Sequence record: MT446405.1
Direction: 5' to 3' (one strand)
Origin: Escherichia virus TH32
Length of the DNA stretch: 64,000 bases
The position numbers and the translations under genes are program-made. The notes under the pieces are model-generated. The model made no database searches and had not been told where the DNA came from. It saw nothing but the letters and a program-made list of their open reading frames with translations. Numbering within the stretch: position 1 is the stretch's first letter; every line of letters starts with the position of its first letter. This document shows positions 1-64,000 of the stretch, piece by piece.

Positions 1-236
1 AGGCATATCTCATGAATGGTCTGGGTGGCACTTCTACCCTGACTGGCCCTTGCCCAAAGTTCAAAACGGCTATGTGACCAAATTCATTAAGTCGCGCGAC
101 TTCTGACACCAACATTCCTTCCCCACCAGTTTCTGAAGGGTATCTGGTAGAATCAAACCATCCTGCTTCAACAGTAAGACCCTTCATCGATTGAAGCGCC
201 TTTATCTGTTTTTCTATCATTTTTGATTTTGTCATA

Positions 237-818
237 TCACACCGGAATATCGCCTAAATCGTTATTAACAGCTCTTGCAACAGCAGGCGTGTCAATTGAA
301 ATTGCGTTTCTGTGAAGGATTACCAAATCAAAAGAAGGAAACGATTCAAACTGAGACATGTCGTCATAGAACTTTTCATTGTTGTTCATGTCGACTCTAT
401 ATACTGAAGCTTGATGCCTTTTAAACCAATCCCTCAAATTAGCCTTGTGGGTTATGAATCTTGCTAAATAAGTCAAAACGTCATTAGCCGTAGGCTTTTC
501 TGGATTGCCAGGAACTTCTGGAAATAAGCCGCTAATTTGAAAACGTGTTGCGTATATCTGATCTTCAATATCTTTAAATTTGCCATTAACGAATTGAGAT
601 TCATCATTGACAAATTCATTCTTTCTCATTGACCAACCGAATGGGACTGAGAATAAAAGGTTAAACCAAATCTGATCACCAGTCGGAATGCCCTGTTGAG
701 TCGGTTGGTATTTTTTCTGGACCGGAACAGCAGAAAGGTCTGCACGACTATACGCCGCCAGACCTTCTTCAATTCGCGTTGCCAGCATGTCAATCAGGTC
801 GACATCTGTCATATACAC
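237..818 (-). CDS. hypothetical virion protein (connector/neck region)
   Basis: Uncontested 193 aa ORF at distal end of minus-strand head module; no recognisable motif; position-based. Confidence 0.3.
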   Translation of the reverse strand: MYMTDVDLIDMLATRIEEGLAAYSRADLSAVPVQKKYQPTQQGIPTGDQIWFNLLFSVPFGWSMRKNEFVNDESQFVNGKFKDIEDQIYATRFQISGLFPEVPGNPEKPTANDVLTYLARFITHKANLRDWFKRHQASVYRVDMNNNEKFYDDMSQFESFPSFDLVILHRNAISIDTPAVARAVNNDLGDIPV

Positions 819-819
819 C

Positions 820-1206
820 TCAAGTAGACACTGGAAAGCTTTGTTTTACTTCCACGGCAAGGCAAGACGTCCAACCATCTTGGTCAAACCATGTCGTTTC
901 ATCTTCCATCTTGTACGTTTTGCCACCAAACACAAAATAGTCGCCGGAAGCGTCGCGGTCAAGGTCAACAATGTCTTTGTCCACCCAGATTTTGACATAG
1001 TTCTTTTGAAGCTCTAAACCAAGCTCAACGTATTGGTTTCGAAGTACAGCCTGCACCGAAGCAAGTAAGGTGATTGGTTCTTCATATGTAGTGACATAGT
1101 TGCGCATCTTATCAAGGGTGCGCCCCTTGTACATGTAATATTGAATCGGTTGGCGACCGATAACCTTTGTCGCAACTCGATATAAGTTTACGCCAGGAAT
1201 CCTCAC
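820..1206 (-). CDS. hypothetical head-tail connector protein
   Basis: 128 aa ORF, start overlaps stop of upstream gene (coupled); position in head module. Confidence 0.3.
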   Translation of the reverse strand: MRIPGVNLYRVATKVIGRQPIQYYMYKGRTLDKMRNYVTTYEEPITLLASVQAVLRNQYVELGLELQKNYVKIWVDKDIVDLDRDASGDYFVFGGKTYKMEDETTWFDQDGWTSCLAVEVKQSFPVST

Positions 1207-1667
1207 CAGAATACCCCACCAATTTTACGGAATCCTTCACGCTCTGGAAGGCCGCCGAATGACAAGCCGCCAACGGCCAGTGCTTGAAGAAGCGCCCACA
1301 GCGCCATGCCATATGGAGTGCTTGATAGCCAGTATTCCCAGCCATCACTCGCAGGCGGCGCGACTTTGTTCACTGTGATGTCACCAATTGTTGCTCCAGT
1401 CACGAAGCCGCCTTGTTCAACTCCGTCACCAGAAGACACAGACACTTGTTGGTCTGCGGCTATGCATAAAAGATGAGCCGTCATATATTCCAATGCCAGC
1501 TCCAATTTACTGCCATTTAAAACACGACAAGGACTGTCTTGTGATTCAATAAATTCACATGCCATGTCATAGAATACTTGAAGTGTTGTGTCAGGGAATT
1601 TAACCTGATCAGCAAACTGTGGAAATTTAATTCTGAACTTTTCGTAATCTAATGACATGGCATTCAC
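1203..1667 (-). CDS. hypothetical head-tail connector protein
   Basis: 154 aa ORF tightly packed after capsid-side genes; no motif. Confidence 0.3.
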   Translation of the reverse strand: MNAMSLDYEKFRIKFPQFADQVKFPDTTLQVFYDMACEFIESQDSPCRVLNGSKLELALEYMTAHLLCIAADQQVSVSSGDGVEQGGFVTGATIGDITVNKVAPPASDGWEYWLSSTPYGMALWALLQALAVGGLSFGGLPEREGFRKIGGVFW

Positions 1668-1672
1668 CTTAT

Positions 1673-2137
1673 TTAAACGCGGAACAAATCATCTTCTTGG
1701 TCGCCGCTCAATTTTACCTTGATGCGCTTGTCAGCAGTTTCGCGCGTCATAGGCGCAAACGGGTCGTCTGACATGCTGCGAACTTCTTTAGCGACGGCTT
1801 TGTGGTTGCCAACAATGTCGTGATTTACGACTTTCACCAAACCTTTTTCAAGATGCTGCTTAAACACGTGATGATCTTTCAGATGCTCAAAATCTGCATC
1901 GCTTACAACGGTGACGATTCCTTCAGGAGTCCACAAAGGTGCACCGTCAGCGCCTTTTGCCATTTCACCAAAGCCGGAAGTTGCTGAAGTAAGACCAGCG
2001 CCGCCCTTGATTAGAATCTGTTTGCGAATATTTGGAAGAGCGCCTGAACCAGCTTTTGCATTCGGGTTTTCTTTCACTTCCGTATAGAAAGTGTAGTTAA
2101 CTGACATAGACATAGTTGAAACGATGTATTTTGACAT
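1673..2137 (-). CDS. hypothetical virion protein
   Basis: 154 aa ORF immediately downstream of putative capsid gene; antisense ORF 1802..1987 judged spurious. Confidence 0.3.
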   Translation of the reverse strand: MSKYIVSTMSMSVNYTFYTEVKENPNAKAGSGALPNIRKQILIKGGAGLTSATSGFGEMAKGADGAPLWTPEGIVTVVSDADFEHLKDHHVFKQHLEKGLVKVVNHDIVGNHKAVAKEVRSMSDDPFAPMTRETADKRIKVKLSGDQEDDLFRV

Positions 2138-2252
2138 TTTGTAGTCCTATTTATATAAGCCTCAGATAAGCCCCTACAGCCCTTGAGGTCTATTGATATG
2201 GGGCGAAGCCTTTCGACCACGCCCCATGTGTTTTACTGTGTAATCACAGCAA

Positions 2253-3392
2253 TTAAATACCAGTCATACGGACGACTGCGAACGGACGCTTGAGCAGAAC
2301 GCCTGCTGTTGCGTTTGCGTAGTCTTCAACGTAGCTCTTAGCACGCTTTTCAACGCCCAGAGTCATGAACTTGGTTTGAACCAGCTGACTGAATACGGAA
2401 CCATCATCGCTTGAACCATCGATTGAGGAATCGATGTGATCGGCGTACAGGTATGCCACGTTCAAGAAAGTCGGGTCACTGCCAAGTGCGCCGTTGAGTT
2501 CCGGTGCAGATTTGATCTTCATCTTCGGATAAGTCTGGGTGATCCAGTCACGTACAGAAATACCGAAGTCAGTGGTGTTGGACAGCCAATCGATAGAGTT
2601 AGTCGGCAGCGCCAGAGTCATGTCAACTTTCTCTGGATCAATCTGGTCCTGAGAGTTCACACGAATTTGACGAACCATCAAACGGATGTCTGCAGTTACC
2701 TGTTGGAAAGTCGCAGTAGCCCAGCCGGAAGTGGTGTTGGAAGTCATCGCCGCTGGCAGGTTTGGATCATTCAGGAAGCCGAATGTGCGGTTGTTCCCGT
2801 TGTACCAGCCATAGAAGCCGATTGCGTTACGCATGATTTCCAGAGATACAGCAGCCTGCTGGCGCTTGGTTTCTGCGGAGTTCAGACGCATCGCAGACGC
2901 GCGGCCTTCTTCCAGCATACCAACTGCCATGCCCATTTCGCCACGAACGATAGAACGACGTTCAAAGTTTACGTTCCAGCTTGCCAGAGGAATAGAGGTG
3001 AAATCACCATATTCGACTGCGGTGCCAGCTGGTTCAACGATGCCCTGAACGATTTCTGCATCTTCCCACTGACCAACGGTATCAATACCAACCAGCTCGT
3101 CGATTTTACGAGCAGCGGTCATGATTTTGACGAAGCCAGGCAACCACTGCTGCAGGAACTGCAACGGGGTCGGGATTGACGGAGTGGTCTGCGGCGCAGT
3201 AAACGCGGCATCACCTACGCGGAAAGCGCCTGCACGGTTTAAGTGCTCAATCTGATCACGCACAATCGCGGAATCAAACACAATACCGATACGAGCAAGC
3301 TGGGAAACAGCCGCGTCGGTGACGGATTGCATATCAAAAGGTCGCACCTTGCTCGCTGGGAGGCGAGAGTGTGTTTGGCTAATGCGAGTCAT
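2253..3392 (-). CDS. major capsid protein (putative)
   Basis: 379 aa, size and position (terL-portal-morphogenesis-scaffold-X-capsid order); no motif verified. Confidence 0.5.
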
Positions 3393-3406
3393 TATTCACC
3401 TGCCTA

Positions 3407-4024
3407 TTAACGAGTCAATTGTACAATGGTATAAGTGGAAGACTGGACGCTTGGGCCGGAAAGGGCAATAGCAGTCGGGTCAATCACGATACCGCCTGGA
3501 ATGGCAACCATGCCAGTTGGCAGTGAGCCAGTATAGGCGATAATTGCACCGATAGGCAAGTTGTTCGGGTTGTTACCGCTGGAAATGCCTTTAGGTACAT
3601 AAGCGAGCAGGTCGCCGTAGTTCAGCGTCTGCGGACTGGTGCTTGGGTTGAATACTTCAACTACGAGGCCCGTGCACATATCGTAGAACTCGCCTTCGCT
3701 ATATTGAGGCAGAACCATGCTGGCACCCAAAGGACCAGTAGAGTTGCCATACAGAGCGTAACGCTTGCTGTTGCCAAGGATGCCATAGTAATTGGTGCCG
3801 CCCAGTTCAACTTCAAAGTCCTGCGCGCCCAAGGTTTTGGTCTGGCCAGTACCCATTAATGACACATCAGCCTTAAAACCAAACACACGGCTGATGGCGT
3901 TTACGTTTGCACCGTCGTTGGCGCTAACGATTCGGCCTGGCTTCCCACGCTGTGGGCCGTCGCGAACGATGTCGCCAGGAAAGCCAGTTGTATATTGACG
4001 GCCTACACTAGTTTGGAAAGTCAT
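3407..4024 (-). CDS. Gly/Ser-rich capsid-associated protein (possible decoration protein)
   Basis: Start moved to Met at 4024 preceded by AAGGGGA RBS; lies between scaffold and capsid genes. Confidence 0.3.
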   Translation of the reverse strand: MTFQTSVGRQYTTGFPGDIVRDGPQRGKPGRIVSANDGANVNAISRVFGFKADVSLMGTGQTKTLGAQDFEVELGGTNYYGILGNSKRYALYGNSTGPLGASMVLPQYSEGEFYDMCTGLVVEVFNPSTSPQTLNYGDLLAYVPKGISSGNNPNNLPIGAIIAYTGSLPTGMVAIPGGIVIDPTAIALSGPSVQSSTYTIVQLTR

Positions 4025-4026
4025 GT

Positions 4027-5448
4027 TTATTCCCCTTTCAACCAAGCTTCAAATGCTTCGTCAGTTGCTGCAGAATCCGCAGCGGCCTTTTGTTTTGCGA
4101 CTACACGCTGTTTTTGACCGTGCTCAACGCCGCGCAGATAATTATCCACCACGTCAAACTCAGCCCCATCAACGCACTTCAAGCCTAACTTTTTAGCGCC
4201 ATATTTCGCTACGGACTTGGAGTCCATAGTTGCATGATCAAAGGCACCAACAACTTTAGACAGGCGCTGGTAGAGGCTATTCTTACGAGCAGAATCAGCG
4301 TAGAAAGCAGCAACTGCTGAATCAGATGCCATTGAGTGTTCCCCTTTTGCTGGACCTGGCGACGCTTTCGCCGCTTTTGTCGGTTTGTCATCTTTTTCGA
4401 CCGAAGCCCCCTTTACGTTGCTGTTTTGCAGGCCGCTAACCACATCTTCAGCTTTGTCGCAAGGTGATACATCTTCAGCCTTGACTTCAACTTCTTCTTC
4501 GTCTTTGACTTCGGCTTCAACTTCTTCTTCATCACCTACCGCGCCACCTTTCAGTTTTGCAATAAGTGCTTCGATTTGGCTGATCAATTGCGGAAGTTCG
4601 CCGCCAGCGTGAGATTCAGCTTCAACTTCAAACTTCTCTTCACCTTCTGGGGTTTCTTCTGCTTCTGCCTTGACTTCTGGATCAACCATTACTTCTTCAC
4701 GATTTTCGGTTGAGTCCTTCTCTTCTGCTTTCACTTCAACTTCATCCTGATGAGCAGCTTCAGTACTCTCTTCGTTCAGAAATTGTTCGAGCGCAGGAAT
4801 CAGTGATTTCAGCTGTTCAACAGCATTATCACGCGCTTTACCTTTTAACGGTTTTGGCATGTCTAAATCCTCGTTGGATGGTGTTACAGTCGTCAAACAA
4901 AGATGGTCAAAGCAACGACCATCCAGCACCCGTGCACCTGGTACTCGACCAACGTCCACGAGAGCAATGTGGTTGCCGCGAAGAGTTGTCTGCACCACTT
5001 CATACGGCTGCCCGTCAAACTCTCCAGACTGTATGATGAATTCACAGTCATAGCCCAAAGACAAGTCAACCTTTCCAGAATCAATGGCCTTCTTAAGACG
5101 ACGGCTGAACACTTTAAGGTCGCCGCGCATCCATGGCTTGTCATAATAAACATTGCCAGTCAGAACGCCATCAACTCCATACTCTTCGGGTGCTGTGTTA
5201 TCCTCATCACCTTCAAATCCAGAAAGCATTTCGTGATTGTCGATGAAAGGGATATTTTTGAATGAATCTATCGCTTCGGGGTCTTTCACCGCTGACTCAG
5301 GGCGATAGACTTTTACGATGCGATTCGGATCACCATCAAGACCAACTTGACCAGCAGAATAATCAAAAATGCCAAATGACGAAATTGGACAACCCATAAT
5401 CGTCAAGAATCCATTTTTGTCAATTTCGCGTGCCGTTTGCATTCGCAT
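4027..5448 (-). CDS. scaffolding protein (possibly fused to prohead protease-like N-domain)
   Basis: 473 aa with long acidic Glu/Val/Ala/Lys-rich central stretch (EEEVEAEVKDEEEVEVKAED...), GAGGGTGG RBS; position between portal and capsid genes. Confidence 0.45.
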   Translation of the reverse strand: MRMQTAREIDKNGFLTIMGCPISSFGIFDYSAGQVGLDGDPNRIVKVYRPESAVKDPEAIDSFKNIPFIDNHEMLSGFEGDEDNTAPEEYGVDGVLTGNVYYDKPWMRGDLKVFSRRLKKAIDSGKVDLSLGYDCEFIIQSGEFDGQPYEVVQTTLRGNHIALVDVGRVPGARVLDGRCFDHLCLTTVTPSNEDLDMPKPLKGKARDNAVEQLKSLIPALEQFLNEESTEAAHQDEVEVKAEEKDSTENREEVMVDPEVKAEAEETPEGEEKFEVEAESHAGGELPQLISQIEALIAKLKGGAVGDEEEVEAEVKDEEEVEVKAEDVSPCDKAEDVVSGLQNSNVKGASVEKDDKPTKAAKASPGPAKGEHSMASDSAVAAFYADSARKNSLYQRLSKVVGAFDHATMDSKSVAKYGAKKLGLKCVDGAEFDVVDNYLRGVEHGQKQRVVAKQKAAADSAATDEAFEAWLKGE

Positions 5449-5471
5449 CCACCCTCAAATAAGTATTGTGT

Positions 5472-5500
5472 ATTATATCTAATGAAAAAAACTTAGGCAA
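5472..5500 (-). promoter_or_regulatory. sigma70-like promoter for scaffold/capsid genes
   Basis: Minus strand TTGCCT-N17-TATAAT about 25 nt upstream of start at 5448. Confidence 0.4.
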
Positions 5501-5558
5501 ACAATAATTATGGTTTGAATATGTATAACAACCGATATAGCCGCGCCTTTATTAGTGT

Positions 5559-5830
5559 GATACGGATGATACGGATAAAATGAGGCGTATTTTTATCCGT
5601 ATCGGTGTATAAGCCGCGCTATCACTGGTGTGCTACGGATGATACGGATGATACGGATACTTTTCATATATAAGAGTTTATAAAAAAATAAAATTAAATT
5701 AGATATATAATTTTAAATTAATTTATTTGAATTCCTATATAGTACTGCGGCAACGCGTATCATCCGTATCATCCGTAAGATTCTTTTGAAAACAACAACT
5801 TACTTGATACGGATGATACGTCATTATACG
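5559..5830. repeat. iteron cluster flanking AT-rich core (copy 1)
   Basis: GATACGGATGATACGG-type repeats in both orientations at 5559-5577, 5634-5660, 5756-5779, 5806-5820 around a >85% AT core at 5660-5745. Confidence 0.7.
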
Positions 5831-6011
5831 TATAAAACTCGCAGCAATCCTTTGCCGATGAATTCAGTGAATATTAAATAGCACTCCTGCCACTAAAACG
5901 CCAATCAACATCGAGTCATAAACAGCCCATTTCCAAGAAAGCAAAGAGTTGCAATTAATATTTCGCACTTTAACATAACGTGACTGAATAATCTTTTGCA
6001 TAACTTCCTCT

Positions 6012-6932
6012 TTAGTTCAGCTTAATTGCGGTGATCTGTCCGTAAACGGTAGATGTCAACGCGTCGGTGCACTGATAGTTTAAATACACATTACCAGGCG
6101 CGGCAAGAGTAATTACTTTTGTTGGGATGTTGCCGCCGAAGCGACCTGCAGCCCGAATGCCAGCTGACATGGCAAATGCATCATCCGTAATATCTGAATT
6201 GCTTGTTGACAATTTGACTGTAATTCCGGTATTCGCTTGAACGCCTGCTGTCGCGACAGTCAACTGACTTGCTGTTACAAGCCATTTCCCTGCAGGAAGG
6301 TTTAAGGTTGCCAGATTGACCAAAGTTGTTGGAGGATTGCTGACGCTATTAGTGGCATTCTGGACGGTACTTGCTGCTGCATTAAGCACACCAGACCCAT
6401 CAATTGATAGAGTTGTACCGACCTTTACGCCGCCTAAAGTAGATGCTGAGGCAATCGGCAATGAGTATTGGGTGACGCTGATTGTACCATCACCTGCTAC
6501 GCTTATTCCGGTGCCTATTTTGACGCCACCAAGAACGGAAGCTGTTGCCGCTGGTAACGTGTATTGGTTGCCGCTGGTTTTCACAACTTTGACTGCGACA
6601 GCGTTTTTCGACCCTCCAGACTCCATACCTATGATCACTGCTTCACCAAAAGCAATGGTGATTGTTGATGCAGTCAAGCCAGTTTGAACGTCTGTGATGT
6701 TCATCTTAGGCACAGACAATGTCAGGTTAGGCTTGCTGGTCGAATCGCCATCATTGCCAATCATAAAGAATTGACCTACTGAGTTATACCCTGATGCAAG
6801 CGGCGGGCTCAGTGGAACAATCAAGTTTTTATCAGAAGTGAATTCTGAGACAATTGCCAAGCCATTAGCATACACCGCAGGCAAGACTGGAGTTTGTCCA
6901 GATAGAGGGAATGTGTTGATTGGTATCGTCAT
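6012..6932 (-). CDS. fibre-like repeat protein (head fibre/decoration or receptor-binding candidate)
   Basis: Internal duplicated motif ASVLGGVKIGTGISVAGDGTISV / ASTLGGVKVGTTLSIDGSGVLNA typical of phage fibre repeats; start set to Met at 6932 with GAGGT RBS. Confidence 0.4.
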   Translation of the reverse strand: MTIPINTFPLSGQTPVLPAVYANGLAIVSEFTSDKNLIVPLSPPLASGYNSVGQFFMIGNDGDSTSKPNLTLSVPKMNITDVQTGLTASTITIAFGEAVIIGMESGGSKNAVAVKVVKTSGNQYTLPAATASVLGGVKIGTGISVAGDGTISVTQYSLPIASASTLGGVKVGTTLSIDGSGVLNAAASTVQNATNSVSNPPTTLVNLATLNLPAGKWLVTASQLTVATAGVQANTGITVKLSTSNSDITDDAFAMSAGIRAAGRFGGNIPTKVITLAAPGNVYLNYQCTDALTSTVYGQITAIKLN

Positions 6933-6939
6933 AATGACC

Positions 6940-7791
6940 TCAGATAATTGGTATTTTTCTGCACTTGCAGTGTATTGCCCATCCAGGAGGACCGATGTCA
7001 CCCTTTTTGAACTTAAGTTCTCCACCTACTTCCCATAAGCGTTTGTCATCAAGCTTGAATCTCATGCCGTCGACGTGCTCATGTGATATTCGCGGCTCTT
7101 TGCCTGCTCCTGAATGCGCCCACTCAAATTCCTCAACGCCATTCTGTCGCATCCTTTCATCACTTAATACGCAATAAAGTTTGCTCGTTTGGTCTTTGGC
7201 GATAAGGTCTACGCGTTTTGCAGAGAATTGTTTTACATTCCTTAGTGCCGCCTGAATGCCGGATGTGCCTTGCTGCGCTGGGTCTGGCGAAGTCAGCGAA
7301 AGCATCACCGCTTCGTACACCCTGTTGTGAATATCCTCGCCAACCTTAGTCACTAGAGTCGTGTTGAACGTCTCGCTTGTTTTAAGAGTGTTCTCAACGA
7401 ATTTATTATATGTGGCTTTTGGCGCTTCTATTCCTGCAGATTTAAGACTTGCGAATGTAGCAGAAGTCGCACCCTTTTCAACTGACTTGATGAAATCTGC
7501 GGCAATCTTTGACCCAACACGGGCGAATGCTTTTGCCCATTTCAGTTGAAGGCGCTTCATCAAGGTCTGAAAAGTTGAATCAGCAGAGTCTTGCGCAAAG
7601 AACTTTTTCACCTGCTTCTTTTCAAGCCACTCAGCAATGCCTGCCTGATAGTCATCAATCATCGCATAGCAAAGACCTTTCATCTCACGACGATAGGCCA
7701 TCGCAATAGCGTTGGATGGGATTATCGGACTGCCGCGCCCGATTCTATCGGGTGAGCGGCGTTCGCGTTTTTTCGAAGCTTTAAAAGCCAT
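6940..7791 (-). CDS. head morphogenesis / minor head protein (putative)
   Basis: Basic N-terminus, position directly downstream of portal gene; start chosen at Met abutting portal stop. Confidence 0.35.
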   Translation of the reverse strand: MAFKASKKRERRSPDRIGRGSPIIPSNAIAMAYRREMKGLCYAMIDDYQAGIAEWLEKKQVKKFFAQDSADSTFQTLMKRLQLKWAKAFARVGSKIAADFIKSVEKGATSATFASLKSAGIEAPKATYNKFVENTLKTSETFNTTLVTKVGEDIHNRVYEAVMLSLTSPDPAQQGTSGIQAALRNVKQFSAKRVDLIAKDQTSKLYCVLSDERMRQNGVEEFEWAHSGAGKEPRISHEHVDGMRFKLDDKRLWEVGGELKFKKGDIGPPGWAIHCKCRKIPII

Positions 7792-7792
7792 A

Positions 7793-10168
7793 TCAACCTT
7801 GCTTCGGTGAATTAGTAGGATTATTGAGTGCTCCATATGCTTGAGAGCAATCACCCTTCAACCACTCCTTGAATGAGTTTACATCCAATTCGTGGATTGA
7901 GTCAAATCCATTCCAACCGTTACCAAATGATGCTTGATAAGCTTCTTTCGCTTCTTCTGCTGAATCAAATCCAAGCATACACTTGTGTTCATCAAATTCG
8001 CCAGAATAATTATCATTTTGGTTAACGATAAAGACTTTCGGCGACTTCATATTTGGACCAACAAAGCAGTCGACTTCATCGTCGTCTGCACCCTTGGTGC
8101 CTTTGATGAATCCGTAGTGGTGCGACATCTTCACTGCCCATTCACCGTCAAGGCTGTTCCCTCTACGGATGCTGTTGCGAGGATTCTCAATACCAAGAAT
8201 CATCCCGTGCAACTTCATCTTAGGTAATGATGCTGCGTCCATTTTACCAACGTTATGGCGTAAGTTTACGACGTTCCCTTTGACGCTTGGAAGGGTAGAC
8301 GGTTGCACCGACCGTGAATCTTTTTGAGGGTCAAAATCCACATCCTGCCCTTCTTTCAGGTAGTAATCAGCAATGCCCTCCAGACCTTCTTTCAACTGCG
8401 TTAGGACATCAACCTGATGGCTTGATTCATCATCGGTATCGTCCATGTTGATTTCGACAGGTGCTCTGTCAGGGTTTTCCGCCAACTCACCACGCGCGGC
8501 ACCTTCTGGCATAATACCTGTTTCGCTATAGAACTGGCCGCCCATCTTAACGACATCAGCTTTCGCCTGCTCAATATCGGCCTTACCTTGCAGGACTTCA
8601 CCAGCAGACTTGCCAAGCAATGCCATATTCTCTGGAGACATTCCTGGGGTTTCTTCTGCTGCGTCTTCCGGCAGACGGTTGTAGCCGCTGTTTTTGTCGT
8701 CTTTGATGCGGTCGCGCTCTTCATCAGGAGAAATGACGCCAGCATCAATAAGAGTTTTGCCAGTGTTAGCTCGCTTGTCGTTGATTTCTGCAAGTTGAGT
8801 AGCAGTAAGTGAGCCAACTGGTTCCCATGCAACCTTAACGTCGACTTCCACCCCTTCTGATTTGAGAAGGATTTTATAATGGCGGTCGAGAATTTTTGTC
8901 AGGTCATGCTGCTGGCACGTTTCCAACTCTTCGTGATAGCTGACCATCTCGAATTCACCAGTGGCGTTAAAGCCTTTTGGCGAAGTACCAAGCAGTTTGG
9001 TCGACGGAACTTTTGCGATTGCGGCCACCAGCTGGTACTGGTTCATGATGATGCTGTCGAAGTCTGACAAGTTAATGTCGAACTGGTCCATCTCTTCTTT
9101 TTGGCCAAGCACTTTGACTGCATAGTTGTCGCGATACTTGATCCACATCATCAGACGTTCGGCAAAAGACCGCTCATTGGCAATCGCCTTGTCAACGTCG
9201 GTCCGCAGCGTGGTTGTACGCTTGGACATCGCCAGCAATGGCGCTTCGTTAGCGGTGCGTTCAGCGGCATAGATGCGTTCATAAATCTGCTGAGTCAGAG
9301 GAATGCCGCCGTAAATATAAGTCGGCTTTAGAATATCAGCTGGCTCATCGTTGCGCAAGATGATTAGGTGGCTGCGATGATAACGCTGGCCGCTGATCAC
9401 CCAGTATTCTGGATCATAGAAGTGCTGTGATGCAGGGTCGGCGGTGTTTTCAGACGTCAAGAATGGCATCATCCAATAAGGGTCAACCTGAATAATTCCC
9501 TTATAAGACCCTTTTGTCACACCATCGATGTTAAAAGGTTTGCTATAATATTCTGGGTCATCGCTGCGCACGTCAAATATGATGACGCGAATGCCAAAAA
9601 TATTCTTGAATCGTTCGGCTTCAACTAAGTGCTCTTTGATATTAAATTCTTTATCAATTTGCTTTAGGCGTTCGCTGGCCTGTACTGACAATTCCGACTC
9701 AGAACTGGATTTGACTTCCCAGCCTTTACGGACCGCATCGCGGCCTACCATGGAACAAGCCTTGTTCACCAGCCAGTGCTGCGCGATGATGGCGCAAGCT
9801 TGATATCCGATAAATGATTGCGATAAGTACCAGTTTTGCAACTGAATAGGTACTGTGTATGGATTAACCTGCCCTTCTGAACTGATGTTCTTCAAGGCAT
9901 TGTCCATAACTTTTTTGGATACGGTTGCTGAATCTACTGAGCGACCTTTGATGATTGCAACACCGTCCCCGTTGATATCAGGCTCATATAAAGGAAAGTC
10001 ATCAACGGTTTTAAAGGTCGGGCGGTTGCTTTCGGTCTTATCCCAGCGTTGACCGCTGCCGCGCCTTTCCAGGCGTTCAAACGGTGCCAATGGGTCGCCT
10101 GGCGGCATCTCCGCTTGTTCGGCTTCTGGTTGCGTCTTCTCCCAGAGTTTTATGCCAAGAATTTTCAT
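7793..10168 (-). CDS. portal protein (putative)
   Basis: 791 aa ORF immediately downstream of terL block; start at Met 10168 with AGGTGG RBS; no motif verified. Confidence 0.5.
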   Translation of the reverse strand: MKILGIKLWEKTQPEAEQAEMPPGDPLAPFERLERRGSGQRWDKTESNRPTFKTVDDFPLYEPDINGDGVAIIKGRSVDSATVSKKVMDNALKNISSEGQVNPYTVPIQLQNWYLSQSFIGYQACAIIAQHWLVNKACSMVGRDAVRKGWEVKSSSESELSVQASERLKQIDKEFNIKEHLVEAERFKNIFGIRVIIFDVRSDDPEYYSKPFNIDGVTKGSYKGIIQVDPYWMMPFLTSENTADPASQHFYDPEYWVISGQRYHRSHLIILRNDEPADILKPTYIYGGIPLTQQIYERIYAAERTANEAPLLAMSKRTTTLRTDVDKAIANERSFAERLMMWIKYRDNYAVKVLGQKEEMDQFDINLSDFDSIIMNQYQLVAAIAKVPSTKLLGTSPKGFNATGEFEMVSYHEELETCQQHDLTKILDRHYKILLKSEGVEVDVKVAWEPVGSLTATQLAEINDKRANTGKTLIDAGVISPDEERDRIKDDKNSGYNRLPEDAAEETPGMSPENMALLGKSAGEVLQGKADIEQAKADVVKMGGQFYSETGIMPEGAARGELAENPDRAPVEINMDDTDDESSHQVDVLTQLKEGLEGIADYYLKEGQDVDFDPQKDSRSVQPSTLPSVKGNVVNLRHNVGKMDAASLPKMKLHGMILGIENPRNSIRRGNSLDGEWAVKMSHHYGFIKGTKGADDDEVDCFVGPNMKSPKVFIVNQNDNYSGEFDEHKCMLGFDSAEEAKEAYQASFGNGWNGFDSIHELDVNSFKEWLKGDCSQAYGALNNPTNSPKQG

Positions 10169-10274
10169 TGTTAACGCCACCTGACAGTGAAAGGGAATCA
10201 ATCTATATTATAAATATTCATGTGTTTGTAAGCAAATGATATGTATAGTAATCATAAATAGTTCATAAAATATT

Positions 10275-10302
10275 TTGCTTTTGTATCATTTTGAGTTATA
10301 TT
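10275..10302 (+). promoter_or_regulatory. sigma70-like promoter of moron cassette
   Basis: TTGCTT-N16-TATATT in AT-rich region upstream of 10331. Confidence 0.4.
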
Positions 10303-10330
10303 TTAGTTAACCAAACGAAAGGAGATTGAA

Positions 10331-10747
10331 ATGAGCACAACAATTGTATTTGTCGTCCTTCATCAAGGCGAAGTGGTAAACGTATGCGAATATGAAGAGC
10401 TGGCAAAAGCCACTGCTGCGCGATATGAAGGTGCCACAGTTGACCCTTGGATTTTGGATGCGCGAAACGTGTTGCAGGCGACCATGGATGAGTGGCTTTT
10501 AGGTCGCAAGGTGTATCCGGTTGAAAACATCGAATCCATTCAAGGTGAAACAGTATACTTTGAAGATGAATGCGTTCGCGGCATTGGTAAATTTATTGGA
10601 TTGTGCCCATCTTCATCCAAAAATAAATTTTATCGTATTCAAGTTGAAGAGAACGATATGTTCGACAAAGTAACGCGCTCGATTGTTCCTGGCGGCGGCA
10701 CTCCAATCTTTATGGCAGAATCAGACATCAAGGGGATCATCAAATGA
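10331..10747 (+). CDS. hypothetical protein (moron gene 1)
   Basis: 138 aa, strong AAGGAG RBS 7 nt upstream; opposite strand to flanking terL/portal. Confidence 0.6.
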   Translation: MSTTIVFVVLHQGEVVNVCEYEELAKATAARYEGATVDPWILDARNVLQATMDEWLLGRKVYPVENIESIQGETVYFEDECVRGIGKFIGLCPSSSKNKFYRIQVEENDMFDKVTRSIVPGGGTPIFMAESDIKGIIK

Positions 10748-10983
10748 GAACGTTAACCGAACTCGATGTTTTGAAAGACGTTGCAGCCGCGCTGGGCGTA
10801 GAATTATCCGAAAAGGCGACACTAGGTGCTTTGCGTCGGGATTTACTCGAAGCCGTTGACCGCAACGATTTTGACCGTAAATGTATGCAAAAGAAGATTC
10901 GGCAGGCGGTGAGAGCGGGTAAGCGATTCCGTGCCAGGTCGTTTGCCGCAAGAAAGCTTGACCTTCAGCACGGAATGCTTTGA
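10744..10983 (+). CDS. hypothetical basic protein (moron gene 2)
   Basis: 79 aa, ATGA overlap with gene 1; Arg/Lys-rich C-terminus. Confidence 0.5.
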   Translation: MRTLTELDVLKDVAAALGVELSEKATLGALRRDLLEAVDRNDFDRKCMQKKIRQAVRAGKRFRARSFAARKLDLQHGML

Positions 10984-10986
10984 TTG

Positions 10987-12447
10987 TTAAAGGTTAGAGA
11001 AGAAGCCGGATGCTGCAACGATTGGTTTCATCAATGCCATGATTGCTGCGTCCGCTTTGTTAGGTGATTTGACTCCACGCTTTGCCATATCCTTTTTGGA
11101 TTCAACTTTGAACTTGCCAAGAACAGACGTATCTTTGCGCGGCGCTGACATCTCAAAAAGAAACGTCTCAATCTCTTCAGTAGTCCAAGCTGGAATCCCA
11201 AGTTCCGGTATACCATCGGTGTCGATTGAAATCAATTCATCAGTCGGATATACGGCTTGCCCAGTTGCATATTCGTATGTCTTTCTGAATCTCTCTGCAA
11301 TTTCAGTCCACTTTTGCGCTTTTATGTTTGCGAAATGGTCTTTATTGAGTATTTCAACGTGTGGTAGCTCAAGAAAAACGTCATCAGGATCATCAACAGA
11401 CCCTTGCGCGTTGAACGCATTAAATTCGATTCTTGGAAATGATGGATTTTCATGTATTGCATACTCGTTTAGTTCATCAAATTTTGAACCAGCAAAAGCG
11501 CCGACACCGATGGCGTCATAAGTTATAGAAGCGCCAAATGTAAGCGCATCTTTCCAAACTCCGCTTGCCGATTTCAACAATTCATCTTCCAGACCTTCCC
11601 ACGTCTTGATGCCGCGCAATACGTTTCCTGTAACGAATGCAGTGGCGTTAAGGTCGTCGCCATCGTCCGCTACGTCAAAGCCTATACGGTTAGACCCTGA
11701 CAAACTCCAGCCCAGCGTAGGGTGTTTGTGGAGATTAAGAGCGGCCTTAACGAATGCACGGTTGATTACAGATTTATCGCCGCCAGTCTTCGGCACGCCG
11801 CCATAAACGTGCTCTGCCTTTTTCGGGTCGCGCTCGTACATGCCTGCGATAACATCCAGCATTGTTTGCGACAAGAATGGGTTGTCTTGCCAGTTTATCT
11901 TTTTAACTATGGCATTCTTCGGCGGTCGCATAACAAAGTTTTGGTAGACGAAATCGGCCTCTTCATCAGGGTTAAAGATGATCCATATTTCTGACCCTTC
12001 TTTACGGATTGTCGGCTCAATAATGTCCCACTGTTCTTCAGTAAGTGCGTGCGCTTCTTCCAGCCAAAGAACATCAACACCTTCCGTTGATTTAATTTCA
12101 TCAACGTTACGTGCGATACCGTAAAATAGAAATTCAGATTTAGTTCTTTTATGCTCGATAGAGTTCTTTAATAAATTGAACTCATCTTTAAAATCAGAAA
12201 TCTCTATTTTATCTTTTAATAGAGTATATACAGATTCAGAAATCTTGTTCTGGAATTGTCGAACGCAAAGGAATTTTAATTTGAAGTTTGCCGCCAAATA
12301 AATAGCAAAACCAGCGGCATCATGCGATTTGGAAGATGCACGACCGCCGTATATTACTTTGTATCGCGCTTTTGTCTTCCAGACTTCTTTTAAAGCAGGA
12401 TTCAACTGGTACATGACTTTCCAATTATGTGTTAATATTTTATTCAT
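10987..12447 (-). CDS. terL: terminase large subunit
   Basis: N-terminal Walker A-like VIYGGRASSKSHD, terminase-like ATPase plus C-terminal nuclease-sized domain; 486 aa. Confidence 0.85.
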   Translation of the reverse strand: MNKILTHNWKVMYQLNPALKEVWKTKARYKVIYGGRASSKSHDAAGFAIYLAANFKLKFLCVRQFQNKISESVYTLLKDKIEISDFKDEFNLLKNSIEHKRTKSEFLFYGIARNVDEIKSTEGVDVLWLEEAHALTEEQWDIIEPTIRKEGSEIWIIFNPDEEADFVYQNFVMRPPKNAIVKKINWQDNPFLSQTMLDVIAGMYERDPKKAEHVYGGVPKTGGDKSVINRAFVKAALNLHKHPTLGWSLSGSNRIGFDVADDGDDLNATAFVTGNVLRGIKTWEGLEDELLKSASGVWKDALTFGASITYDAIGVGAFAGSKFDELNEYAIHENPSFPRIEFNAFNAQGSVDDPDDVFLELPHVEILNKDHFANIKAQKWTEIAERFRKTYEYATGQAVYPTDELISIDTDGIPELGIPAWTTEEIETFLFEMSAPRKDTSVLGKFKVESKKDMAKRGVKSPNKADAAIMALMKPIVAASGFFSNL

Positions 12448-12455
12448 ATTATAGT

Positions 12456-12484
12456 TTGCTTGTGCAAGCTATATCAAGTAAAAT
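12456..12484 (+). promoter_or_regulatory. sigma70-like promoter
   Basis: TTGCTT-N17-TAAAAT; a convergent TTGATA-N18-TATAAT exists on the minus strand at 12448-12477. Confidence 0.4.
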
Positions 12485-12523
12485 TATGATTCCAGCTTAG
12501 TAGTGGATAAAGGGTGATCTTTC

Positions 12524-12550
12524 GGCCAGATTCTTTCTGGCCATTTTTTT
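12524..12550 (+). terminator. hairpin + T7 tract in 5' leader (attenuator-like)
   Basis: GGCCAG-attcttt-CTGGCC followed by TTTTTTT, located between promoter and RBS of 12565 gene. Confidence 0.4.
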
Positions 12551-12564
12551 ATCAGGAGTAAACC

Positions 12565-12795
12565 ATGGCCCTAGTCAACATTCAACTCACTCCCTCTTAT
12601 ACTTCCGTAATCTCTGTTGCTGAAAACGTATCAGGAGCACTTATTCAAGTTCGCGGCGGTGCCGCTGAGATTTGTTTTGGGGAAAAGGCCGATGACAATT
12701 TGATCGGAATCGCAGTTGTTGGTACAGTCACAATCCCGCCAGGCGTTGAGATTTTCGCAAAGGGAAGTGGCACATTAATTGTGTCTTCACACTGA
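12565..12795 (+). CDS. hypothetical protein
   Basis: 76 aa, CAGGAG RBS. Confidence 0.45.
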   Translation: MALVNIQLTPSYTSVISVAENVSGALIQVRGGAAEICFGEKADDNLIGIAVVGTVTIPPGVEIFAKGSGTLIVSSH

Positions 12796-12883
12796 TACGA
12801 TGCCATGGACGGCATAATTCACAAAAAGTTTGCCTTTCTGAAACTCTGCGTTATAATCATATTAACTCAAAACCGGAGGTAAT

Positions 12884-13099
12884 ATGAAACTCATCGACCG
12901 CGCCATCAAAGCCATAGACAACCATTCCACGGCTATTGCATTTGTAATGGGATTCTGTTTTACTGCTGCGTTTGGCGACGTTCACACATTCAAGTCTGTC
13001 ATCTTGTGCTGGTCTATCTGGTCCCTCATTTCTCTGGTTTTGATTCTTCCGATGACGTGGCTTGTCCTTACTTGTCTGGAATCTCAAGGTGAAGACTGA
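12884..13099 (+). CDS. small membrane protein (two TMDs; holin-like candidate)
   Basis: 71 aa with two hydrophobic segments and charged C-terminus; GGAGG RBS. Confidence 0.45.
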   Translation: MKLIDRAIKAIDNHSTAIAFVMGFCFTAAFGDVHTFKSVILCWSIWSLISLVLILPMTWLVLTCLESQGED

Positions 13100-13320
13100 T
13101 GAGACTATCAATAAAAGAGCGGGCAAAACGTCCCAAAAGGAGTGAGCCAAAAGCGAAATATACATGCGTAGGCGGTCCATTCGACGGTCAAGCGATGTGG
13201 CTTTCAAAATCTAATCCATCGACGGTTGAGTTTAGCCTTCATGGAATGCGCGGCAGATACCTGCTAAACAGAGAAACAATCGGCAGCACATTTGTGGAGT
13301 GGAAAGAAAATGGCAAGTGA
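13099..13320 (+). CDS. hypothetical protein
   Basis: 73 aa, ATGA start/stop overlap with upstream gene. Confidence 0.4.
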   Translation: MRLSIKERAKRPKRSEPKAKYTCVGGPFDGQAMWLSKSNPSTVEFSLHGMRGRYLLNRETIGSTFVEWKENGK

Positions 13321-13543
13321 ATTAACTTTAAAAGTACCAAAAGAAGTGCTAGATAAGGCATATGCAGATTCTGTAAAAGAATTGGCCGTGGTGCTTGGGA
13401 TTGAAAATGAATTTAACGTTCAATTGCAATTCCTTAAGGACACGCTTCAAATTAAAGAGAATAGAGAGGCTGGAAGCGGTGCGCCTTTAGCTCTGGCAAT
13501 CCTCTATACAGGTCTGATTTTGCAATCTGGAGACGAACTGTGA
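13310..13543 (+). CDS. hypothetical protein
   Basis: ATG at 13310 in frame of listed ORF 13292..13543. Confidence 0.35.
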   Translation: MASELTLKVPKEVLDKAYADSVKELAVVLGIENEFNVQLQFLKDTLQIKENREAGSGAPLALAILYTGLILQSGDEL

Positions 13544-13739
13544 ATCGTTGGTGCAGTTGGAAGTTGAAACGTCTTGCCTGGGCCAATGCCGCCAATTCTG
13601 CTGGCGTCATCACCGCTGGCGTTGGGTCGGTATGGGATGGCGAAGGCCGTTGGGACTCGCTGTGTGGTACGCGCCTATTCTTTCGCGTAAAATAATTATC
13701 ACCCTTCCCACTTCGGGAAGGGAATTTAAAGAGGTTATC

Positions 13740-14081
13740 ATGAACAACACTTTATCACAACTGCTAATCTGGACTATCGCCGCTATCATCGGCACCGTTA
13801 TTATGATGTCAAGCGCAAAGGCTGAAACGGATATTTGCGGCAGACTGATTTCTGAAAACGGTGAAATTTACTATGGCAACTCAAAAGGCGATTACATATC
13901 ACCTGAAGTTTGCGCTCAGAAGAAAGCGGAAATGCAAAAGCAGTATCATGAAGATCAATCTATATCTCAAGCCGCGCTGATTGAATTAAGTATATCAGCC
14001 ATCATCTTTCTAATCGTTTTTATGCTCATTATTAAACCAAATAATGGCAGTAATCGTCATATTCCTCTCAAAAGAAATTAA
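13740..14081 (+). CDS. membrane protein with N-terminal signal/TMD and C-terminal TMD
   Basis: Internal Met 13740 with AAAGAGG RBS; the W/R/C-rich N-terminal extension of ORF 13548 judged non-coding. Confidence 0.45.
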   Translation: MNNTLSQLLIWTIAAIIGTVIMMSSAKAETDICGRLISENGEIYYGNSKGDYISPEVCAQKKAEMQKQYHEDQSISQAALIELSISAIIFLIVFMLIIKPNNGSNRHIPLKRN

Positions 14082-14119
14082 GGTTATAATACGGTTGTCG
14101 ACAAAAAGAGGACCGTAAA

Positions 14120-16423
14120 ATGCCAAGGCTAATATTCAAAAACAACTTTGAGGTCGCACTGGCTCAGCCAACGACGACTTCAGACACCACAATCACAATC
14201 CGCTCAGGGTCTGGCTTTCCGACCTTGGCCGCAAACGAGCGTGTAGTGGCGACAATCGTCGACGCTGCAACAGGCCTCCAATTCGAAATCGTCACAGTAA
14301 CAGCCGTGGTCGGAAACGTGTTGACTGTCCAGCGTGCACAGGAAGGTACTGCAGCGCGTGCATGGGCGGCTGGCGACATGCTCTCCATTCGAACTACTGC
14401 TGCGACTTTGACTAATACCGTCCGAAATTACGGCACAATTCCATCAGGGATGGATTTGAACGCATTAGATGGCACCTGGTTTGGGGAATATCAGCAACCA
14501 AGTGCAGGCGCGGCATCCAGTTCTTTACACTATCCTGTTTCACAAGCAGGGGTATTACTTGTCAAACAGGTGAACGAGCAAAATCCATCTCACTGCATTC
14601 AAATATACTATCCTACACTGGAAGGAATAGTATATGTCAGAAGGTACAGAGGTTCATGGACTGGATGGGTTCAAATGTTTGGTCAAGGCGATGTTATTCC
14701 AGTAGGGAATGGCGGTACAGGCCAAACAACCATTCAGGGGATGAAAGACGCTTTTGGATTTGGAACAGTTGCTGATCAGAATATAGTTCCGACTTCCATG
14801 GGCGGCACAGGTTCTGCTGATAATGCTCAAGCATGGCTCAACATTCGACCGCAAGGTTCAACGCCGCTGGCGGGTGACCCAGTAAACGATTATGACGCTA
14901 CGACTAAACGTTGGGTTGAGAACTTGATCAACACAGGCACCGTTGGCCCAAGCATGAACGGTGTCATGAATTATGGCGTTGGCGATTTCCATTTACGAGA
15001 TAGTCGTGCTTACATCCAACCGTATGAAGTTGTTGCAGACGGGCAATTGCTAAACCGTGCGGACTGGCCTGAGCTTTGGGCTTATGCGCAGATGCTGACG
15101 CCTATTGCTGATGCAGACTGGCTTGCAGACCCTTTGAAGCGCGGAAAATATTCGCTTGGTAACGGCACAACAACATTCCGTGTACCAGACCGTAACGGTG
15201 TGCAAACAGGGTCCATAGATTCATTGTATGCACGTGGCGACGGTGGAATATCAAGTTTAAACGGTAACGTGATCGAATCAGGCGCACCAAACATTACTGG
15301 ATCACTAAGGACTGTAACTTCTTATTCGGTCTTCGAGTCTGTATCAGGAGTCACAGGAGCATTTAACGGTTCAGAGTTGCAACAATACGCGGGGTTGACT
15401 GTAGCGCCTGGTTCTGCAAGTAACTATCCGAGAACGGTAACGTTCAACGCATCAAGGTCAAGTCCTGTTTACGGCAGAACTTCCACTGAAATCCGACCGA
15501 AATCATTCATCGGTGTTTGGGTGATTCGTGCATCTGGTGGATTTGTTGCTGCGAATACGCAGTGGAGTGTAATTACTGGTGACTCATCCCGTCCGTCATC
15601 AGGAGTAACAACGGACGGTGGCGAAATAATTTCAAGATATAATATTGGAACGGCACAGGAAGCCCAGATGAGCTGGCGCGTCCGAGCTTTAATCGGCGGG
15701 ACATATTATGCTCGACTTAATGTATCGAACGCAACAAAAGGCACCACCACTGTATTTGATTTTGACGACACTGGCGCAATGGCTGCTCCTGGTCCAATTT
15801 CTGCTGGTGCTGCTGGTTCCAATTTTAAAAGCACAATAGAAGTAAATAACGTTTCTTATCCAGGACTTTTGTTCAAGCCTACGTACACAAATGGAAGCGT
15901 GATACCTGATACTGTTGTTGGAGGGAATACATTTTTTGAATGCTCATTTATTCAGGGGCAAATATCAGGCGTGCAATTGTATCGTAGAAGGAAAGACGGG
16001 ATTGCCACAGGGCAAATAGCAATTTCCTTCCCTACCACTGCAGGAACGCTTGCACTTCAAGGCACATCAGGCATTGAATATAAAAAGGACGTTGTAGATG
16101 CAGATGCCAAGGAAGCTATGGAGCGAATCAATTCGCAGCGTCTTGTCAATTTCATTTATAAGGATGATGAGCAAGAGCGTGTGAGATTTGGTATAATCGC
16201 TGAAGAAGCAGAATTGATTGCGCCGCAATATATCAAGCACAATCAAGAAAACGTTTCCGACATTCTTGATGAAGAAGGAAACAAGATAGGCGAGGAAACG
16301 CGCGACCGACCTTCAGTTGACACCAACCCAATCGTAATGGACTTGATGGGTTGTGTGCAATATCTCAATAAGCAGATTGAGGATTTGAAGGCAGAGATAG
16401 CCGCGCTGAAAGCAGCGAAATAA
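14120..16423 (+). CDS. tail fibre/tailspike with C-terminal intramolecular chaperone (peptidase S74) domain
   Basis: C-terminus GIIAEEAELIAPQYI ... DLMGCVQYLNKQIEDLKAEIAALKAAK matches the auto-cleaving chaperone domain of endosialidase/L-shaped fibre proteins. Confidence 0.8.
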   Translation: MPRLIFKNNFEVALAQPTTTSDTTITIRSGSGFPTLAANERVVATIVDAATGLQFEIVTVTAVVGNVLTVQRAQEGTAARAWAAGDMLSIRTTAATLTNTVRNYGTIPSGMDLNALDGTWFGEYQQPSAGAASSSLHYPVSQAGVLLVKQVNEQNPSHCIQIYYPTLEGIVYVRRYRGSWTGWVQMFGQGDVIPVGNGGTGQTTIQGMKDAFGFGTVADQNIVPTSMGGTGSADNAQAWLNIRPQGSTPLAGDPVNDYDATTKRWVENLINTGTVGPSMNGVMNYGVGDFHLRDSRAYIQPYEVVADGQLLNRADWPELWAYAQMLTPIADADWLADPLKRGKYSLGNGTTTFRVPDRNGVQTGSIDSLYARGDGGISSLNGNVIESGAPNITGSLRTVTSYSVFESVSGVTGAFNGSELQQYAGLTVAPGSASNYPRTVTFNASRSSPVYGRTSTEIRPKSFIGVWVIRASGGFVAANTQWSVITGDSSRPSSGVTTDGGEIISRYNIGTAQEAQMSWRVRALIGGTYYARLNVSNATKGTTTVFDFDDTGAMAAPGPISAGAAGSNFKSTIEVNNVSYPGLLFKPTYTNGSVIPDTVVGGNTFFECSFIQGQISGVQLYRRRKDGIATGQIAISFPTTAGTLALQGTSGIEYKKDVVDADAKEAMERINSQRLVNFIYKDDEQERVRFGIIAEEAELIAPQYIKHNQENVSDILDEEGNKIGEETRDRPSVDTNPIVMDLMGCVQYLNKQIEDLKAEIAALKAAK

Positions 16424-16430
16424 TTCACTC

Positions 16431-16458
16431 AAGGCGCTGAAAAGCGCCTTTACTTTAT
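16431..16458 (+). terminator. rho-independent terminator
   Basis: GGCGCT-gaaa-AGCGCC hairpin followed by TTTACTTT. Confidence 0.6.
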
Positions 16459-16476
16459 GCGCTATTAAGTTATACT
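16449..16476 (+). promoter_or_regulatory. sigma70-like promoter
   Basis: TTTACT-N16-TATACT. Confidence 0.35.
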
Positions 16477-16504
16477 CATTATACGTTAACAGGTGAGGTG
16501 GTTT

Positions 16505-16792
16505 ATGAAATTCGAAGACATCGATAAGGCTCAAAAAGCAAAGGCTCTTCCAAAATATTTGATTTGCGGCATTGACCCTGCAGACAAGCGCCTTGTCTTT
16601 TTGAAAGCCGTCAAGGGTGATGAACATGGCAACGCAGTTGATTGGTGCATCCCGCTCTTTGAGACAAAGGGAGAAGCCGAACAGGCATTGTTAGAAAGCA
16701 AGATGCCTTCGCATTACAAAGTCAGGACTCAAGATGAAATTCCAACCTTGATTTTGGACAACATTAACAGCGGAGAAGACTCTAATGGATAA
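16505..16792 (+). CDS. hypothetical protein
   Basis: ATG at 16505 after AGGTGAGGTGG RBS. Confidence 0.45.
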   Translation: MKFEDIDKAQKAKALPKYLICGIDPADKRLVFLKAVKGDEHGNAVDWCIPLFETKGEAEQALLESKMPSHYKVRTQDEIPTLILDNINSGEDSNG

Positions 16793-16883
16793 AGAGGCAC
16801 GACGCTTTGCATTTTGGGGAACGGTTTGTGTTGTCGCCCTGTTTGGAATCGTTTACGCAATCATCCACGCTGCTGCGGCATAA
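16785..16883 (+). CDS. small hydrophobic peptide (single TMD), candidate
   Basis: 32 aa ORF MDKEARRFAFWGTVCVVALFGIVYAIIHAAAA bridging two genes, overlaps upstream stop. Confidence 0.25.
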   Translation: MDKEARRFAFWGTVCVVALFGIVYAIIHAAAA

Positions 16884-16885
16884 TT

Positions 16886-17281
16886 ATGATCATCGATATT
16901 GAAAAGGCGCTCAAGCGCGAATTGACGCCAGGTGCGACCCCTGGCGAGGAAGCCTACTACCGACCAAAAGCGCAGCGCACCAATGAGATTCCTGTTGTTA
17001 AGCGGACAGTGAATAAGAACGGTCAGCGGTCTAGGATGCGCTCTATCCGGTCCGGTGAAAGGCTGAAAACGATTCGCCAGTGTCTACAACGTCTCGAAAT
17101 CATGGGTTGTCGCGCTTATATCGACCCTGATGGAAAGGTTCTGGTGAGAATTGGCAATAGTACACAACTACAAGACGGATTGCCATGCGGTGAATCCAGA
17201 CCTATTACCAAGACCGACCGTGTGGCTACGGGTCGCGAGATTGAGGAAAGTTGGTTAGGTGCTTTCTTATTAAAATATTGA
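16886..17281 (+). CDS. hypothetical protein
   Basis: Internal Met of ORF 16814..17281; basic protein. Confidence 0.4.
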   Translation: MIIDIEKALKRELTPGATPGEEAYYRPKAQRTNEIPVVKRTVNKNGQRSRMRSIRSGERLKTIRQCLQRLEIMGCRAYIDPDGKVLVRIGNSTQLQDGLPCGESRPITKTDRVATGREIEESWLGAFLLKY

Positions 17282-17288
17282 GGTTGAA

Positions 17289-17537
17289 ATGAATCAAAAT
17301 GAATCAGTAGCATTCTTACAATGGCTGGAAGGTGTGGTGGAGTATTACGCTCCAAAAGACCGTTTCATCTTTCAAGGCAAAAGCTTCAAGCGCAAAGGTC
17401 AAGCACAGAAAGCAGCGCGTAAGTACTGGAAGGAAGTTTATTCAGAGTTCTTTCAGCAGATGGGCATTATCGGTGCGACCGTATCCGGCGACCCAGCACA
17501 GTTGGTATCGATTGATGAATCCAATCGTTACAATTAA
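17289..17537 (+). CDS. hypothetical protein
   Basis: 82 aa ORF. Confidence 0.4.
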   Translation: MNQNESVAFLQWLEGVVEYYAPKDRFIFQGKSFKRKGQAQKAARKYWKEVYSEFFQQMGIIGATVSGDPAQLVSIDESNRYN

Positions 17538-17552
17538 TAAACCGATTTGAAT

Positions 17553-17575
17553 GCCGCGCCATGCGGCTTTATTAT
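17553..17575 (+). terminator. terminator-like hairpin
   Basis: GCCGC-gccat-GCGGC followed by TTTATTAT. Confidence 0.4.
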
Positions 17576-17612
17576 AGTTATTGTTAATCACCCAAATATT
17601 AAAGGTAATGAT

Positions 17613-17993
17613 ATGTCAAATAAAAATGATTCTATGAGTCACACATATACTAAAGGCAGCGGCATTGCTTTTGGTTCCAGCATCAAAATTGACGCTCCAC
17701 CTTGCTATTCTGATGGATTGGAAGTTGGCAACCGTGACTTGACATGGGTTTTACGTCGCCAATCCGATTTAGAAGAGAAGTTGGAAAATATTGAGCGTTC
17801 TCTCGAAAGTTTGCGCGACCAGCTTTTTGGTTGTTCTGAAGATGATTCTAAATCTCCAGAGTATTGCGTTAATCATGGTTTGATTGATAATATGCTCGCC
17901 ACAACCGCTCGATCAATTGGTAAAACTGTGTCCATTGAGTCGTTGATCAGCCAGATTGCTGATGGATTTGGTGATGCCCATAAGAGTGAATAG
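17613..17993 (+). CDS. hypothetical protein
   Basis: Internal Met with AAAGG RBS. Confidence 0.4.
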   Translation: MSNKNDSMSHTYTKGSGIAFGSSIKIDAPPCYSDGLEVGNRDLTWVLRRQSDLEEKLENIERSLESLRDQLFGCSEDDSKSPEYCVNHGLIDNMLATTARSIGKTVSIESLISQIADGFGDAHKSE

Positions 17994-18023
17994 TGGGTGG
18001 ATGTTGCTTTAACCGTGAATCGT

Positions 18024-18050
18024 GGGTCGCTGTGGCGGCCCTTTCTTTTG
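18024..18050 (+). terminator. rho-independent terminator
   Basis: GGGTCGC-tgtg-GCGGCCC followed by TTTCTTTTG. Confidence 0.55.
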
Positions 18051-18054
18051 CCTG

Positions 18055-18640
18055 CCGCGCAGGAGTGTACTGCAAATTTCCTGTGGGTACAAAATAGTAC
18101 GGTACTGTCCAGGACTTTTTCTTTGAAAAGTTAGTGGACCAAATGTGTAGTATTTTGATTAGTGTACCGCAAATTCCATCAAGTACCAAAACGCACCAAA
18201 AGACCCATGCCATAAAAACCACACGAACGCAATAATCAATCGACGTTACAGTTTCCAGCGTTACAATTCGAAAGCGAATGATTCGACGCATAATAATATG
18301 AAGCATAATGATTCGAAAGCAAATGATTGCGTGTAGGATAATATCGGTGGGGATTATTCTAGATGCATGTAATTTCGCATGCGTACTATTTTCGGACGAA
18401 GGGTCGGCATATTCCTCGTTTTAGTTCGGAACGAAGGGAAAGTTTTGCGCCTTTATAAAACAACGACTTACGCGACCCGCCCTAACGGTCCGATATAGGT
18501 GTCTATATAAAACAAGGACTTACGCGATGTTCTCCATTTAACGTAATACCTGTTATGCGAACTAAGACGCATCTCGAAGAAGATTATGCGACGACGAAGG
18601 GAAGGATAAAGGAGTTTTCGCGTAGGAGCGCATCGAGATA
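18055..18640. repeat. repeat-rich non-coding region
   Basis: Approx. 600 bp without credible ORF; repeat families GTAC(T/C)GCAAATT(T)CC, AATGATTCGAAAGC, CGAAGGGA and TATAAAACAA(C/G)GACTTACGCGA. Confidence 0.6.
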
Positions 18641-18645
18641 GGGAC

Positions 18646-18671
18646 GAAGAAAAGCCGCGACTAAGCGCGGC
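18646..18671 (-). terminator. rho-independent terminator (minus strand)
   Basis: Minus-strand GCCGCG-cttagt-CGCGGC followed by UUUUCUUC, 20 nt after stop of 18692..18982. Confidence 0.55.
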
Positions 18672-18691
18672 CTATTAGTAACGGAAGGGTA

Positions 18692-18982
18692 TTATAAGGA
18701 GACGATTTTAAAATAAGTTACTTCGCCGCCGAGTTGCGGTACAGCGATATATTCGCCGCCGATTTCGGTAATCGTATAAACGAAGCCGTTAATCGTTACG
18801 CGATAGGATACGATGTCCTCGTCGCGATACTTGTAAAGGTCGAGGAAGTTGATCGGCTCATAAATAGACTCGATAATCGCGTCTACGTTAGAGAGATAAA
18901 CGCTCTCTAAGGTTTCGCCAAATACGTTAGAGTTTTCGGAAGTTTCGACGCGAGCGGAACGGATAGCGGCTAAAGTAATCAT
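18692..18982 (-). CDS. small acidic protein, paralog family A/C
   Basis: 96 aa, AGGAGA RBS; paralogous to 19617..19901. Confidence 0.6.
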   Translation of the reverse strand: MITLAAIRSARVETSENSNVFGETLESVYLSNVDAIIESIYEPINFLDLYKYRDEDIVSYRVTINGFVYTITEIGGEYIAVPQLGGEVTYFKIVSL

Positions 18983-19049
18983 AATAATCTCCTAGTTGGT
19001 CGGGCGGGTAGCGACCTATTCGCTACCTCATCCCCTCTCGATATAAAAC

Positions 19050-19078
19050 ATTATAGTCTTAGTGTACGAAGAAGTAAA
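19050..19078 (-). promoter_or_regulatory. sigma70-like promoter
   Basis: Minus strand TTTACT-N17-TATAAT. Confidence 0.5.
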
Positions 19079-19090
19079 GCACTTTTTTCG

Positions 19091-19393
19091 TTATTTTGCG
19101 ATAAAATATTTATAAGCTTTATCGCCTTCTACGTCGATATACTCGACGATAATTAATGCTTCGCCGCGAGGCGTAACCGTCTCGATAAGGGTAACGGCTT
19201 CGTCGTCGGTCTTCGCGAAGCGGATGGCGCTACGTTCGGCGTATTTAATTTCGTCGAAGGAAAGGCCGACGAAGGCGACGGCGCGCGCTTTAATAATGCT
19301 CGTTTCGAGTTCCGCGTTAACGGCAGCGATAAGAGAGCGAACGGTTAAGCGGTCTTCGTCGTAAGTAAGGATGGAAGAGATTAAAGTAGTCAT
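19091..19393 (-). CDS. small protein, distant member of the same family
   Basis: Start at Met 19393 with GGGAGC RBS. Confidence 0.5.
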   Translation of the reverse strand: MTTLISSILTYDEDRLTVRSLIAAVNAELETSIIKARAVAFVGLSFDEIKYAERSAIRFAKTDDEAVTLIETVTPRGEALIIVEYIDVEGDKAYKYFIAK

Positions 19394-19449
19394 AATAAAG
19401 CTCCCGATGCTAGTAGAAGGAAGGGCCATCGCCCGTCTCGATATAAACA

Positions 19450-19477
19450 AGTATACGCGAGTGTACGAAGAAGTAAA
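19450..19477 (-). promoter_or_regulatory. sigma70-like promoter
   Basis: Minus strand TTTACT-N16-TATACT. Confidence 0.5.
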
Positions 19478-19520
19478 GAAAAAGATAAAATAATTTATCG
19501 CATTTTTATCGAAAAAGTGC

Positions 19521-19549
19521 TTTACTTTTTTCTACACTATATTATAATG
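19521..19549 (+). promoter_or_regulatory. sigma70-like promoter (divergent partner)
   Basis: TTTACT-N17-TATAAT. Confidence 0.5.
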
Positions 19550-19616
19550 TACTCATATCGGGACGGGATGAGTTAACGAATAGGTCGTTAACGCCTCTCC
19601 CAACTAGGAGTTTAAA

Positions 19617-19901
19617 ATGGCTATTCTTAACGTTTCTTCTATCCGTAACGCCATCGTCGAGAACTACGGCGTAAAACAAAAATTATCCGAAGTCTACGCC
19701 GCGAACGTAGACCAAACTATCGAAGAGGGTGGGGTAACGGTCGCCGAGGCTTTTAAACTTTACGCGGCGTTACCGGAATCGGACCGCGAAGCCTTCGAAG
19801 TAAACGTTAACGGATACTTCTTCGAAGCGGTCGAAATCGGTAATATTTTACTCGTTATGGGCGAAGAAGAATTTGAGACCTTCTCCCTCGTCGAAGCGTA
19901 A
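19617..19901 (+). CDS. small acidic protein, paralog family A/C
   Basis: 94 aa, TAGGAG RBS; shares motifs with 18692..18982. Confidence 0.6.
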   Translation: MAILNVSSIRNAIVENYGVKQKLSEVYAANVDQTIEEGGVTVAEAFKLYAALPESDREAFEVNVNGYFFEAVEIGNILLVMGEEEFETFSLVEA

Positions 19902-19981
19902 GAGAGGATTTTTAGAGCGTCGTGCGCGGCGCTTTAATAAAATTCTTTCGCGCCTAGCGCCCTAACAAATAGGAGTTTATT

Positions 19982-20608
19982 ATGGTTAGCTTAAATCGCT
20001 TTTCTACTAGCGGCGACGTTATCGCAACTAAGACCGCCGACCTCGTTGCATTTTACAATGCAAATTCCGGTTCGAAGCCGATTAAAAAGTTCGCTGACCG
20101 CCGGACCGCCGAGACTCGCGTAATCGCGCTAATCGAGTCCTTAAACGCGCTCGATGAGCCGTCCAACGAATCGCCCATCCCAGACGCGAAGCCGCGCGAG
20201 GAAGTGTCCAGCGATGTAAAAACGCACAAGGCGCGTGCGGTCGTTAAAAAGGCCGAGCCGACCCAGGAAGAACTCGACGCGATGAGCGATGAAGAGTATG
20301 AAGCCTTCGTTAAGAGCGGCTTAAACGATAGTGCAAATTGCGTAGTGCAAAATGGAACTCCTTCCCATCGCCGTTCGAATAGCGAAGGTATTGCAAAAAG
20401 TTGGGATAATAAGGAAGTGGCGCAAAAGCGTCTTACCCGTAACGGCGTTATGGTCGAGGGTGTAGGCGAGTTCAAATCGGTCCGCGTAGCATTCGCCGCG
20501 CTGGGCTTACCGGATAGCAAACACATTCGCTTCCGTATGAAGCTTAAGGAAGCTGGGCGCTTGAACTTCGAGTTCGGCAACAAGTCCTACACATTCCAGA
20601 TTATCTAA
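19982..20608 (+). CDS. hypothetical protein
   Basis: 208 aa, TAGGAG RBS; CpG-rich coding; contains two copies of the ATAGTGCAAAT motif in frame. Confidence 0.5.
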   Translation: MVSLNRFSTSGDVIATKTADLVAFYNANSGSKPIKKFADRRTAETRVIALIESLNALDEPSNESPIPDAKPREEVSSDVKTHKARAVVKKAEPTQEELDAMSDEEYEAFVKSGLNDSANCVVQNGTPSHRRSNSEGIAKSWDNKEVAQKRLTRNGVMVEGVGEFKSVRVAFAALGLPDSKHIRFRMKLKEAGRLNFEFGNKSYTFQII

Positions 20609-20615
20609 TCGAATG

Positions 20616-20640
20616 GCGGCCCTTCGGGGTCGCTTTTCAT
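20616..20640 (+). terminator. rho-independent terminator
   Basis: GCGGCCC-ttcg-GGGTCGC followed by TTTTCAT. Confidence 0.55.
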
Positions 20641-20983
20641 AGTGCAAATTGGTGGCTTATGAATACGCTTATTCTCATCGCTACGTTGTCCATCGGAAGT
20701 GGTCGCACCTTATCCCTTTACGACCATAGTGCAAATTGCGCTTACCCTACGCGCGTTGCGGCAATAGTTAATAGTGCAAATCGAATGCTATTCGAAACTT
20801 GTTGGCGGGTCGATAACGAGAAAGGGCGCATCGTCTTAGGTTATAGTGCGAATCTGCTGGTGGAGTCGTTCGATTGGACGGTTGAAGGTCGTAAATTGTT
20901 ACGTAAGGTGACTAAAAGATGACTTATAATAATACACTTTCTAACGCGTTTATGGTTGTAACCTTCCCCGTCGTATTACCGAT

Positions 20984-21023
20984 GGCCCTAGAAGTGGAGA
21001 AAATGTGTTCTAGGGCCGTTTTA
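20984..21023 (+). terminator. long hairpin, terminator-like
   Basis: 10 bp inverted repeat GGCCCTAGAA / TTCTAGGGCC with 14 nt loop followed by GTTTTA. Confidence 0.35.
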
Positions 21024-21036
21024 TAGTGCAAATTGG

Positions 21037-21509
21037 CTAGTGGCGGGAGAATTGCTCGCCTTCTTTGGCCGCCTCTCCGAAATCCTTGTAGAAATCGTCC
21101 ATGGAACGGCCCATTTTACTATTGCCGTTTTCATCAATCATCGTGATGCCGTAGATGATATTCAGTTCACGAATAGCATTAAGTTTGGCTGACGCCGCGA
21201 CTTCTGGATCACGCACAAGCTTGACCAAATTGTGAATTGCACCTTTTACGCTCCACAAATCCTTGAGTGGCATCTCTTCCATACGCTTTTTGAAGCGCAT
21301 TTTGTAGTATGGGTTGCGTTGCGCGCAAAGGATTCGCTGGCCAGTGTAGCTATCCGTTGCAACTTCCATTCCAAATACTAGTGCAAAAGCTGCGCGCATG
21401 TCATGGCCCTGAATAACAAGGTCAATGAACTCATCGAATAAAGCCTGATTGTGCTCTGCAAATCGCGGGTCTTCAAAGTCTTCAGGCATCGCTACATAAT
21501 CTTGACTCA
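21037..21509 (-). CDS. hypothetical protein
   Basis: Start at Met (MSQDY...) whose ATG lies inside an ATTTGCACTATG motif copy. Confidence 0.45.
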
Positions 21510-21738
21510 TAGTGCAAAATCCCATAGTGCAAATTAATAGTGTGAATTATACAATGGATGGACATTATATTCAAGTGCAGATTGATGTTCATTATGGCTA
21601 TAAACGTACACAAATCACAGTGCTGAATGGATAACGGACCGTGGTGCGTGGTGTACTGTTTGATACGTATAAAAGAAATCCATCCCTTTTGCCGCTTGTT
21701 ATGCAAATCAATGACTTAGCCGCTGCTGGCTGGTCGAA

Positions 21739-22011
21739 GCGTATCATGACGTATCATCCGTATTGCCGCAAGTCTTTGTTTTTACTTATATCTTACGGAT
21801 AATACGTTAAATATATAAATTAACATAAGTATGAGGATGTAGAAAAAAATTAATTTAAATGATTTTAAAATGGAGTTAATTAATTTTTCAAATTATATAT
21901 ATAACGATGCCCAGTTTTATCCGTATCATCCGTAAGATTAATGTACAAGCCAGGCGCGGCAAGGGCTGTACACTGATACGGATAAAAAACCATGACGTAT
22001 CATGACGTAAG
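21739..22011. repeat. iteron cluster flanking AT-rich core (copy 2)
   Basis: Same (C)GTATCATCCGTA-type repeats and AT-rich core (21800-21905) as at 5559-5830. Confidence 0.7.
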
Positions 22012-22270
22012 GGTGTACCAATTTGGAAAGGATGAATCCAGGAACGGCGCGGCCTGTAGCCATGATACGCTTAATTTTTAACCGTATTTTAGGCGTATCA
22101 AATGTGTTCAAACACCAAGTTTCACGACACTAAAATTTCAATCCATAGACAATTCCTAACAAACACCACGGACTAATAGATACGCCCTATAAAATATATT
22201 TCTAAATATTTCCGCACAATCAATAAATAAAACACAACCTCATAATCATTCCATCGCAAAACACGACCCA

Positions 22271-22298
22271 AACAACAAAAGGCCGCATAAAGCGACCC
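22271..22298 (-). terminator. rho-independent terminator (minus strand)
   Basis: Minus-strand GGGUCGC-uuuau-GCGGCC followed by UUUUGUUGUUU. Confidence 0.45.
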
Positions 22299-22348
22299 AT
22301 TGCACACATTCCATTCTTCAAAACACGTAAACAGTGTTCGTTTATTCA

Positions 22349-22885
22349 CTATATCTTAGGCATTAATCCCTTTTCAGTTCTCCTTTTTATTTCTTCTTTT
22401 ATCATTTTATTGGTGACTTTATAGCCAATCCTCTCCAATTCCAGCAGCACTTCGTTTTGGTATTTTTTTATCTTCACAATATCGACTGTATCCCTCCAAT
22501 AAGAAAATACCTTCTGAATTACTGCTTCATCCATTTTATATCTTGCTGTCGTCCTGTATTTCGATTTGAAGATATAATTGATTGCATCAGTCTTTAACCA
22601 TTCGCTTCTCAACTCAGGGTGATCATCCCAAAGAGCTATGGCAAACTCTTGCGGGCTTTTACATCTTTTTCTAAGCTCCTTTATGTAATCAGTTATGCTG
22701 GTTTTGTCACAAAAACGTTTGCGGCAAACTTTGCATTCTTCCTTGAGTAACCATTCAGCCTTATTACTTTGCGACGCTGATTCATTATCCCTTCTGTACC
22801 TGCCGCATATACTTATTCCTTCATTATCCAAGAAGTAATGCAAGTCTTTAGAATACTTAGCTTTACGCCAAAAGCCGCCCATCAA
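22349..22885 (-). CDS. Cys-rich hypothetical protein (zinc-finger-like)
   Basis: 178 aa with CGRY...CKVCRKRFC cysteine cluster. Confidence 0.4.
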   Translation of the reverse strand: MMGGFWRKAKYSKDLHYFLDNEGISICGRYRRDNESASQSNKAEWLLKEECKVCRKRFCDKTSITDYIKELRKRCKSPQEFAIALWDDHPELRSEWLKTDAINYIFKSKYRTTARYKMDEAVIQKVFSYWRDTVDIVKIKKYQNEVLLELERIGYKVTNKMIKEEIKRRTEKGLMPKI

Positions 22886-23292
22886 CCCTCCTTAACGACC
22901 CGATAAGCAATAATCTTTGCACCAGTCGGGCTTGTGACTTTATCCCATGTCAAACTATCCGAAGGAACGGCCTCTTTTGATTTATAACCGTTGAGTAATT
23001 CAAACTCAACCATCTTCCCAGGCACCGGATTCGCGCCACCAAACCACACGGTCCACGCTTCCTCCTTCGGCGAATCCTTGCTACGGTTTATTGTTTCGCT
23101 GAAAAGTTTAACAACATCTTCAGCGGCTTTGATGCGCTCGCGGTATTGCTCAAGCTCTTCTGTTAATGACTCATTAAGTTTAAGCAGCGCGGCATAGTCC
23201 TCATATTCAACGTAGCCGCCTTCATCATCCTTTACAACTTCGCAAGTGCAAGCGTGCTGTGTGCAATAATCAACATCGTAACGTTGTATCAT
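22882..23292 (-). CDS. hypothetical protein with C-terminal domain shared with 24174..24683
   Basis: C-terminal NPVPGKMVEFELLNGY...SLTWDKV...IIAYRVV; start set to Met abutting upstream stop. Confidence 0.45.
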   Translation of the reverse strand: MIQRYDVDYCTQHACTCEVVKDDEGGYVEYEDYAALLKLNESLTEELEQYRERIKAAEDVVKLFSETINRSKDSPKEEAWTVWFGGANPVPGKMVEFELLNGYKSKEAVPSDSLTWDKVTSPTGAKIIAYRVVKEG

Positions 23293-23618
23293 AAATAGTC
23301 TGCCTTCTTCGTTTCTTTTATGCATTTGATCACTTGGCTTAAATTGACATCTACCGAAATATCGCTATACGTCATCTCTTCAATGTGTTGCTGTTCACAT
23401 CTGATCGGGTTGTGCATTGAGCTAATCTCGTAGACGTTTATTTCGCCGACAACGGGTAATAAATATTTTCTTACCAAGCTGATCAATACGTCGTGAGTAT
23501 CCTTGCCTTCTATTTCTGCTTTAAGATTATTCTCTTCACAAAAGTTCGCAATGATGTCACCGTCCATGAATCCGAATTTGCTGGCTAAATCTCTAGCTCT
23601 TAGTTTAATTGTTTTCAT
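23289..23618 (-). CDS. hypothetical protein
   Basis: 109 aa, coupled overlaps. Confidence 0.4.
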   Translation of the reverse strand: MKTIKLRARDLASKFGFMDGDIIANFCEENNLKAEIEGKDTHDVLISLVRKYLLPVVGEINVYEISSMHNPIRCEQQHIEEMTYSDISVDVNLSQVIKCIKETKKADYL

Positions 23619-23836
23619 TTCAATTTCTCCAAAATGCGAATAGCCGTTTCCGTTTGCTTCTCAAGAGCAAGAAGCAGGATGTTGATTTGCATATCACGGT
23701 AGGCCAATTCTGCGGCGATGTCGGACTTGCTGTGAAGCCCTTCATGAGTCATGGCATGGATGTGGCGCGTATAATAGCCGCCCTCGTCGAGTTGCTCGAT
23801 GTCACGTTGTCCGACTGCGTAGTATTTATTATTCAT
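23615..23836 (-). CDS. hypothetical protein
   Basis: 73 aa, coupled overlaps. Confidence 0.35.
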   Translation of the reverse strand: MNNKYYAVGQRDIEQLDEGGYYTRHIHAMTHEGLHSKSDIAAELAYRDMQINILLLALEKQTETAIRILEKLK

Positions 23837-24174
23837 TTAACCTTCTCCAGATTGAATCTTGTTTCAGGAAAGCCCGCAACAAACATGTCACGGCCCTCGA
23901 CATCACGCTTCACAAACCAACGCATTCCGCTGACTACCGTGAAGACAATTTGCCTTCCATCAATAATAAGTCCTTTTGCCTCATAAAGCAAATAGGTCTG
24001 ACCGACCTTGAAGCTTAACATATCCTTGCTTGCGCTGGTGCACTTGAGCCGCCACTTGGTGAGATTGGATTCGCTCGCCTCAATGTCAACAACCTTACCG
24101 CGCAGCGGCGATGTGCGCTGAATCTCTTTCATTTGCTCGTCGAACGTTAGCTCACGGCCTTCTTGCTCTTCCAT
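23833..24174 (-). CDS. hypothetical protein
   Basis: 113 aa; FKVGQTYLLYEA motif resembles FKIGETYELFHG in 25095..25400. Confidence 0.4.
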   Translation of the reverse strand: MEEQEGRELTFDEQMKEIQRTSPLRGKVVDIEASESNLTKWRLKCTSASKDMLSFKVGQTYLLYEAKGLIIDGRQIVFTVVSGMRWFVKRDVEGRDMFVAGFPETRFNLEKVK

Positions 24175-24683
24175 TATTCCTCCACGACGCGATAAGCAAT
24201 GATGTCTTCGCCAAAAGGTCTACCGACAATTTCCCATGTCATACTATCCGAAATTTTAGGCTTTCTTGATTCATAACCGTCTCGAAGCTTATACATAACT
24301 TTCTTACCTGGTACTGGATTCGAGTCGCTGCCGTCCCAATCAATCCAGCCGTCAGCAGTCTTTTGCTTATCCTTCAAATGCTCATGCTTCTCACCGATGT
24401 GGGCAATTGGCTGGTTGCTTTTGTAAAAGAATCCAAGCGCAACATCGTAGCACGGGTGGCTATGGGAAAGGCAAATGTCATCACACCAAAGCTCCATGGT
24501 GCGCGACTTAAGCGTCATGATGTTAGTATACCACTCGATGGTGTAGTGGTCGTTAAGGTTGCCAACGATATAGAAGTTGCGACAAAAGTGCGCGGCGTCA
24601 TCCGACTTCTCGCGATGCCAGCTTTTGATTGCGCCTGCCTTTACAGCCATTTCCAATACTGCTTCGAGTTGTTCGATTTTCAT
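24174..24683 (-). CDS. hypothetical protein with C-terminal domain shared with 22882..23292
   Basis: C-terminal NPVPGKKVMYKLRDGY...SMTWEIV...IIAYRVV. Confidence 0.45.
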   Translation of the reverse strand: MKIEQLEAVLEMAVKAGAIKSWHREKSDDAAHFCRNFYIVGNLNDHYTIEWYTNIMTLKSRTMELWCDDICLSHSHPCYDVALGFFYKSNQPIAHIGEKHEHLKDKQKTADGWIDWDGSDSNPVPGKKVMYKLRDGYESRKPKISDSMTWEIVGRPFGEDIIAYRVVEE

Positions 24684-24931
24684 TTCTTTACTCCGAGTTC
24701 AATTTGATAGCCGATTGACAATTCATTTTCGCCGATGTTGAATGCATCGACGGGTTGCGACATCACAGCCTTTAAATATACCTTCTTGCGTCGCTTCGCC
24801 TTGTACAAGCAACGGTCGCCGCTGCGGTTGTAGATGTTAAGCCAGGTGCGTTTACTAATCTTATAAGGCACATGCGGCTTGATGAATAACAAACGGGCTT
24901 TAAGATTGGATGTCATGGTTGTCTTCTCCAA
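24680..24931 (-). CDS. hypothetical basic protein
   Basis: 83 aa. Confidence 0.35.
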   Translation of the reverse strand: MEKTTMTSNLKARLLFIKPHVPYKISKRTWLNIYNRSGDRCLYKAKRRKKVYLKAVMSQPVDAFNIGENELSIGYQIELGVKK

Positions 24932-25098
24932 ACTGCGTGCAATGTTTTCTGGTCAAACTTGGAAAGCGTTTCACGCTCCGAAGCCTTAAGGAATCGCGTG
25001 CCAAAGAACAACATGCCTTGCGGCGTTTTAACTAGCGACACGCCTTTGTTTCGGTAAAAGCTTACCAGTACTGATGCGTTATGGACTTCGGTGCTCAT
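24913..25098 (-). CDS. hypothetical protein
   Basis: 61 aa. Confidence 0.3.
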   Translation of the reverse strand: MSTEVHNASVLVSFYRNKGVSLVKTPQGMLFFGTRFLKASERETLSKFDQKTLHAVWRRQP

Positions 25099-25400
25099 AA
25101 CTCACCCTCTTTAAATATGAAGCCGCTGATTATGGATTGGTAGTAAGTTACGCCTTGCAACTCTACCGCCTTGCAGCGATGAGCTTGGCCCTTGTATTCT
25201 ATCCACCAAACCTCCAGGTCAGGCAAATTGTCGCGACGTGTCAGCCATCCATGAAACAACTCGTATGTCTCACCGATTTTGAACGGCTTAAACACGCCGT
25301 TATAAGATTCATTCAACGCTACGCAGACGACATCATGGCTGTCCATCCAAACGCAGTCATGAAATAATCCGCTTCTGCCAAACCTTTCGTCGTAACTCAT
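25095..25400 (-). CDS. hypothetical protein
   Basis: Start at Met 25400 with AAGGAG RBS 9 nt upstream. Confidence 0.45.
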   Translation of the reverse strand: MSYDERFGRSGLFHDCVWMDSHDVVCVALNESYNGVFKPFKIGETYELFHGWLTRRDNLPDLEVWWIEYKGQAHRCKAVELQGVTYYQSIISGFIFKEGEL

Positions 25401-25478
25401 AATCAATTCTCCTTTGCTTGATGAATTAAGTATAATACAGACAGATAAAAAGGCAAGCACTTAGCTCACCTTTTTGAA

Positions 25479-25739
25479 TTAAATGTGATCGGCTTCTTCG
25501 TGTAGACCGACTGACCTTAACTTACGCCGCAAGTAAGCTTTCTTTTCGCACTCGCGCCCGGCTGGAGTGATGCGGTACTTTAATGTGTTCTCTCTATTCT
25601 TGCGTCGGTTGTTCTCGTCGAGTAGCTCTACCAGTGCCTTTGCGTCGTCGAGTGTTAACACCACGGGCCGCGACCCATTAACGGCCTGTCGAAGCTTCCG
25701 CGCGGCAAGGGCCAGTGGCGTCATCGGACCCTTATTCAA
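25479..25739 (-). CDS. hypothetical basic protein
   Basis: 86 aa. Confidence 0.35.
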   Translation of the reverse strand: MNKGPMTPLALAARKLRQAVNGSRPVVLTLDDAKALVELLDENNRRKNRENTLKYRITPAGRECEKKAYLRRKLRSVGLHEEADHI

Positions 25740-26128
25740 GCCAGCTCCTTATTCATCGGCGTGATAGACAACACCTTCACTTCAGTGATGTCACGGTTGT
25801 ATTCGCGCTTGATTTGTAGAATCTGAGATTGAATGCGCGCAATAAAGTGAGGCGTGATTCCTTCCTTAACGTTAATCCAGGCCGCAAGCTGAATTGAGTC
25901 GATGTCGCTTCTCATGCCTGTTGGGCGGTTAATGGTACTTGGTGCGCCGTTCGCGCCGTAAGCCAGTTGGAAATCATAAGCCGAATACTTGAACGCAACC
26001 AGAAACATGCGCTCTTCAAGTTGGCTTTCGCTTCTTGGATTCTTATCGCAACCAGACATGTGCTGCACAAACTCTTCATGAGGAAGGTGCATGACGTCGT
26101 GGCAATAAGGGCAACGTTTCATTCTCAT
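25736..26128 (-). CDS. hypothetical protein with zinc-ribbon-like CPYC...C motif
   Basis: Start moved to MRMKRCPYCHD Met abutting upstream stop. Confidence 0.4.
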   Translation of the reverse strand: MRMKRCPYCHDVMHLPHEEFVQHMSGCDKNPRSESQLEERMFLVAFKYSAYDFQLAYGANGAPSTINRPTGMRSDIDSIQLAAWINVKEGITPHFIARIQSQILQIKREYNRDITEVKVLSITPMNKELA

Positions 26129-26361
26129 TTTGCATACTCCATAGCATATTGCTGCAACTTGAATGCAGCCTTTTGTAATTGTTTGCGACGCTCGTTCAAC
26201 ACTTCCCATTCTTCTTTAGGGCAAGCTCGAGAGTCGGCCTTGTTTGTAATCTTGATTAATGATGAATATGTTTGTTGAAAACGAGACACCATGCGCAACT
26301 CATTGCGCTTATTGAATGACAACTTGCCCAGCGCGGCATTCATAATTGCACCTCGACACAC
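26125..26361 (-). CDS. hypothetical protein
   Basis: 78 aa. Confidence 0.35.
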   Translation of the reverse strand: MCRGAIMNAALGKLSFNKRNELRMVSRFQQTYSSLIKITNKADSRACPKEEWEVLNERRKQLQKAAFKLQQYAMEYAK

Positions 26362-26657
26362 GATTCACTAGCCTCGAAGCTCCAGCCATCCAGACCGACT
26401 TCGCCGCAACAGCGCACCTTTGCCCATCCAGTCATGAGCCATTCGCGGTGCATCTCGAAATACGTTGGCCTTTCTGAATAACAATGAACAAGGCCGTTAT
26501 TGTCAATGGCAACGTAACGCGTCCAAGGCGCAACTGGTACAACTACGTCGGGGTGGCCATCTGGCCAAGGCTTGATGTGTACAGCTGTGTTCAAGTCTAC
26601 GTTTAACACGCTTCCTAACCGCTCGTCTTGTTCCTTGTCGATGCCTAAGTAAATCAT
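26340..26657 (-). CDS. hypothetical protein
   Basis: 105 aa. Confidence 0.35.
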   Translation of the reverse strand: MIYLGIDKEQDERLGSVLNVDLNTAVHIKPWPDGHPDVVVPVAPWTRYVAIDNNGLVHCYSERPTYFEMHREWLMTGWAKVRCCGEVGLDGWSFEASESCVEVQL

Positions 26658-26742
26658 AATTCACCTCACTTGTTCGTCTTGATGAAAAGAGTATAAGTAT
26701 TGATAAAAGAAAAGGCAAGCATTTAGCTCACCTTTTTGATAT

Positions 26743-27075
26743 TCATTTTACATAGTGGAGTAGGTCAATCTCTATCTCGTGCCTTGTCCTTGTTATCTTT
26801 GTATCACCCGTCCGGTGGGAGAATTGATAGAAGAAAGAGTCTTTGTGAGCACCTCGTTCAAACGTCATGCTGGCAATTCTGCACCCGCATATTGCATCAA
26901 GCTTTGCTCCGTTAGACAAAAGGTTGAATGTCAATACAGTGTTATCCATCCTTGCGTTTTGTTTGATGCAAGACTTTAAGAATGCATAAGAGTCAGCAAA
27001 TAATGCGTGCCTTTTACAAATCTCTTTCACCTTCTCACGCTCATGCGCGGCGAGTATCTGATCACGGGTCATCAC
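26743..27075 (-). CDS. hypothetical protein
   Basis: 110 aa. Confidence 0.35.
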   Translation of the reverse strand: MMTRDQILAAHEREKVKEICKRHALFADSYAFLKSCIKQNARMDNTVLTFNLLSNGAKLDAICGCRIASMTFERGAHKDSFFYQFSHRTGDTKITRTRHEIEIDLLHYVK

Positions 27076-27311
27076 TGTACCTCTGTTATTCCGGTAATTC
27101 GAACGATGACTGTGTCATCCAAATTGAACTGCTGCCGCGCGACGCGTTTTATGTCGTCCTTAAGGTCCGCAATCAACTCCCTTGTTAACACTGTACGCTC
27201 TGAAACGTCATATTGAACGTCAAAGGTATACTCACCATAAAATACTGCGCCATTGGGGAGTTGCACGACATAGAATGCCATATACATAGCATTTATATAA
27301 TCTTCCATTAT
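27072..27311 (-). CDS. hypothetical protein
   Basis: Start moved to internal Met abutting stop of 27308..27655. Confidence 0.35.
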   Translation of the reverse strand: MMEDYINAMYMAFYVVQLPNGAVFYGEYTFDVQYDVSERTVLTRELIADLKDDIKRVARQQFNLDDTVIVRITGITEVQ

Positions 27312-27655
27312 ACATTCTCCACTGGTCGACGAATGAGTTTGCGTAATCCTTCGGGCCATACCTTCTTGATCACAGCTTTCGCTGGGCTGGATGAAAGCTT
27401 CTTCAGTTTCAATAGGACACATCCTTCATCATCGTTCGGTTGCACCTGGATAACGACTCGTGCTTGTCGGTCGATGACCATGACATCGCCAATGCGAATG
27501 TCTTTTACCAACACGCCCATCTCTTTCGTGCCGGATACGCCAATCACATGGTCGCATCGAACGCGCGGCGGTAGCAGCGTGCCACCGGAAGCCATCTCAC
27601 GCACGCGCTTCTTAATTTCTGCGCCATACAACGTTTCATCTTTAACATGAGCCAT
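27308..27655 (-). CDS. hypothetical protein
   Basis: 115 aa. Confidence 0.35.
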   Translation of the reverse strand: MAHVKDETLYGAEIKKRVREMASGGTLLPPRVRCDHVIGVSGTKEMGVLVKDIRIGDVMVIDRQARVVIQVQPNDDEGCVLLKLKKLSSSPAKAVIKKVWPEGLRKLIRRPVENV

Positions 27656-28136
27656 GGTCGAGTACCTTATAAAGAGTGCAAGAAGGACTGTTGAATTCCC
27701 TTAATGCATAAGCCACGTTCAAGCTGCCAGGTTCTTTCTTTGCGTTTGTCACTTCCATGTATTGGCAGCCGTTTATGCTGTATCGTCTTACTACAACAGC
27801 ATTGAAAATCTGACTGCCGTAATAGACGCAGACGATAACATCACCGACTTCTATTTTATCAGCCGGAACAGGCTTAAGGCGCGGCTTTTTATCAACATAA
27901 GTCTTGATAGGAACTTGTACGCAACGAGATTGATGGTAAATAGGTCTTGTTGCACCCTTGACGTTGCGCTTCAGCAATTCATCAATGGCATAGTCAACAT
28001 CATCACTTTCAAACTCCTTCATGATGAAGTCTCTTACCCTTACACGAAGGTTAACATCTGCTTCTGCACGTCTCAATGCGTGCAGGATTTCTTCACACTC
28101 TTCTTTCTTTAACATTAAAGGGCGATGAATGATCAT
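27642..28136 (-). CDS. hypothetical protein
   Basis: 164 aa. Confidence 0.4.
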   Translation of the reverse strand: MIIHRPLMLKKEECEEILHALRRAEADVNLRVRVRDFIMKEFESDDVDYAIDELLKRNVKGATRPIYHQSRCVQVPIKTYVDKKPRLKPVPADKIEVGDVIVCVYYGSQIFNAVVVRRYSINGCQYMEVTNAKKEPGSLNVAYALREFNSPSCTLYKVLDHGSC

Positions 28137-28138
28137 AA

Positions 28139-28294
28139 TTAACCTCTGATTTGTGACACAAAACGTTTATAATGTTCTTTTGCTAAGACGCGTGCACGCT
28201 CTTTCGTGTGGCCGCTGGCTTCAAGTACGCGGCGAAGCTGCTTGATTGCGTCTGCCTTACTGATTTTGTTATCGCTAAACTGAAATTTATTCAT
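28139..28294 (-). CDS. small hypothetical protein (51 aa)
   Basis: Unlisted short ORF filling the gap, ATGA coupled to upstream stop. Confidence 0.25.
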   Translation of the reverse strand: MNKFQFSDNKISKADAIKQLRRVLEASGHTKERARVLAKEHYKRFVSQIRG

Positions 28295-28509
28295 GCTTCA
28301 CAAGCCGCCTTAATTTGACGTGGAGTAACGATGACCACTTCACCAACAAGTGACTTGTCATCTTCTTTTACCGTATCGATTCGAACGCGGTAGTGATTGC
28401 GACCGCGCGAATCAGTAAGGTGTTGATCCAGCTCAAGGATGGTGCCTGCGCGCATATTCTGTCCTGACATCCAACGGATGCGGTCACCAGCCTTAAGAGT
28501 TTTCTTTCT
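28291..28509 (-). CDS. hypothetical protein
   Basis: Start moved to Met 28509 abutting stop of 28520..28798. Confidence 0.35.
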   Translation of the reverse strand, partial: RKKTLKAGDRIRWMSGQNMRAGTILELDQHLTDSRGRNHYRVRIDTVKEDDKSLVGEVVIVTPRQIKAACEA

Positions 28510-28519
28510 CATCTTCAAC

Positions 28520-28798
28520 TCACTTATAGTATTTAAACATAGCCGCGCAAAAGTCTTGCATGGCATTCTTAATTTGCTTCTTGAACAACGGATCATGCAT
28601 CGTCTCAACATTCGTCTTAATCCGAACGTGACCGATAACATCAAACGCAGTCGCTGGCATCGGCTCATAGATTTCATGATCGTTCAAGATTATATCTAGC
28701 TTTGACTCAGAAATCACGGGATAATTCTTGCCAGCAGTAAATTGGTCATCAATAGATGATGTGCATTTGACAAAGAATACTTTGTATGTAGTAATCAT
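28520..28798 (-). CDS. hypothetical protein
   Basis: 92 aa. Confidence 0.35.
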   Translation of the reverse strand: MITTYKVFFVKCTSSIDDQFTAGKNYPVISESKLDIILNDHEIYEPMPATAFDVIGHVRIKTNVETMHDPLFKKQIKNAMQDFCAAMFKYYK

Positions 28799-29004
28799 AG
28801 AGAATCCTTCGGGCCGCAGTAGCGCCCGTCCAGGTAGCGGTCGTATTGGATTAAAGCGAATGTTTTCAACGAAAGGTTACGGCGCTTAAACAGGTGACCC
28901 GTTGATGGATTCTGCTCGTGCGCCGTTGGATAAAGGCGTGAAAGGTAGTGAATGAGGACTTGTAAAGCCCTACGTTGATTTGTTATTCTCCCCTGTGTAT
29001 TCAT
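28795..29004 (-). CDS. hypothetical protein
   Basis: 69 aa. Confidence 0.3.
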   Translation of the reverse strand: MNTQGRITNQRRALQVLIHYLSRLYPTAHEQNPSTGHLFKRRNLSLKTFALIQYDRYLDGRYCGPKDSL

Positions 29005-29194
29005 GGCTGAATCTACCCTCTGTCAATATCCGGTCATGGATGACTATACCAGTGCAGCGCAGGCGGTTGGCATTGCTTCGCGCCTCTGCTGCTTGATGAG
29101 GATTGAACAAGCCGAACAAACTAGCCTTAAAAGCAAACTGGTAATATTTGATTAAGGTGCTAAGTGCTAACTCAATCCTGTCTAAATTAATCAT
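28970..29194 (-). CDS. hypothetical protein
   Basis: 74 aa; overlaps neighbour, start uncertain. Confidence 0.3.
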   Translation of the reverse strand: MINLDRIELALSTLIKYYQFAFKASLFGLFNPHQAAEARSNANRLRCTGIVIHDRILTEGRFSHEYTGENNKST

Positions 29195-29233
29195 AATATC
29201 ACCTCGTCAGAAAAGCAAATATTTTGATGATAA

Positions 29234-29881
29234 TTATCCTGTGGCCTGCATATTGCGTACATACTTCTGCTCTAATGAATAGATGAAGTCGGCGACAGTC
29301 AATCCCTTCGTGTGCCATTCATACATGGTGAAGCCTGTATTCAGGAAATAGCCGCGCACCTTGTCCATCGCTTCAGCTTCCTCCATTGAAGCCATCAGCG
29401 CCGCGACATTGTCATAAGAAGGCACAAATCCCTTCTTGCGTAGCGCATTGCGCAAATCCTTAGTTCGGAATCCAATCTTGCAGGGGTCATCACGACCCGT
29501 GGATGATGCGACCTTTGGAAGAGCAAGGAACTCTTTAAGGAACATTGCAATGTTCAAGTCGCCTGCGTCATCAAGCTTCTGGATTCGGTTGCGACCGCGA
29601 CCCTTGAATTCACTCGCACGAGGGTGAGAGCCAAAACAGTGCGCCCCTTCCAGTTTAGGGTCAATGATCATTACATCTTTCCCAATGCGCAACTCTACGT
29701 AGTAAAGATAAGACTCATCGACAAGCTTTGTGCGCTTGCAAGTGATTGAGTCCTTATCATAACCAAAGCCACGCAACACGGTTGAAATCATCCGGTTCAT
29801 TTCTTCGCCGTGAACATCACTTTCTTTGTTCAGTTCACCAAGATGTTGAAAGAATTTAGCGATGTTGATTGCTTTATTCAT
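29234..29881 (-). CDS. hypothetical protein
   Basis: 215 aa directly downstream of helicase gene. Confidence 0.4.
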   Translation of the reverse strand: MNKAINIAKFFQHLGELNKESDVHGEEMNRMISTVLRGFGYDKDSITCKRTKLVDESYLYYVELRIGKDVMIIDPKLEGAHCFGSHPRASEFKGRGRNRIQKLDDAGDLNIAMFLKEFLALPKVASSTGRDDPCKIGFRTKDLRNALRKKGFVPSYDNVAALMASMEEAEAMDKVRGYFLNTGFTMYEWHTKGLTVADFIYSLEQKYVRNMQATG

Positions 29882-31551
29882 CAGAATTCATCCTTATCTC
29901 TTCCCAAAGAACGTTTACGCTCAATAACCTTCTTCAAGAATTCAATATCTTCAGGGTCAGACTCATCGCGGATAAGATACGCTAAGATGGTCATCAAATC
30001 AGAAATGTATTCTCCTGCTTCATTCTTAATCAGCGGCGTAAAGTAACCGCGCTGGTTGCGATAGGTTGCAGGCTCAAAACCAAGCTTCGACATATGCGGC
30101 GCAAGGGTACGAGAGAAAGGCGACTTGCCGCACTTCGCTCTGAATCCCATAGCAATAGCACCACTGGTGATGTGCCAGCGTCCGCTGTGATGTCGGTCAT
30201 AAGGCGCGGTGATGACGACTTCAACAAGGTCGTTGTCCACCATCTCATCACGAATAACGCCGCGCGCACGTTCCATTTCGTTCTTACTAAACTCAGTAAG
30301 CATGCGAGATGTTTCACCAACAAACGCGTTGTAACCTGCTTCGCCGTGTTTTTCCATCCACGCAGCACACTCAGCCATCAACTGCCAAACGTCTTCTTTC
30401 AAAGTGGAAAGGTCAGCTTGGAAATCTTTCGACCAGTTCGGTTGCCCGTCCTTGTCAGCGAGTTGGCCAACAAAGATAGGGTACACACGACGGTTGCCCG
30501 TGTCGTCACGCTGCATGCCTGCGTATTCGTTGCCGTCCATGATCGCAATCCACTGGCGTGGTTTAACCTGAGTATCTTCAAATTTGAAGTCCAGGTCATC
30601 TTCCGTCTTAGTCAGGAATGCTTTCATGTTTTCGATGTCGGCCTTTTTAAAGCCTGTCATCTCGCCAACGTTCGCGATAATTGAGCGACCCGTAATAGCT
30701 CGCAAGAACGGGTTGAAGTTCTGCGCGGCTAAGTTCAACGGAATCGGTGTTGCGTGGCGGTCGTTCATAATAGCTTCGCAAAGCAGCTTGCTAAAATAAC
30801 TTTTCCCTGCGTTCTGGCCGCCGATGAGCGCGATAGAAATTGGCGCTTGACAGCCAGGGTTGGTCAGGCGGTTATAGAGCGATAGCCAAAAATACACACC
30901 GATTTGTCGGTTTAACTCTGTATCGAACGGTCGGAATAGCTCGATAAGGTATTTCTCGATGCGCGCAGTACCGTCCCATTCAGGCAGCTTCTTGTAGAAG
31001 AAGTCCATCAGGTCGTCGCGCTGATAACGCATGGCCCATTCCTTATAGGATTGAGCGACCTGACGTGAGTTTGGGTTAGACAGCCCTGCTGCGTCGACAG
31101 CGGCAACTATCTCTGTGACTTCCAAGGTACGGTCAGTGAATGTTTCGCCGCGATGGTCGACTAAGCGCCCACGAAAAGTATCTTTGTGAGGGAATGGAAC
31201 AATGCCACTTCCCTTATCAAACAACGCGTCGAAAACCGCATAACGGTTCATGTCACTCGTCCGGTCTGCCTGTAGAACGAAGTCATCTTTGGTAGGCTTG
31301 TAGTGAGGGAACTTGATTACCTGAAGTGAGGCGAGCAAGCGTGCTCTTTCAACCAAGTCTTCTTCACCGTAGCATTCCATGCGCTCTGAATCTTTTTCAA
31401 CAGCTTTATGTTGAAGGCTGATTTTAGCTCTGGTGCCTTGCTGCTCTGCTGCCTGCATTTCTTCCGAAACGCCTGCATCTTGAATTTCGTCAAAGATTGC
31501 ACCAAATTCATCACCTGTATCCTCTGGAAGATTGTCATTATTAATTGACAT
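29881..31551 (-). CDS. P-loop NTPase, D5/VirE-like primase-associated helicase (putative)
   Basis: Walker A IALIGGQNAGKSYF in C-terminal half, 556 aa; occurs with an AEP primase two genes upstream. Confidence 0.5.
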   Translation of the reverse strand: MSINNDNLPEDTGDEFGAIFDEIQDAGVSEEMQAAEQQGTRAKISLQHKAVEKDSERMECYGEEDLVERARLLASLQVIKFPHYKPTKDDFVLQADRTSDMNRYAVFDALFDKGSGIVPFPHKDTFRGRLVDHRGETFTDRTLEVTEIVAAVDAAGLSNPNSRQVAQSYKEWAMRYQRDDLMDFFYKKLPEWDGTARIEKYLIELFRPFDTELNRQIGVYFWLSLYNRLTNPGCQAPISIALIGGQNAGKSYFSKLLCEAIMNDRHATPIPLNLAAQNFNPFLRAITGRSIIANVGEMTGFKKADIENMKAFLTKTEDDLDFKFEDTQVKPRQWIAIMDGNEYAGMQRDDTGNRRVYPIFVGQLADKDGQPNWSKDFQADLSTLKEDVWQLMAECAAWMEKHGEAGYNAFVGETSRMLTEFSKNEMERARGVIRDEMVDNDLVEVVITAPYDRHHSGRWHITSGAIAMGFRAKCGKSPFSRTLAPHMSKLGFEPATYRNQRGYFTPLIKNEAGEYISDLMTILAYLIRDESDPEDIEFLKKVIERKRSLGRDKDEF

Positions 31552-31687
31552 TTAATCCTCCTGATACGGCTTTGTTATATTGTTGCATGGATATATCCTT
31601 TCAGGGTGCGGTAAATAAACGCCAGAAATCTGGCGTTGTATATTAATATAGTAAAACTCAATTTAAAGCAATATAACTGGTGAACTA

Positions 31688-31978
31688 TCAGCAAGGAAAT
31701 TGGTTGGCGTATGCCTTTCTCAATTTGTTTACTGATTGAACAGCATGAAGGTATTGGCAATCGGTGAAGATGCGGCGCAAATGATCCATAGAAGACAGGT
31801 CATCGTTAGTAACCACCAGAATCTCTTCCGAAGGACAGCCAGCCTCTTTGACAATCTCATTGAGATTTGCGCCACTAATTTCTTCAACACGTTTCACCTC
31901 ATCGATACCGTAAACATCAACGGCAACTTCGATGTCGTCATCGCTGATATTTTCACCATAAAGAATTACAATATTCAT
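31688..31978 (-). CDS. small acidic protein
   Basis: 96 aa, D/E-rich. Confidence 0.35.
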   Translation of the reverse strand: MNIVILYGENISDDDIEVAVDVYGIDEVKRVEEISGANLNEIVKEAGCPSEEILVVTNDDLSSMDHLRRIFTDCQYLHAVQSVNKLRKAYANQFPC

Positions 31979-32097
31979 CCACTCACCCCTGCCAAATAAT
32001 ATGCCATATCCAATACATATAATAGCCCCAGGATGATGACAAGGGAAATGATTAATGTGTATTTCTTTACGGCTTTCATAAGTATCTATACCTAAAT

Positions 32098-32361
32098 TTA
32101 CTGTTGAGGATCACCAATGGAGTCTGTTGCATCCCATTCAACGCGTGCTGTGCGTTCTGCTGGTGGGCAACCTTCGCCAGCGTAAAGCTCCACAACACCT
32201 TCATGAGAGCAGCACTGGCACTCTACAAGGTCGCCATCTTCCCAGGCACCTTCCTCCGCGTTGCGATGTTGCCGCACCTTGATAACATCGCTCGCACAGT
32301 TAGGACAAGTCGAGAGATTGCTGGTAACGTTCCAGATGAACTCGTTACGGAAAGCACCCAT
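32098..32361 (-). CDS. Cys-rich small protein (zinc-ribbon-like)
   Basis: CPNC...CQCC motif; start moved to Met abutting upstream stop. Confidence 0.35.
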   Translation of the reverse strand: MGAFRNEFIWNVTSNLSTCPNCASDVIKVRQHRNAEEGAWEDGDLVECQCCSHEGVVELYAGEGCPPAERTARVEWDATDSIGDPQQ

Positions 32362-32362
32362 G

Positions 32363-32653
32363 CTACACCTCTTGATCTCTTTGCTGTTGAATCGCGGCTG
32401 AAGCTTCGTCAAAATTGACTGGCTCAACGGTGAACGTTGCACTGACTGTAAGGTCTTTAATAGTCAGCAGCGTGTTGAATCGCTCGGCCTGAAGATTCAT
32501 AGCTACATGCGTGGATACGTTAAGGATTGCACCAACAACTTCCTCCACTGCGTAGCCTGCAAACAAGGGGAGAATCTGGTTGACAAGCTTAAGCTCGTTT
32601 TCAACACGAAGCTTTTGTGCTTCTTCAACGGTCATCATTTTTGGTTCGTTCAT
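32363..32653 (-). CDS. hypothetical protein
   Basis: 96 aa. Confidence 0.35.
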   Translation of the reverse strand: MNEPKMMTVEEAQKLRVENELKLVNQILPLFAGYAVEEVVGAILNVSTHVAMNLQAERFNTLLTIKDLTVSATFTVEPVNFDEASAAIQQQRDQEV

Positions 32654-32655
32654 CT

Positions 32656-32802
32656 TTATTCCTTAACAAATTCAGAGTAGTGTTTGGCCGCAGCCGCTTG
32701 ATGGTGAGCCATGACTCCTTGAAGGGTCGGAAGCTCTGCTGGTTTAGGTTCTAACGACTTTAACAGACATTCAACCTCGATGTTCAATTCTTCGCTTTGC
32801 AT
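32656..32802 (-). CDS. small hypothetical protein (48 aa)
   Basis: Unlisted short ORF with GAGGTG RBS. Confidence 0.25.
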   Translation of the reverse strand: MQSEELNIEVECLLKSLEPKPAELPTLQGVMAHHQAAAAKHYSEFVKE

Positions 32803-32860
32803 GAATCACCTCTGCTTCAGTTCATAAAATGATTATAGTTGCTATGAAAATAAAAGCAAA

Positions 32861-33943
32861 CTATTTTATGCCACCTGCACGACGATTTATCATGTCAAGT
32901 TGATTCTCAATATAAGGCATGACGATTGCTTCAACAAAAGCAGTCCAACCTTTCTTGCCTTCCCCTTTCCGGTGACAGTCGTGGGCGCAACCGAACACAA
33001 ACTCATGTTCTGCACCAGGGATAGGGCCGCGAAAGTAAGCGCCATACGGGTCGCCGTTGGTGTGTTCTTCACCCCAAGGACAGATTATGCGGCACTTGCC
33101 TGACATATTCTCGATGACGTCGCCATCAGACCCTTCACCCATCTTGTTGCGCGCTAGAATTTGCTGGGCTATTTTATACCAAACAGCATCATACTTGTAT
33201 TCATCGACGTCAATTTGAATCTCACGCTTTTGCGGCATGACGACGTGAAAGCCAAATGCCTGACAAATGTCTTCGATGGTGTAGCGCAAGGAGTAGTCTG
33301 CATGGACAAGTCGGCAGCGGAACGGGTTGCCGTTCTCATCGACATATTTATAGGGGCCGTCGTGAGTCACACGCTTGTTGTTGATGCACCCAGGAACACG
33401 GCCCACGCGCGTTACGTCTTTAATCGTGTTGTCGCCGCCCTTCTTGAGTACCATGTTTACGAAAGACCCAAGGAATGCTTTGAACTGAATAAGATGGTCA
33501 ATCGGTTCTTTAAAGAAGTACCAAAGCTGGTGGTTGTTCGGTGAAGTCTCGACGATGACAGTCGGCTTCAGTCGCTCAAAAAAGAATTCCAAATCTAAAT
33601 CGCCTTTGGACCCTTTACCGTGACCGATGTCGTCGACCATCATCGCCATGCCGTGACCAAAGGCCGACTCTGTACGCCAGTATCGCATCTCACCCGTCTT
33701 TGGGTTGGGAGACTTACGCATTGAACTGATGCACGCATAGCCGTTTTGGTGCTGCATGAGCGGCTTGCCCAGCTTCCAAGGCTTAGGCCAAAAGCTACTG
33801 TTAATCTTCTTGCCGCGCTCATCGGTCTGCACCGTTGCTTCAGGCGCAAACACCGTCATGACGCGTTCATCTTCTGGAATGCCTCTTTGGAGTTCTGTTA
33901 AAAACTCTTCGATTATTTTTGCTTCTTCTCTTAAACTAGCCAT
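32861..33943 (-). CDS. archaeo-eukaryotic-type primase (prim-pol) domain protein
   Basis: Motifs MAMMVDDIG (DxD), SPNNHQLWYFF (sxH) and RVPGCINNK resemble AEP motifs I-III; first gene of early operon. Confidence 0.55.
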   Translation of the reverse strand: MASLREEAKIIEEFLTELQRGIPEDERVMTVFAPEATVQTDERGKKINSSFWPKPWKLGKPLMQHQNGYACISSMRKSPNPKTGEMRYWRTESAFGHGMAMMVDDIGHGKGSKGDLDLEFFFERLKPTVIVETSPNNHQLWYFFKEPIDHLIQFKAFLGSFVNMVLKKGGDNTIKDVTRVGRVPGCINNKRVTHDGPYKYVDENGNPFRCRLVHADYSLRYTIEDICQAFGFHVVMPQKREIQIDVDEYKYDAVWYKIAQQILARNKMGEGSDGDVIENMSGKCRIICPWGEEHTNGDPYGAYFRGPIPGAEHEFVFGCAHDCHRKGEGKKGWTAFVEAIVMPYIENQLDMINRRAGGIK

Positions 33944-33972
33944 CTTTCTTTCCTTCGGTGATCAATACCTGC

Positions 33973-34000
33973 AGTATAATATTGAGTGATACAAAGTCAA
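33973..34000 (-). promoter_or_regulatory. sigma70-like early promoter (minus strand)
   Basis: Minus strand TTGACT-N16-TATACT, about 30 nt upstream of 33943 start. Confidence 0.45.
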
Positions 34001-34036
34001 CAATATTTACCATTTAGTTCACAATTTCGATTTACT

Positions 34037-34065
34037 TTGCTTTATACTATATCTGCAATTATACT
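34037..34065 (+). promoter_or_regulatory. sigma70-like promoter (plus strand, divergent)
   Basis: TTGCTT-N17-TATACT. Confidence 0.45.
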
Positions 34066-34103
34066 ATCAGAAAATATTTCCGCACTAACAAAGGTCGCCT
34101 GAA

Positions 34104-34430
34104 ATGAACGAAAAAGATACGAAGCAACGCGAACGTGCAACACACGTCGGCATCGTTGAGTCCTTCCTTAATACCCGAATGAACTCAAGCCTAACAATCA
34201 TGCGATTCCTGGGTCAACCAGACAGAATCAAATTTATTTTTGCCGCAAATCCGGTATCGCTGTACATCCCTGTTGAATCCATGGCGTACTTAGTGCGCGA
34301 CGAGAAAGGATGGAAGATACCAAACACAACTGTTTTCTTCAGCCATGTTGATGGTGAGATGTTTGAACGAAAAGAAGATTGCCATTTTATTCCAGTATAT
34401 CTGGACCTTGACAGCGTAGTGGAGTTATAA
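34104..34430 (+). CDS. hypothetical protein
   Basis: 108 aa. Confidence 0.4.
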   Translation: MNEKDTKQRERATHVGIVESFLNTRMNSSLTIMRFLGQPDRIKFIFAANPVSLYIPVESMAYLVRDEKGWKIPNTTVFFSHVDGEMFERKEDCHFIPVYLDLDSVVEL

Positions 34431-35614
34431 TGAACATTCCAGAATTTAATGATGAGCCAGTGATTCAGTTTAACGCGCAACAAATCGATGCCATCGAGAA
34501 GGCCGTTGCATGGTACAAGCGATTGCAGGACGGTAAAACGACGAAGCGTGTGTTTTTCATTGCTGGCTATGCAGGGACTGGTAAAACTTCTATTGCTCGC
34601 GAGATTGTGCGCCGCTGTGTCGGTGAGTACGGAGCTATCTATATTGCGCCGACCGGAAAGGCTGCAAGCCGATTAAAGCAAAAAGGCTGTCGTGGCGCTA
34701 AGACCCTTCACCAGTTCATCTATAACGTGCGCGGCGTAAATGACGACAATGAGCCAATCTTTTCGAGGAAGTCAAAGCTGGATGAAAGGCCGCACCTTGT
34801 TGTCCTCGATGAAGCGTCGATGGTTGGCGAGTGGGACACAGAGCGCCTTCTTGATCACCGCATCCCTGTGCTGGCATTAGGCGACATTGGACAAGTCCCT
34901 CCGGTAAAAGCCGCCGCCTACTTTACTGAAGATGCCGTTGACGTGCTGTTAACCGAAATCATGCGGCAAGGGAAAGAGTCCAATATAATCCGCGCCTCCT
35001 TCTTCGTGCGCCAAGGCAACCGCCTTCCTCCGCGTGAATACGATGACGTCAAAGTATTGGCAGAATCGCCGCGCGTTACTGCATTGAAGAAATTCATGGG
35101 CGAAGATGATCAAATTATTTGCTCCTATAATAGCACCAAAGATAAATGGAATTCATTATTACGGCAAGTGAGCGGACGTATAACGCCAATGCCAGGAATC
35201 GGCGAGAAAGTTATTTGCACCTTCAACCAGCACGGGCCAGGATTCTGTAATGGCGAGCAAGGGATTGTTATTAGCTATGAACCAGTGCCGGACTTTGAAA
35301 GGGATGAAGACGAGTCGAATGAAATAATGTATGTCAACTTGCGTTCATTAACTGATGGTAAAGATATAAAGGTGAAGATCAATCCTCTTTCCTTCTCTAC
35401 TGATCAGGAAGTGCGCAAAGAAGCGCAACGCGCTGTTGGCGGGATGGACTATGGCTATGTAATCACGGTGCACAAATCGCAAGGCAGCGAGTGGGACAAT
35501 GTGTGCGTGCTGGAAGAAATCTTGCGCGGCGTTCCGTACTCCAAGATGATGTACACCGCAATCACCCGCGCTAAGAAGAATCTGACCGTGTACCGTGATT
35601 TGAAAGCGCGTTAA
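34430..35614 (+). CDS. RecD/Dda-like superfamily 1 DNA helicase
   Basis: Walker A GYAGTGKTS, Walker B VVLDEASMV, motif VI VITVHKSQGSEWDNV. Confidence 0.85.
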   Translation: MNIPEFNDEPVIQFNAQQIDAIEKAVAWYKRLQDGKTTKRVFFIAGYAGTGKTSIAREIVRRCVGEYGAIYIAPTGKAASRLKQKGCRGAKTLHQFIYNVRGVNDDNEPIFSRKSKLDERPHLVVLDEASMVGEWDTERLLDHRIPVLALGDIGQVPPVKAAAYFTEDAVDVLLTEIMRQGKESNIIRASFFVRQGNRLPPREYDDVKVLAESPRVTALKKFMGEDDQIICSYNSTKDKWNSLLRQVSGRITPMPGIGEKVICTFNQHGPGFCNGEQGIVISYEPVPDFERDEDESNEIMYVNLRSLTDGKDIKVKINPLSFSTDQEVRKEAQRAVGGMDYGYVITVHKSQGSEWDNVCVLEEILRGVPYSKMMYTAITRAKKNLTVYRDLKAR

Positions 35615-35774
35615 TGTTGACGTAAATTTACGAAAAATAAAACTGAAAATCAGTTTAATTAAAGTGGCATTGCCGCCATAGTTTTTAGTTGCTACTGGCG
35701 GCGACTGAAGGCATAATTAAGTTATCCCAAACGGGGGAATATAAAATAAACTAATTTATTTAAGGACTGTGAAC

Positions 35775-36614
35775 ATGGCCGAAGCAATCAAAGTATTATC
35801 TAAAGAAGAAAAACAAGCAGCTGCAGCAGAACGTCGTCGCGTGGCTGAAGAGAAACGCCTGGCTAAAAAGAAAGAAGCCGAAGAAAAACGCCAGAAGCGT
35901 GAGCAGGAAAAACAAGCCAAGCGTGAAGAAGCTGCGCTGAAACGCAAGCAGGCTGCTGATGAGAAGGCTCAGAAGCGTGCTGAAGAAGCGGCTAAGAAAG
36001 CTAAAGAGCGTGCAGAAAAGGCTGCTGCTAAGAAAGCAGAGCGTGAAGCCGCTAAAGCAGCAAAAGAAATCGAAAAGGCAAAGGCTAAAGAAGAAGCCAA
36101 GCGCCTGAAAGCTGAACAAGCTGCTGCTAAGAAAGCAGAGCGTGATCAAGCCCGTGCTGCAGCGAAGGCCGAAAAAGAAAAGGCCAAAGAAGAAGCTAAA
36201 GCGAAACGCAAGGCAGAGCGTGAAGCTGCTAAGATTGCGGCGAAAGAAGCTGCAGAACAGCAGAAAGAACAGCGCAAGAAAGAAGCTGAAGAGCGTCGCA
36301 AAGCGATTGCAGAGCGTAAAGCCGCCAAGAAAGCTAACGGTCAGCGTCGCGCTAAAGCAACTCACTTTGTTTACACCGGAAACGGCCTGAGCCAGCCGCA
36401 AGAGCATTCCACCCGTGGACGCGTTCTGGCGGCGATCAAAGAAGGCGAAATCGGTCAGCCGCAGTCTATCGACGAGCTGGGTGAAAAAGTTAAAGATCAG
36501 CTGTTTGGCGCTTCCGTTCGCTCTTACCTGAGCAAGCTGGAAGAGATGGGCCACATCGAGTTCATCGATGTTGAATCCAATGACGATGCCGAAGACGGTG
36601 ATCAAGCGGAATAA
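35775..36614 (+). CDS. Lys/Ala/Glu-rich repeat protein with globular C-terminal domain
   Basis: About 190 aa of KEEAEEKRQKREQEKQAKREEAALKRKQ...-type low complexity, then a 90 aa non-repetitive tail; antisense ORF 35796..36605 judged an artefact. Confidence 0.6.
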   Translation: MAEAIKVLSKEEKQAAAAERRRVAEEKRLAKKKEAEEKRQKREQEKQAKREEAALKRKQAADEKAQKRAEEAAKKAKERAEKAAAKKAEREAAKAAKEIEKAKAKEEAKRLKAEQAAAKKAERDQARAAAKAEKEKAKEEAKAKRKAEREAAKIAAKEAAEQQKEQRKKEAEERRKAIAERKAAKKANGQRRAKATHFVYTGNGLSQPQEHSTRGRVLAAIKEGEIGQPQSIDELGEKVKDQLFGASVRSYLSKLEEMGHIEFIDVESNDDAEDGDQAE

Positions 36615-36642
36615 CCTGTAGGACGGTTATGTAGCGGTAATT

Positions 36643-36669
36643 GACCCACACTTGTTGTGGGTCTTTTTT
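36643..36669 (+). terminator. rho-independent terminator
   Basis: GACCCACA-cttgt-TGTGGGTC followed by TTTTTT. Confidence 0.7.
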
Positions 36670-36748
36670 CGTCTGTACTAAATAAAAATGACTTGTTGCT
36701 GTAAGATAATTTAGCTATTATACTTCTCATATCACCCACAAAGGACAA

Positions 36749-37744
36749 ATGAACATGAAACAACCTGTAATGATTATCGGCGGCGGACTGGCAGGACTTA
36801 TCACCGCTTGCCACTTCCCAAACTCCATTGTGTACGAAGCAGGGGAACGAGCGCCACAGCACAAGGCGCTACTACGCTTTCGCGGCGAAGAAGTAAGCCG
36901 TATTACCGGAATCCCTTTTAAGGCCGTGACAGTTGACAAGGCTGTGTATTTTCGCGGCAACTACTACCACGACCATTGCCCAATCAACCTTGCCAATATG
37001 TATTCCATGAAGGTCACCAATCAGTTTGGCAGCCGTTCAATCATGAAGCTTAAAACTGCAACGCGTTATATTGCGCCTGATGACTTTTATGATCAACTTG
37101 TCGATAAGCTTGGCGACCGTATATTCTTCAATACTCCGGTCGACACCCTCTGCGGCTATAGCGAGACGCCAATCATCAATACATCGCCGCTGCCCGTCAT
37201 GATGAAGCTTGCTGGTATTGATCAAAAGCTCGACTTCTCGTTTGATAAGGCAAATATACGCGTTTATCGTTTTAAGATTAAGCGCAAGTGTGAACTGTAT
37301 CAAACAATTTACTTCCCTGACTATTCTGTAAGGACTTACCGCGCATCAATTACTGGTGACACGCTGATTATCGAAACAATTCCATTGGTAAGCGTCAGCG
37401 CGGCAGCAGTTGAAGCCGCTGGCGGCATTACCCGTTATCGCGACATGAAGTTGCGTGCAGAAGTGGACGAAGTTCTGACCGCTTTTGGTCTTTCATGGAA
37501 TGACATCTCTTTGGAAGAAGTTGAAAAGGTTGACCAGAAGTATGGCAAGATTGTCGACATTCCTAAAGACTTGCGCCACGCCTTACTGCTCCAGCTGACC
37601 ATGGATTTGAACGTATTTAGTGTCGGTCGCTTTGCTACTTGGCGAAACATTTTGCTTGATGACGTTGCTCATGACCTTGTTGAAGTTGAAAAACTCATCA
37701 AAGCAAATAACTATCAAAAATTTGCTTATATTGCTAATAAATAA
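36749..37744 (+). CDS. FAD/NAD(P)-binding Rossmann-fold protein
   Basis: N-terminal VMIIGGGLAGLITA (GxGxxG dinucleotide-binding motif); 331 aa. Confidence 0.5.
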   Translation: MNMKQPVMIIGGGLAGLITACHFPNSIVYEAGERAPQHKALLRFRGEEVSRITGIPFKAVTVDKAVYFRGNYYHDHCPINLANMYSMKVTNQFGSRSIMKLKTATRYIAPDDFYDQLVDKLGDRIFFNTPVDTLCGYSETPIINTSPLPVMMKLAGIDQKLDFSFDKANIRVYRFKIKRKCELYQTIYFPDYSVRTYRASITGDTLIIETIPLVSVSAAAVEAAGGITRYRDMKLRAEVDEVLTAFGLSWNDISLEEVEKVDQKYGKIVDIPKDLRHALLLQLTMDLNVFSVGRFATWRNILLDDVAHDLVEVEKLIKANNYQKFAYIANK

Positions 37745-37745
37745 T

Positions 37746-37773
37746 TTGCTTTCTGCTTCAATGGGCGTATACT
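37746..37773 (+). promoter_or_regulatory. sigma70-like promoter with dyad symmetry around -10
   Basis: TTGCTT-N16-TATACT; 12 bp inverted repeat arms 37752-37763 / 37779-37790. Confidence 0.4.
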
Positions 37774-37809
37774 TTAATCATTGAAGCAGAACTCATAGAG
37801 GAAACGAAA

Positions 37810-38256
37810 ATGAAACGAATCACTGGAATCGCGCTTGCCGCGACTGCTATTCTCGGAACCATGTATATGGAAGCGACTGAAGCCGCTGTCCGTACTTCCG
37901 ATTCAATCGCCGTGTATGATTGCGAAGCGATGGACGGTAAAACCGCAGCAACCACTGGCGCAACTATCACAGCTTACATCGGCGTGAACGAGCAAGAAGG
38001 TTTGAACATTCAGATTCAAGGATTCACAGGGAAAGGTGCCAACCGTACTCCGTGGATGCAACGTTTCACTTTCGTTCAGCCTCGTTCAACTGGCGGCTTC
38101 ATCAACCTCATTGGTGAAAACCGTTCTGGTGCAGAAATCTTTACATCAATGAGTTCTAATGATGAACCAAAGAAAAGTTTTCAGTTGCTTTATAACGCAC
38201 AATTCGTTTATCATTGCACCTTCTCTGGTGATCAGCAACTAGTGAATTACCGTTAA
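37810..38256 (+). CDS. secreted/periplasmic protein (signal peptide)
   Basis: N-terminal MKRITGIALAATAILGT... signal-like sequence; AGAGGA RBS. Confidence 0.45.
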   Translation: MKRITGIALAATAILGTMYMEATEAAVRTSDSIAVYDCEAMDGKTAATTGATITAYIGVNEQEGLNIQIQGFTGKGANRTPWMQRFTFVQPRSTGGFINLIGENRSGAEIFTSMSSNDEPKKSFQLLYNAQFVYHCTFSGDQQLVNYR

Positions 38257-38269
38257 TAGGATAATTAAA

Positions 38270-39100
38270 ATGAAAGTTGAATTAATTCGATACACCCAAA
38301 ATGCACTTGACCTTTTGCTGGAAACAAAGAACACGCGCATGACTGGCAAGCCCGTCTCTGAGATGACAGAATCAGAGAAGCAAGAGCACTGGCGCTACAT
38401 GCTTGACACCATCAAGTCACCTTTCGACTTTGTTGACTATATCTTTGACATCACTGATGTATCAAAGAATATGACTCATCAAATGGTGCGCACACGAACA
38501 GGTGCATATCAAGAACGAACAAGCCGCGCTCAGGAGTCTTCTGCCTTTGATGCGATTCGTCCGAAGGCATTTTCACACCAAAATCCAGAGTTGATTGATC
38601 ACTGTGAAGCATTTGGAACTGATGAAGAGCAACAATCTTTACTTCAAAAGCAATACTTAGCAGAGAAGTGGGATGACGCAATGGCGACTATCGATGCTTT
38701 GTATCAAGAACTTCGCGCGGCTGGCGCAGAGATTCAAGATGCACGTGCCGTGTTGCCTTCTAATATGCAAACGCATATCATGGCAAAGTTCAACTTGCGC
38801 ACCCTGCAGCAAATGGCCTCTAACCGCTTGTGCACGCGCACTCAAGGCGAGTATCAAGAAGTATTCCGTGCAATGGTTGCGGAAGTCCTTAAGGTGCACC
38901 CGTGGGCTAATCCTTTACTACAGCCGCAGTGCATCGGTATGGGTAAGTGCGCATTTCCTCGTCACGGTAAGGCCCATTGCCCTTGGTATCGTGATTGGAT
39001 GGATACCACGGCACAGCAAGAAGAGTTGCGCATCCAGTTTTGGAGTGCAATGCCAATCACCAACAATCCAGTTGCTAAAGATGGAGTATCAAAAGGATGA
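38270..39100 (+). CDS. ThyX-like (flavin-dependent thymidylate synthase family) protein, divergent
   Basis: VRTRTGAYQERTSR aligns with the ThyX signature RHRxxSYNExSxR but with His replaced by Thr. Confidence 0.4.
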   Translation: MKVELIRYTQNALDLLLETKNTRMTGKPVSEMTESEKQEHWRYMLDTIKSPFDFVDYIFDITDVSKNMTHQMVRTRTGAYQERTSRAQESSAFDAIRPKAFSHQNPELIDHCEAFGTDEEQQSLLQKQYLAEKWDDAMATIDALYQELRAAGAEIQDARAVLPSNMQTHIMAKFNLRTLQQMASNRLCTRTQGEYQEVFRAMVAEVLKVHPWANPLLQPQCIGMGKCAFPRHGKAHCPWYRDWMDTTAQQEELRIQFWSAMPITNNPVAKDGVSKG

Positions 39101-39969
39101 GCATTAAAAACAGCGAAATCTTAAACGTATTCGACCTTGACGGAACGCTGTTTGATGACCGTTGGCGCTTAGACCGCATCAAGGTGGCAGGTCCGTTGTC
39201 AGACTATGATGACTATCACAGCGGTATTGGTTATGATCAGTTCTATCCTCACATTGCATCAGCAGTAGAGGCTGCATCTCTTCGCGGTGAGGCGGTTGAA
39301 TATTGGACTGCAAGACCAGAAAAATACAGACAAGTGACTTTTGAGCGTCTGGACAATGTTTTCCCTTTTGATGAATTTACAATCAAGATGAGAGACTCTG
39401 GCGACAAACGTCCATCAACTATTATGAAATCTGCATGGCTATCGCACGCTTTGCGGCACGGCGATTATCGAATCATCAATGTATTCGACGACCGACAAGA
39501 CGTACTCGCGCGGATGCAAGATGAAGCATTGTATTATAACTCCGTTGCTCAAAATAAAATCGCTTTTACATTTAATCTTTGCAAAGCAGGTGAAGTGGTG
39601 CAACAATTAGCAATTGATCCAAGCGCAACAGGGCAAGAAGATACTAAGGCTGTGGAAGTTGAACAATCTCCGGCAACTGCCGCCGATATTCTTGATGCGA
39701 TGGCCGCGACCTTCCGTGAGCGCAACGCCGTTTATGGCGATAACGCTGTGATGGTGGGCCAGGTGATGCAAGTTCTCTTCCCTAATGGCGTCACGTTGAA
39801 AACGCCGGAAGACTACCACATGTGGCACCTCTTCGAGCTTAAGATTGTCAAGCTTACACGCTTCGCAATCAGCGGCCTGAAGCACGAAGACTCTATACAC
39901 GATGATGGTGTTTACAGCGCCATGTGTGAACGTCTTGTGAACACCCATAATATTAATTTCAATAAATAG
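39097..39969 (+). CDS. HAD-superfamily phosphatase domain protein (nucleotidase candidate)
   Basis: Motif I VFDLDGTLFDD; motif IV-like INVFDDRQD; extra C-terminal domain of about 120 aa. Confidence 0.6.
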   Translation: MSIKNSEILNVFDLDGTLFDDRWRLDRIKVAGPLSDYDDYHSGIGYDQFYPHIASAVEAASLRGEAVEYWTARPEKYRQVTFERLDNVFPFDEFTIKMRDSGDKRPSTIMKSAWLSHALRHGDYRIINVFDDRQDVLARMQDEALYYNSVAQNKIAFTFNLCKAGEVVQQLAIDPSATGQEDTKAVEVEQSPATAADILDAMAATFRERNAVYGDNAVMVGQVMQVLFPNGVTLKTPEDYHMWHLFELKIVKLTRFAISGLKHEDSIHDDGVYSAMCERLVNTHNINFNK

Positions 39970-39970
39970 T

Positions 39971-39998
39971 TTACTTGTGCGTTTCGATGAGTTATATT
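39971..39998 (+). promoter_or_regulatory. sigma70-like promoter with dyad symmetry around -10
   Basis: TTACTT-N16-TATATT; inverted repeat arms 39980-39991 / 40002-40013; downstream TCATCGAAACGAA box. Confidence 0.4.
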
Positions 39999-40034
39999 TA
40001 TCTCATCGAAACGAAGTCCAAAAAGGATAAATAA

Positions 40035-40718
40035 ATGAAAAAGGTAATTGTTGTAACAGGTGCCAATTCCGGTCTTGGTAAATCTATTTTTGACACCCTT
40101 GGCGCTTACGGTCACGAAGTCGTCGGAATCGATTTAGAGAACGGCTATGACATTCGTAACGCAAAACAGATGAAAGAACTTCTTAGCGGTTACGACGTAG
40201 AAGGCTTGATCAACTGTGCTGGCGTAAACTCTAACAACTGGTTTGAAGACGTCGATTATGAAGAGTTTAATCGCGTTATGCATACTAACGCATTCTCTTT
40301 CGTCAACACAACACAGGCTGCGTTGAAAAGTCTTGTCGATAATAAAGGCTTTGTTATTAACATTGTCTCTAACGCCGCGCATATTCCTATGACGTCCAGT
40401 TTGTGCTATAATGCATCCAAGGCCGCTGCGCTTATGATCACTAAGCAGATGGCGCACGAGCTTACGCCTAAATACGGTATTACGGTATTCTCTATTAGTC
40501 CGAACAAGTTGCGCGGCACTGGCATGTCTAAACAGATTGAAGATGCTGTTTGTGCAACTCGCGGGTGGACCCCTGAGTATGCCGCTGAATACCAGAAAAA
40601 GGCATTGATGAACGGATTGGAGACTGAGCCGCAAGTAATTGCTGACTTCATTCGCCATATCTTAATTACGGGCGCATGGCGCTTTATGTCTGGTACTGAT
40701 ATTCCATTTGGGAAATAA
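40035..40718 (+). CDS. short-chain dehydrogenase/reductase (SDR)
   Basis: TGANSGLGKS cofactor motif, NAG-like segment, catalytic YNASK (YxxxK). Confidence 0.8.
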   Translation: MKKVIVVTGANSGLGKSIFDTLGAYGHEVVGIDLENGYDIRNAKQMKELLSGYDVEGLINCAGVNSNNWFEDVDYEEFNRVMHTNAFSFVNTTQAALKSLVDNKGFVINIVSNAAHIPMTSSLCYNASKAAALMITKQMAHELTPKYGITVFSISPNKLRGTGMSKQIEDAVCATRGWTPEYAAEYQKKALMNGLETEPQVIADFIRHILITGAWRFMSGTDIPFGK

Positions 40719-40721
40719 ATC

Positions 40722-40937
40722 ATGAACAAAGCCTGGTTAGCGGTGATTGGTCTGGTCCTTCTGGTTGTATTGGGATACACTATCAAATTTGAAGTTCCAA
40801 ATCCTGCTGAGCCTGACAAAAAGATTGTCGTTGAAGTACCAGGCGCGAAAGGGGAATTACCAAAACCTAAATTCGAAGTGGTAACGCCTGCGCCTGAAAA
40901 ACCGCAGGACTCTGATAACACCGTAATCAATAAGTGA
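40722..40937 (+). CDS. small membrane-anchored Pro-rich protein
   Basis: N-terminal TMD (AWLAVIGLVLLVVLGY) then Pro/Lys-rich tail. Confidence 0.4.
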   Translation: MNKAWLAVIGLVLLVVLGYTIKFEVPNPAEPDKKIVVEVPGAKGELPKPKFEVVTPAPEKPQDSDNTVINK

Positions 40938-41070
40938 GATTATGGAAGAAGAATTTAACATCCCTGGTCTGGATGAAGAAAAAGACTATGCTGCTGAAGT
41001 AGTCAGCAAAGAAGAAACTCATGAAGCCGACAACGTTTGCGGCGATGCTTGTAAAATCTAAGGAAACAAA

Positions 41071-41622
41071 ATGCCACATTTTAAAATTGAACAAATCGCC
41101 CTGTCAATTCCAGATGCTCAGCGCGCACAGGATTTCTTGGCTAAAATCGGCCTGACAGAATGGTTCCATGATCATGTTGTTGCTACTGGTCGCGTATTTG
41201 AAGCTGATGACTTTAAAGGTCGTCGCGACGATTGCACCAATGAAGCTGACTTGCGCTTCAACTATCAGGCTGGCAACGGTACTGATGGCAGAGCTGGTAA
41301 GCCTCTTGAGCTTGAAATCCTTGACTACACAATGGGCTGCAACTGGATTAACGAAAACATCGAATATATCGATGCGCATGACAATCAGGTCAGCCACCTT
41401 GGCATGCACGTGACTGCCGCTGAACTTGCTGAATGGCGTAAGTTCTTTAAAGAAGAAGGTATTCAGGTTGCACAGGAAGTTGTAACTGACTCTCATACCA
41501 ACCCGAACATTGCTGGTCAACGTCGTTACAACTATGTGATCTTTGATACGCGTGAAATCATCGGCGTTGATTTGAAGTTTATCGTGCGCTTGAATCAAGA
41601 CGGTACTCCGTACACCGTATAA
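41071..41622 (+). CDS. VOC/glyoxalase-like fold protein (putative)
   Basis: N-terminal IEQIALSIPDAQRAQDFLAKIGL resembles the first beta-alpha-beta unit of glyoxalase/bleomycin-resistance proteins; weak. Confidence 0.3.
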   Translation: MPHFKIEQIALSIPDAQRAQDFLAKIGLTEWFHDHVVATGRVFEADDFKGRRDDCTNEADLRFNYQAGNGTDGRAGKPLELEILDYTMGCNWINENIEYIDAHDNQVSHLGMHVTAAELAEWRKFFKEEGIQVAQEVVTDSHTNPNIAGQRRYNYVIFDTREIIGVDLKFIVRLNQDGTPYTV

Positions 41623-41638
41623 CGAATCGTGAATCTGT

Positions 41639-41663
41639 GGCCGTCCTAATGGGCGGCCTTTTT
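41639..41663 (+). terminator. rho-independent terminator
   Basis: GGCCG-tcctaatgg-GCGGCC followed by TTTTT. Confidence 0.55.
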
Positions 41664-41676
41664 GTAGGAGGCTAAT

Positions 41677-42219
41677 GTGTTATTTCTCCCTTATGACTTC
41701 GAAACAACCGGATTGACCGTGCACCCGAAAGCGCCGCTTGGGATGCAGCCGCGCCCTATTGAATTTGCAGGTCTGTTGACAGACGGCAAAGAGATTCTTG
41801 AAACGTTTGAATTCATAATTAATCCTGAAATCGTGATTGAAGAAATTATCACAAAGATTACCGGATTAACAAATGAAGATATTGAGTGCAATCCACCGTT
41901 CATCAATTTCGTCCCGCAGCTAAAAGAAATATTCAAGAAGACTGATGCAACTATCGCGCATAACCATGCGTTCGATAAAAACATTCTTGATTATGCACTA
42001 CAGCGCGAAGGACTTACGCTTGATGATGTTAATTTTCCAGAAATAAACATATGTACAGTTGAGCAAACCTTGCCTATTTTTGGCCGAAGAGTTAAGCTTC
42101 AAGAGCTGTATGAATTATATTTCGGAAAATATGAACAGAAGCACCGTGCATTAGACGACGTAATATTACTGCACAAAGTCTGCCAACAAATTGGTGTATA
42201 TGACATCTGGAGTAAATAA
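41677..42219 (+). CDS. DnaQ-like 3'-5' exonuclease (DEDDh)
   Basis: GTG start; Exo I YDFETTGL, Exo II IAHNHAFDKNIL, Exo III HRALDDVILL. Confidence 0.75.
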   Translation: MLFLPYDFETTGLTVHPKAPLGMQPRPIEFAGLLTDGKEILETFEFIINPEIVIEEIITKITGLTNEDIECNPPFINFVPQLKEIFKKTDATIAHNHAFDKNILDYALQREGLTLDDVNFPEINICTVEQTLPIFGRRVKLQELYELYFGKYEQKHRALDDVILLHKVCQQIGVYDIWSK

Positions 42220-45116
42220 TGTTTCCACAATTGAGAGTTCGCAGCGGTTACACGTTCAAAGAAGTTTATGGACGGCACCCTGAAATTATAGCACGGCTCA
42301 AAGAGTTGGGCTGCGAAGTCGCGGCATTAGTTGATAACAACACATGGGGTCATGTCCGCTGGGAAAAGGAATGCCAGAAAAATTATATTAAGCCTATGTT
42401 TGGGATGGAGATTCCAATCATCGACCCTGATGCGGACCCGAAAAAGGGATTCAAACCGAAGGCTTGGATTCTTGCGCTTGATTTAAAATCTTTCTACAAC
42501 GCAACCACGCTTGCAACCAAAAAGGGCGGCTTAACCCGTGCAGAGTTCGGTGCGCTTGATGGCGTAGTTAAATTCTGTGGCGGTGCCGTGGAGCTGTTGC
42601 GGCCAGAGGACTATGACTATATAGACGTCAACCCATCATCGTTCCTTTTGGCAAAGCGCCAGGTATTGGCTCATCGCGCAGGAGGAAGGCCGCTGGTTTT
42701 AACCGGATACAATCACATGCCTTCACCTGAGCACGTTGACTTTGCTTATGCTTGGGAAGTGCGCGACACGGTTAAGCCGCACTGCATCGTAAGCGATGAA
42801 GAGTTGCGGAGTCAACTAAAAGGTATTCTTACAGAAGACGAGCTTGCACAGGCAACTTCAAATGCCATTGACATCGCAAATGGCATAGTCGGGCTTGACC
42901 TTAAACTGCGCAAGGCTCCGATTATTCACCTTGCAGGCGACATGGTAAAACTTGCTCGTGAGGGGATGGAGTACCGTCTAAAAGCAGGTCACATCAAAGA
43001 ATGGACTCAGGAATATGAGGACCGCTTCAACGAAGAAATTCATCAGATTCAGCTGAAAGATTTCGACTCATACTTTCTGGTGGTAGCGGACCTTGTACGA
43101 TTCGCAAAAACAAAAATGCTCGTCGGTCCTGCGCGCGGCTCATCGGCTGGTTCACTGGTTTGTTATTGCTTAGGCATCACGGAAGTGGACCCAATCCCGT
43201 ATAAGCTGCTGTTTGCCCGATTCATCGACGTAAGCCGCGCCGACCTTCCTGACATCGACATCGACTTTGAAGATACCAAACGCTATATGGTGTTTGATTA
43301 TCTTAAAGAGAAATACGGCGAAATGAACGTTGCAAAGCTTGGCAACATCAACACGCTTAAGGCCAACTCAGTAATGGCTCAAGTTGGTAAGAAGTTCAAC
43401 ATTGGATACCACGAAACAGCCAACATTAAAAACGCACTGCTTGAATACTCATCCGGTGACGCCCGTTATGGTCACGGCCTGGAGGATACCTTTGCAACAA
43501 CGACCACGGGTCAAGAGTTCGTGGCTAAATATCCTGATGCCGCGCGTTGCATGGGTGACCTTGAGATTCACCCGTCCCACACAGGTGTTCACGCAGCGGG
43601 AATCATTGTGTGTAATGACCCAATCTCTGATTACTGTACTGTAACTGCAGAAGGGATTGCGCAAATCGATAAGCCTGACAGCGAATACCTCAACCTTTTG
43701 AAGCTTGATGCGCTGGGCCTTCGTACTCTCGGCATTATTTCTGATACAGGCGTTATTGATGCTGAAACGCTCTACGGAATCAAGCTTGATGATCAAAGCG
43801 TCCTTGACATTCTTAACGAAAACAAGATGTCAGGCATCTTCCAGTTTGAAGGTGATGCTGTACGTTCAGTAACAAACTTTGTGCACGTCGACAACTTTAA
43901 CAAAATCGACAACCTGACGGCTTTGGGTCGACCTGGCCCGTTGTCATCCGGTATGGCCCAGAAATACATTGAACGCGCGGCAGGGCGTGCGCCGATTGAA
44001 TACGACGTGCCGCAGCTTGAGCCGTACTTAAAAGAGACTTACGGCGTGTTTCTTTACCAAGAGCAAATCATGGCCGTGGTTAAAGAGATTGGTTCATTTG
44101 ACTGGGCGAAAACGTCAGCTGTACGTAAGGCGATGTCAGGCCGTAAGGGTGAGGAATACTTTAACAAGCTTGGCGAGGACTTTGTTGCAGGCGCAATCAA
44201 TAACGGCGTACCGGAAGCGGATGCAAGAAAGCTTTGGCAAGCGATGGCTACGTTCGGGTCATGGGGCTTTAACAAGTCACACTCCGTGTCATACGCGGTC
44301 GTGACCTACTGGACCTTGTGGCTTAAGCGACACTACCCGTTGGAATTTGCCGCTGCCTGCTTACGCGCTGCTAAGGACGAAGACCAGACGATTGCGATAT
44401 TACGTGAACTTGCAAAGGAAGGCGTGGATTATGTGCCAATCGACCCTGATCACTCTTCGATGAACTGGACCATCGCGAACGGAAAGCTAATCGGCGGCAT
44501 CATGAACGCGAAAGGGTACGGCATGGTGAAGGCGATGAAGTACATCGAAGCGCGTGAAGCCGGAACCTTAACGCAGAAACAAAAGGACGCATTGGCCAAT
44601 GCTGAAGTAAAATACGGCGACCTTACAGAGATGCACACAAAGTTCGGCTGGGCGTATAATGACCCGTATCTGATTGGGGTGACGTCCGGCGCTTCAATAC
44701 GCCAGATGAAGGAAGTCGGTGATGACGAGCGCGCAATAGTAATCGGCAAGTTGACAAAGAAGGTGCTTGCGGACGAGAACGAAGCAACACGCATCCGTAA
44801 ACGACTTGAGCGCGGCATCTATACAAAGCACGGCAAGCTTAAAAAGGGTCTTCAAGCTGATGGCCGCTACGCAGAGTTTGACCAGTACGGGAACAAGCTT
44901 GAGACTCAGTTCATCGACCTTATGTGCAAAGACGACTCGACCGACTCGCCAATGCGCTTCAGGATTCGTCCAGAGAAGTTCCAGAAGTACGGGAAGTACA
45001 TCGCTGAAAACGTCGGGAACGGCGCATTCTTCCTGATGAAAGGTCGTAAGCTTGAAGGCATTGACATGTTCATCGTTGACGTGATCAAACAGGTGTATCC
45101 AGATGGCAACAAATAA
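42219..45116 (+). CDS. DNA polymerase III alpha-type (C-family, DnaE-like) catalytic subunit
   Basis: GPARGSSAGSLVCYCLGITEVDP...PDIDIDF matches the DnaE palm signature GPGRGSxAGSLVAY...PDxDxDF; degenerate N-terminal PHP-like region; 965 aa. Confidence 0.9.
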   Translation: MFPQLRVRSGYTFKEVYGRHPEIIARLKELGCEVAALVDNNTWGHVRWEKECQKNYIKPMFGMEIPIIDPDADPKKGFKPKAWILALDLKSFYNATTLATKKGGLTRAEFGALDGVVKFCGGAVELLRPEDYDYIDVNPSSFLLAKRQVLAHRAGGRPLVLTGYNHMPSPEHVDFAYAWEVRDTVKPHCIVSDEELRSQLKGILTEDELAQATSNAIDIANGIVGLDLKLRKAPIIHLAGDMVKLAREGMEYRLKAGHIKEWTQEYEDRFNEEIHQIQLKDFDSYFLVVADLVRFAKTKMLVGPARGSSAGSLVCYCLGITEVDPIPYKLLFARFIDVSRADLPDIDIDFEDTKRYMVFDYLKEKYGEMNVAKLGNINTLKANSVMAQVGKKFNIGYHETANIKNALLEYSSGDARYGHGLEDTFATTTTGQEFVAKYPDAARCMGDLEIHPSHTGVHAAGIIVCNDPISDYCTVTAEGIAQIDKPDSEYLNLLKLDALGLRTLGIISDTGVIDAETLYGIKLDDQSVLDILNENKMSGIFQFEGDAVRSVTNFVHVDNFNKIDNLTALGRPGPLSSGMAQKYIERAAGRAPIEYDVPQLEPYLKETYGVFLYQEQIMAVVKEIGSFDWAKTSAVRKAMSGRKGEEYFNKLGEDFVAGAINNGVPEADARKLWQAMATFGSWGFNKSHSVSYAVVTYWTLWLKRHYPLEFAAACLRAAKDEDQTIAILRELAKEGVDYVPIDPDHSSMNWTIANGKLIGGIMNAKGYGMVKAMKYIEAREAGTLTQKQKDALANAEVKYGDLTEMHTKFGWAYNDPYLIGVTSGASIRQMKEVGDDERAIVIGKLTKKVLADENEATRIRKRLERGIYTKHGKLKKGLQADGRYAEFDQYGNKLETQFIDLMCKDDSTDSPMRFRIRPEKFQKYGKYIAENVGNGAFFLMKGRKLEGIDMFIVDVIKQVYPDGNK

Positions 45117-45525
45117 CCGTGAGCAGAAATACATATTCGTGCCTTTGAAGAAGCATTCAGAATCGGTATTGAAGCTTCAACGAATCGAGTCGATGACTGG
45201 TGATGGCGTGCCGGACGTAATCGGCACCAACCGGAAAGGGCGCGGCTTTTGGCTTGAAATGAAGTTCTTTGAATCGTGGCCTGCAAGGGCCACCACTGCA
45301 CCTTTCAGAAATGCATTTGAGAAAGGCCAATGCAGCTTCCTTTCTTCGTGGAATGATTGGCGATACCCATCATTCGTTTTGCTTAAGGTTGATTCTGAGA
45401 AGATGTTTTATTTAGTCCACCCTTCTATTGAATTAAAGCGTTATAATACTGCAGACGTTCAACGTGAGATAATCGTGAAGGGAACTATTCATCACATCAT
45501 CAAGTATTTAGAGGAATTGTCATGA
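45103..45525 (+). CDS. VRR-NUC domain nuclease
   Basis: GVPDVIGTNRKGRGFWLEMK (PD-(D/E)xK-like) plus downstream QCSFLSSW pattern. Confidence 0.6.
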   Translation: MATNNREQKYIFVPLKKHSESVLKLQRIESMTGDGVPDVIGTNRKGRGFWLEMKFFESWPARATTAPFRNAFEKGQCSFLSSWNDWRYPSFVLLKVDSEKMFYLVHPSIELKRYNTADVQREIIVKGTIHHIIKYLEELS

Positions 45526-47045
45526 AAACACAAGGAATGCGCCACCAATTATTGGCGCTTGATAAAGCAGGCCGCAGAAAATACTTTGCTTATTTTATGG
45601 AACAGGGTCTTGGTAAAACCTGGACTGCTTTGGCAGAGTTTGAAAAACACTTCGCCGCTGGCGCATTTGATGCCATGGTTGTCATCGCTCCTAACGGTGT
45701 CCACTCGAACTGGATTCGTCGTGAAGCACCAGAACACCTTTCCATTAAATGGATTGGTCATTACTGGCGCGGAAATGACAAGATGAAAACTAAAAAGGGT
45801 AAAGCCATTTGGGAGAAGATGTTTGCTGATCACTATCCTGAAGGTGAAGTGCCTGCGCGCATCTTCTCATTCAACATCGATACTGTCAACACACCAGTCG
45901 GTTATCAACACATCGAGTCTGTCCTGAAGAAGTACCGCTGTTTGATGATCATTGACGAATCGACGCGTATCAAAAATAACACAGCCAAACGCTCCATCAA
46001 GGTTGTAGAATTGGGACGGCTGGCAAAGGCCCGTCGCATACTTTCCGGCACGCCGCTGCCGCGCTCGCCTGCTGATATTTACATGCAGTATCACTTCCTT
46101 GAAGCTGGCTTGCTCGGCACCAAATCGTTCCGTGCATTCAACTCTGAATTCACAGTGCTGCTTGAAGCGCACGACCCAGAGATGCAGGCCATTCTCAAGA
46201 AAATCGGCGGCAACGGTTATGGCATTCCGCAAGTGCCGCGCAAAGACCAGTTTGGCCGACCGATGTACAAGAACCTTGACAAGCTTATCCGGCTGATGGA
46301 ACCGCACTATTTTCGTGCAACAAAAGCAGAATACTTGCCTGACCTTCCAGAGAAGGTGTACAAGTTTATTGACTTCGAGTTGTCGCCTAAGCAGCGCGAT
46401 GTATACGATGAACTCAAGAATGAGTACAACTATTTGATGGAATACAAGGGCGAAGAAGAAAACGTCAAGTTTGAGATGATCGCGTCGCGCACCAAGATGA
46501 AGCAGGTTACATCCGGCTTTGTCAAGGTGTATGATGAGATGGTCTACATGGAAGACAACCCACGCTTCACGGCCTTTAAGGATTATGTGGAAGGGGTGTT
46601 GGAAGACGACCCAGAGCGCAAATTCATCGTTTGGGCCATCTTTAAGGAAGAGATGAACCAGATTAAGGAATGGCTTGAGTCTGAAGGCGTGGTCACTGGT
46701 GTATACAACGGTGAAACATCAAAAGAGCAGCGCGAGTTCTTGATTGATGACTTCCAGAAAAACACAGTCGCGAATGGTGGAACACAGGTATTGGTTTGCC
46801 ACGCTGCAGCGGCAGGCATCGGCATCACACTTACCGCTGCTGACTTGGCAATCTATTATTCTTGCAACTATGACAATGAGTTGCGCAAGCAATCCGAAGA
46901 CCGAAATCACCGCATCGGCACCAAATCAAGCGTGTTGTATGTTGATTTTATTGGGGTTGATACCATCGACGAAGAAATTCAGCGTTCATTGAGTATGAAG
47001 TCTATGCTTGCTGATCACATCCTCGACGGCAAAAAGATGAATTAA
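45522..47045 (+). CDS. SNF2-family helicase
   Basis: Motif I EQGLGKTWT, motif II LMIIDESTRIKN, C-terminal helicase domain. Confidence 0.85.
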   Translation: MKTQGMRHQLLALDKAGRRKYFAYFMEQGLGKTWTALAEFEKHFAAGAFDAMVVIAPNGVHSNWIRREAPEHLSIKWIGHYWRGNDKMKTKKGKAIWEKMFADHYPEGEVPARIFSFNIDTVNTPVGYQHIESVLKKYRCLMIIDESTRIKNNTAKRSIKVVELGRLAKARRILSGTPLPRSPADIYMQYHFLEAGLLGTKSFRAFNSEFTVLLEAHDPEMQAILKKIGGNGYGIPQVPRKDQFGRPMYKNLDKLIRLMEPHYFRATKAEYLPDLPEKVYKFIDFELSPKQRDVYDELKNEYNYLMEYKGEEENVKFEMIASRTKMKQVTSGFVKVYDEMVYMEDNPRFTAFKDYVEGVLEDDPERKFIVWAIFKEEMNQIKEWLESEGVVTGVYNGETSKEQREFLIDDFQKNTVANGGTQVLVCHAAAAGIGITLTAADLAIYYSCNYDNELRKQSEDRNHRIGTKSSVLYVDFIGVDTIDEEIQRSLSMKSMLADHILDGKKMN

Positions 47046-47058
47046 TATCAAAAATAAT

Positions 47059-47087
47059 TTGACTTGTCACGGAAGATGAGTCATAAT
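47059..47087 (+). promoter_or_regulatory. sigma70-like promoter
   Basis: TTGACT-N17-CATAAT followed by conserved TCATCGAAACGAA. Confidence 0.5.
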
Positions 47088-47119
47088 TACTTCATCGAAA
47101 CGAAACAGAGGAATACAAA

Positions 47120-47383
47120 ATGGTACGCATCCTTGAACGTTACAAAAATGAAGCTACTGGCGCAATCGCTTTCAAACGTCTTTTGGTCAAAGAAATTGAC
47201 GGAATGTTTCGCATTGTTAAAGAGTTTGATTATGGCAACGGTGCTGGGGTGAATACCGTTATCATGCCTGGCATCAAGGCGTATAAAACCTTAAAAGGCG
47301 CTGAGAAGGCTTTGGCGGCTTGGAAACCTGAACGTTATCAAATGACCCGTGTTGAAGGGCTAATGCAAGAAGGTAAAATTTAA
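47120..47383 (+). CDS. hypothetical protein
   Basis: 87 aa, AGAGGA RBS. Confidence 0.45.
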   Translation: MVRILERYKNEATGAIAFKRLLVKEIDGMFRIVKEFDYGNGAGVNTVIMPGIKAYKTLKGAEKALAAWKPERYQMTRVEGLMQEGKI

Positions 47384-47631
47384 TGAGTAAAAAAGTTCTG
47401 TTAATTGGGCCGCGTAACTCCGGCAAGACTACCAGTGCAAATAAAATTGCCGAAGTCATGGGACTTGCAGAAATATTTGAGCTTGACGGATTCAAAGTGC
47501 CAAACGGTTATAAGTTGCGCGATGACGTTGATGCCCTGTTTATAGCATCAAAACTTCCTCGCGGAATCCGTCGAGAACATTTTGACATAGTCATTGAAAT
47601 TAATAAGGGGTACATAAATGTCAACTATTAA
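47383..47631 (+). CDS. small P-loop protein
   Basis: Walker A-like LLIGPRNSGKTT. Confidence 0.45.
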   Translation: MSKKVLLIGPRNSGKTTSANKIAEVMGLAEIFELDGFKVPNGYKLRDDVDALFIASKLPRGIRREHFDIVIEINKGYINVNY

Positions 47632-48175
47632 CTGGGAAGATGATCTGCCGCAAGTAGCTCCTGAAAGTATTCAAGAGCGCCTTGCGCGCTTAGTATCTGA
47701 ACTGGCAGAACGCCAAGAAGCTTTGACAGAGCTTGAAGATGAAGCTGATATGCAAAAGCAGCGCATCAGTGAAATCAAAACTGTTCTGCTTCCTGGCGTT
47801 ATGGATGAGCTTGGTGTGTCCGAAATCAAGCTTGAGGACAAGACCAAAATCAAGGTCGAGTCCAAGGTGAACGCTTCAATCAAGAAAGAAAACGAATTAA
47901 AAGTTTTCGATTGGCTTGTAAACAACGGTTACGGCGGCTTGATCAAGTCCAGCGTCACGGCTGAGTTCGGTCGCGAAGAAATTGAACAGGCGCAAGAGAT
48001 TGTTGCCGCGCTGCGTGAAGATGGTGTTGAAGCCACGTTGAAACAAGGCGTTCATTCTGCTACACTGAAGTCGTTTGTAAAAGAACAGCTGGAAGCAGGC
48101 AATCCAGTTAGTGAAGATATTAGCGTTTTTGAATACAAAGAAGCTAAAATAACCTTGCCTAAAAGCAAAAAGTAA
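47618..48175 (+). CDS. hypothetical acidic coiled-coil protein
   Basis: 185 aa, AAGGGG RBS. Confidence 0.45.
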   Translation: MSTINWEDDLPQVAPESIQERLARLVSELAERQEALTELEDEADMQKQRISEIKTVLLPGVMDELGVSEIKLEDKTKIKVESKVNASIKKENELKVFDWLVNNGYGGLIKSSVTAEFGREEIEQAQEIVAALREDGVEATLKQGVHSATLKSFVKEQLEAGNPVSEDISVFEYKEAKITLPKSKK

Positions 48176-48234
48176 TTTAACCTTTATCTTGAAATCAGGT
48201 TGCCACGAAACTTGATACTATAGGAAAATATCAA

Positions 48235-49095
48235 ATGTCTAAGAAAGAAACTACCGAAGTTGCAGTGAAAAACACCCAGATGTCCGCTATGGCTGATTTT
48301 GTCGACATGACCGATTTTGGCGCTGGTTTTGAAGGTGCCGATGCCGATGCGTATGCCATTCCTTTTATCGTCGTCCTGCAGAAGATGTCTCCTATGGTCG
48401 ACGAAGATGATCCAAAACACGTTCCTGGCGCAAAAGCCGGAATGCTTTACAACACCGTTACTGGTGAGTTGTATGACGGTAAGAAAGGCGTGCAGATCAT
48501 CCCTTGCGCATTCAAACGCACCTTCATTCTTTGGGGCGGTCGCGAGTCCGACGATAAAGGCTTTAAAGGTGAATTTACCAAAGAGCACGTTGATGCAGAA
48601 GTCGCGGCAGGCCGCGCTGTTGAGATCAACGGTAAGGTATTCGTGCCTGACGAAAACGGCAAGGTGCACGAGAAGAAATCGCCTTACTACGCAGATACAC
48701 GCAACCACTTTGTGATTCTGTTGAACGAAGAAACTGGTGAATTTGGTAGCGCAATGCTGTCTCTGACTTCTTCCATGATCAAGCCGTCTCGCATGCTGAT
48801 GACCGCTCTGCAGCAGAAGAAAGTTCAGACTCCGCAGGGTCTGAAAACGCCGCCGACCTTTATGAACATCGTTCGCATGGGTACTGCATCCCAGTCCAAA
48901 GACGGCAACACATGGTCAGTTCTGAAGTTTGAGCTGGAAGGTCTGGTGCAGGACAAAGGTCTGTACGAAGTCGCCAAGGCATTCCACAACGACGTGGTTG
49001 GCGGCAACGTTAACATTGACCGCAGCAAGCAGGAAGAAGCAAGCGGTGCCGCTGGTCCTGTCAATGAAACTCCGACCGACGCAGAAGAGTTTTAA
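48235..49095 (+). CDS. single-stranded DNA-binding protein candidate (gp2.5-like)
   Basis: 286 aa ending in acidic tail with terminal aromatic residue (...ETPTDAEEF), located in replication block; inferred. Confidence 0.35.
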   Translation: MSKKETTEVAVKNTQMSAMADFVDMTDFGAGFEGADADAYAIPFIVVLQKMSPMVDEDDPKHVPGAKAGMLYNTVTGELYDGKKGVQIIPCAFKRTFILWGGRESDDKGFKGEFTKEHVDAEVAAGRAVEINGKVFVPDENGKVHEKKSPYYADTRNHFVILLNEETGEFGSAMLSLTSSMIKPSRMLMTALQQKKVQTPQGLKTPPTFMNIVRMGTASQSKDGNTWSVLKFELEGLVQDKGLYEVAKAFHNDVVGGNVNIDRSKQEEASGAAGPVNETPTDAEEF

Positions 49096-49114
49096 TCGAC
49101 AATCAAATCAACAA

Positions 49115-49140
49115 GGCTGCCGATTGGCGGCCTTTTATTT
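49115..49140 (+). terminator. terminator-like hairpin
   Basis: GGCTGCC-gatt-GGCGGCC followed by TTTTATTT. Confidence 0.45.
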
Positions 49141-49152
49141 ATCTGGTGCATC

Positions 49153-49671
49153 ATGATAGAAAGAATTGTACCGCTCCTGAAGATTCTTGCCCTTGTTGGC
49201 GCGTTTGCCGCTGGATCATACGTTGAAGACCTGCAGCAAACCAACGCATCACTGACCAAGGATAATCAATATCTGAAATCGCTTAATGAGCGTAAGGACA
49301 AGATAAATGCACTCGAAGAGCAAATTGCATCTTTACAGGTTGAATCGGCATCGGCATATGAGAAAGGTCGCCAGGAAGCGCAACTGGTTGCTGATGACAC
49401 TATTGCTCGTTACAAGTCTGGGAATATCAAGCTGCGCGCGCAACTCAGCTGCTCCCGTGAGTTACTCAGGCGTGTGCCCGACTCTGCGACCACTGGACGC
49501 CTCTCTATCCCAGAAGGAAACTGTGGACTATCAGAAGATGATGTCAGATTTCTTGTTCAGTTCGCCGCAGAAACAAATCGATTAAAAGAGAAAGTTAATA
49601 GCTTGATTGATACTTATAATCAGGCTAAAATAAAAATCGATCAATTCAATGCATCAAAGGAAAATAAATGA
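49153..49671 (+). CDS. Rz: i-spanin (Rz-like)
   Basis: N-terminal TMD (IVPLLKILALVGAFAAGSYV) followed by coiled-coil periplasmic domain; contains embedded out-of-frame lipoprotein ORF. Confidence 0.6.
   Translation: MIERIVPLLKILALVGAFAAGSYVEDLQQTNASLTKDNQYLKSLNERKDKINALEEQIASLQVESASAYEKGRQEAQLVADDTIARYKSGNIKLRAQLSCSRELLRRVPDSATTGRLSIPEGNCGLSEDDVRFLVQFAAETNRLKEKVNSLIDTYNQAKIKIDQFNASKENK
49358..49585 (+). CDS. Rz1: o-spanin (Rz1-like lipoprotein), embedded
   Basis: In +1 frame inside Rz: MRKVARKRNWLLMTLLLVTSLGISS-C lipoprotein signal with lipobox, Pro-containing mature part with second Cys; alternative start 49394. Confidence 0.6.
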   Translation: MRKVARKRNWLLMTLLLVTSLGISSCARNSAAPVSYSGVCPTLRPLDASLSQKETVDYQKMMSDFLFSSPQKQID

Positions 49672-50261
49672 AACAGATTTATGCAAACATTCGCCAGTGG
49701 GCTTCTGACCGTAACATCATCCAAGGTTGCGACCTTAAGGACCAATACCCGAAGCTTATCAGCGAGTTTGGGGAGTTAACCGACCACGTTGATCAACTCC
49801 ATGACCTTGTGTTCTTTGACCCTGAAATTGGATATACAGAGCAGGCCATCTGTGACCTGCAGGCCGCAATCAAGGACGACATTGGTGATTGTCTTGTTGT
49901 GTTAACCATCCTGGCAGCGCAAAACGGTGCTGAAATCGAAAGCATCAATGGCGGCGGTTGTGCCGATAAAGGGGCGCACCCTCATTCATTCATTCTGCGT
50001 TTGGCAAAGACCCTTGGCCGACTTGGTGATGCGGTCGCTAAGAATCAGACCATGGATATTGATGTCACTATCATGGCCGCAGTCGATTATCTTTCTGGTG
50101 TTGCTCACGATTACGGCCTGCGCCTTTCGGACTGTGCCCAGGCGGCTTATGAAGACATCAAGGACCGTAAAGGCGTGATGTATAACGGAACGTTCATCAA
50201 GTCGACTGATTCAACCTATGCTTATGCCATGGAACAAGTAATGAATGAGGGGAAAGAGTGA
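49668..50261 (+). CDS. MazG-like nucleoside triphosphate pyrophosphohydrolase (putative)
   Basis: EFGELTDHV and DIGDCLVVLTILA resemble MazG ExxE / DxxD metal-binding helices. Confidence 0.5.
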   Translation: MKQIYANIRQWASDRNIIQGCDLKDQYPKLISEFGELTDHVDQLHDLVFFDPEIGYTEQAICDLQAAIKDDIGDCLVVLTILAAQNGAEIESINGGGCADKGAHPHSFILRLAKTLGRLGDAVAKNQTMDIDVTIMAAVDYLSGVAHDYGLRLSDCAQAAYEDIKDRKGVMYNGTFIKSTDSTYAYAMEQVMNEGKE

Positions 50262-51235
50262 TGGCAGGAGAGATCAAAGCGCTTAAGCCAATGAAAGGCT
50301 GTCAACGTAAGCAAATCATCGAACGCGGTGAAGACGTTCCGTTACCTTGCGGATTGTCATTTAAGGTTGATGGCATACGTGCTATGGCTTATGACAAGCT
50401 TCCTATGGGTACGTCTGGAATGCCGCTGCGAAACGTTCAAATCAAGAAAGAGTTCCTTTTCTTGGGCGATTTGATTTACGGCCTTGATGGTGAACTCATC
50501 GACGGCAATCCTAATGACAAGAACGTCATGCAGCAGGCATATACTGCGTGCATGAATACTGATGCAATAACTAACTTTACATGGTGGGTGTTTGATGACT
50601 TCAGCGACCCCGATTTACCTTTTGAAAAGCGTTATGCGAACTATCGGGCTAGAGTTGCTGAGGTCAATCAGTATCTCTTGGGCCATGGCCACAGACCATT
50701 CCTTCGCGCCCTTGAATACCGAAACATTGAGAATATGGATCAATACGCGGCAATGCAAGTCGAAGCGGACCAGCTTGGATATGAAGGCTTATACGGCAAA
50801 TCGTGGACGGGCAAATACAAGCATGGCCGCGCAACGCCGAAGTCGCGTGATGTATGGAAAGACAAGCCGTGGACCGACGAAGAAGGACAGATCATAGATT
50901 TCGTCGAGATGATGGAGAATAACAACGAAGCGTTCATTGATGAGCTTGGTCGCACAAAACGATCAAAGGAAGCTGAAGGACTCGTTGCCAAGGGTTGTCT
51001 CGGATCATTTGTCGTAGTCAATCCAAAGTATGTAGATGAGAAGGGTGAGATGATTCCTTTCCGTGTGTCCGCAGGTTCAATGCCTATGGCAGAGCGGAAG
51101 ATGCTTTGGGATAATCGCGAAAATTATCGCCACAAATACTTGACGTATAAATTCTTTAACTTTGGCATCGTTGACGTGCCGCGCTCTGCGCTTTATAAAT
51201 GCTTCCGTGATATTACTGATATGGAGTATTTTTAA
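50261..51235 (+). CDS. ATP-dependent DNA ligase
   Basis: Motif I FKVDGIR (KxDGxR), motif III GLDGELI, motif IV EGLYGK, motif V LVAKG; ATG at 50261 overlaps MazG stop. Confidence 0.8.
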   Translation: MAGEIKALKPMKGCQRKQIIERGEDVPLPCGLSFKVDGIRAMAYDKLPMGTSGMPLRNVQIKKEFLFLGDLIYGLDGELIDGNPNDKNVMQQAYTACMNTDAITNFTWWVFDDFSDPDLPFEKRYANYRARVAEVNQYLLGHGHRPFLRALEYRNIENMDQYAAMQVEADQLGYEGLYGKSWTGKYKHGRATPKSRDVWKDKPWTDEEGQIIDFVEMMENNNEAFIDELGRTKRSKEAEGLVAKGCLGSFVVVNPKYVDEKGEMIPFRVSAGSMPMAERKMLWDNRENYRHKYLTYKFFNFGIVDVPRSALYKCFRDITDMEYF

Positions 51236-51307
51236 CACACTGAATAAATAATTGGCGCGGATAATCTATCCAGCCGTTTTATAGAATTTAATATACAGTG
51301 TGTACAT

Positions 51308-51338
51308 AAAGCCGGTTAATCCGGCTTTTCTTTTATTT
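51308..51338 (+). terminator. rho-independent terminator
   Basis: AGCCGG-ttaa-TCCGGCT followed by TTTCTTTTATTT. Confidence 0.65.
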
Positions 51339-51351
51339 ACCTTTCGTCGTA

Positions 51352-51379
51352 TTTACTTTCAAAACCTTCGGCCTATACT
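51352..51379 (+). promoter_or_regulatory. sigma70-like promoter
   Basis: TTTACT-N16-TATACT. Confidence 0.4.
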
Positions 51380-51410
51380 ATTACTATTCATAATCAAAAG
51401 GTGAATTATA

Positions 51411-51953
51411 ATGAAAGCTAACAAATTAAAGATTGTTTTGATCATCATCATGGCCATGCTGACAGTAATATTCTTCACCAAAACTGCATCTGCTGAAAAT
51501 ATGTTTACGCCGCCGAATAGTAATGCAAAGGTGCTGACAAGATACTTTAACAACGGTCAATCTTTTGAGTTCTGCTGGAATAAATATGACGTTGTAAAGA
51601 GCAAGTTCGGCAAAGAAAAGATGTGTGTAATGAATGATCGCGGTCGACAGGTCGTGTCATTTGTTTTCGGAATGTCCATGGCAAAAGTTGATGCCCCTGA
51701 AATCGTTGTCAGGTATAATACATTGGACAGCGGCCTTGTCGACAAGACATACCCTGTTGCAGTAGACAGCAGGACAGGCGGCGCACTCATACTTACTCCA
51801 GAAGATAAATCAGATGTCGTTAACATGCTCATCAACAGCAAAGACGTAATCGTGTTTTATCATGTTGAAGGCGTATCAGACTACCAAATGGCCTACTATC
51901 CACTGCCCTTAAGAGATGCTTCAGGTAATGTTAAGACACAGGACGTGCGTTGA
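51411..51953 (+). CDS. secreted protein (Sec signal peptide)
   Basis: MKANKLKIVLIIIMAMLTVIFFTKTASA then ENMF: n/h/c regions with AxA cleavage site. Confidence 0.55.
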   Translation: MKANKLKIVLIIIMAMLTVIFFTKTASAENMFTPPNSNAKVLTRYFNNGQSFEFCWNKYDVVKSKFGKEKMCVMNDRGRQVVSFVFGMSMAKVDAPEIVVRYNTLDSGLVDKTYPVAVDSRTGGALILTPEDKSDVVNMLINSKDVIVFYHVEGVSDYQMAYYPLPLRDASGNVKTQDVR

Positions 51954-52180
51954 CATGGGTGGTAGTTATGCAGAAAGATTTGGAAGAAAACAAAAGGCTG
52001 AAAAAGGCTTTGACGTCTCAAATCTTGTCCCTGTTGGTAAAGCTTATTGGGGAGTCAATTAGCAACAAGGTGGCACGGGCCGCGATTGTTGGCGTGATTG
52101 GCATGGCGGGGTATTACTTCGACTTGCCAGACATTGATACAAGCTCCGCGCCGCCCGTCCAGGTTGAAGCCGTAAAATAA
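51950..52180 (+). CDS. small protein with C-terminal hydrophobic segment
   Basis: 76 aa; AAIVGVIGMAGYYF hydrophobic stretch. Confidence 0.35.
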   Translation: MTWVVVMQKDLEENKRLKKALTSQILSLLVKLIGESISNKVARAAIVGVIGMAGYYFDLPDIDTSSAPPVQVEAVK

Positions 52181-52183
52181 ACA

Positions 52184-52207
52184 AAGGCCCATATGGGCCT
52201 TTTCTTA
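52184..52207. terminator. bidirectional rho-independent terminator
   Basis: Perfect palindrome GGCCCATATGGGCC flanked by A-run and T-run between convergent genes. Confidence 0.7.
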
Positions 52208-52849
52208 CATAACTGCTAGTGCATCCTTGTAACGCTTCCGTCGCAAATCCCCATGGTTAGCCGTATTCGGCGCGGCCCCGTTAATCCGCTTAACAGTCGA
52301 ATCAAATGCACCCGCATCGGCAAGAGGAATACAGCCGCTATTCTTAAAGAACCATGCCGCGCTGTCAGCGATGTATTTTGGTTCAGTCAGAATATCAGGA
52401 TTGTTCAATGCGTCATAGCCTGATTGCTTTGAATAATCTGCATAGTTATCCTTTCCAGTCAGCTGAATGGCACCACGGCCACGGTACTTCCAACCGTCTC
52501 CCGATGCTACCGAACCGTTGCCCATGCGGTTTGCATATGTATTATTGGCGATTTCCATTGGTTTACGGGCAATCGACAATGCCAAGGAGTTGGGTGCACC
52601 GCCGAAACGACCGCTGGCGCTGTAACGGCTAGGCCATGTATTAGCAAGACCTTGAGCGGAATAATTCAAGTTTTCCACAAATGTCTTCAGACTGCCTGTT
52701 TCCACTCCTACGTTTGCAAGCAACGCCGCGATGGCGTTCTTGCTTTTGATTCCGTAGTGCTCACAAGCCTTCTTGAAAGGGTCCACCCATTTCTCTGCGA
52801 CATCCATGCTGCATCCGGTCCCTTTAGATATTACGTTTGCATTAATCAT
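52205..52849 (-). CDS. endolysin, glycoside hydrolase family 19 (chitinase-like)
   Basis: GH19 signature GRGAIQLTGKDNY and upstream ANVGVETG; AAGGTGA RBS. Confidence 0.8.
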   Translation of the reverse strand: MINANVISKGTGCSMDVAEKWVDPFKKACEHYGIKSKNAIAALLANVGVETGSLKTFVENLNYSAQGLANTWPSRYSASGRFGGAPNSLALSIARKPMEIANNTYANRMGNGSVASGDGWKYRGRGAIQLTGKDNYADYSKQSGYDALNNPDILTEPKYIADSAAWFFKNSGCIPLADAGAFDSTVKRINGAAPNTANHGDLRRKRYKDALAVM

Positions 52850-52857
52850 AAATCACC

Positions 52858-54645
52858 TTATGCGCTTCTGTACCAGCCGTTCAAGACGACATATCGCGGC
52901 AGGGTTGAGACAGCCGTTGGAACAGACTGCCCTGCGTTGCCAGTGTTACCGACCACATCGTGAGTGTGAGCGGGAAGGGTATAGCTATGGCTGTGATTGC
53001 CAGCGTAATTTATATTCAACCCATGGGTGTGTGACCCAGAAGATTGGATATTGTGGACGTGGTTGCCGTTAGTCGAGGTGTTGTATTTGTAGTTATCCCA
53101 GTCGCCGCCCTTTCGACTGCCGAAGTTGTTGTGCGTATTGTCATACACGCCATACCGCGCATCATTCGTATTCGCCTCACCCCAGCTACTGTCATGGTGG
53201 TGGTTGCCTGCCGAATCCATTCCGTGCACGTGAGCACCGTTTTGACTGGTATCGCCTGTGTGGTTATGGCTGCCCGCATCTCCAGTGGTATTTGACCATG
53301 GACCGCTTTGTCGCGTAGTAATGTTCACGCTGTGATTGTGCAGAGGAAGCATGGCGGCGGTAAGGGTGACGGAGTCCGCGCCGCCAGTGGCAAGACCGTT
53401 TCGTGCCGTGCCGGATGTTCTGATGACCATGTTATCAGGCAATCTGGTCCACACCTGTCCATAAGCGCCAAGCTTGGTGTTTGGGTTGGTGCCATTAGTC
53501 AAGAATCGAGTCTCACCGACTTCGAATACATCACCCATAGTGATCAACTTAGAAGCCAAATCATCGAGTTGACGCTTTGTCACAAACTGTTGCGGCTCAC
53601 TAGCATCAACACCGATTTGCGCCGCGCCGAATGCTTGAAGAAGACGCCAGACTGTTCCGTCATAAATAATGGTGAAAGGCAGCAGACCGACGATGGACCC
53701 TGCTGGCAACTCGCCGCCGTCGAATCCAAGGACGGCAACCTTGTTTGCACCAATGGTCACGGTGACAGGCCCAGTGGTCGTGACATCATTGACGATGGTC
53801 AGGCGACTACCTGCTGACGGAGGCCATGAATAACCTGCTGGAACGGTAAGGATTATATCTTGTGCGCCTTTACCTGATGCAAGATTCGGCGTTCCAATTT
53901 GCACGTCTTGAACAGTAGCATTTTGAATCCAGGCACTCCAAGCACCAGAAGTATAAGAGCGGGTGAAAACATATCCGTTCATTGACGTGTATTGTTGCAG
54001 GGCGAAAGTCTGCGCATCAACCTGCCAAGCGCAAACCTGGAGGCGACCTGCAGCCTTCGTCGCACCAACCGCGTTCGGGATGTTAGAGCAGAGAGCGGCA
54101 ACGGCGTCAGATTGAATGACAATAGTTGTGGAAGTCGTGATATTATCAAAGTCCACAAAGTTTGAAATCAGTCCGCGAACAAAATACGGGTTTTGCGCAT
54201 CGCCGCCAGCAGGCATAGGAATATACTTTCGCGCTTCGCTAGGCAGCGTTAATTCCTGCCAAGATTCCGTTTCGCCGTTGGCTGGTACGGCGCTGGTGTT
54301 GCCGTCAACCACGCTCTGGAAAATGCGCCACTCAGGCGCTGAAGGAGTTCCAGAGTTGCTTACCACGATGGCGTTTTTCGGGTATCCATCTGGCTTCAAG
54401 TCAGACGAGAAATACTGTTGAGCGCCGTGGTCCTGGATGAACATCAGGTTGTCGGTGATCAGATTCAACAACCAGTTCATCGACTCACGTTCAACCGCTT
54501 TCGCGGCGACGTTTCCAGCTTCCAGAGCAAGTGCATAGTCAGGGGTGTAGCCGCGCTGGAAGTTCACATAACCGCTTGGGCTTGCATCCGGCACCACGGA
54601 TACATCACCGCTTTGCGCGAAAGGTCTGTTAATAAGTGTTGGCAT
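52858..54645 (-). CDS. tail fibre protein with His-x-His repeat tip (gp37-like distal fibre)
   Basis: C-terminal cluster of HxH motifs (HNHSVN, GSHNHTG, AHVHG, NHHHD, NHVHN, SHTHG, NHSHS, AHTHD); start at Met 54645 with GAGGAA RBS. Confidence 0.65.
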   Translation of the reverse strand: MPTLINRPFAQSGDVSVVPDASPSGYVNFQRGYTPDYALALEAGNVAAKAVERESMNWLLNLITDNLMFIQDHGAQQYFSSDLKPDGYPKNAIVVSNSGTPSAPEWRIFQSVVDGNTSAVPANGETESWQELTLPSEARKYIPMPAGGDAQNPYFVRGLISNFVDFDNITTSTTIVIQSDAVAALCSNIPNAVGATKAAGRLQVCAWQVDAQTFALQQYTSMNGYVFTRSYTSGAWSAWIQNATVQDVQIGTPNLASGKGAQDIILTVPAGYSWPPSAGSRLTIVNDVTTTGPVTVTIGANKVAVLGFDGGELPAGSIVGLLPFTIIYDGTVWRLLQAFGAAQIGVDASEPQQFVTKRQLDDLASKLITMGDVFEVGETRFLTNGTNPNTKLGAYGQVWTRLPDNMVIRTSGTARNGLATGGADSVTLTAAMLPLHNHSVNITTRQSGPWSNTTGDAGSHNHTGDTSQNGAHVHGMDSAGNHHHDSSWGEANTNDARYGVYDNTHNNFGSRKGGDWDNYKYNTSTNGNHVHNIQSSGSHTHGLNINYAGNHSHSYTLPAHTHDVVGNTGNAGQSVPTAVSTLPRYVVLNGWYRSA

Positions 54646-54655
54646 TGCCGTTCCT

Positions 54656-57394
54656 CTACACGATGTATTTAATTTTTGATAAAAGGGTCGATGCCCAATC
54701 ACCAGTTAAGTCAGTTATGTTCATGCTTGAAACATAACCACCAGCAGCACTTCTCGGAAAGTTTACTGTTGCTACAACATCACCATTAGAAGCAATCAAT
54801 TGAACTCCAGTGGCAAGTGATCCTGGGTTTTTGATGTATATAGAAGTCGCAGTTTTCTTTGCGAAATCTTCGCTTGTTGAAATTGCAAGCGCATTCATCG
54901 TATCGCCAGACACAAGCATTAAGCTCAAAATATCAAGGTCAAGAGTCGTACCAACTTCGGTCGGCAAATCTTTTCCTGATATCAAGCCGATGCTGATGCC
55001 GCCAGTTGATCCATCCCAGGTAGCGCCTTCAACAATCTCAGCGGCAAGGTCAATTTCGATACGTTGCAAATCACCTGCGCCTATGTTGTAGAATTTAGGG
55101 ATATAGCCACCCATCCCATCCGGTACAGTTACAAAAAGTTTTTGACCGTTAACCGTGTTGTTTTTGACTATTGCGATAAATGACAAAGGGCCAGTCAGGG
55201 TGCCAGTGTATTTAGTAGCAAGTACAGCACGTGCATAACCGGATGCTGGCACAGTCCCTATTGTAGCGGAAAGCTTGAATGATGGGAACTGGTTGGGCAC
55301 ACCGCTGATTGGCGTCGCTGTGACAGTGTTTGCGCCGTCCTTAACGATATTGCCAAATGAAGTTCCATCATTAGGCCGAGTATATCGCCAATAGTTAGTG
55401 ATTGCCGCGCGTGGTATTTCACGACCAAAGTCATCTCTTGATGCTTTTGAGATTGAATAGTCGTTGACGAGCGCGCCGTCGACGACCTGGTTTACACCTT
55501 TCAAAGATTCAAGCTGGCGTATCACACCGTTGAAGTTGTTCAGCGGCCACTCGTTAATGCCGCCAACTCTGATGATACCGTCAGTGTTAATCCACGCAAC
55601 ACCTTCCGTTTCAAATCCTACGCGCGTGTCTGTTATGTCGCTGACAGTCAAATCGATATCAGATAAGTCTGCGACTTCTTGGTAAAGCTGCCAGCGTATT
55701 CCGGCATTTGCTGGCAAGAATCCTTCATTCCTGTCGCCAACTAGCGTCTTAAAGTTGTCAGACAGGTTGTTGGCGAAATAAGGTCCGATGACGTATTCCA
55801 TGTAATAGTCGGCGGTCGGCGGCGGCGGTACTCCATCAAGCCTGCTAACGTTCCATGAGCGTCTGATGCCGTCAGTCTCTGCAATCAATGTGGCGTTCCC
55901 TGGGTACGGGTAGCCGCCGATTGAGCCAGAGTATGCAAGTGATGAGCCAGGTTGCATGAATGACTCGCCAACCACACCGTTTCTTGTCGTCAGCGGTCCG
56001 TTTGCACAGGAGATGTTGTTGAGCGTTCCCGCCGTTACAGACAGTATTGCTGTTCCGTCAGAAGGAGGGTTTTGCGTTCCATAAAAATAAGGCTCAGGTC
56101 CATTTGGATTCTGAACAGGGTCGCAGACGCAAATCGAGTATCCAAAAAGAAGTGCATCAGACCCTTCAGGCAATTCACGAGTTTGAGTTGATCCAGCGGC
56201 AGTCGCCTTCAACTCTATTGAAAAGCTGGTACTTACTCCAGACGCAGCGGTTGCCGTCTGCTCTACAATCCAGATTCGATACCAATCGCCGCCGATTGCT
56301 TTGATGCCACCACGGCTTGATTCCCTTCTTACTCCATCGAATTTGCCTTTGATGAAATAGCTCAATGACGGGTCCAAGTTGAACTGGCCAGTGACGGGGT
56401 CAAACAACTTTCCATTGCTCGATGCATCACTATTCTCTGTAACAGAAACAGAAGCGACGTTTTCAGAAAGCACCTTTATGTAGAAGCTATAGCAAACGTT
56501 AACGCCAGCCTGCGAAGGAAGGGCAATTGACTGTGCGCTTGGATTATTGGCCAAAGAATACACAGGCTCACCGCTTGAAGCCGTCTTGACGACCCTTACT
56601 GCGTTGGCAAAATTCTCTATTGCCTCACCTGGGTAATCGCCACACAACTGCCCATAGTAATCAGGACCACCATACTGTCTGGTGTCGCCGCCGACAAGCC
56701 CTGTGCCGGAACCATTTCCCCATGAGTACCAATCTGGGTGCGCCATCCGTGACACGGTGCCTGATACTCCGCTGATGGTCAGTCCGGCGTTGTTGCCATG
56801 GCTTAAAAGTATCTGCTTATAATCGTGCTGAATCTCAGTTGACCCCTGCCAGTCGTACAGAAGGAATGAGCCATTGGTTGATTCAGACGAAGACACCGCG
56901 CCTTGAGTATTGTCGGTCACATATGCGTAGCGTGATGAAGAGTAATCCCAAGCCTCTCCACGGTTGAAAATCCACTTAAGCATGCGGTTGATACTTTCGA
57001 TGCGGCCATCACTTGTAAGCGTCAGATAACGAAGCTTAAGAAGTATGCGCGCTTCTTCGATATTCTTTACAACCTTACCGCCAGCACCAAAGAAGTTGCC
57101 GCCGATGTTGTCCGCACCTTCAAAGTTGTCACGCGTCGGTCCAAACGCCCAGTTGTGCTCATAATTGCTTAAGTCCACAAAGTCTCTTGGTATGCAAAGA
57201 ATGTCGCACCAAATATAAATGCCCATTGCATCACAAGTGTCAATGTTGAAAATGTTGTTGTACCAGTCAGTCCAAAACTGATCTTGGTATCTTTCATACC
57301 AGTCACTTTTCTTTTGCACCAAAGACGTGATGTTTGGTGCATTGTTCTGCATCCACTTAAGGTTTTGCAACAGGTTTGTGTCAAACTTTTGCAT
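54656..57394 (-). CDS. large tail fibre/baseplate protein
   Basis: 912 aa between baseplate and fibre genes; position-based. Confidence 0.4.
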   Translation of the reverse strand: MQKFDTNLLQNLKWMQNNAPNITSLVQKKSDWYERYQDQFWTDWYNNIFNIDTCDAMGIYIWCDILCIPRDFVDLSNYEHNWAFGPTRDNFEGADNIGGNFFGAGGKVVKNIEEARILLKLRYLTLTSDGRIESINRMLKWIFNRGEAWDYSSSRYAYVTDNTQGAVSSSESTNGSFLLYDWQGSTEIQHDYKQILLSHGNNAGLTISGVSGTVSRMAHPDWYSWGNGSGTGLVGGDTRQYGGPDYYGQLCGDYPGEAIENFANAVRVVKTASSGEPVYSLANNPSAQSIALPSQAGVNVCYSFYIKVLSENVASVSVTENSDASSNGKLFDPVTGQFNLDPSLSYFIKGKFDGVRRESSRGGIKAIGGDWYRIWIVEQTATAASGVSTSFSIELKATAAGSTQTRELPEGSDALLFGYSICVCDPVQNPNGPEPYFYGTQNPPSDGTAILSVTAGTLNNISCANGPLTTRNGVVGESFMQPGSSLAYSGSIGGYPYPGNATLIAETDGIRRSWNVSRLDGVPPPPTADYYMEYVIGPYFANNLSDNFKTLVGDRNEGFLPANAGIRWQLYQEVADLSDIDLTVSDITDTRVGFETEGVAWINTDGIIRVGGINEWPLNNFNGVIRQLESLKGVNQVVDGALVNDYSISKASRDDFGREIPRAAITNYWRYTRPNDGTSFGNIVKDGANTVTATPISGVPNQFPSFKLSATIGTVPASGYARAVLATKYTGTLTGPLSFIAIVKNNTVNGQKLFVTVPDGMGGYIPKFYNIGAGDLQRIEIDLAAEIVEGATWDGSTGGISIGLISGKDLPTEVGTTLDLDILSLMLVSGDTMNALAISTSEDFAKKTATSIYIKNPGSLATGVQLIASNGDVVATVNFPRSAAGGYVSSMNITDLTGDWASTLLSKIKYIV

Positions 57395-57400
57395 AGTTCC

Positions 57401-58672
57401 TCACACAAATTTAACGTTGATGAAGCCGCGCATAGTATTCGCCTTATCCCAAGGATTGGCAATCCACTCGCTGCCGTAATCGGATGGATAATTTGGCGCT
57501 GCCTGTCCGCTTTTCACTGCTGCAATTTTGCAATCTTTAATATACAAGCCTGGATACTCGCAAGACACTGCTGAAGCAATTTCAAAAGAAGATTGAGATT
57601 GACCTACTGTATATCCTTGCTCACCGTTAAAATTGCCATTGCCGTAATTCAACACAGCGGCAATAATAGATTCCGCATCGGCGGTTGCTGTGCCTCTTGA
57701 AACAGTAATGTCAACATACAAGTCATATATTACTGCAGTGTTGAACTTCACAAAATAAGACAGTTGTGATTCTTCGTCTACAACTTCTATTCCATCAGGC
57801 GAGTTGACTGGATTGCCCTGATTTGTCGCACCAAAGTCCCACGGCTGGCCGCCCATTTTCGCTTTGAAAATAGTCTCAGCAAAAACTTGCTTATCGAAAG
57901 TTCCGCTTGCGCACACCCAAACACCGTTAGGCGTTGAAAAGGTGATGCCGCGTACCGTTCCAGGCAATCCCGTGTCGTTCTCCACGACCATCACAGATTC
58001 CACGCCGTCGACCGACATGGCGCGAGCGCGAATGGCACCAAGCGATGCAATGCCCTGCTGGTAAAGACGCTTAACGCGAGCGGCCTTTAATGCTCCGTCG
58101 CCCATGTATTGCGTTCCTGGCACAGTCGTCGTTGCTGATGTTGAATACGTTCTTGACCATCCGATGACGCCATAACCTTGCACCACTGTAAACTCTTCAT
58201 CAGGGGCAACAGTAAATGAGCCATAATCTTTTGATGCAAGAGTCATGTTGCTTGTCTTGCCAGTCGAAGTGATTTGAACGTCTTCAAGAACATACCAGTA
58301 TGTGCCGTTTGAATCCGTCAGCAAACTTCCAGCAGGAATTTCCAACAGCGGCGTTCCTTCTGCGGTAATTCCTTTCAACATCGTGCTGATGTTTTTCGTT
58401 CGCTCAATACCAAGCAATGCCGCGATGGCATCAAGGTATACGCCATATGAATAATTAGGGTTGATGAGACTTCCCAGCTCGGCGTTGTTCTTCATGACTG
58501 AAGTTCTTGCCAAAGTCTCTGTCGCGATTAGGGTGCCTTGCGGTGTCGATGCATCAACGTCAAGCCCGACCCCTAATGACTCAATCCATTCATTCTGAAC
58601 GTCAGCCAGCAAATCGGCTGTGTCGATGGTTATTACACCAGTGCTTACTATGTAAGAATATTGTGCACTCAT
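57401..58672 (-). CDS. baseplate wedge protein (J-like), putative
   Basis: 423 aa, position after spike-like gene; ATGA overlap with upstream gene. Confidence 0.35.
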   Translation of the reverse strand: MSAQYSYIVSTGVITIDTADLLADVQNEWIESLGVGLDVDASTPQGTLIATETLARTSVMKNNAELGSLINPNYSYGVYLDAIAALLGIERTKNISTMLKGITAEGTPLLEIPAGSLLTDSNGTYWYVLEDVQITSTGKTSNMTLASKDYGSFTVAPDEEFTVVQGYGVIGWSRTYSTSATTTVPGTQYMGDGALKAARVKRLYQQGIASLGAIRARAMSVDGVESVMVVENDTGLPGTVRGITFSTPNGVWVCASGTFDKQVFAETIFKAKMGGQPWDFGATNQGNPVNSPDGIEVVDEESQLSYFVKFNTAVIYDLYVDITVSRGTATADAESIIAAVLNYGNGNFNGEQGYTVGQSQSSFEIASAVSCEYPGLYIKDCKIAAVKSGQAAPNYPSDYGSEWIANPWDKANTMRGFINVKFV

Positions 58673-59397
58673 TCTATCATATCCCCAGTTCTGTTTCCAG
58701 GTCCGTTACCTATGTGACCGTGAGTGGATACATTTGTGCCGCCGATTGTTGTGCCAGTCGGAAGCGTTGCCGTCGTTCCTTCTTTCCCTTCTATACCACC
58801 ATTGAACGTTGCCTTTCCATTCACTATCAATTGTTGGTCGATAGTGGTTATTGGTGTTTTCACATTTACTCCAGCCGATGCAGTTATGTTTATCGAGTCA
58901 TCACTTAATGCAATGCGGACAGCGCCGCTGAGTGACTGGATTACCATTGAGCCTGCATCCTCTCCGCTTATGGTGTATTTTCGAAATACATCCGGTATGA
59001 ACAGTCCATCAGCGAAAGTTTTCGCGCGACCATTGGTAGGCGCGGTCGGCTTCAATTCTTCAAGGAATGTCGACAACTCGCGGTCGCCAGCGAATATCCA
59101 GCCCAAATCACCCTCTTTCAGAGGAAAGTTGATTACGAAGCCGCCGCCGCCGATTGCCAATACAGGAATTGACACCAAAGGTTGACGCTCCACTGGTTTA
59201 TCATCAAGACTTACGAAGTGAATAACAGGCTTTATGACTGCTAAATTCTGTTTGCGGTCATAAGATATTACTTGTGCAGGAATCATGCCGTCAGTGGTAT
59301 ACTTGCCACGGTCCAGCATTCCCTGCAGCGCGGCAAACATACTTGATTTGTCAGTTTGGTTGGGGCTTGTAAGTTGGGTTAACTTTTCTGCCATCAT
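58669..59397 (-). CDS. baseplate spike/assembly protein (V-like), putative
   Basis: Start at MMAEK with AAGGAG RBS; Gly-rich C-terminal beta-strand-like repeats; position-based. Confidence 0.35.
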   Translation of the reverse strand: MMAEKLTQLTSPNQTDKSSMFAALQGMLDRGKYTTDGMIPAQVISYDRKQNLAVIKPVIHFVSLDDKPVERQPLVSIPVLAIGGGGFVINFPLKEGDLGWIFAGDRELSTFLEELKPTAPTNGRAKTFADGLFIPDVFRKYTISGEDAGSMVIQSLSGAVRIALSDDSINITASAGVNVKTPITTIDQQLIVNGKATFNGGIEGKEGTTATLPTGTTIGGTNVSTHGHIGNGPGNRTGDMIE

Positions 59398-59454
59398 AGA
59401 CTCCTTATATCTGATCAACAAATTATAATCTATAAGGAGTCTATAAGCAATATT

Positions 59455-59976
59455 TTAGCGATTTGACTTTGATTCTTTAATGGCAGCTTCGTTTGAGTAG
59501 GCTTCATTAAGTGATTTTGCTATTAGTCCATCAAACATAGCGAATGCATCACGCAATGAATAATATTCTTCCAATTCTTTTAACGAAGCAAGACCATTGT
59601 TTATTAGGCTTGCAACCATCGGCTCAAGATAATTAGGCTCTACGGTCGGAACGTCAGCCAAGAATCTATTTGGAATCTTAGTCCCTTTCCAATCGCTGAG
59701 GAATCCAAAATTGTGCTTCTTTACCGCTTCCATTAGAACTTTCAATACAAGGTTGGGCGGCAAGTGATTTGGCACACTTTTCACTTCTTCACTTATTGCC
59801 TTCTCAGAGTTTAACCTGACTTTAGTTCCGTCATATTTGATAACATGACATTCACTTAATAATTCAAGTGGAGTTAATATGCTTATCGCATCAACCATTT
59901 CAAACGCATCTATTGCGCTGAATTGATGTATTTCATAAGTGACTCCAAACAGATCAATTACTTTATTCTTTCTCAT
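59455..59976 (-). CDS. tail/baseplate protein, hypothetical
   Basis: 173 aa in tail module. Confidence 0.3.
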   Translation of the reverse strand: MRKNKVIDLFGVTYEIHQFSAIDAFEMVDAISILTPLELLSECHVIKYDGTKVRLNSEKAISEEVKSVPNHLPPNLVLKVLMEAVKKHNFGFLSDWKGTKIPNRFLADVPTVEPNYLEPMVASLINNGLASLKELEEYYSLRDAFAMFDGLIAKSLNEAYSNEAAIKESKSNR

Positions 59977-59978
59977 AT

Positions 59979-60851
59979 TTAGGCCGATGGTGCAACGCCG
60001 CCCGTCACCGTAAATATGTCATCACGACTTGCTAAATCATATTCAAGTTGCATGATGACGAATGTGGTGTCGTTCAAGCTTGGGTTTAAGACTGATTTGA
60101 ATTTCACACCTTGGGCAAGCTTCAAATCCGCGTTATACATGCAAGTGAAGTCAGCGCCCCACTCGTTCCACATCGGTATTCCGACAAATTCCTCAATCAC
60201 CGTTATCTGTTCTGGATTCAGAATTTTGTCTTTATCCTTGACGATTAGCGTATCATCATCAATATATGCCGCAATAGAGTTCCTTTGATAGTTCTGAATC
60301 TCAAGCAGCAAGGCAGCTGCAACATATGTTGTTCGGCCTGGGTTCACAAGACGTTGATTGTTAATCGACGTATCGCATATAACAGTATCAATATCCATTT
60401 GCTTTGCTGACCACTCCACAAACTCTTTGAAGGTTGGGTTTGACGGTGCAGCTTGAGTGATAAACTTAGTCCTGTTTATCTGGTTGGTGTAGCAAGTGAT
60501 GCGTATGACGATGTTCGGCGGCGGCGCTGTTATCTCGACCGTTGTGACTTGCCCCTTGTAGACTAAGTTGCTACTAACAACGTTGCCTTCTCTATATCCA
60601 GCTTCAATTGTTACGTTGACATAATTCGCCGCCAATTGGCCTTGATCACGCAGACGTTTGTTGAATGCGGTGAAGTTGGAAAGCAGGTACTCTCTCAAGT
60701 ACCCTGTCAATCCTGCGACTTCGATTGTGGCCTTATTTTGCACGGAAAGTGCTGCCTTTTTGATTCGGCATCTAAGCATCAATCCTTCATCAAGCACTTG
60801 GCTTGTGCCATCCGGCATAGATAAGGTGACTTTAAGGATTCTCTTTTTCAA
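59979..60851 (-). CDS. baseplate hub / distal tail protein, putative
   Basis: 290 aa immediately downstream of tape measure gene. Confidence 0.35.
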   Translation of the reverse strand: MKKRILKVTLSMPDGTSQVLDEGLMLRCRIKKAALSVQNKATIEVAGLTGYLREYLLSNFTAFNKRLRDQGQLAANYVNVTIEAGYREGNVVSSNLVYKGQVTTVEITAPPPNIVIRITCYTNQINRTKFITQAAPSNPTFKEFVEWSAKQMDIDTVICDTSINNQRLVNPGRTTYVAAALLLEIQNYQRNSIAAYIDDDTLIVKDKDKILNPEQITVIEEFVGIPMWNEWGADFTCMYNADLKLAQGVKFKSVLNPSLNDTTFVIMQLEYDLASRDDIFTVTGGVAPSA

Positions 60852-60855
60852 ATTA

Positions 60856-63036
60856 TCACCACTTCAAAGGTGTAGCAGTAAGGTTGTTTATGTCGTTTAT
60901 ATCATCTTGTTCAAGCACTCGTTTCGTTTCGAATGCCGTGCTGCGTGGGTCTTGAGCGCCGTTGACGTTGATGACAACGTTTTTCTGACCCATAGTAATA
61001 TCACGCCCACCAGGTCGACTATTCGCGGAAAGGTCGCCGCCGTATTTCTGGAATGCTTCAAGTTGGAATGCAGCAAGACGAGCGTTTTTCATAGCTTCGG
61101 CTTGAATGTTCGGTCTTACACCTGGAGTTGAAGCCAGTTGCATGTTTTTAATATAATCCCTTTGCGTGCCAAGCTTAAGGTAAGTTTGAGCAAAGTCAAT
61201 ATCACCTTTGTTGACTTGTCCCTGCATCAACTGCTCAACTGGTACGTTCAGGTATCCTGCAATGGCTTCTTGCAATTGCCTGTATTGCACCGTTTGGCGC
61301 GATTGACCTTGTACTGGTGCATAACGGCCCTTTGGCGCTTCCGCTCCGCTACCGCTAAGTACTGGAGTAACTGGTGCACCTTGCGGCGCTGCCGTGGCAT
61401 ACTCACCATTGGATTGTCGGTCGAGAGCGGCCATGACCTTTCCAGGATACGCGCGTGTGTTCTTGCCCCAGCCGCTTCGGTCGTAGCCGCCGTGATACAT
61501 CGTCAGCGCAAGATTCCAATCGCCGTTGGCGGCGTTCAGATACTCTTTCAAAAGTTGAGCGCCGCCCATAATGTTTTGTCGAGGATCATTACCATCTGTT
61601 ATTCCAAGACCCTTGAAGTTAGAAGGCATGATTTGCATCAAGCCAGTCGCGCCTGCTCCGCTCACAGCATTTGGATTGAATCCAGATTCGACTTCAGTTA
61701 CAGCCTTCATCATTGCTACAGGTATGCCATAGCGTTTTGAAGCTTCCTCATATATTGAGTCATATGCTGTCGGATTCCCTGACCCAAGATTATTCCCTAC
61801 GGTCGCGCCAGTATTCAATGCTGGTGTTCCAGGCATCGCGGATTGCCCTGCGCTGCGCCCGATTTCACCTGCCCATGCCGCCCAAGCTTGACGCTCATCA
61901 ATCACGCCAGCAAAGGTTGACACAGCACTTGAAAAAAGATTTATGTCACGAGTAAAAAGAGCCTGTGCAGAACGTTGTTCAGCGGCGTTCTGTTCTTGAT
62001 TCCTTTGGCGTTTAACATCGCCATCAGCCATTTGGGTGATCCATCGGTCAACCGCTCTTTCGTGACGTTCGTTGACAGCGGCCTGCTTGTCGAACGGATG
62101 TTTCAAGTCAGCGATGAAGTTGTCGACAAATTCGCTCCATCCGTCAGACATTCTCTGAAACATCATCTGGAATCCTTCGACTGTATCAGCAGTTTTGCTG
62201 ACAAGAGTCGAGAATGCAGGCATGACATTTTCACCAATTACCAACTCAATACGCCGCCAATCTTCTTGAATTTGCCCCATACTATTTCGTATAGTCTCAA
62301 GAGCAGCTTGCTGTCTTTGCAGCTTCGCGGTTTCTTCGTCGCTTATGCGCGTGCTTTCTTTCACAGACTGGTTGCGCTCACGAAGGGCGCGGACTTCATC
62401 AGCGGTAAAACCTGCCAGGGCACCAATAGCACGAGCGGTTTGCTCATTCACACTTCTCAGCTTTGTTCCAATTTCATCAAGCAGCTGGTTTGTGTCTTTG
62501 ATGCCGCCGTTACTGTTGAAAGGACTTGTCCCCATCTTGTTCAGCAACAAGTTGTCCTTGTTCATCACATCAGGGTTGGTGTATGCATTGAATGCCAAAT
62601 TAGAAGCTTTACTGATTAAATCGCGCGACCCCTGTGCGCCAAGGATGCCGCCTGAACTTTCATTCAACTGTCGTTGTAGTTGCTCGACACCCATTGGAGA
62701 GAGTCCGGCTTCAAAACCAAGCTTTCTTTGCGCTTCGTATTCTTTTCGAACATCAACGATGGATTTGACGACGACGGCCAATCCTGCGACAACAGGAACG
62801 AGCGCGGCAAAACGATATGTCAGTCGCGCAAGTATTCCGTCAATTGACCCTAGCTCACCAGTAAGCGGCTTTAGCTCGCCAAAAACATCTTTGAATGCTC
62901 CAGAGAAATCTTTGCCAGCGGATTTCGCCTTTTTGTTTGTCTGATCAACCTTATCTTGCAATTGCTCAAGACGATTGATGGACTCTTTCAAGTCCACCGT
63001 ATATTGAAGCACAAATTTTTCTAATGAGTCAGACAC
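60856..63036 (-). CDS. tail tape measure protein with lytic transglycosylase (SLT) domain
   Basis: N-terminal coiled coil + hydrophobic segment; SLT signature TEVESGFNPNAVSGAGATGLMQIMP in C-terminal third. Confidence 0.75.
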   Translation of the reverse strand: MSDSLEKFVLQYTVDLKESINRLEQLQDKVDQTNKKAKSAGKDFSGAFKDVFGELKPLTGELGSIDGILARLTYRFAALVPVVAGLAVVVKSIVDVRKEYEAQRKLGFEAGLSPMGVEQLQRQLNESSGGILGAQGSRDLISKASNLAFNAYTNPDVMNKDNLLLNKMGTSPFNSNGGIKDTNQLLDEIGTKLRSVNEQTARAIGALAGFTADEVRALRERNQSVKESTRISDEETAKLQRQQAALETIRNSMGQIQEDWRRIELVIGENVMPAFSTLVSKTADTVEGFQMMFQRMSDGWSEFVDNFIADLKHPFDKQAAVNERHERAVDRWITQMADGDVKRQRNQEQNAAEQRSAQALFTRDINLFSSAVSTFAGVIDERQAWAAWAGEIGRSAGQSAMPGTPALNTGATVGNNLGSGNPTAYDSIYEEASKRYGIPVAMMKAVTEVESGFNPNAVSGAGATGLMQIMPSNFKGLGITDGNDPRQNIMGGAQLLKEYLNAANGDWNLALTMYHGGYDRSGWGKNTRAYPGKVMAALDRQSNGEYATAAPQGAPVTPVLSGSGAEAPKGRYAPVQGQSRQTVQYRQLQEAIAGYLNVPVEQLMQGQVNKGDIDFAQTYLKLGTQRDYIKNMQLASTPGVRPNIQAEAMKNARLAAFQLEAFQKYGGDLSANSRPGGRDITMGQKNVVINVNGAQDPRSTAFETKRVLEQDDINDINNLTATPLKW

Positions 63037-63039
63037 AGT

Positions 63040-63456
63040 TTACCCCTTGTTTGGAGTCTCGCCGCTGAGGAATGGCGCGATTAATCGCATCGATTCGCCG
63101 ATGAATGCTGCAGCCATTTCGCCGCCAGCTTGTTCCCAGTAGCCTTCACGCTCGGCGTGGGTGTCTGGGTTTATACCGTTCTCCATGAGAACTGCTTCAA
63201 ATACTTCTTTAAGGTTTTCCCAGTCACCAAGATGGTTGTCAATTAGTGCACCAGTGCTTAATGGGATTTCTTGTCCCACGTCAAGCTCGACTTTTGCAAA
63301 GCTCAACACTTCCATCGTATACTCTGAACGAAAAGCAGGGTCTTTCGACATTGCAAATTCTACGAATCGACGCTGAATATTCCAGCCTTCCATCGCAGTC
63401 ATTTTGCTGATTTTAATTTCTACTGTACGACCAGTTTGTTTGTTGGTGATCTTCAT
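63040..63456 (-). CDS. tail assembly chaperone, putative
   Basis: 138 aa gene immediately upstream of tape measure gene. Confidence 0.4.
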   Translation of the reverse strand: MKITNKQTGRTVEIKISKMTAMEGWNIQRRFVEFAMSKDPAFRSEYTMEVLSFAKVELDVGQEIPLSTGALIDNHLGDWENLKEVFEAVLMENGINPDTHAEREGYWEQAGGEMAAAFIGESMRLIAPFLSGETPNKG

Positions 63457-63457
63457 T

Positions 63458-63982
63458 TTATATTCCTACTGTTGATTTTATTTTATTATATAACGAACTC
63501 ACAGTCGTAGTCAAACTGACTGGTTCTTTAATGGCAACACCATTTGATGATTCGTCTGCAGATTGTTTAGGGTCGAAGCTTCCTTGAATGCTAAATGACG
63601 TTTGCTCGAAAGTTATTACTATTGAGACTCCATTCAAGTTTTCTTCTGACTGGGTTATTTCAACGTCGGACATCGACATTTTACTGGCAATGATGCTTCG
63701 AGAAGTTATTGAAAATGTGACTTCGTCATCATCAAATGAATTTATGATATTTTCAATTGTAGACTGGTCATTGCAAATTACGTTTAACGCCATATGGGCT
63801 GGCATTACAACCTTTGCCGCCTGTAAATTGCTTACTGATGACGTGCTTGATACTTCTACAACCTGCATGGCTGTACCAGCAAGAGGGAATTGAGTTGTTT
63901 CTGCTGGGGATGTTATTTCTGCAGAAACAGGTGAAAGCCTTGTCCAGACAGGAAGGCCTGTTGACTCATTCGTTATGGTCAA
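63458..63982 (-). CDS. tail tube protein, putative
   Basis: 174 aa gene upstream of chaperone/TMP; position-based. Confidence 0.35.
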   Translation of the reverse strand: MTITNESTGLPVWTRLSPVSAEITSPAETTQFPLAGTAMQVVEVSSTSSVSNLQAAKVVMPAHMALNVICNDQSTIENIINSFDDDEVTFSITSRSIIASKMSMSDVEITQSEENLNGVSIVITFEQTSFSIQGSFDPKQSADESSNGVAIKEPVSLTTTVSSLYNKIKSTVGI

Positions 63983-64000
63983 AGATTGACCAGAAAGCAG

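Follow-up and report, generated by a model that had tools for sequence, protein, structure and literature searches.

The closest described relatives of the phage protein considered here are the flavin-dependent thymidylate synthases (ThyX or FDTS), such as T. maritima TM0449, the M. tuberculosis enzyme and A674R of PBCV-1. A precedent for the recruitment of this family to modified pyrimidine nucleotides other than dTMP is PolB of polyoxin biosynthesis, a ThyX-like UMP C5-methylase from bacterial secondary metabolism; PolB was not among the PDB sequence matches of the phage protein. In ThyX (canonical residues carry T. maritima numbers throughout), Tyr91 and Ser88 have been called strictly conserved and critical, as they help the carbinolamine hydroxyl to leave and close the active site, and mutation of Tyr91 slows the reaction 100- to 1000-fold (PMC8316439, PMC11940539). 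Tyr91 has further been described as a lid or general acid, and His53, likewise termed strictly conserved, as the residue that stacks against the folate (PMC8316439, PMC11940539, PMC6514825). A different outcome is seen in MnmE/MnmG, which makes cmnm5U in tRNA by a flavin- and folate-dependent methylene transfer to uracil C5; here a nucleophile captures the intermediate, without reduction to a methyl group (PMC8989533, PMC10723064). The diverted outcome that we propose below for the phage enzyme would resemble this in mechanism only, as MnmE/MnmG have an unrelated fold, a tRNA substrate and other partners. Known phage thymidine hypermodification, on the other hand, starts from a ThyA-family enzyme (PMC8989533), with the pathways of M6, ViI, SP10 and phiW-14 combining a ThyA-like dUMP hydroxymethylase with a 5-hmU DNA kinase and tailoring enzymes.

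Two observations on phages carrying the genes described here are relevant in this context. The DNA of Pbunavirus contains a sugar-derived hypermodified thymidine of unexplained genetic origin (2025 preprint, PMC12191111). In the two phages for which it is reported, F8 and 14-1, about 25% of T, at TG, is replaced by nucleosides of 362/390 Da with tentative structures, and about 75% is ordinary thymidine, all of these data coming from the one preprint (PMC12191111). The end result, a C5-derivatised and restriction-blocking thymidine, is like that of the M6, ViI, SP10 and phiW-14 pathways, although the Pbunavirus adducts are a sugar or polyol. Further, the Wifcevirus coliphages withstand restriction “without any known protection mechanism” (BASEL collection, 2025). 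EcoRI, EcoRV and EcoKI sites occur in the DNA of the Wifcevirus TH32, which rules out site avoidance as the cause, and protein inhibitors could be a source of this resistance.

The window analysed is a stretch of 64,000 nucleotides from Escherichia virus TH32 (MT446405.1), a PB1-like E. coli myovirus of the genus Wifcevirus. The features of relevance are the following:

35769..36614, + strand: phrog_4765 protein, the upstream neighbour (PHROG 4765, E=1.9e-84)
36749..37744, + strand: upstream partner, a 331-aa FAD-type flavoprotein with a UDP-galactopyranose-mutase-like fold (phrog_4828; GxGxxG at residues 11-16)
38258..38261, + strand: AGGA ribosome-binding site read from the sequence, with the ATG 8 nt downstream
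38270..39100, + strand: ThyX-like flavoenzyme gene of the RTR, Tyr91-less type (ORF with ATG start, 276 aa)
38480..38533, + strand: altered ThyX signature, residues 71-88, QMVRTRTGAYQERTSRAQ (canonical QWFRHRIASYNELSGRYS), from alignments with T. maritima ThyX
38831..38833, + strand: Cys188, invariant, first ligand of a putative 4-Cys metal site, two residues past R186 (the Arg174 equivalent)
38906..39097, + strand: C-terminal extension from the alignment, residues 213-276 (64 residues), with Cys221, Cys227, Cys237 and a conserved tail, NPVAxxGxS
39097..39636, + strand: N-terminal half of the downstream partner, a HAD-superfamily phosphatase of the PNKP-phosphatase type (Pfam HAD_PNKP, E=1.4e-8, 35.4 bits; cutoff, 27.6 bits)
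39637..39969, + strand: C-terminal half of the downstream partner, a DUF6378 domain with invariant Y, K..R and DS..D
40035..40718, + strand: accessory short-chain dehydrogenase/reductase (Pfam adh_short, E=4e-32)
41071..41622, + strand: accessory glyoxalase/VOC-superfamily-like protein (Pfam Glyoxalase_4, E=0.0023, weak and below cutoff; GenBank note for Mansfield)

The product of the central gene is a genuine ThyX-family protein, with a match far beyond chance. Pfam Thy1 (PF02511) aligns over positions 2-191 of its 191 with E=1.8e-29 and 103.3 bits (gathering cutoff, 24.8 bits), and PHROG 85, “thymidylate synthase,” matches with E=2e-37. An AlphaFold (AF2) model of the protein (pLDDT 85, pTM 0.76) has ThyX structures as all of its top 50 PDB matches (TM 0.72-0.76, E about 1e-10), with T. 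maritima 1o26 among the best (E~2.5e-10, TM 0.75, 215 columns). Profile and modelled structure together bear out an earlier, sequence-only reading of this DNA, which had proposed that a ThyX fold here bears an altered active-site motif and named a ThyX-family profile search as one way to check it. GenBank records all label the gene thymidylate synthase; its product scores below the cutoff of the NCBIfam equivalog TIGR02170, “thyX” (79.5 versus 87.9 bits).

Residue equivalences, taken from the alignment with T. maritima ThyX, center on the peptide HQMVRTRTGAYQERTSRAQ (residues 70-88). In place of the signature RHRxxSxxxxSxR the protein reads R-T-R-T-G-A-Y-Q-E-R-T-S-R, thereby retaining the three arginines and substituting His79, Ser83 and Ser88 (H79->T75, S83->A79, Ser88->T84). 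As in ThyX, equivalents of Arg78, Arg80, Tyr84, Glu86 and Arg90 (R74, R76, Y80, E82 and R86) are kept, along with those of Gln75, Arg147 and Arg174. Unlike ThyX, the protein has further substitutions at Tyr91 (Ala87), His53 (Ile48), His59 (Phe54), Arg74 (His70) and His178 (Arg190), and it possesses the C-terminal extension, four invariant cysteines and obligate partner genes. The Thr in place of the His of RHR and the Ala in place of the Ser at +3 had been read correctly from the sequence. The Tyr, Glu and SxR pattern had also been taken as preserved, which holds for the first two; the SxR was out of register, since the canonical S88-G89-R90 pairs with T84-S85-R86, leaving Ser88 replaced by Thr.

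These features are strongly conserved. RTR is present in all of the 120 best homologs, with identity down to 52% (the sole regex miss, P0106, also reads RTR in the alignment), which rules out a private mutation or a sequencing error at His79. Among 30 clade members, R74, T75, R76, G78, Y80, R86 and A87 are invariant, and both Ala87, at the Tyr91 position, and Ile48, at the His53 position, are invariant. Across 40 diverse relatives, R74, R86, R159 and R186 (the R78, R90, R147 and R174 equivalents) are invariant and Q71, the Gln75 equivalent, nearly so. The stretch separating residues 88 and 135 differs in length among relatives. The gene is under purifying selection, with a dN/dS of 0.11-0.22; on this and the invariant arginines, a pseudogene or pseudoenzyme was rejected, and the suggestion of a regulatory pseudoenzyme, made from the sequence alone, is not supported.

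The four cysteines (C188, C221, C227 and C237), all invariant in the clade of the protein, form a putative metal site that lies partly inside the C-terminal extension. They co-vary in an all-or-none manner, with 71 sequences carrying four, 56 none and 7 a mixture. The extension is absent from solved ThyX structures and covered by no PDB match, and residues 210-260 are modelled at a pLDDT of about 90. The four cysteines are also found in an archaeal MAG ThyX and in a relative with a fully canonical motif that adjoins FolD and a dNMP kinase (P0266). As they thus occur in canonical-motif relatives and are absent from many members with the partner genes, the site was rejected as a marker of new function; judging from this distribution, it is an older, independent feature. 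The larger changes, namely those at Tyr91, His53, His59, Arg74 and His178, the four cysteines and the extension, had been missed in the sequence-only reading.

The ThyX-like gene is flanked by two genes with which it constitutes a fixed module. The nearest fold of the upstream partner is UDP-galactopyranose mutase (Glf/UGM), the three-domain flavoprotein fold of which it displays, with no Pfam match to the GLF family profile at E<=5 and no PDB sequence match. The stop codon of the ThyX-like gene overlaps the start of the next gene as ATGA (39097-39100), and from this overlap the HAD/DUF6378 gene is predicted to be translationally coupled to it. The HAD half, found in most module loci, has an intact nucleophile motif (DxDxT; FDLDGT at residues 12-17). 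The DUF6378 half (PF19905) is matched by Pfam in 16 of 24 diverse homologs (best E=3.6e-7; E=0.18 for the TH32 copy) and is conserved in Pbunavirus, XcP1, Rhizobium TM40 and metagenomes; neither a profile search of the PDB nor the literature gave anything on its identity. Beyond these, the short-chain dehydrogenase/reductase is present in about half of the module loci, though absent from Pbunavirus, and the glyoxalase/VOC-like gene is co-distributed with it. The phrog_4765 gene is found at PB1-like phage loci only and is partly divergent between F8 and 14-1. In all relatives a Pol III alpha-type polymerase gene adjoins the ThyX-like gene, placing it in the replication module.

The module is common to Wifcevirus, Pbunavirus and hundreds of uncultured viral contigs and is also found in unrelated Rhizobium jumbo phages. 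What is new here is that a Tyr91-less type of ThyX is tied to an obligate collinear three-gene module: in 50 of 50 and 59 of 59 viral loci it is accompanied by the collinear UGM-fold flavoprotein and the HAD/DUF6378 protein, whereas canonical and RQR-type relatives lack this pair. Within the module-associated class position 79 may be T, S, N or H, and one member that retains RHR nevertheless has both partners (L069), whereas the loss of Tyr91, always to a small residue, and of His59 is constant. Accordingly, the RHR-to-RTR change, on which the sequence-only reading had focused, does not discriminate the class, and His79->Thr is ruled out as the key functional switch. RHR/Val91 relatives also occur, on short contigs (P0145, P0133 and P0128), and distant Tyr91-less relatives of the RQR/Phe91 type adjoin a dCMP deaminase gene. 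The clade appears restricted to viruses in a GTDB scan of cellular genomes, in which the narrow search patterns used returned only a 567-bp probable contaminant.

Taking these findings together, we propose as the best reading, with a probability of roughly 45%, that the protein is a flavoenzyme that alkylates dUMP at C5 and has been diverted from making plain dTMP. It would be a catalytically active, virus-specific offshoot of ThyX that binds FAD and dUMP and joins a carbon to uracil C5 via a flavin N5 adduct, with the reaction not simply finished as dTMP. As the central enzyme of the module with the UGM-fold flavoprotein and the HAD phosphatase/DUF6378 protein, it would give rise to a C5-substituted deoxyuridylate, either 5-hydroxymethyl-dUMP or 5-polyhydroxyalkyl-dUMP. 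From it the hypermodified, sugar-derived thymidine of Pbunavirus would be made, and probably also an equivalent modification that shields Wifcevirus DNA from restriction. Given its missing residues and constant partners, the ThyX-like enzyme is the leading candidate for the Pbunavirus-type sugar-like thymine modification, and we infer that its product is other than plain dTMP, that the precursor of the modification comes from the module and that the DNA of Wifcevirus is modified too. The altered substrate or product raised in the sequence-only reading fares unevenly: a changed product gains indirect support from the loss of Tyr91 and Ser88, from a module that a plain synthase would not need and from the Pbunavirus modification, while dCMP or another changed base substrate is unlikely because the equivalent of the uracil-activating Arg174 is invariant.

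Like the phages of the ThyA-based pathways, those with the module encode a nucleotide-level C5 one-carbon enzyme in the replication region; unlike in those pathways, it belongs to the unrelated ThyX family. Neither a ThyA-family dUMP 5-hydroxymethyltransferase nor a 5-hmU DNA kinase is annotated in the curated Wifcevirus or Pbunavirus records, and the module proteins have no Pfam or PHROG match to either. The TG-specific and partial nature of the Pbunavirus modification suggests a step at the level of DNA; an enzyme of the nucleotide pool could not by itself account for this pattern, and further components are required. No DNA glycosyltransferase, 5-hmU DNA kinase or dTTP-exclusion enzyme was recognised, and gp070 of F8, which differs more from its 14-1 counterpart (56%) than any other gene, gave no domain match; the HAD/DUF6378 genes of these two phages are 80% identical. 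A homolog of anti-END1 (14-1 gp88), a candidate marker of modified DNA, is absent from the 64-kb window, but as F8 and PB-1 lack it as well, its absence carries no information.

A more specific, and quite unlikely, version of the proposed chemistry is a ThyX reaction in which an aldose, probably an aldose phosphate, replaces the formaldehyde/CH2-THF. An iminium between flavin N5 and sugar C1, of the kind known from UGM catalysis, would form on either the UGM-fold partner or the flavin of ThyX itself and be attacked by C5 of dUMP; the adduct would then be reduced to an open-chain 5-(1-deoxyalditol-1-yl)-dUMP or released unreduced as a C-glycoside, and the sugar phosphate removed by the HAD phosphatase. 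The computed masses (dU + pentose - H2O + 2H = 362.3; dU + hexose - H2O = 390.3) are exactly isobaric with the Pbunavirus nucleosides and parallel the formation of thymidine as dU + CH2O - H2O + 2H. If true, hypermodified DNA bases would arise by a C-C bond-forming path not known before, with a role for all three components of the module.

The alternative that survives best, and a plausible if doubtful one, is an ordinary, highly divergent ThyX that converts dUMP to dTMP and boosts thymidylate during very fast phage replication, with the lost residues functionally replaced by other clade-specific ones and the partners serving flavin reduction, nucleotide-pool housekeeping or an unrelated pathway sharing the operon. 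Membership in the Thy1 family and fold is clear, the arginines contacting dUMP and FAD are retained along with the Gln75 equivalent, and the GenBank label agrees. The Wifcevirus and Pbunavirus records annotate no other thymidylate synthase. The phage needs dTMP, as thymine is still the majority base, and a ThyX homolog in a replication module is most simply explained as a thymidylate synthase of the phage's own; this counts against the diverted enzyme. So does the dCMP deaminase beside the RQR/Phe91 relatives, an ordinary dTMP-supply context, and among distant relatives the gene also adjoins FolD with a dNMP kinase or, in Rhizobium TM40, dUTPase with RNR. On sequence grounds, the clade-invariant K66, N67, H70 and Y80 could compensate for the loss of Tyr91 and His53. 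Against an ordinary enzyme stand the invariant Ala at the supposedly critical Tyr91, the Ile in place of the folate-stacking His53 and the score below the equivalog cutoff. Moreover, it is not evident why a synthase able to work alone should require two partners that are obligate and collinear, which the canonical-motif relatives do without, and the clade was not found as the sole thymidylate synthase of a cellular genome, within the narrow search patterns.

Quite unlikely is a substrate other than free dUMP, be it UMP (the substrate of PolB), a nucleotide sugar or uracil/deoxyuridine within nucleic acid, with the active-site loop, opened by the small residue 91, admitting a bulkier molecule. 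Such a substrate would fit the replacement of the Tyr91 lid in all members and the variable length of the 88-135 segment, and an enzyme acting on DNA would explain the sequence-specific Pbunavirus modification. However, ThyX chemistry requires an unsubstituted C5, making thymine in DNA impossible as a substrate, and nothing plausible would supply deoxyuridine specifically at TG in DNA. The protein keeps every arginine that binds phosphate and uracil in the mononucleotide site, and a Pfam search of it detected no nucleic-acid-binding domain. Finally, a catalytically dead regulator or scaffold that merely binds nucleotide or flavin, as might be suggested by the several missing catalytic residues, is highly improbable, given that these are swapped for equally invariant residues rather than lost by drift, that the substrate-binding arginines persist across deep divergence under a low dN/dS, that the four cysteines, a new and invariant site, lie beside the Arg174 equivalent and that translation of the gene is coupled to that of an enzyme whose HAD motif is intact.

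One conserved gene set is thus now proposed for two genetically unexplained observations, the modified thymidine of Pbunavirus, the phages carrying which are therapeutic phages, and the restriction resistance of Wifcevirus. If the diverted-enzyme reading is true, a DNA hypermodification pathway would for the first time be built on the flavin-dependent ThyX branch rather than the ThyA branch, and an enzyme family that is a drug target would gain a new reaction outcome. The combination of a Tyr91-less ThyX, a UGM-fold flavoprotein and DUF6378 would then serve as a sequence marker predicting modified genomes, with relevance to phage therapy, to the sequencing and cloning of such phages and to how defence systems recognise modified DNA. 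If it is refuted, there would still be a large viral ThyX subfamily that works without the “essential” Tyr91 and His53 and possesses an unrecognised 4-Cys site, which would inform the mechanism of ThyX.

The ThyX-like gene is a real open reading frame. A ribosome-binding site (AGGA) lies 8 nt 5' of its start codon, and its stop codon overlaps the start of the next gene (ATGA). It lies in a plus-strand operon of the replication module, whose order is Dda-like helicase, phrog_4765 protein, 331-aa FAD-type protein, 148-aa signal-peptide-like protein, ThyX-like protein, HAD phosphatase with a fused C-terminal domain, SDR, small ORF, glyoxalase-like protein, 3'-5' exonuclease, and Pol III alpha-type polymerase.

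36749..37744, plus strand: flavoprotein
37810-38256, plus strand: 148-aa ORF between the flavoprotein and ThyX-like genes in Wifcevirus, with a hydrophobic, signal-peptide-like N terminus
38270..39100, plus strand: ThyX-like gene, 276 aa
39097..39969, plus strand: HAD phosphatase/DUF6378 gene
40035-40718, plus strand: SDR
41071-41622, plus strand: glyoxalase (VOC)-like protein
49668-50261, plus strand: MazG-like nucleotide pyrophosphohydrolase (PHROG 1992, E=1.9e-63)

The Wifcevirus relatives (Escherichia phages FEC19, WFC/WFH, Mansfield, and Bas98-101), with ~93% identity to the window, are PB1-like myoviruses of 66-72 kb. The 148-aa ORF has no match in Pfam, PHROG, or NCBIfam, and Pbunavirus has unrelated small ORFs in its place. 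The MazG-like protein, kept in Wifcevirus and Pbunavirus and also adjoining actinophage ThyX-like genes, could shape dNTP pools, for instance by clearing a dNTP, whether canonical or aberrant.

The sequence-only reading had recognized a ThyX-like protein by its motif, and profile searches place it in that family far beyond chance (Pfam Thy1, E=1.8e-29 with the whole profile covered; PHROG 85, E=2e-37). An AlphaFold2 model from 30 homologs (pLDDT 85, pTM 0.76) has ThyX as every one of its 50 top PDB matches (TM ~0.75 over 215 columns). The NCBI "equivalog" threshold for thyX is not reached (79.5 versus 87.9 bits). Alignment to Thermotoga maritima ThyX bears out the reported changes of RHR to RTR and of Ser83 to Ala; the SxR pattern, thought to be preserved in register, is not, with S88-G89-R90 aligning to T84-S85-R86. 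The alignment adds substitutions missed in that first reading (Tyr91 to Ala87, His53 to Ile48, His59 to Phe54, Arg74 to His70, and His178 to Arg190), as was a confidently modeled 64-residue C-terminal extension found in no solved ThyX. In characterized enzymes, the RHR motif hydrogen bonds to the FAD phosphates and ribityl, and the tyrosine following the motif forms a lid above dUMP C5 and flavin N5 (PMC6514825). Tyr91 and Ser88 are described as "strictly conserved" and "critical for activity," with a proposed role in aiding departure of the carbinolamine hydroxyl; Y91A slows carbinolamine consumption >100-fold, mutation of Tyr91 slows flavin oxidation ~1000-fold, and His53 stacks on the folate pterin or reduced flavin and hydrogen bonds to Tyr91 (PMC8316439, PMC11940539). 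The phage clade lacks His79 of RHR, Ser88, Tyr91, and His53, and the substitutes are themselves invariant.

Each of the 120 best homologs, with identities as low as 52%, reads RTR; they come from ~68-74 kb contigs and PB1-like phages of Escherichia, Serratia, Erwinia, Pantoea, Burkholderia, and Xanthomonas; ~290 Pseudomonas Pbunavirus genomes also have a homolog (49% identity). Against close relatives, dN/dS is 0.11-0.22; in more remote ones, synonymous sites are saturated and the protein is still conserved. Across 40 diverse relatives (26-47% identity), R74, R86, Y145, R159, I170, and R186 are invariant, covering the equivalents of the nucleotide- or flavin-contacting Arg78, Arg90, and Arg147 and the uracil-activating Arg174. 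The dN/dS and these arginines together rule out a decaying gene, and the invariance of the Arg174 equivalent and the other nucleotide-contacting arginines argues that the substrate base would still be uracil. In a scan of 185,579 species genomes with narrow search patterns, the sole match, a 567-bp contig of Xanthomonas pisi DSM 18956 (NZ_JPLE01000177.1) with 99% identity to the 3' end of the gene, is best explained as contamination of that assembly, from a phage or from the laboratory.

The first reading also missed four invariant cysteines, spaced C-x32-C-x5-C-x9-C.

38831-38833, plus strand: Cys188, two residues past the Arg174 equivalent
38930-38932, plus strand: Cys221, in the C-terminal extension
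38948-38950, plus strand: Cys227, in the C-terminal extension
38978-38980, plus strand: Cys237, in the C-terminal extension

Of 1.84 billion representatives, searched exhaustively, 1,527 were relatives at E<=1e-3. In the best 134 usable sequences of these, position 79 is T in 71, H in 30, Q in 11, S in 9, and N in 8, and the cysteines are all present in 71, all absent in 56, and mixed in 7. Because they covary in this all-or-none manner, they presumably form one joint, putatively metal-binding site. The site occurs in no solved ThyX, and in the literature we found no ThyX described as having a metal site. The canonical trio His79/Tyr91/His59 occurs together in seven sequences, each with the four cysteines. 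One of these shares a 90% cluster with a sequence that bears the name of a thymidylate synthase from an archaeal MAG; another, P0266, has as neighbors a dNMP kinase and a methylene-THF enzyme of the FolD type. As such canonical-motif relatives have the cysteines, the site predates the active-site changes and is independent of them. P0222/P0270 have the site as well. Actinophage "ThyX-like" proteins are a further, third type, with RQR, Phe91, and the four cysteines. Those of L006, Gordonia phage Rumi (gp83), and Mycobacterium phage SirHarley (gp71) are extended at the N terminus, carry large insertions (370-460 aa), and lack flavoprotein or DUF6378 partners.

The flavoprotein accompanies the ThyX-like protein (40-99% identity) in 78 of 80 IMG/VR loci fetched, the other two having <1.6 kb of sequence upstream, and both partners are present in 50/50 loci whose flanks each span 2.5 kb or more. 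Conversely, all 59 flavoprotein-fetched loci that extend 3 kb or more downstream have a ThyX-like gene. The order flavoprotein, ThyX-like, DUF6378 is fixed (DUF6378 in 60/68; median gap, 387 bp). In every module-borne ThyX-like protein, position 91 is Ala, Val, or Thr and position 59 is Phe; position 79 holds T, S, or N, and H in a single case, so His79, the focus of the sequence-only reading, is not the key residue. The cysteine site is present in some of these proteins and absent from others. Four loci with canonical or RQR/Phe91 relatives have neither partner. In GenBank phages, the spread of the flavoprotein (Pseudomonas, 292; Escherichia, 26; Serratia, 9; Rhizobium, 8) parallels the corresponding portion of the ThyX-like distribution. 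Phages of Gordonia, Mycobacterium, Microbacterium, Clostridium, and Bacillus that bear other ThyX types lack the flavoprotein. Some metagenomic relatives (e.g., L011:1832-2994) encode the HAD phosphatase (150 aa) and the DUF6378 protein (236 aa) in two neighboring genes instead of a fusion, and in Rhizobium phage TM40 recognizable conservation is limited to the DUF6378 part. About half of the module-bearing viral loci, the window among them, have the SDR and glyoxalase-like protein after the module, always as a pair, and Pbunavirus has neither; the two may tailor an adduct, in which case any Wifcevirus modification may differ from that of Pbunavirus.

According to a 2025 preprint (PMC12191111), DNA of Pbunavirus F8 resists enzymes with TG in their recognition sites, ~1/4 of T in the DNA of F8 and 14-1 is replaced by new nucleosides derived from thymidine (362 and 390 Da), and these phages have no homologs of known modification genes. 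By our computation, 27% of T falls in TG in each genome. These masses match 5-hmdU + tetritol - H2O and 5-hmdU + pentose - H2O, or equally dU + pentose - H2O + 2H and dU + hexose - H2O; the latter pair is ThyX stoichiometry with an aldose replacing formaldehyde. Either reading needs a carbon substituent at deoxyuridine C5, and, judged by sequence, the ThyX-like protein appears to be the only recognizable enzyme with C5 chemistry in these genomes. Its obligate flavoprotein neighbor is predicted to have the fold of a sugar-handling flavoenzyme. F8 and 14-1 carry different adducts; their ThyX-like proteins are 94% and flavoproteins 97% identical, and the diverged nonstructural genes are HAD/DUF6378 (80%), small flanking ORFs (78-82%), and gp070 (56%). 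F8 gp070 (L017:33894-35090), compared with 14-1 gp71 (L018:33997-35301), is the most diverged nonstructural protein (most are 92-100%); it has no recognizable domain beyond a weak CxxCxGxG-like match and may set specificity or act at the DNA level. A 2025 study of the BASEL collection reports that Wifcevirus phages resist restriction with no recognized means of protection. In the window, 13 EcoRI, 4 EcoRV, and 4 EcoKI sites rule out site avoidance as the cause of Wifcevirus restriction resistance. Some palindromes fall below base-composition expectation (GATC, 105 versus ~247; GGATCC, 0 versus ~13; CCGG, 71 versus ~180; GTAC, 133 versus ~247) and others above it (AAGCTT, 56 versus ~18; GCGC, 389 versus ~180).

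We tentatively favor, at a probability of roughly 0.45, an active ThyX derivative that delivers C5-functionalized dUMP to the rest of the module. The enzyme would still form a flavin-borne one-carbon (or sugar-carbon) adduct and couple it to dUMP C5; as the closing and proton-relay apparatus of Tyr91/His53 is lost, we propose that the intermediate would not simply be reduced to a methyl group, and the product would pass to the other module members. MnmEG, in which a flavin-delivered methylene on uracil is intercepted by a nucleophile, offers a published precedent (PMC8989533, PMC10723064); our literature search found no paper tying a ThyX homolog to hypermodification. The chief weakness is that TG-specific, partial modification requires a DNA-level sequence-reading step, and none was identified. 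A divergent yet ordinary thymidylate synthase is the main competitor and only somewhat less probable: the gene sits in the replication module, no other thymidylate synthase is annotated in Wifcevirus or Pbunavirus records, most T stays thymidine, and more distant relatives adjoin ordinary dNTP-metabolism genes. Action on a different substrate is unlikely. The pseudoenzyme entertained in the sequence-only reading is very improbable given the dN/dS of 0.11-0.22 and the arginines invariant in 40 diverse relatives; the altered substrate or product suggested with it is plausible as altered chemistry.

Taken together, these proteins are a ThyX subfamily in which the active-site loop is rebuilt, with a previously unrecognized four-cysteine site and obligate partners. 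There is a realistic chance that a new pathway of DNA hypermodification begins with the ThyX-like protein, and the proposed change in its chemistry is now testable.

Follow-up and report, generated by a model that had tools for sequence, protein, structure and literature searches.

The window analysed here, a 64,000-nucleotide stretch of Escherichia virus TH32 (MT446405.1), is Wifcevirus (E. coli myophage) DNA; it is 95-98% identical to WFC, FEC19, ECML-117 and Mansfield, and 28 Wifcevirus genomes match it in this range. The gene at 49153..49671 (+) codes for a 172-aa Rz-like protein, identified as an i-spanin from PHROG 1327, HMM searches, an AlphaFold2 model, hydropathy and the annotation of its counterparts in Mansfield and Bas98-101. 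Hydropathy, the only method applied to this feature, gives a single hydrophobic segment at residues 5-21 (KD17 = 2.14) with a net charge of 0 before it and -2 after it, and the segment together with its acidic flank is consistent with one N-terminal transmembrane domain (TMD) oriented N-in/C-out. The AlphaFold2 model (mean pLDDT 79.7) has a helix at residues 5-106, an unstructured linker at 107-127 and a second helix at 128-170, so that the predicted periplasmic domain consists of two helical segments; in ECML-117 a coiled coil is predicted at residues 25-77 of the periplasmic domain (Kongari supplement, PMC6139136). The predicted periplasmic cysteines are Cys100, which is invariant in five aligned lineages, and Cys124, which lies within the linker and is kept in four of the five (Mica has Gly).

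An intrinsic-terminator-like hairpin found by terminator scan (49113..49134, +; a 9 bp stem with 6 G-C pairs, followed by TTATTTAT) precedes the i-spanin start codon by 19 nt. The records of Mansfield, WFC and WFH label its equivalent a terminator, and the relatives L057-L060 keep a hairpin upstream of the i-spanin with altered stem sequences. A Shine-Dalgarno-like GGTG is read from the sequence at 49145..49148 (+); L057-L060 have GGTG or GAGG at equal spacing, and the same GGT is marked for the ECML-117 i-spanin in the Kongari 2018 supplement (PMC6139136). A scan of the 19-nt gap between hairpin and start found no convincing sigma-70-like promoter, and a gap of this length leaves no space for one.

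Nested within this gene in the +1 frame, since (49358-49153) mod 3 = 1, is an Rz1-like o-spanin gene (49307..49585, +), assigned from conservation, stop counts, synonymous sites and the Mansfield and Bas98-101 annotations. It ends at 49585 and is therefore embedded, lying wholly inside the i-spanin gene, and it reads MRKVARKRNWLLMTLLLVTSLGISS followed by CARNSAAPVSYSGVCPTLRPLD... A rule-based call recognizes a signal peptidase II signal here: the n-region is basic, LLMTLLLVTSLG forms the hydrophobic core, and the lipobox I-S-S-C is followed by Ala at +2. The predicted lipidated Cys is codon 43 (49433-49435), and the predicted mature product has 50 aa, 4 Pro and a second Cys at mature position 15. 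The lipobox is kept as I/M/T-S-S/G-C in all relatives and the second Cys is invariant in the five aligned lineages; by sequence, each subunit thus has at least one predicted periplasmic cysteine. Signal peptide sequences diverge among the homologues, but the basic n-region, hydrophobic core and lipobox Cys are retained. What a sequence-only reading of this DNA had described, a 172-aa protein with an N-terminal TMD and coiled-coil-like body that wholly contains a +1-frame lipoprotein gene whose short, Pro-containing mature peptide carries a second Cys, is borne out in each of these particulars.

The start of the nested gene has been drawn in two ways. The open frame begins at ATG 49307, giving the 92-aa precursor of the GenBank records, and the alternative ATG 49358 gives the 75-aa form listed for ECML-117 in the Kongari census and taken in the sequence-only reading, with a 25-residue signal peptide. 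The pair would be just as real if translation began at 49358, and homologues in PY54, Mica and Lietduovirus do begin at the aligned position with signal peptides of 14-19 residues, whereas the 42-residue signal peptide of the longer form, with its 26-residue basic n-region, would be atypical of lipoproteins. ATG 49358 is also conserved in all lineages, but this follows from conservation of the Rz residues Tyr-Glu, and a Shine-Dalgarno-like sequence precedes it in none of five lineages. By contrast, a Shine-Dalgarno AAGGA (49294..49298, +), built by the Rz codons Arg-Lys(AAG)-Asp, stands 8 nt upstream of ATG 49307, and it does so in all five; the Lys codon in it is AAG in 5/5 divergent lineages, while AAA and AAG are used about equally genome-wide. 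The Rz residue over ATG 49307 varies (N, H, Y, D, N), yet it is always encoded by a NAT codon and followed by a codon beginning with G, so that the ATG is preserved. The Mansfield annotation likewise places a ribosome-binding site for the 92-aa CDS 8 nt upstream of the equivalent ATG (L001:5396-5399). The conserved upstream ATG and its ribosome-binding site favour the 92-aa start, and we regard initiation at 49358 as possible, if the less probable choice. Both starts yield the same mature lipoprotein and the main conclusion is therefore unaffected. The long, strongly basic signal peptide predicted from the upstream ATG could tune the timing of o-spanin export.

The spanin pair stands at the end of the block of replication genes, and an endolysin gene lies about 2.5-3 kb away on the opposite strand; a stretch of 3.7 kb, where the replication and tail arms converge, takes in the spanins, the endolysin and a 70-aa membrane protein. 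The endolysin (52205..52849, -; 214 aa) is of the GH19 type (PF00182, 30 bits against a cut-off of 25.5; PHROG 181 'endolysin', E = 1.7e-69), is 54% identical to the endolysin of Pbunavirus SCUT-S1, and lacks an N-terminal TMD or SAR domain. Its gene is the last of the leftward tail operon, directly downstream of a tail-fibre gene (52858-54702, -), and the sequence-only reading had placed it correctly, some 3 kb off on the opposite strand at the end of that operon. Converging on it is the 70-aa gene (51968..52180, +), the last of the rightward arm, and a terminator hairpin found by terminator scan (52183..52202) separates the two; Mansfield has terminators annotated on both strands at the equivalent site.

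The 70-aa protein is characterized by its homology to the Pantoea phage protein PA1-LRP (48% identity, E = 7e-14) and by synteny. It has one TMD (residues ~35-51), it falls in PHROG 5165, of unknown function, and comparison with the holin families of PHROG and Pfam gave no match. PA1-LRP was reported to be toxic on expression and to strengthen killing by its endolysin (PMC11538084). Wherever the gene context of a relative was examined (SCUT-S1, Kyle, PA1 and L057-L059), the homologue of the 70-aa protein adjoins the endolysin, and two of these contigs carry a different endolysin type; a tblastn search finds further homologues in 289 Pseudomonas records, among which the context was checked in SCUT-S1 alone. 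From its sequence and position, 51968..52180 is the best candidate for a holin or lysis helper. Such a concrete holin candidate matters in a genus that is of therapy interest and reportedly has a very short latent period.

A competing view is that the lysis genes are truly scattered and that the holin is a distant, Wifcevirus-specific small membrane protein encoded near the second tail-fibre gene. The product of 12884-13099 (71 aa) has the size and the two-TMD layout of class II holins, and that of 13740-14081 (113 aa) has two strong TMDs, one N-terminal and one C-terminal, whereas the only TMD of the 70-aa protein is weakly hydrophobic and rich in Gly and Ala (KD17 = 1.48). Moreover, the PA1-LRP assays were slow (24 h) over-expression experiments and not holin tests (PMC11538084), and a holin is annotated in none of the Wifcevirus records examined. 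Neither of the distant genes, however, has a homologue outside the genus or a family match, while the 70-aa protein has stayed beside the endolysin even where the endolysin type was swapped, and we consider a distant holin unlikely. The 70-aa gene, like 12884-13099, was among the small TMD proteins in which the sequence-only reading proposed to look for a holin; neither product matches a holin family, and the small membrane proteins gave no informative match to PHROG or Pfam. The accompanying description of the lysis genes as unusually dispersed, with no obvious holin, is overstated: the genes span just 3.7 kb, an LRP homologue adjoins the endolysin, and unlinked spanin genes are well known elsewhere, for example T4 pseT.3/pseT.2 (PMC6139136).

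Within the single sequence, evidence that the nested frame is coding is weak. When the synonymous codons of the 172-aa gene were shuffled 20,000 times, 9.8% of the shuffles had an open +1 run of at least 92 codons and 5.3% had a lipoprotein-like out-of-frame ORF under a loose rule, which is also satisfied by four of the 61 other long ORFs in the window. With chance levels of about 5-10% and these four false positives, significance within the sequence was rejected as sufficient, and only conservation lifts the nested ORF above chance.

Conservation is extensive. The nested ORF was intact wherever it was compared, with 13/13 Wifcevirus genomes, 4/4 intermediate relatives whose i-spanins are 55-67% identical, and 34/34 complete distant Rz homologues; across several lineages, including ones in which the i-spanin is only 24-27% identical to the window protein over the whole alignment, the +1 frame is open with a lipobox Cys and signal peptide in all 51 complete homologues. 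In every homologous Rz gene examined, then, the embedded frame is kept, and the lack of conservation that the sequence-only reading had named as part of a refutation was not found. Its products are homologous in all lineages (motif C..CP..PP.D..LM.P...DF...MS.FLF), and in every comparison they are better conserved than what the Rz frame of the same DNA encodes. Across 12 homologues there are no stops in the +1 frame and 47 in the +2 frame, or about four per sequence. Codon pairs at identical Rz residues agree in 74% of cases inside the overlap and in 47% outside it (Fisher p = 1e-17, a value that overstates the certainty because the codon pairs share phylogeny), and within the genus there are 6 Rz-synonymous variable sites in the 279 nt inside the overlap versus 17 in the 231 nt outside it (p = 0.005). 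Judged from these alignments, Rz synonymous sites are selectively frozen in the overlap, and stops, codon use and synonymous variation together indicate protein-coding selection on both frames. An o-spanin HMM has the nested ORF as its sole match among 1,462 six-frame segments (E = 4e-21), but a shadow control in which the non-coding +2 frame scores 48.6 bits, against 72 bits for +1, shows that part of this score reflects DNA-level conservation; the HMM match was accordingly set aside as proof in favour of the stop counts, relative identity and synonymous-site freezing. The idea that the membrane-anchored coiled-coil protein alone is real, perhaps with a non-lysis role tied to its helicase, MazG and ligase neighbours, and that the +1 ORF is an untranslated by-product of codon usage or Rz-frame conservation, can draw on that neighbourhood, the shuffles, the loose-rule ORFs and the shadow score, but it is extremely improbable given the 51 open frames, the stops in +2, the frozen synonymous sites, a signal-peptide character retained without sequence conservation, and homologues that sit in bona fide lysis cassettes.

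Family membership of the two proteins is transitive. The i-spanin matches PHROG 1327 'Rz-like spanin' over nearly the full profile (E = 1e-25; residues 6-160 against positions 9-156 of 158) but has no match to Pfam PF03245 (Phage_lysis) at E <= 0.1 and does not reach its gathering threshold, and the o-spanin has no Pfam match. Direct Pfam assignment was therefore dropped in favour of PHROG and transitive HMMs. The homologues in PY54, P744, Mica and Nafs113 (alignment A1) all match PF03245, the best with E = 6e-17, and an Rz HMM constructed from these four and eight further non-Wifcevirus Rz homologues finds the 49153-49671 ORF as its sole match in the six-frame window (E = 8e-28). Rz genes of PY54, P744, Mica and Lietduovirus are also found by tblastn at 27-45% identity, and the PY54 and Mica homologues lie in canonical holin-endolysin-spanin cassettes. 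By these sequence comparisons the window i-spanin is best described as a divergent PF03245 relative and not as a direct Pfam member.

Phages breach the bacterial outer membrane at lysis with Rz/Rz1-type spanins. Homology, coding constraint on both frames and synteny confirm that 49153-49671 and its nested ORF are a real Rz/Rz1-type embedded pair in the replication block, as the sequence-only reading had proposed, and taking these together with the gene anatomy we put the probability at about 93% that 49153-49671 and 49307/49358-49585 encode both subunits of a two-component spanin resembling lambda Rz/Rz1. Following the established lambda model, we infer where the proteins localise, that they form a complex and fuse membranes, and when they act. 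The N-terminal TMD would hold the i-spanin in the inner membrane, N-in/C-out, and the protein's two helical segments and flexible Cys-containing linker would reach into the periplasm. The nested +1 gene would give a prolipoprotein that signal peptidase II cuts before Cys43, which would be lipidated, and Ala at +2 would sort the o-spanin to the outer membrane. Across the periplasm the two proteins may then bind through their C-terminal parts, and the conserved Cys residues may form homodimer disulfides. Once holin and endolysin had removed the peptidoglycan mesh, the spanin complex would fuse inner and outer membranes as the last step of lysis. The pair would be co-transcribed with the MazG and DNA ligase genes at the distal end of the replication arm, downstream of the conserved hairpin.

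The pair is not new to the genus, having been catalogued and annotated in Wifcevirus beforehand, and is in that sense ordinary. The Kongari 2018 census (BMC Bioinformatics 19:326; PMC6139136) classes the ECML-117 pair as a two-component spanin of embedded type, with a 519-nt i-spanin gene and a 75-aa o-spanin, and the same two CDS are labelled i-spanin and o-spanin in GenBank for Mansfield (CPT_Mansfield_057/058) and Bas98-101. These are the same genes as in the window, with 97% identical i-spanins, the same nested +1 ORF, lipobox and genome position, and only a few substitutions between them. The finding itself thus adds little beyond comparative support for an annotation dating from 2018-2019; a literature search found no experiment on any Wifcevirus spanin. 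Two points do differ from the existing record. The census left the ECML-117 proteins as singleton i- and o-spanin families, and here they are joined to those of PY54, P744, Mica and Lietduovirus. The nested o-spanin CDS is missing from most of the annotated Wifcevirus records found and from the PY54, P744 and Lietduovirus records, and the annotation of these can therefore be corrected.

Comparison with lambda Rz/Rz1 shows the same order of N-terminal TMD, helix, linker and helix, and an o-spanin gene that the i-spanin gene contains in full, in the +1 frame (PMC6139136); periplasmic Cys residues occur in both lambda subunits and are predicted in both here. With L the i-spanin gene length, the window o-spanin starts at ~0.30 L (ATG 49307) or 0.39 L (ATG 49358) and ends at 0.83 L, a lambda-like layout. 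Its mature form is much less Pro-rich than Rz1 (4 Pro in 50 aa versus 10 in 40 aa), and, unlike in lambda, the pair does not adjoin the holin and endolysin and the i-spanin falls below the PF03245 threshold. The nearest homologues outside the PB1-like myophages are the i-spanins of Yersinia phage PY54 (ORF63) and Burkholderia phage Mica, at 29-32% identity; their embedded Rz1 proteins are 42% and 41% identical, respectively, to the window o-spanin (alignment A2), sharing invariant Cys, Pro, Asp, Met and FLF positions, but in both phages the pair closes a contiguous holin-endolysin-spanin cassette. T4 pseT.3/pseT.2 offers a precedent for two-component spanin genes that do not adjoin the holin or endolysin (PMC6139136), although its architecture is separated, its sequences are unrelated, and its genes are tens of kilobases apart, compared with 2.5 kb here.

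The unimolecular spanins of the T1 gp11/PB1 type do not describe this locus, as the i-spanin lacks a lipobox and the o-spanin lacks a C-terminal TMD. A search for a PB1-type u-spanin with its AWAC lipobox found none in coding context in the window, the SCUT-S1 locus or the Kyle locus; the sole six-frame AWAC match in the window is in a non-coding frame inside a tail-fibre gene. We also note that the 'U-spanin' label of Pbunavirus JJ01 ORF85 is probably a mis-annotation, since by position and length this ORF appears to match the Pam3 gp33-like protein, which is soluble and has neither a TMD nor a lipobox.

A different relationship is seen at the slot that the spanins occupy, between the Pam3_Gp34-like gene and MazG. 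In Pbunavirus and Kylevirus the same slot holds a 201-aa 'putative holin' (gp53 and gp063, respectively), which is likewise a membrane protein with a central coiled-coil-like helix, but which differs from the spanins in its Gly-rich N-terminus and two C-terminal TMDs, lacks a nested lipoprotein ORF and shares no sequence similarity with them. Its match to PF11351 GTA_holin_3TM is weak and below the cut-off (E = 0.018), and neither the window nor the whole Mansfield genome contains a gp53-like protein. One scenario, which we hold to be decidedly doubtful, is that in Wifcevirus an acquired lambdoid-type Rz/Rz1 cassette replaced the 201-aa protein in situ, within the gene order Pam3_Gp34-like / X / MazG / ligase; if the function of the slot were conserved, the 201-aa protein would be the envelope-disruption counterpart, as a non-canonical spanin or holin partner, and the 70-aa LRP-like protein would be the shared holin of the PB1-like group. 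With spanins in one lineage and a 201-aa membrane protein in others, this syntenic slot offers a clean example of lysis-gene mosaicism among PB1-like myophages, and the swap could help to assign a function to the 201-aa protein.

The i-spanin ORF (49153-49671, plus strand) encodes a 172-aa Rz-like protein whose only hydrophobic segment, residues 5-21, precedes an acidic flank. AlphaFold2 (mean pLDDT 79.7) models it with a helix at residues 5-106, an unstructured linker at 107-127 and a second helix at 128-170, the same TMD-CC1-linker-CC2 layout as in lambda Rz (PMC6139136). This gene wholly encloses a +1 open frame that begins at ATG 49307 and stops at 49585 (plus strand); the enclosed frame has a second ATG at 49358, after which comes MRKVARKRNWLLMTLLLVTSLGISS-C. 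The mature o-spanin, a 50-aa lipoprotein with Ala at +2, contains four Pro and has its second Cys at position 15. A GH19 endolysin is encoded on the opposite strand (52205-52849), next after the tail-fibre gene and as the last gene of the tail operon. The sequence-only reading had described the N-terminal TMD and coiled-coil body, the enclosed lipoprotein frame with its lipobox Cys and Pro-containing mature peptide, and the position of the endolysin, and all of its factual statements hold.

When a 1-kb stretch around the spanin locus is used as a query, 28 phage records match at 95-98% nucleotide identity, all of them Wifcevirus myophages of E. coli or Shigella (WFC, WFH, FEC19, ECML-117, Mansfield, vB_Eco4M-7 and Bas98-101). 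Wifcevirus phages are PB1-like, with sizes of 66-72 kb (PMC6753283; PMC11990801). Protein searches identify i-spanins 55-67% identical to that of the window in four Logan contigs (L057-L060; SRR26188688, SRR23924999, ERR11042194 and ERR12350089) of up to 72.5 kb, which appear to be unsampled Wifcevirus relatives at roughly genus-level divergence. Their gene order is the same as that of the window.

The window sequence by itself does not place the nested ORF beyond chance. Synonymous codon resampling of the 172-aa gene gives a +1 open run of at least 92 codons in 9.8% of trials and, by a loose rule, an out-of-frame lipoprotein-like ORF in 5.3%; the same loose rule is passed by 4 of 61 other long ORFs of the window. 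It is the comparative evidence, as read from the homologous genes, that settles the question. The Wifcevirus genomes examined (13/13) all keep the nested ORF intact, with both of its ATGs and its lipobox Cys, and the ORF is present in all four Logan relatives with a lipobox of ISS-C, ISG-C or TSS-C and a conserved mature peptide. More distant homologues of Rz (27-45% identity), recovered by tblastn and an IMG/VR scan, occur in PY54-like Yersinia prophages, P744, Burkholderia phage Mica and its relatives, and Pantoea Lietduovirus. In all 34 complete genes among them a lipoprotein ORF is embedded in the +1 frame and its mature sequence is homologous (C..CP..PP.D..LM.P...DF...MS.FLF), and the signal peptides of the o-spanin homologues keep their character but not their sequence. 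The embedded frame is thus conserved in homologous Rz genes; a lack of such conservation, together with a negative LipoP result, is what the sequence-only reading had named as refuting its proposal.

A shadow of Rz-frame conservation is real. With HMMs made from each of the three frames of the same DNA, the window scores 61 bits for the Rz frame, 72 bits for +1 and 48.6 bits for +2, and because the +2 frame scores so well the +1 match alone is weak proof. However, across 12 homologues there are no stops in the +1 frame versus 47 in the +2 frame, and every pairwise comparison shows higher conservation for the +1 than for the Rz product. Identical Rz residues use identical codons in 74% of pairs inside the overlap versus 47% outside (five lineages; Fisher p = 1e-17, the pairs not being independent), and within the genus there are 17 Rz-synonymous variable sites in the 231 nt outside the nested ORF versus 6 in the 279 nt inside (p = 0.005). 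The nested frame is itself subject to coding selection. The locus is a real two-component embedded spanin pair, as had been proposed. The homologues in PY54, P744, Mica and Pantoea phage Nafs113 all match the Pfam family PF03245 (Rz lysis protein), and in PY54 and Mica the Rz homologue closes a canonical holin-endolysin-spanin cassette; the Wifcevirus pair is related to lambda Rz/Rz1 but divergent, and stands closest to PY54 and Lietduovirus.

The o-spanin start is placed at ATG 49358 in the 2018 spanin census and the sequence-only reading, and at ATG 49307 in GenBank. In each of five divergent lineages an AAGGA precedes the upstream ATG by 8 nt, with Lys encoded by AAG in 5/5, although this genome uses AAA and AAG about equally. 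The Rz residue overlapping ATG 49307 is Asn, His, Tyr, Asp or Asn, always a NAT codon followed by a G-initial codon, so that the upstream ATG survives Rz amino acid change. The second ATG has no Shine-Dalgarno-like sequence before it in any of the five lineages, and its conservation follows from that of Tyr-Glu in Rz. A start at 49307 is therefore favoured, although perhaps both are in some use; the mature lipoprotein is identical from either.

The spanin genes lie at the end of the replication arm, where the plus-strand order is DNA polymerase III alpha, helicases, Pam3 gp33-like and gp34-like genes, a hairpin, the spanins, a MazG-like gene and DNA ligase, followed by a terminator (51308-51328), a 180-aa signal-anchored protein, a 70-aa protein and a bidirectional terminator, beyond which the endolysin and tail fibre are on the minus strand. 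This convergent arrangement is identical in 4/4 intermediate relatives. To call the lysis genes unusually dispersed is right as to the position of the spanins but overstated, as all lysis candidates fall in the 3.7 kb around the meeting point of the arms; unlinked spanin genes are in any case known from T4. The strong hairpin terminator (49113-49134, plus strand) immediately before the i-spanin start recurs at equivalent sites in all of L057-L060, with differing stem sequences and compensatory changes, which suggests a conserved terminator or attenuator that may set spanin-MazG-ligase expression. The 180-aa protein (51411-51953, plus strand), between ligase and the gene for the 70-aa protein, has a strong N-terminal signal or anchor (ASA-EN); it has Kylevirus homologues at 35-37% identity and is absent from the equivalent place in Pbunavirus SCUT-S1.

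Genes homologous to those flanking the spanins are found in SCUT-S1 (gp55, gp54, MazG, ligase, small protein and endolysin) and in Kylevirus Kyle and PA1, but there the spanin slot holds a 201-aa protein (SCUT-S1 gp53, L054:2563-3168; Kyle gp063, L056:3509-4114; PA1, L055:3621-4226). This is unrelated to spanins; its N-terminus is Gly-rich, and it has two TMDs and a coiled-coil-like region. Its annotation is that of a putative holin, with only sub-threshold similarity to PF11351. No homologue of it was found in the window or the whole Mansfield genome, and tblastn found no Rz homologue in Pbunavirus or Kylevirus. Two kinds of envelope-active genes have therefore been exchanged at this slot, and since the 201-aa form is common to two genera the spanin cassette is probably the newcomer.

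No holin had been thought obvious near the lysis genes, but the 70-aa protein (51968-52180, plus strand), convergent with the endolysin and with one weak Gly/Ala-rich TMD, is the best candidate for a holin or helper, although it matches no holin family in PHROG or Pfam. It is 48% identical to PA1-LRP, the lysis helper of Pantoea phage PA1, whose expression is reported to inhibit growth and to enhance endolysin-mediated killing, on evidence that is weak and slow but experimental (PMC11538084). Homologues are present in 289 Pseudomonas phage records (tblastn); the gene adjoins the endolysin wherever context was examined (SCUT-S1, Kyle, PA1 and L057-L059) and is 'hypothetical' in every annotated record seen. 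In the uncultured relatives L057 (8078-8530) and L058 (8065-8520), both minus strand, the endolysin has been swapped at this fixed locus with the neighbouring LRP-like gene kept, the GH19 enzyme being replaced by a 150-aa protein (MLAWSEGT...) that may resemble a lambda R-type lysozyme. Two small membrane proteins, of 71 aa with two TMDs (12884-13099, plus strand) and 113 aa with a signal or TMD at the N-terminus and a TMD at the C-terminus (13740-14081, plus strand), are encoded just upstream of a tail-fibre gene (14120-16423); the second has a u-spanin-like topology but lacks a lipobox, and neither has homologues outside Wifcevirus.

The pair is already catalogued and annotated for Wifcevirus. 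In the census of Kongari et al. (2018), ECML-117 is among the 'Embedded' two-component spanins, with singleton families for the i- and o-spanin; the 172-aa i-spanin is the same in their supplement, where a 75-aa o-spanin and the gene coordinates are also given. Both CDS are annotated in GenBank for Mansfield (CPT_Mansfield_057/058) and Bas98-101, and RefSeq names the larger gene 'Rz-like spanin'; in many other records it is 'hypothetical' and the nested CDS is omitted. A literature search turned up no experiments on the lysis genes of Wifcevirus. What the locus still offers is a correction of annotations, a concrete candidate for the holin, evidence on the start codon and the exchange at the slot. 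The embedded o-spanins of PY54 (L004:2709-2918) and P744 (L006:2715-2906) have no CDS in their records. In Nafs113 the 'putative o-spanin' ORF67 (L003:4467-4733) is a separate upstream lipoprotein (MKKIILAALVAAAALSVG-C), and it is the unannotated ORF embedded in the i-spanin gene (L003:4993-5187) that is homologous to the Rz1 family. Pbunavirus JJ01 ORF85 carries the label 'U-spanin' (PMC9583000), probably a mis-annotation propagated from E215; by position and length it appears to be a homologue of the Pam3 gp33-like protein (PF23984/DUF7307; window 47618-48175, plus strand; L054:901-1521), which is soluble and lacks a lipobox.
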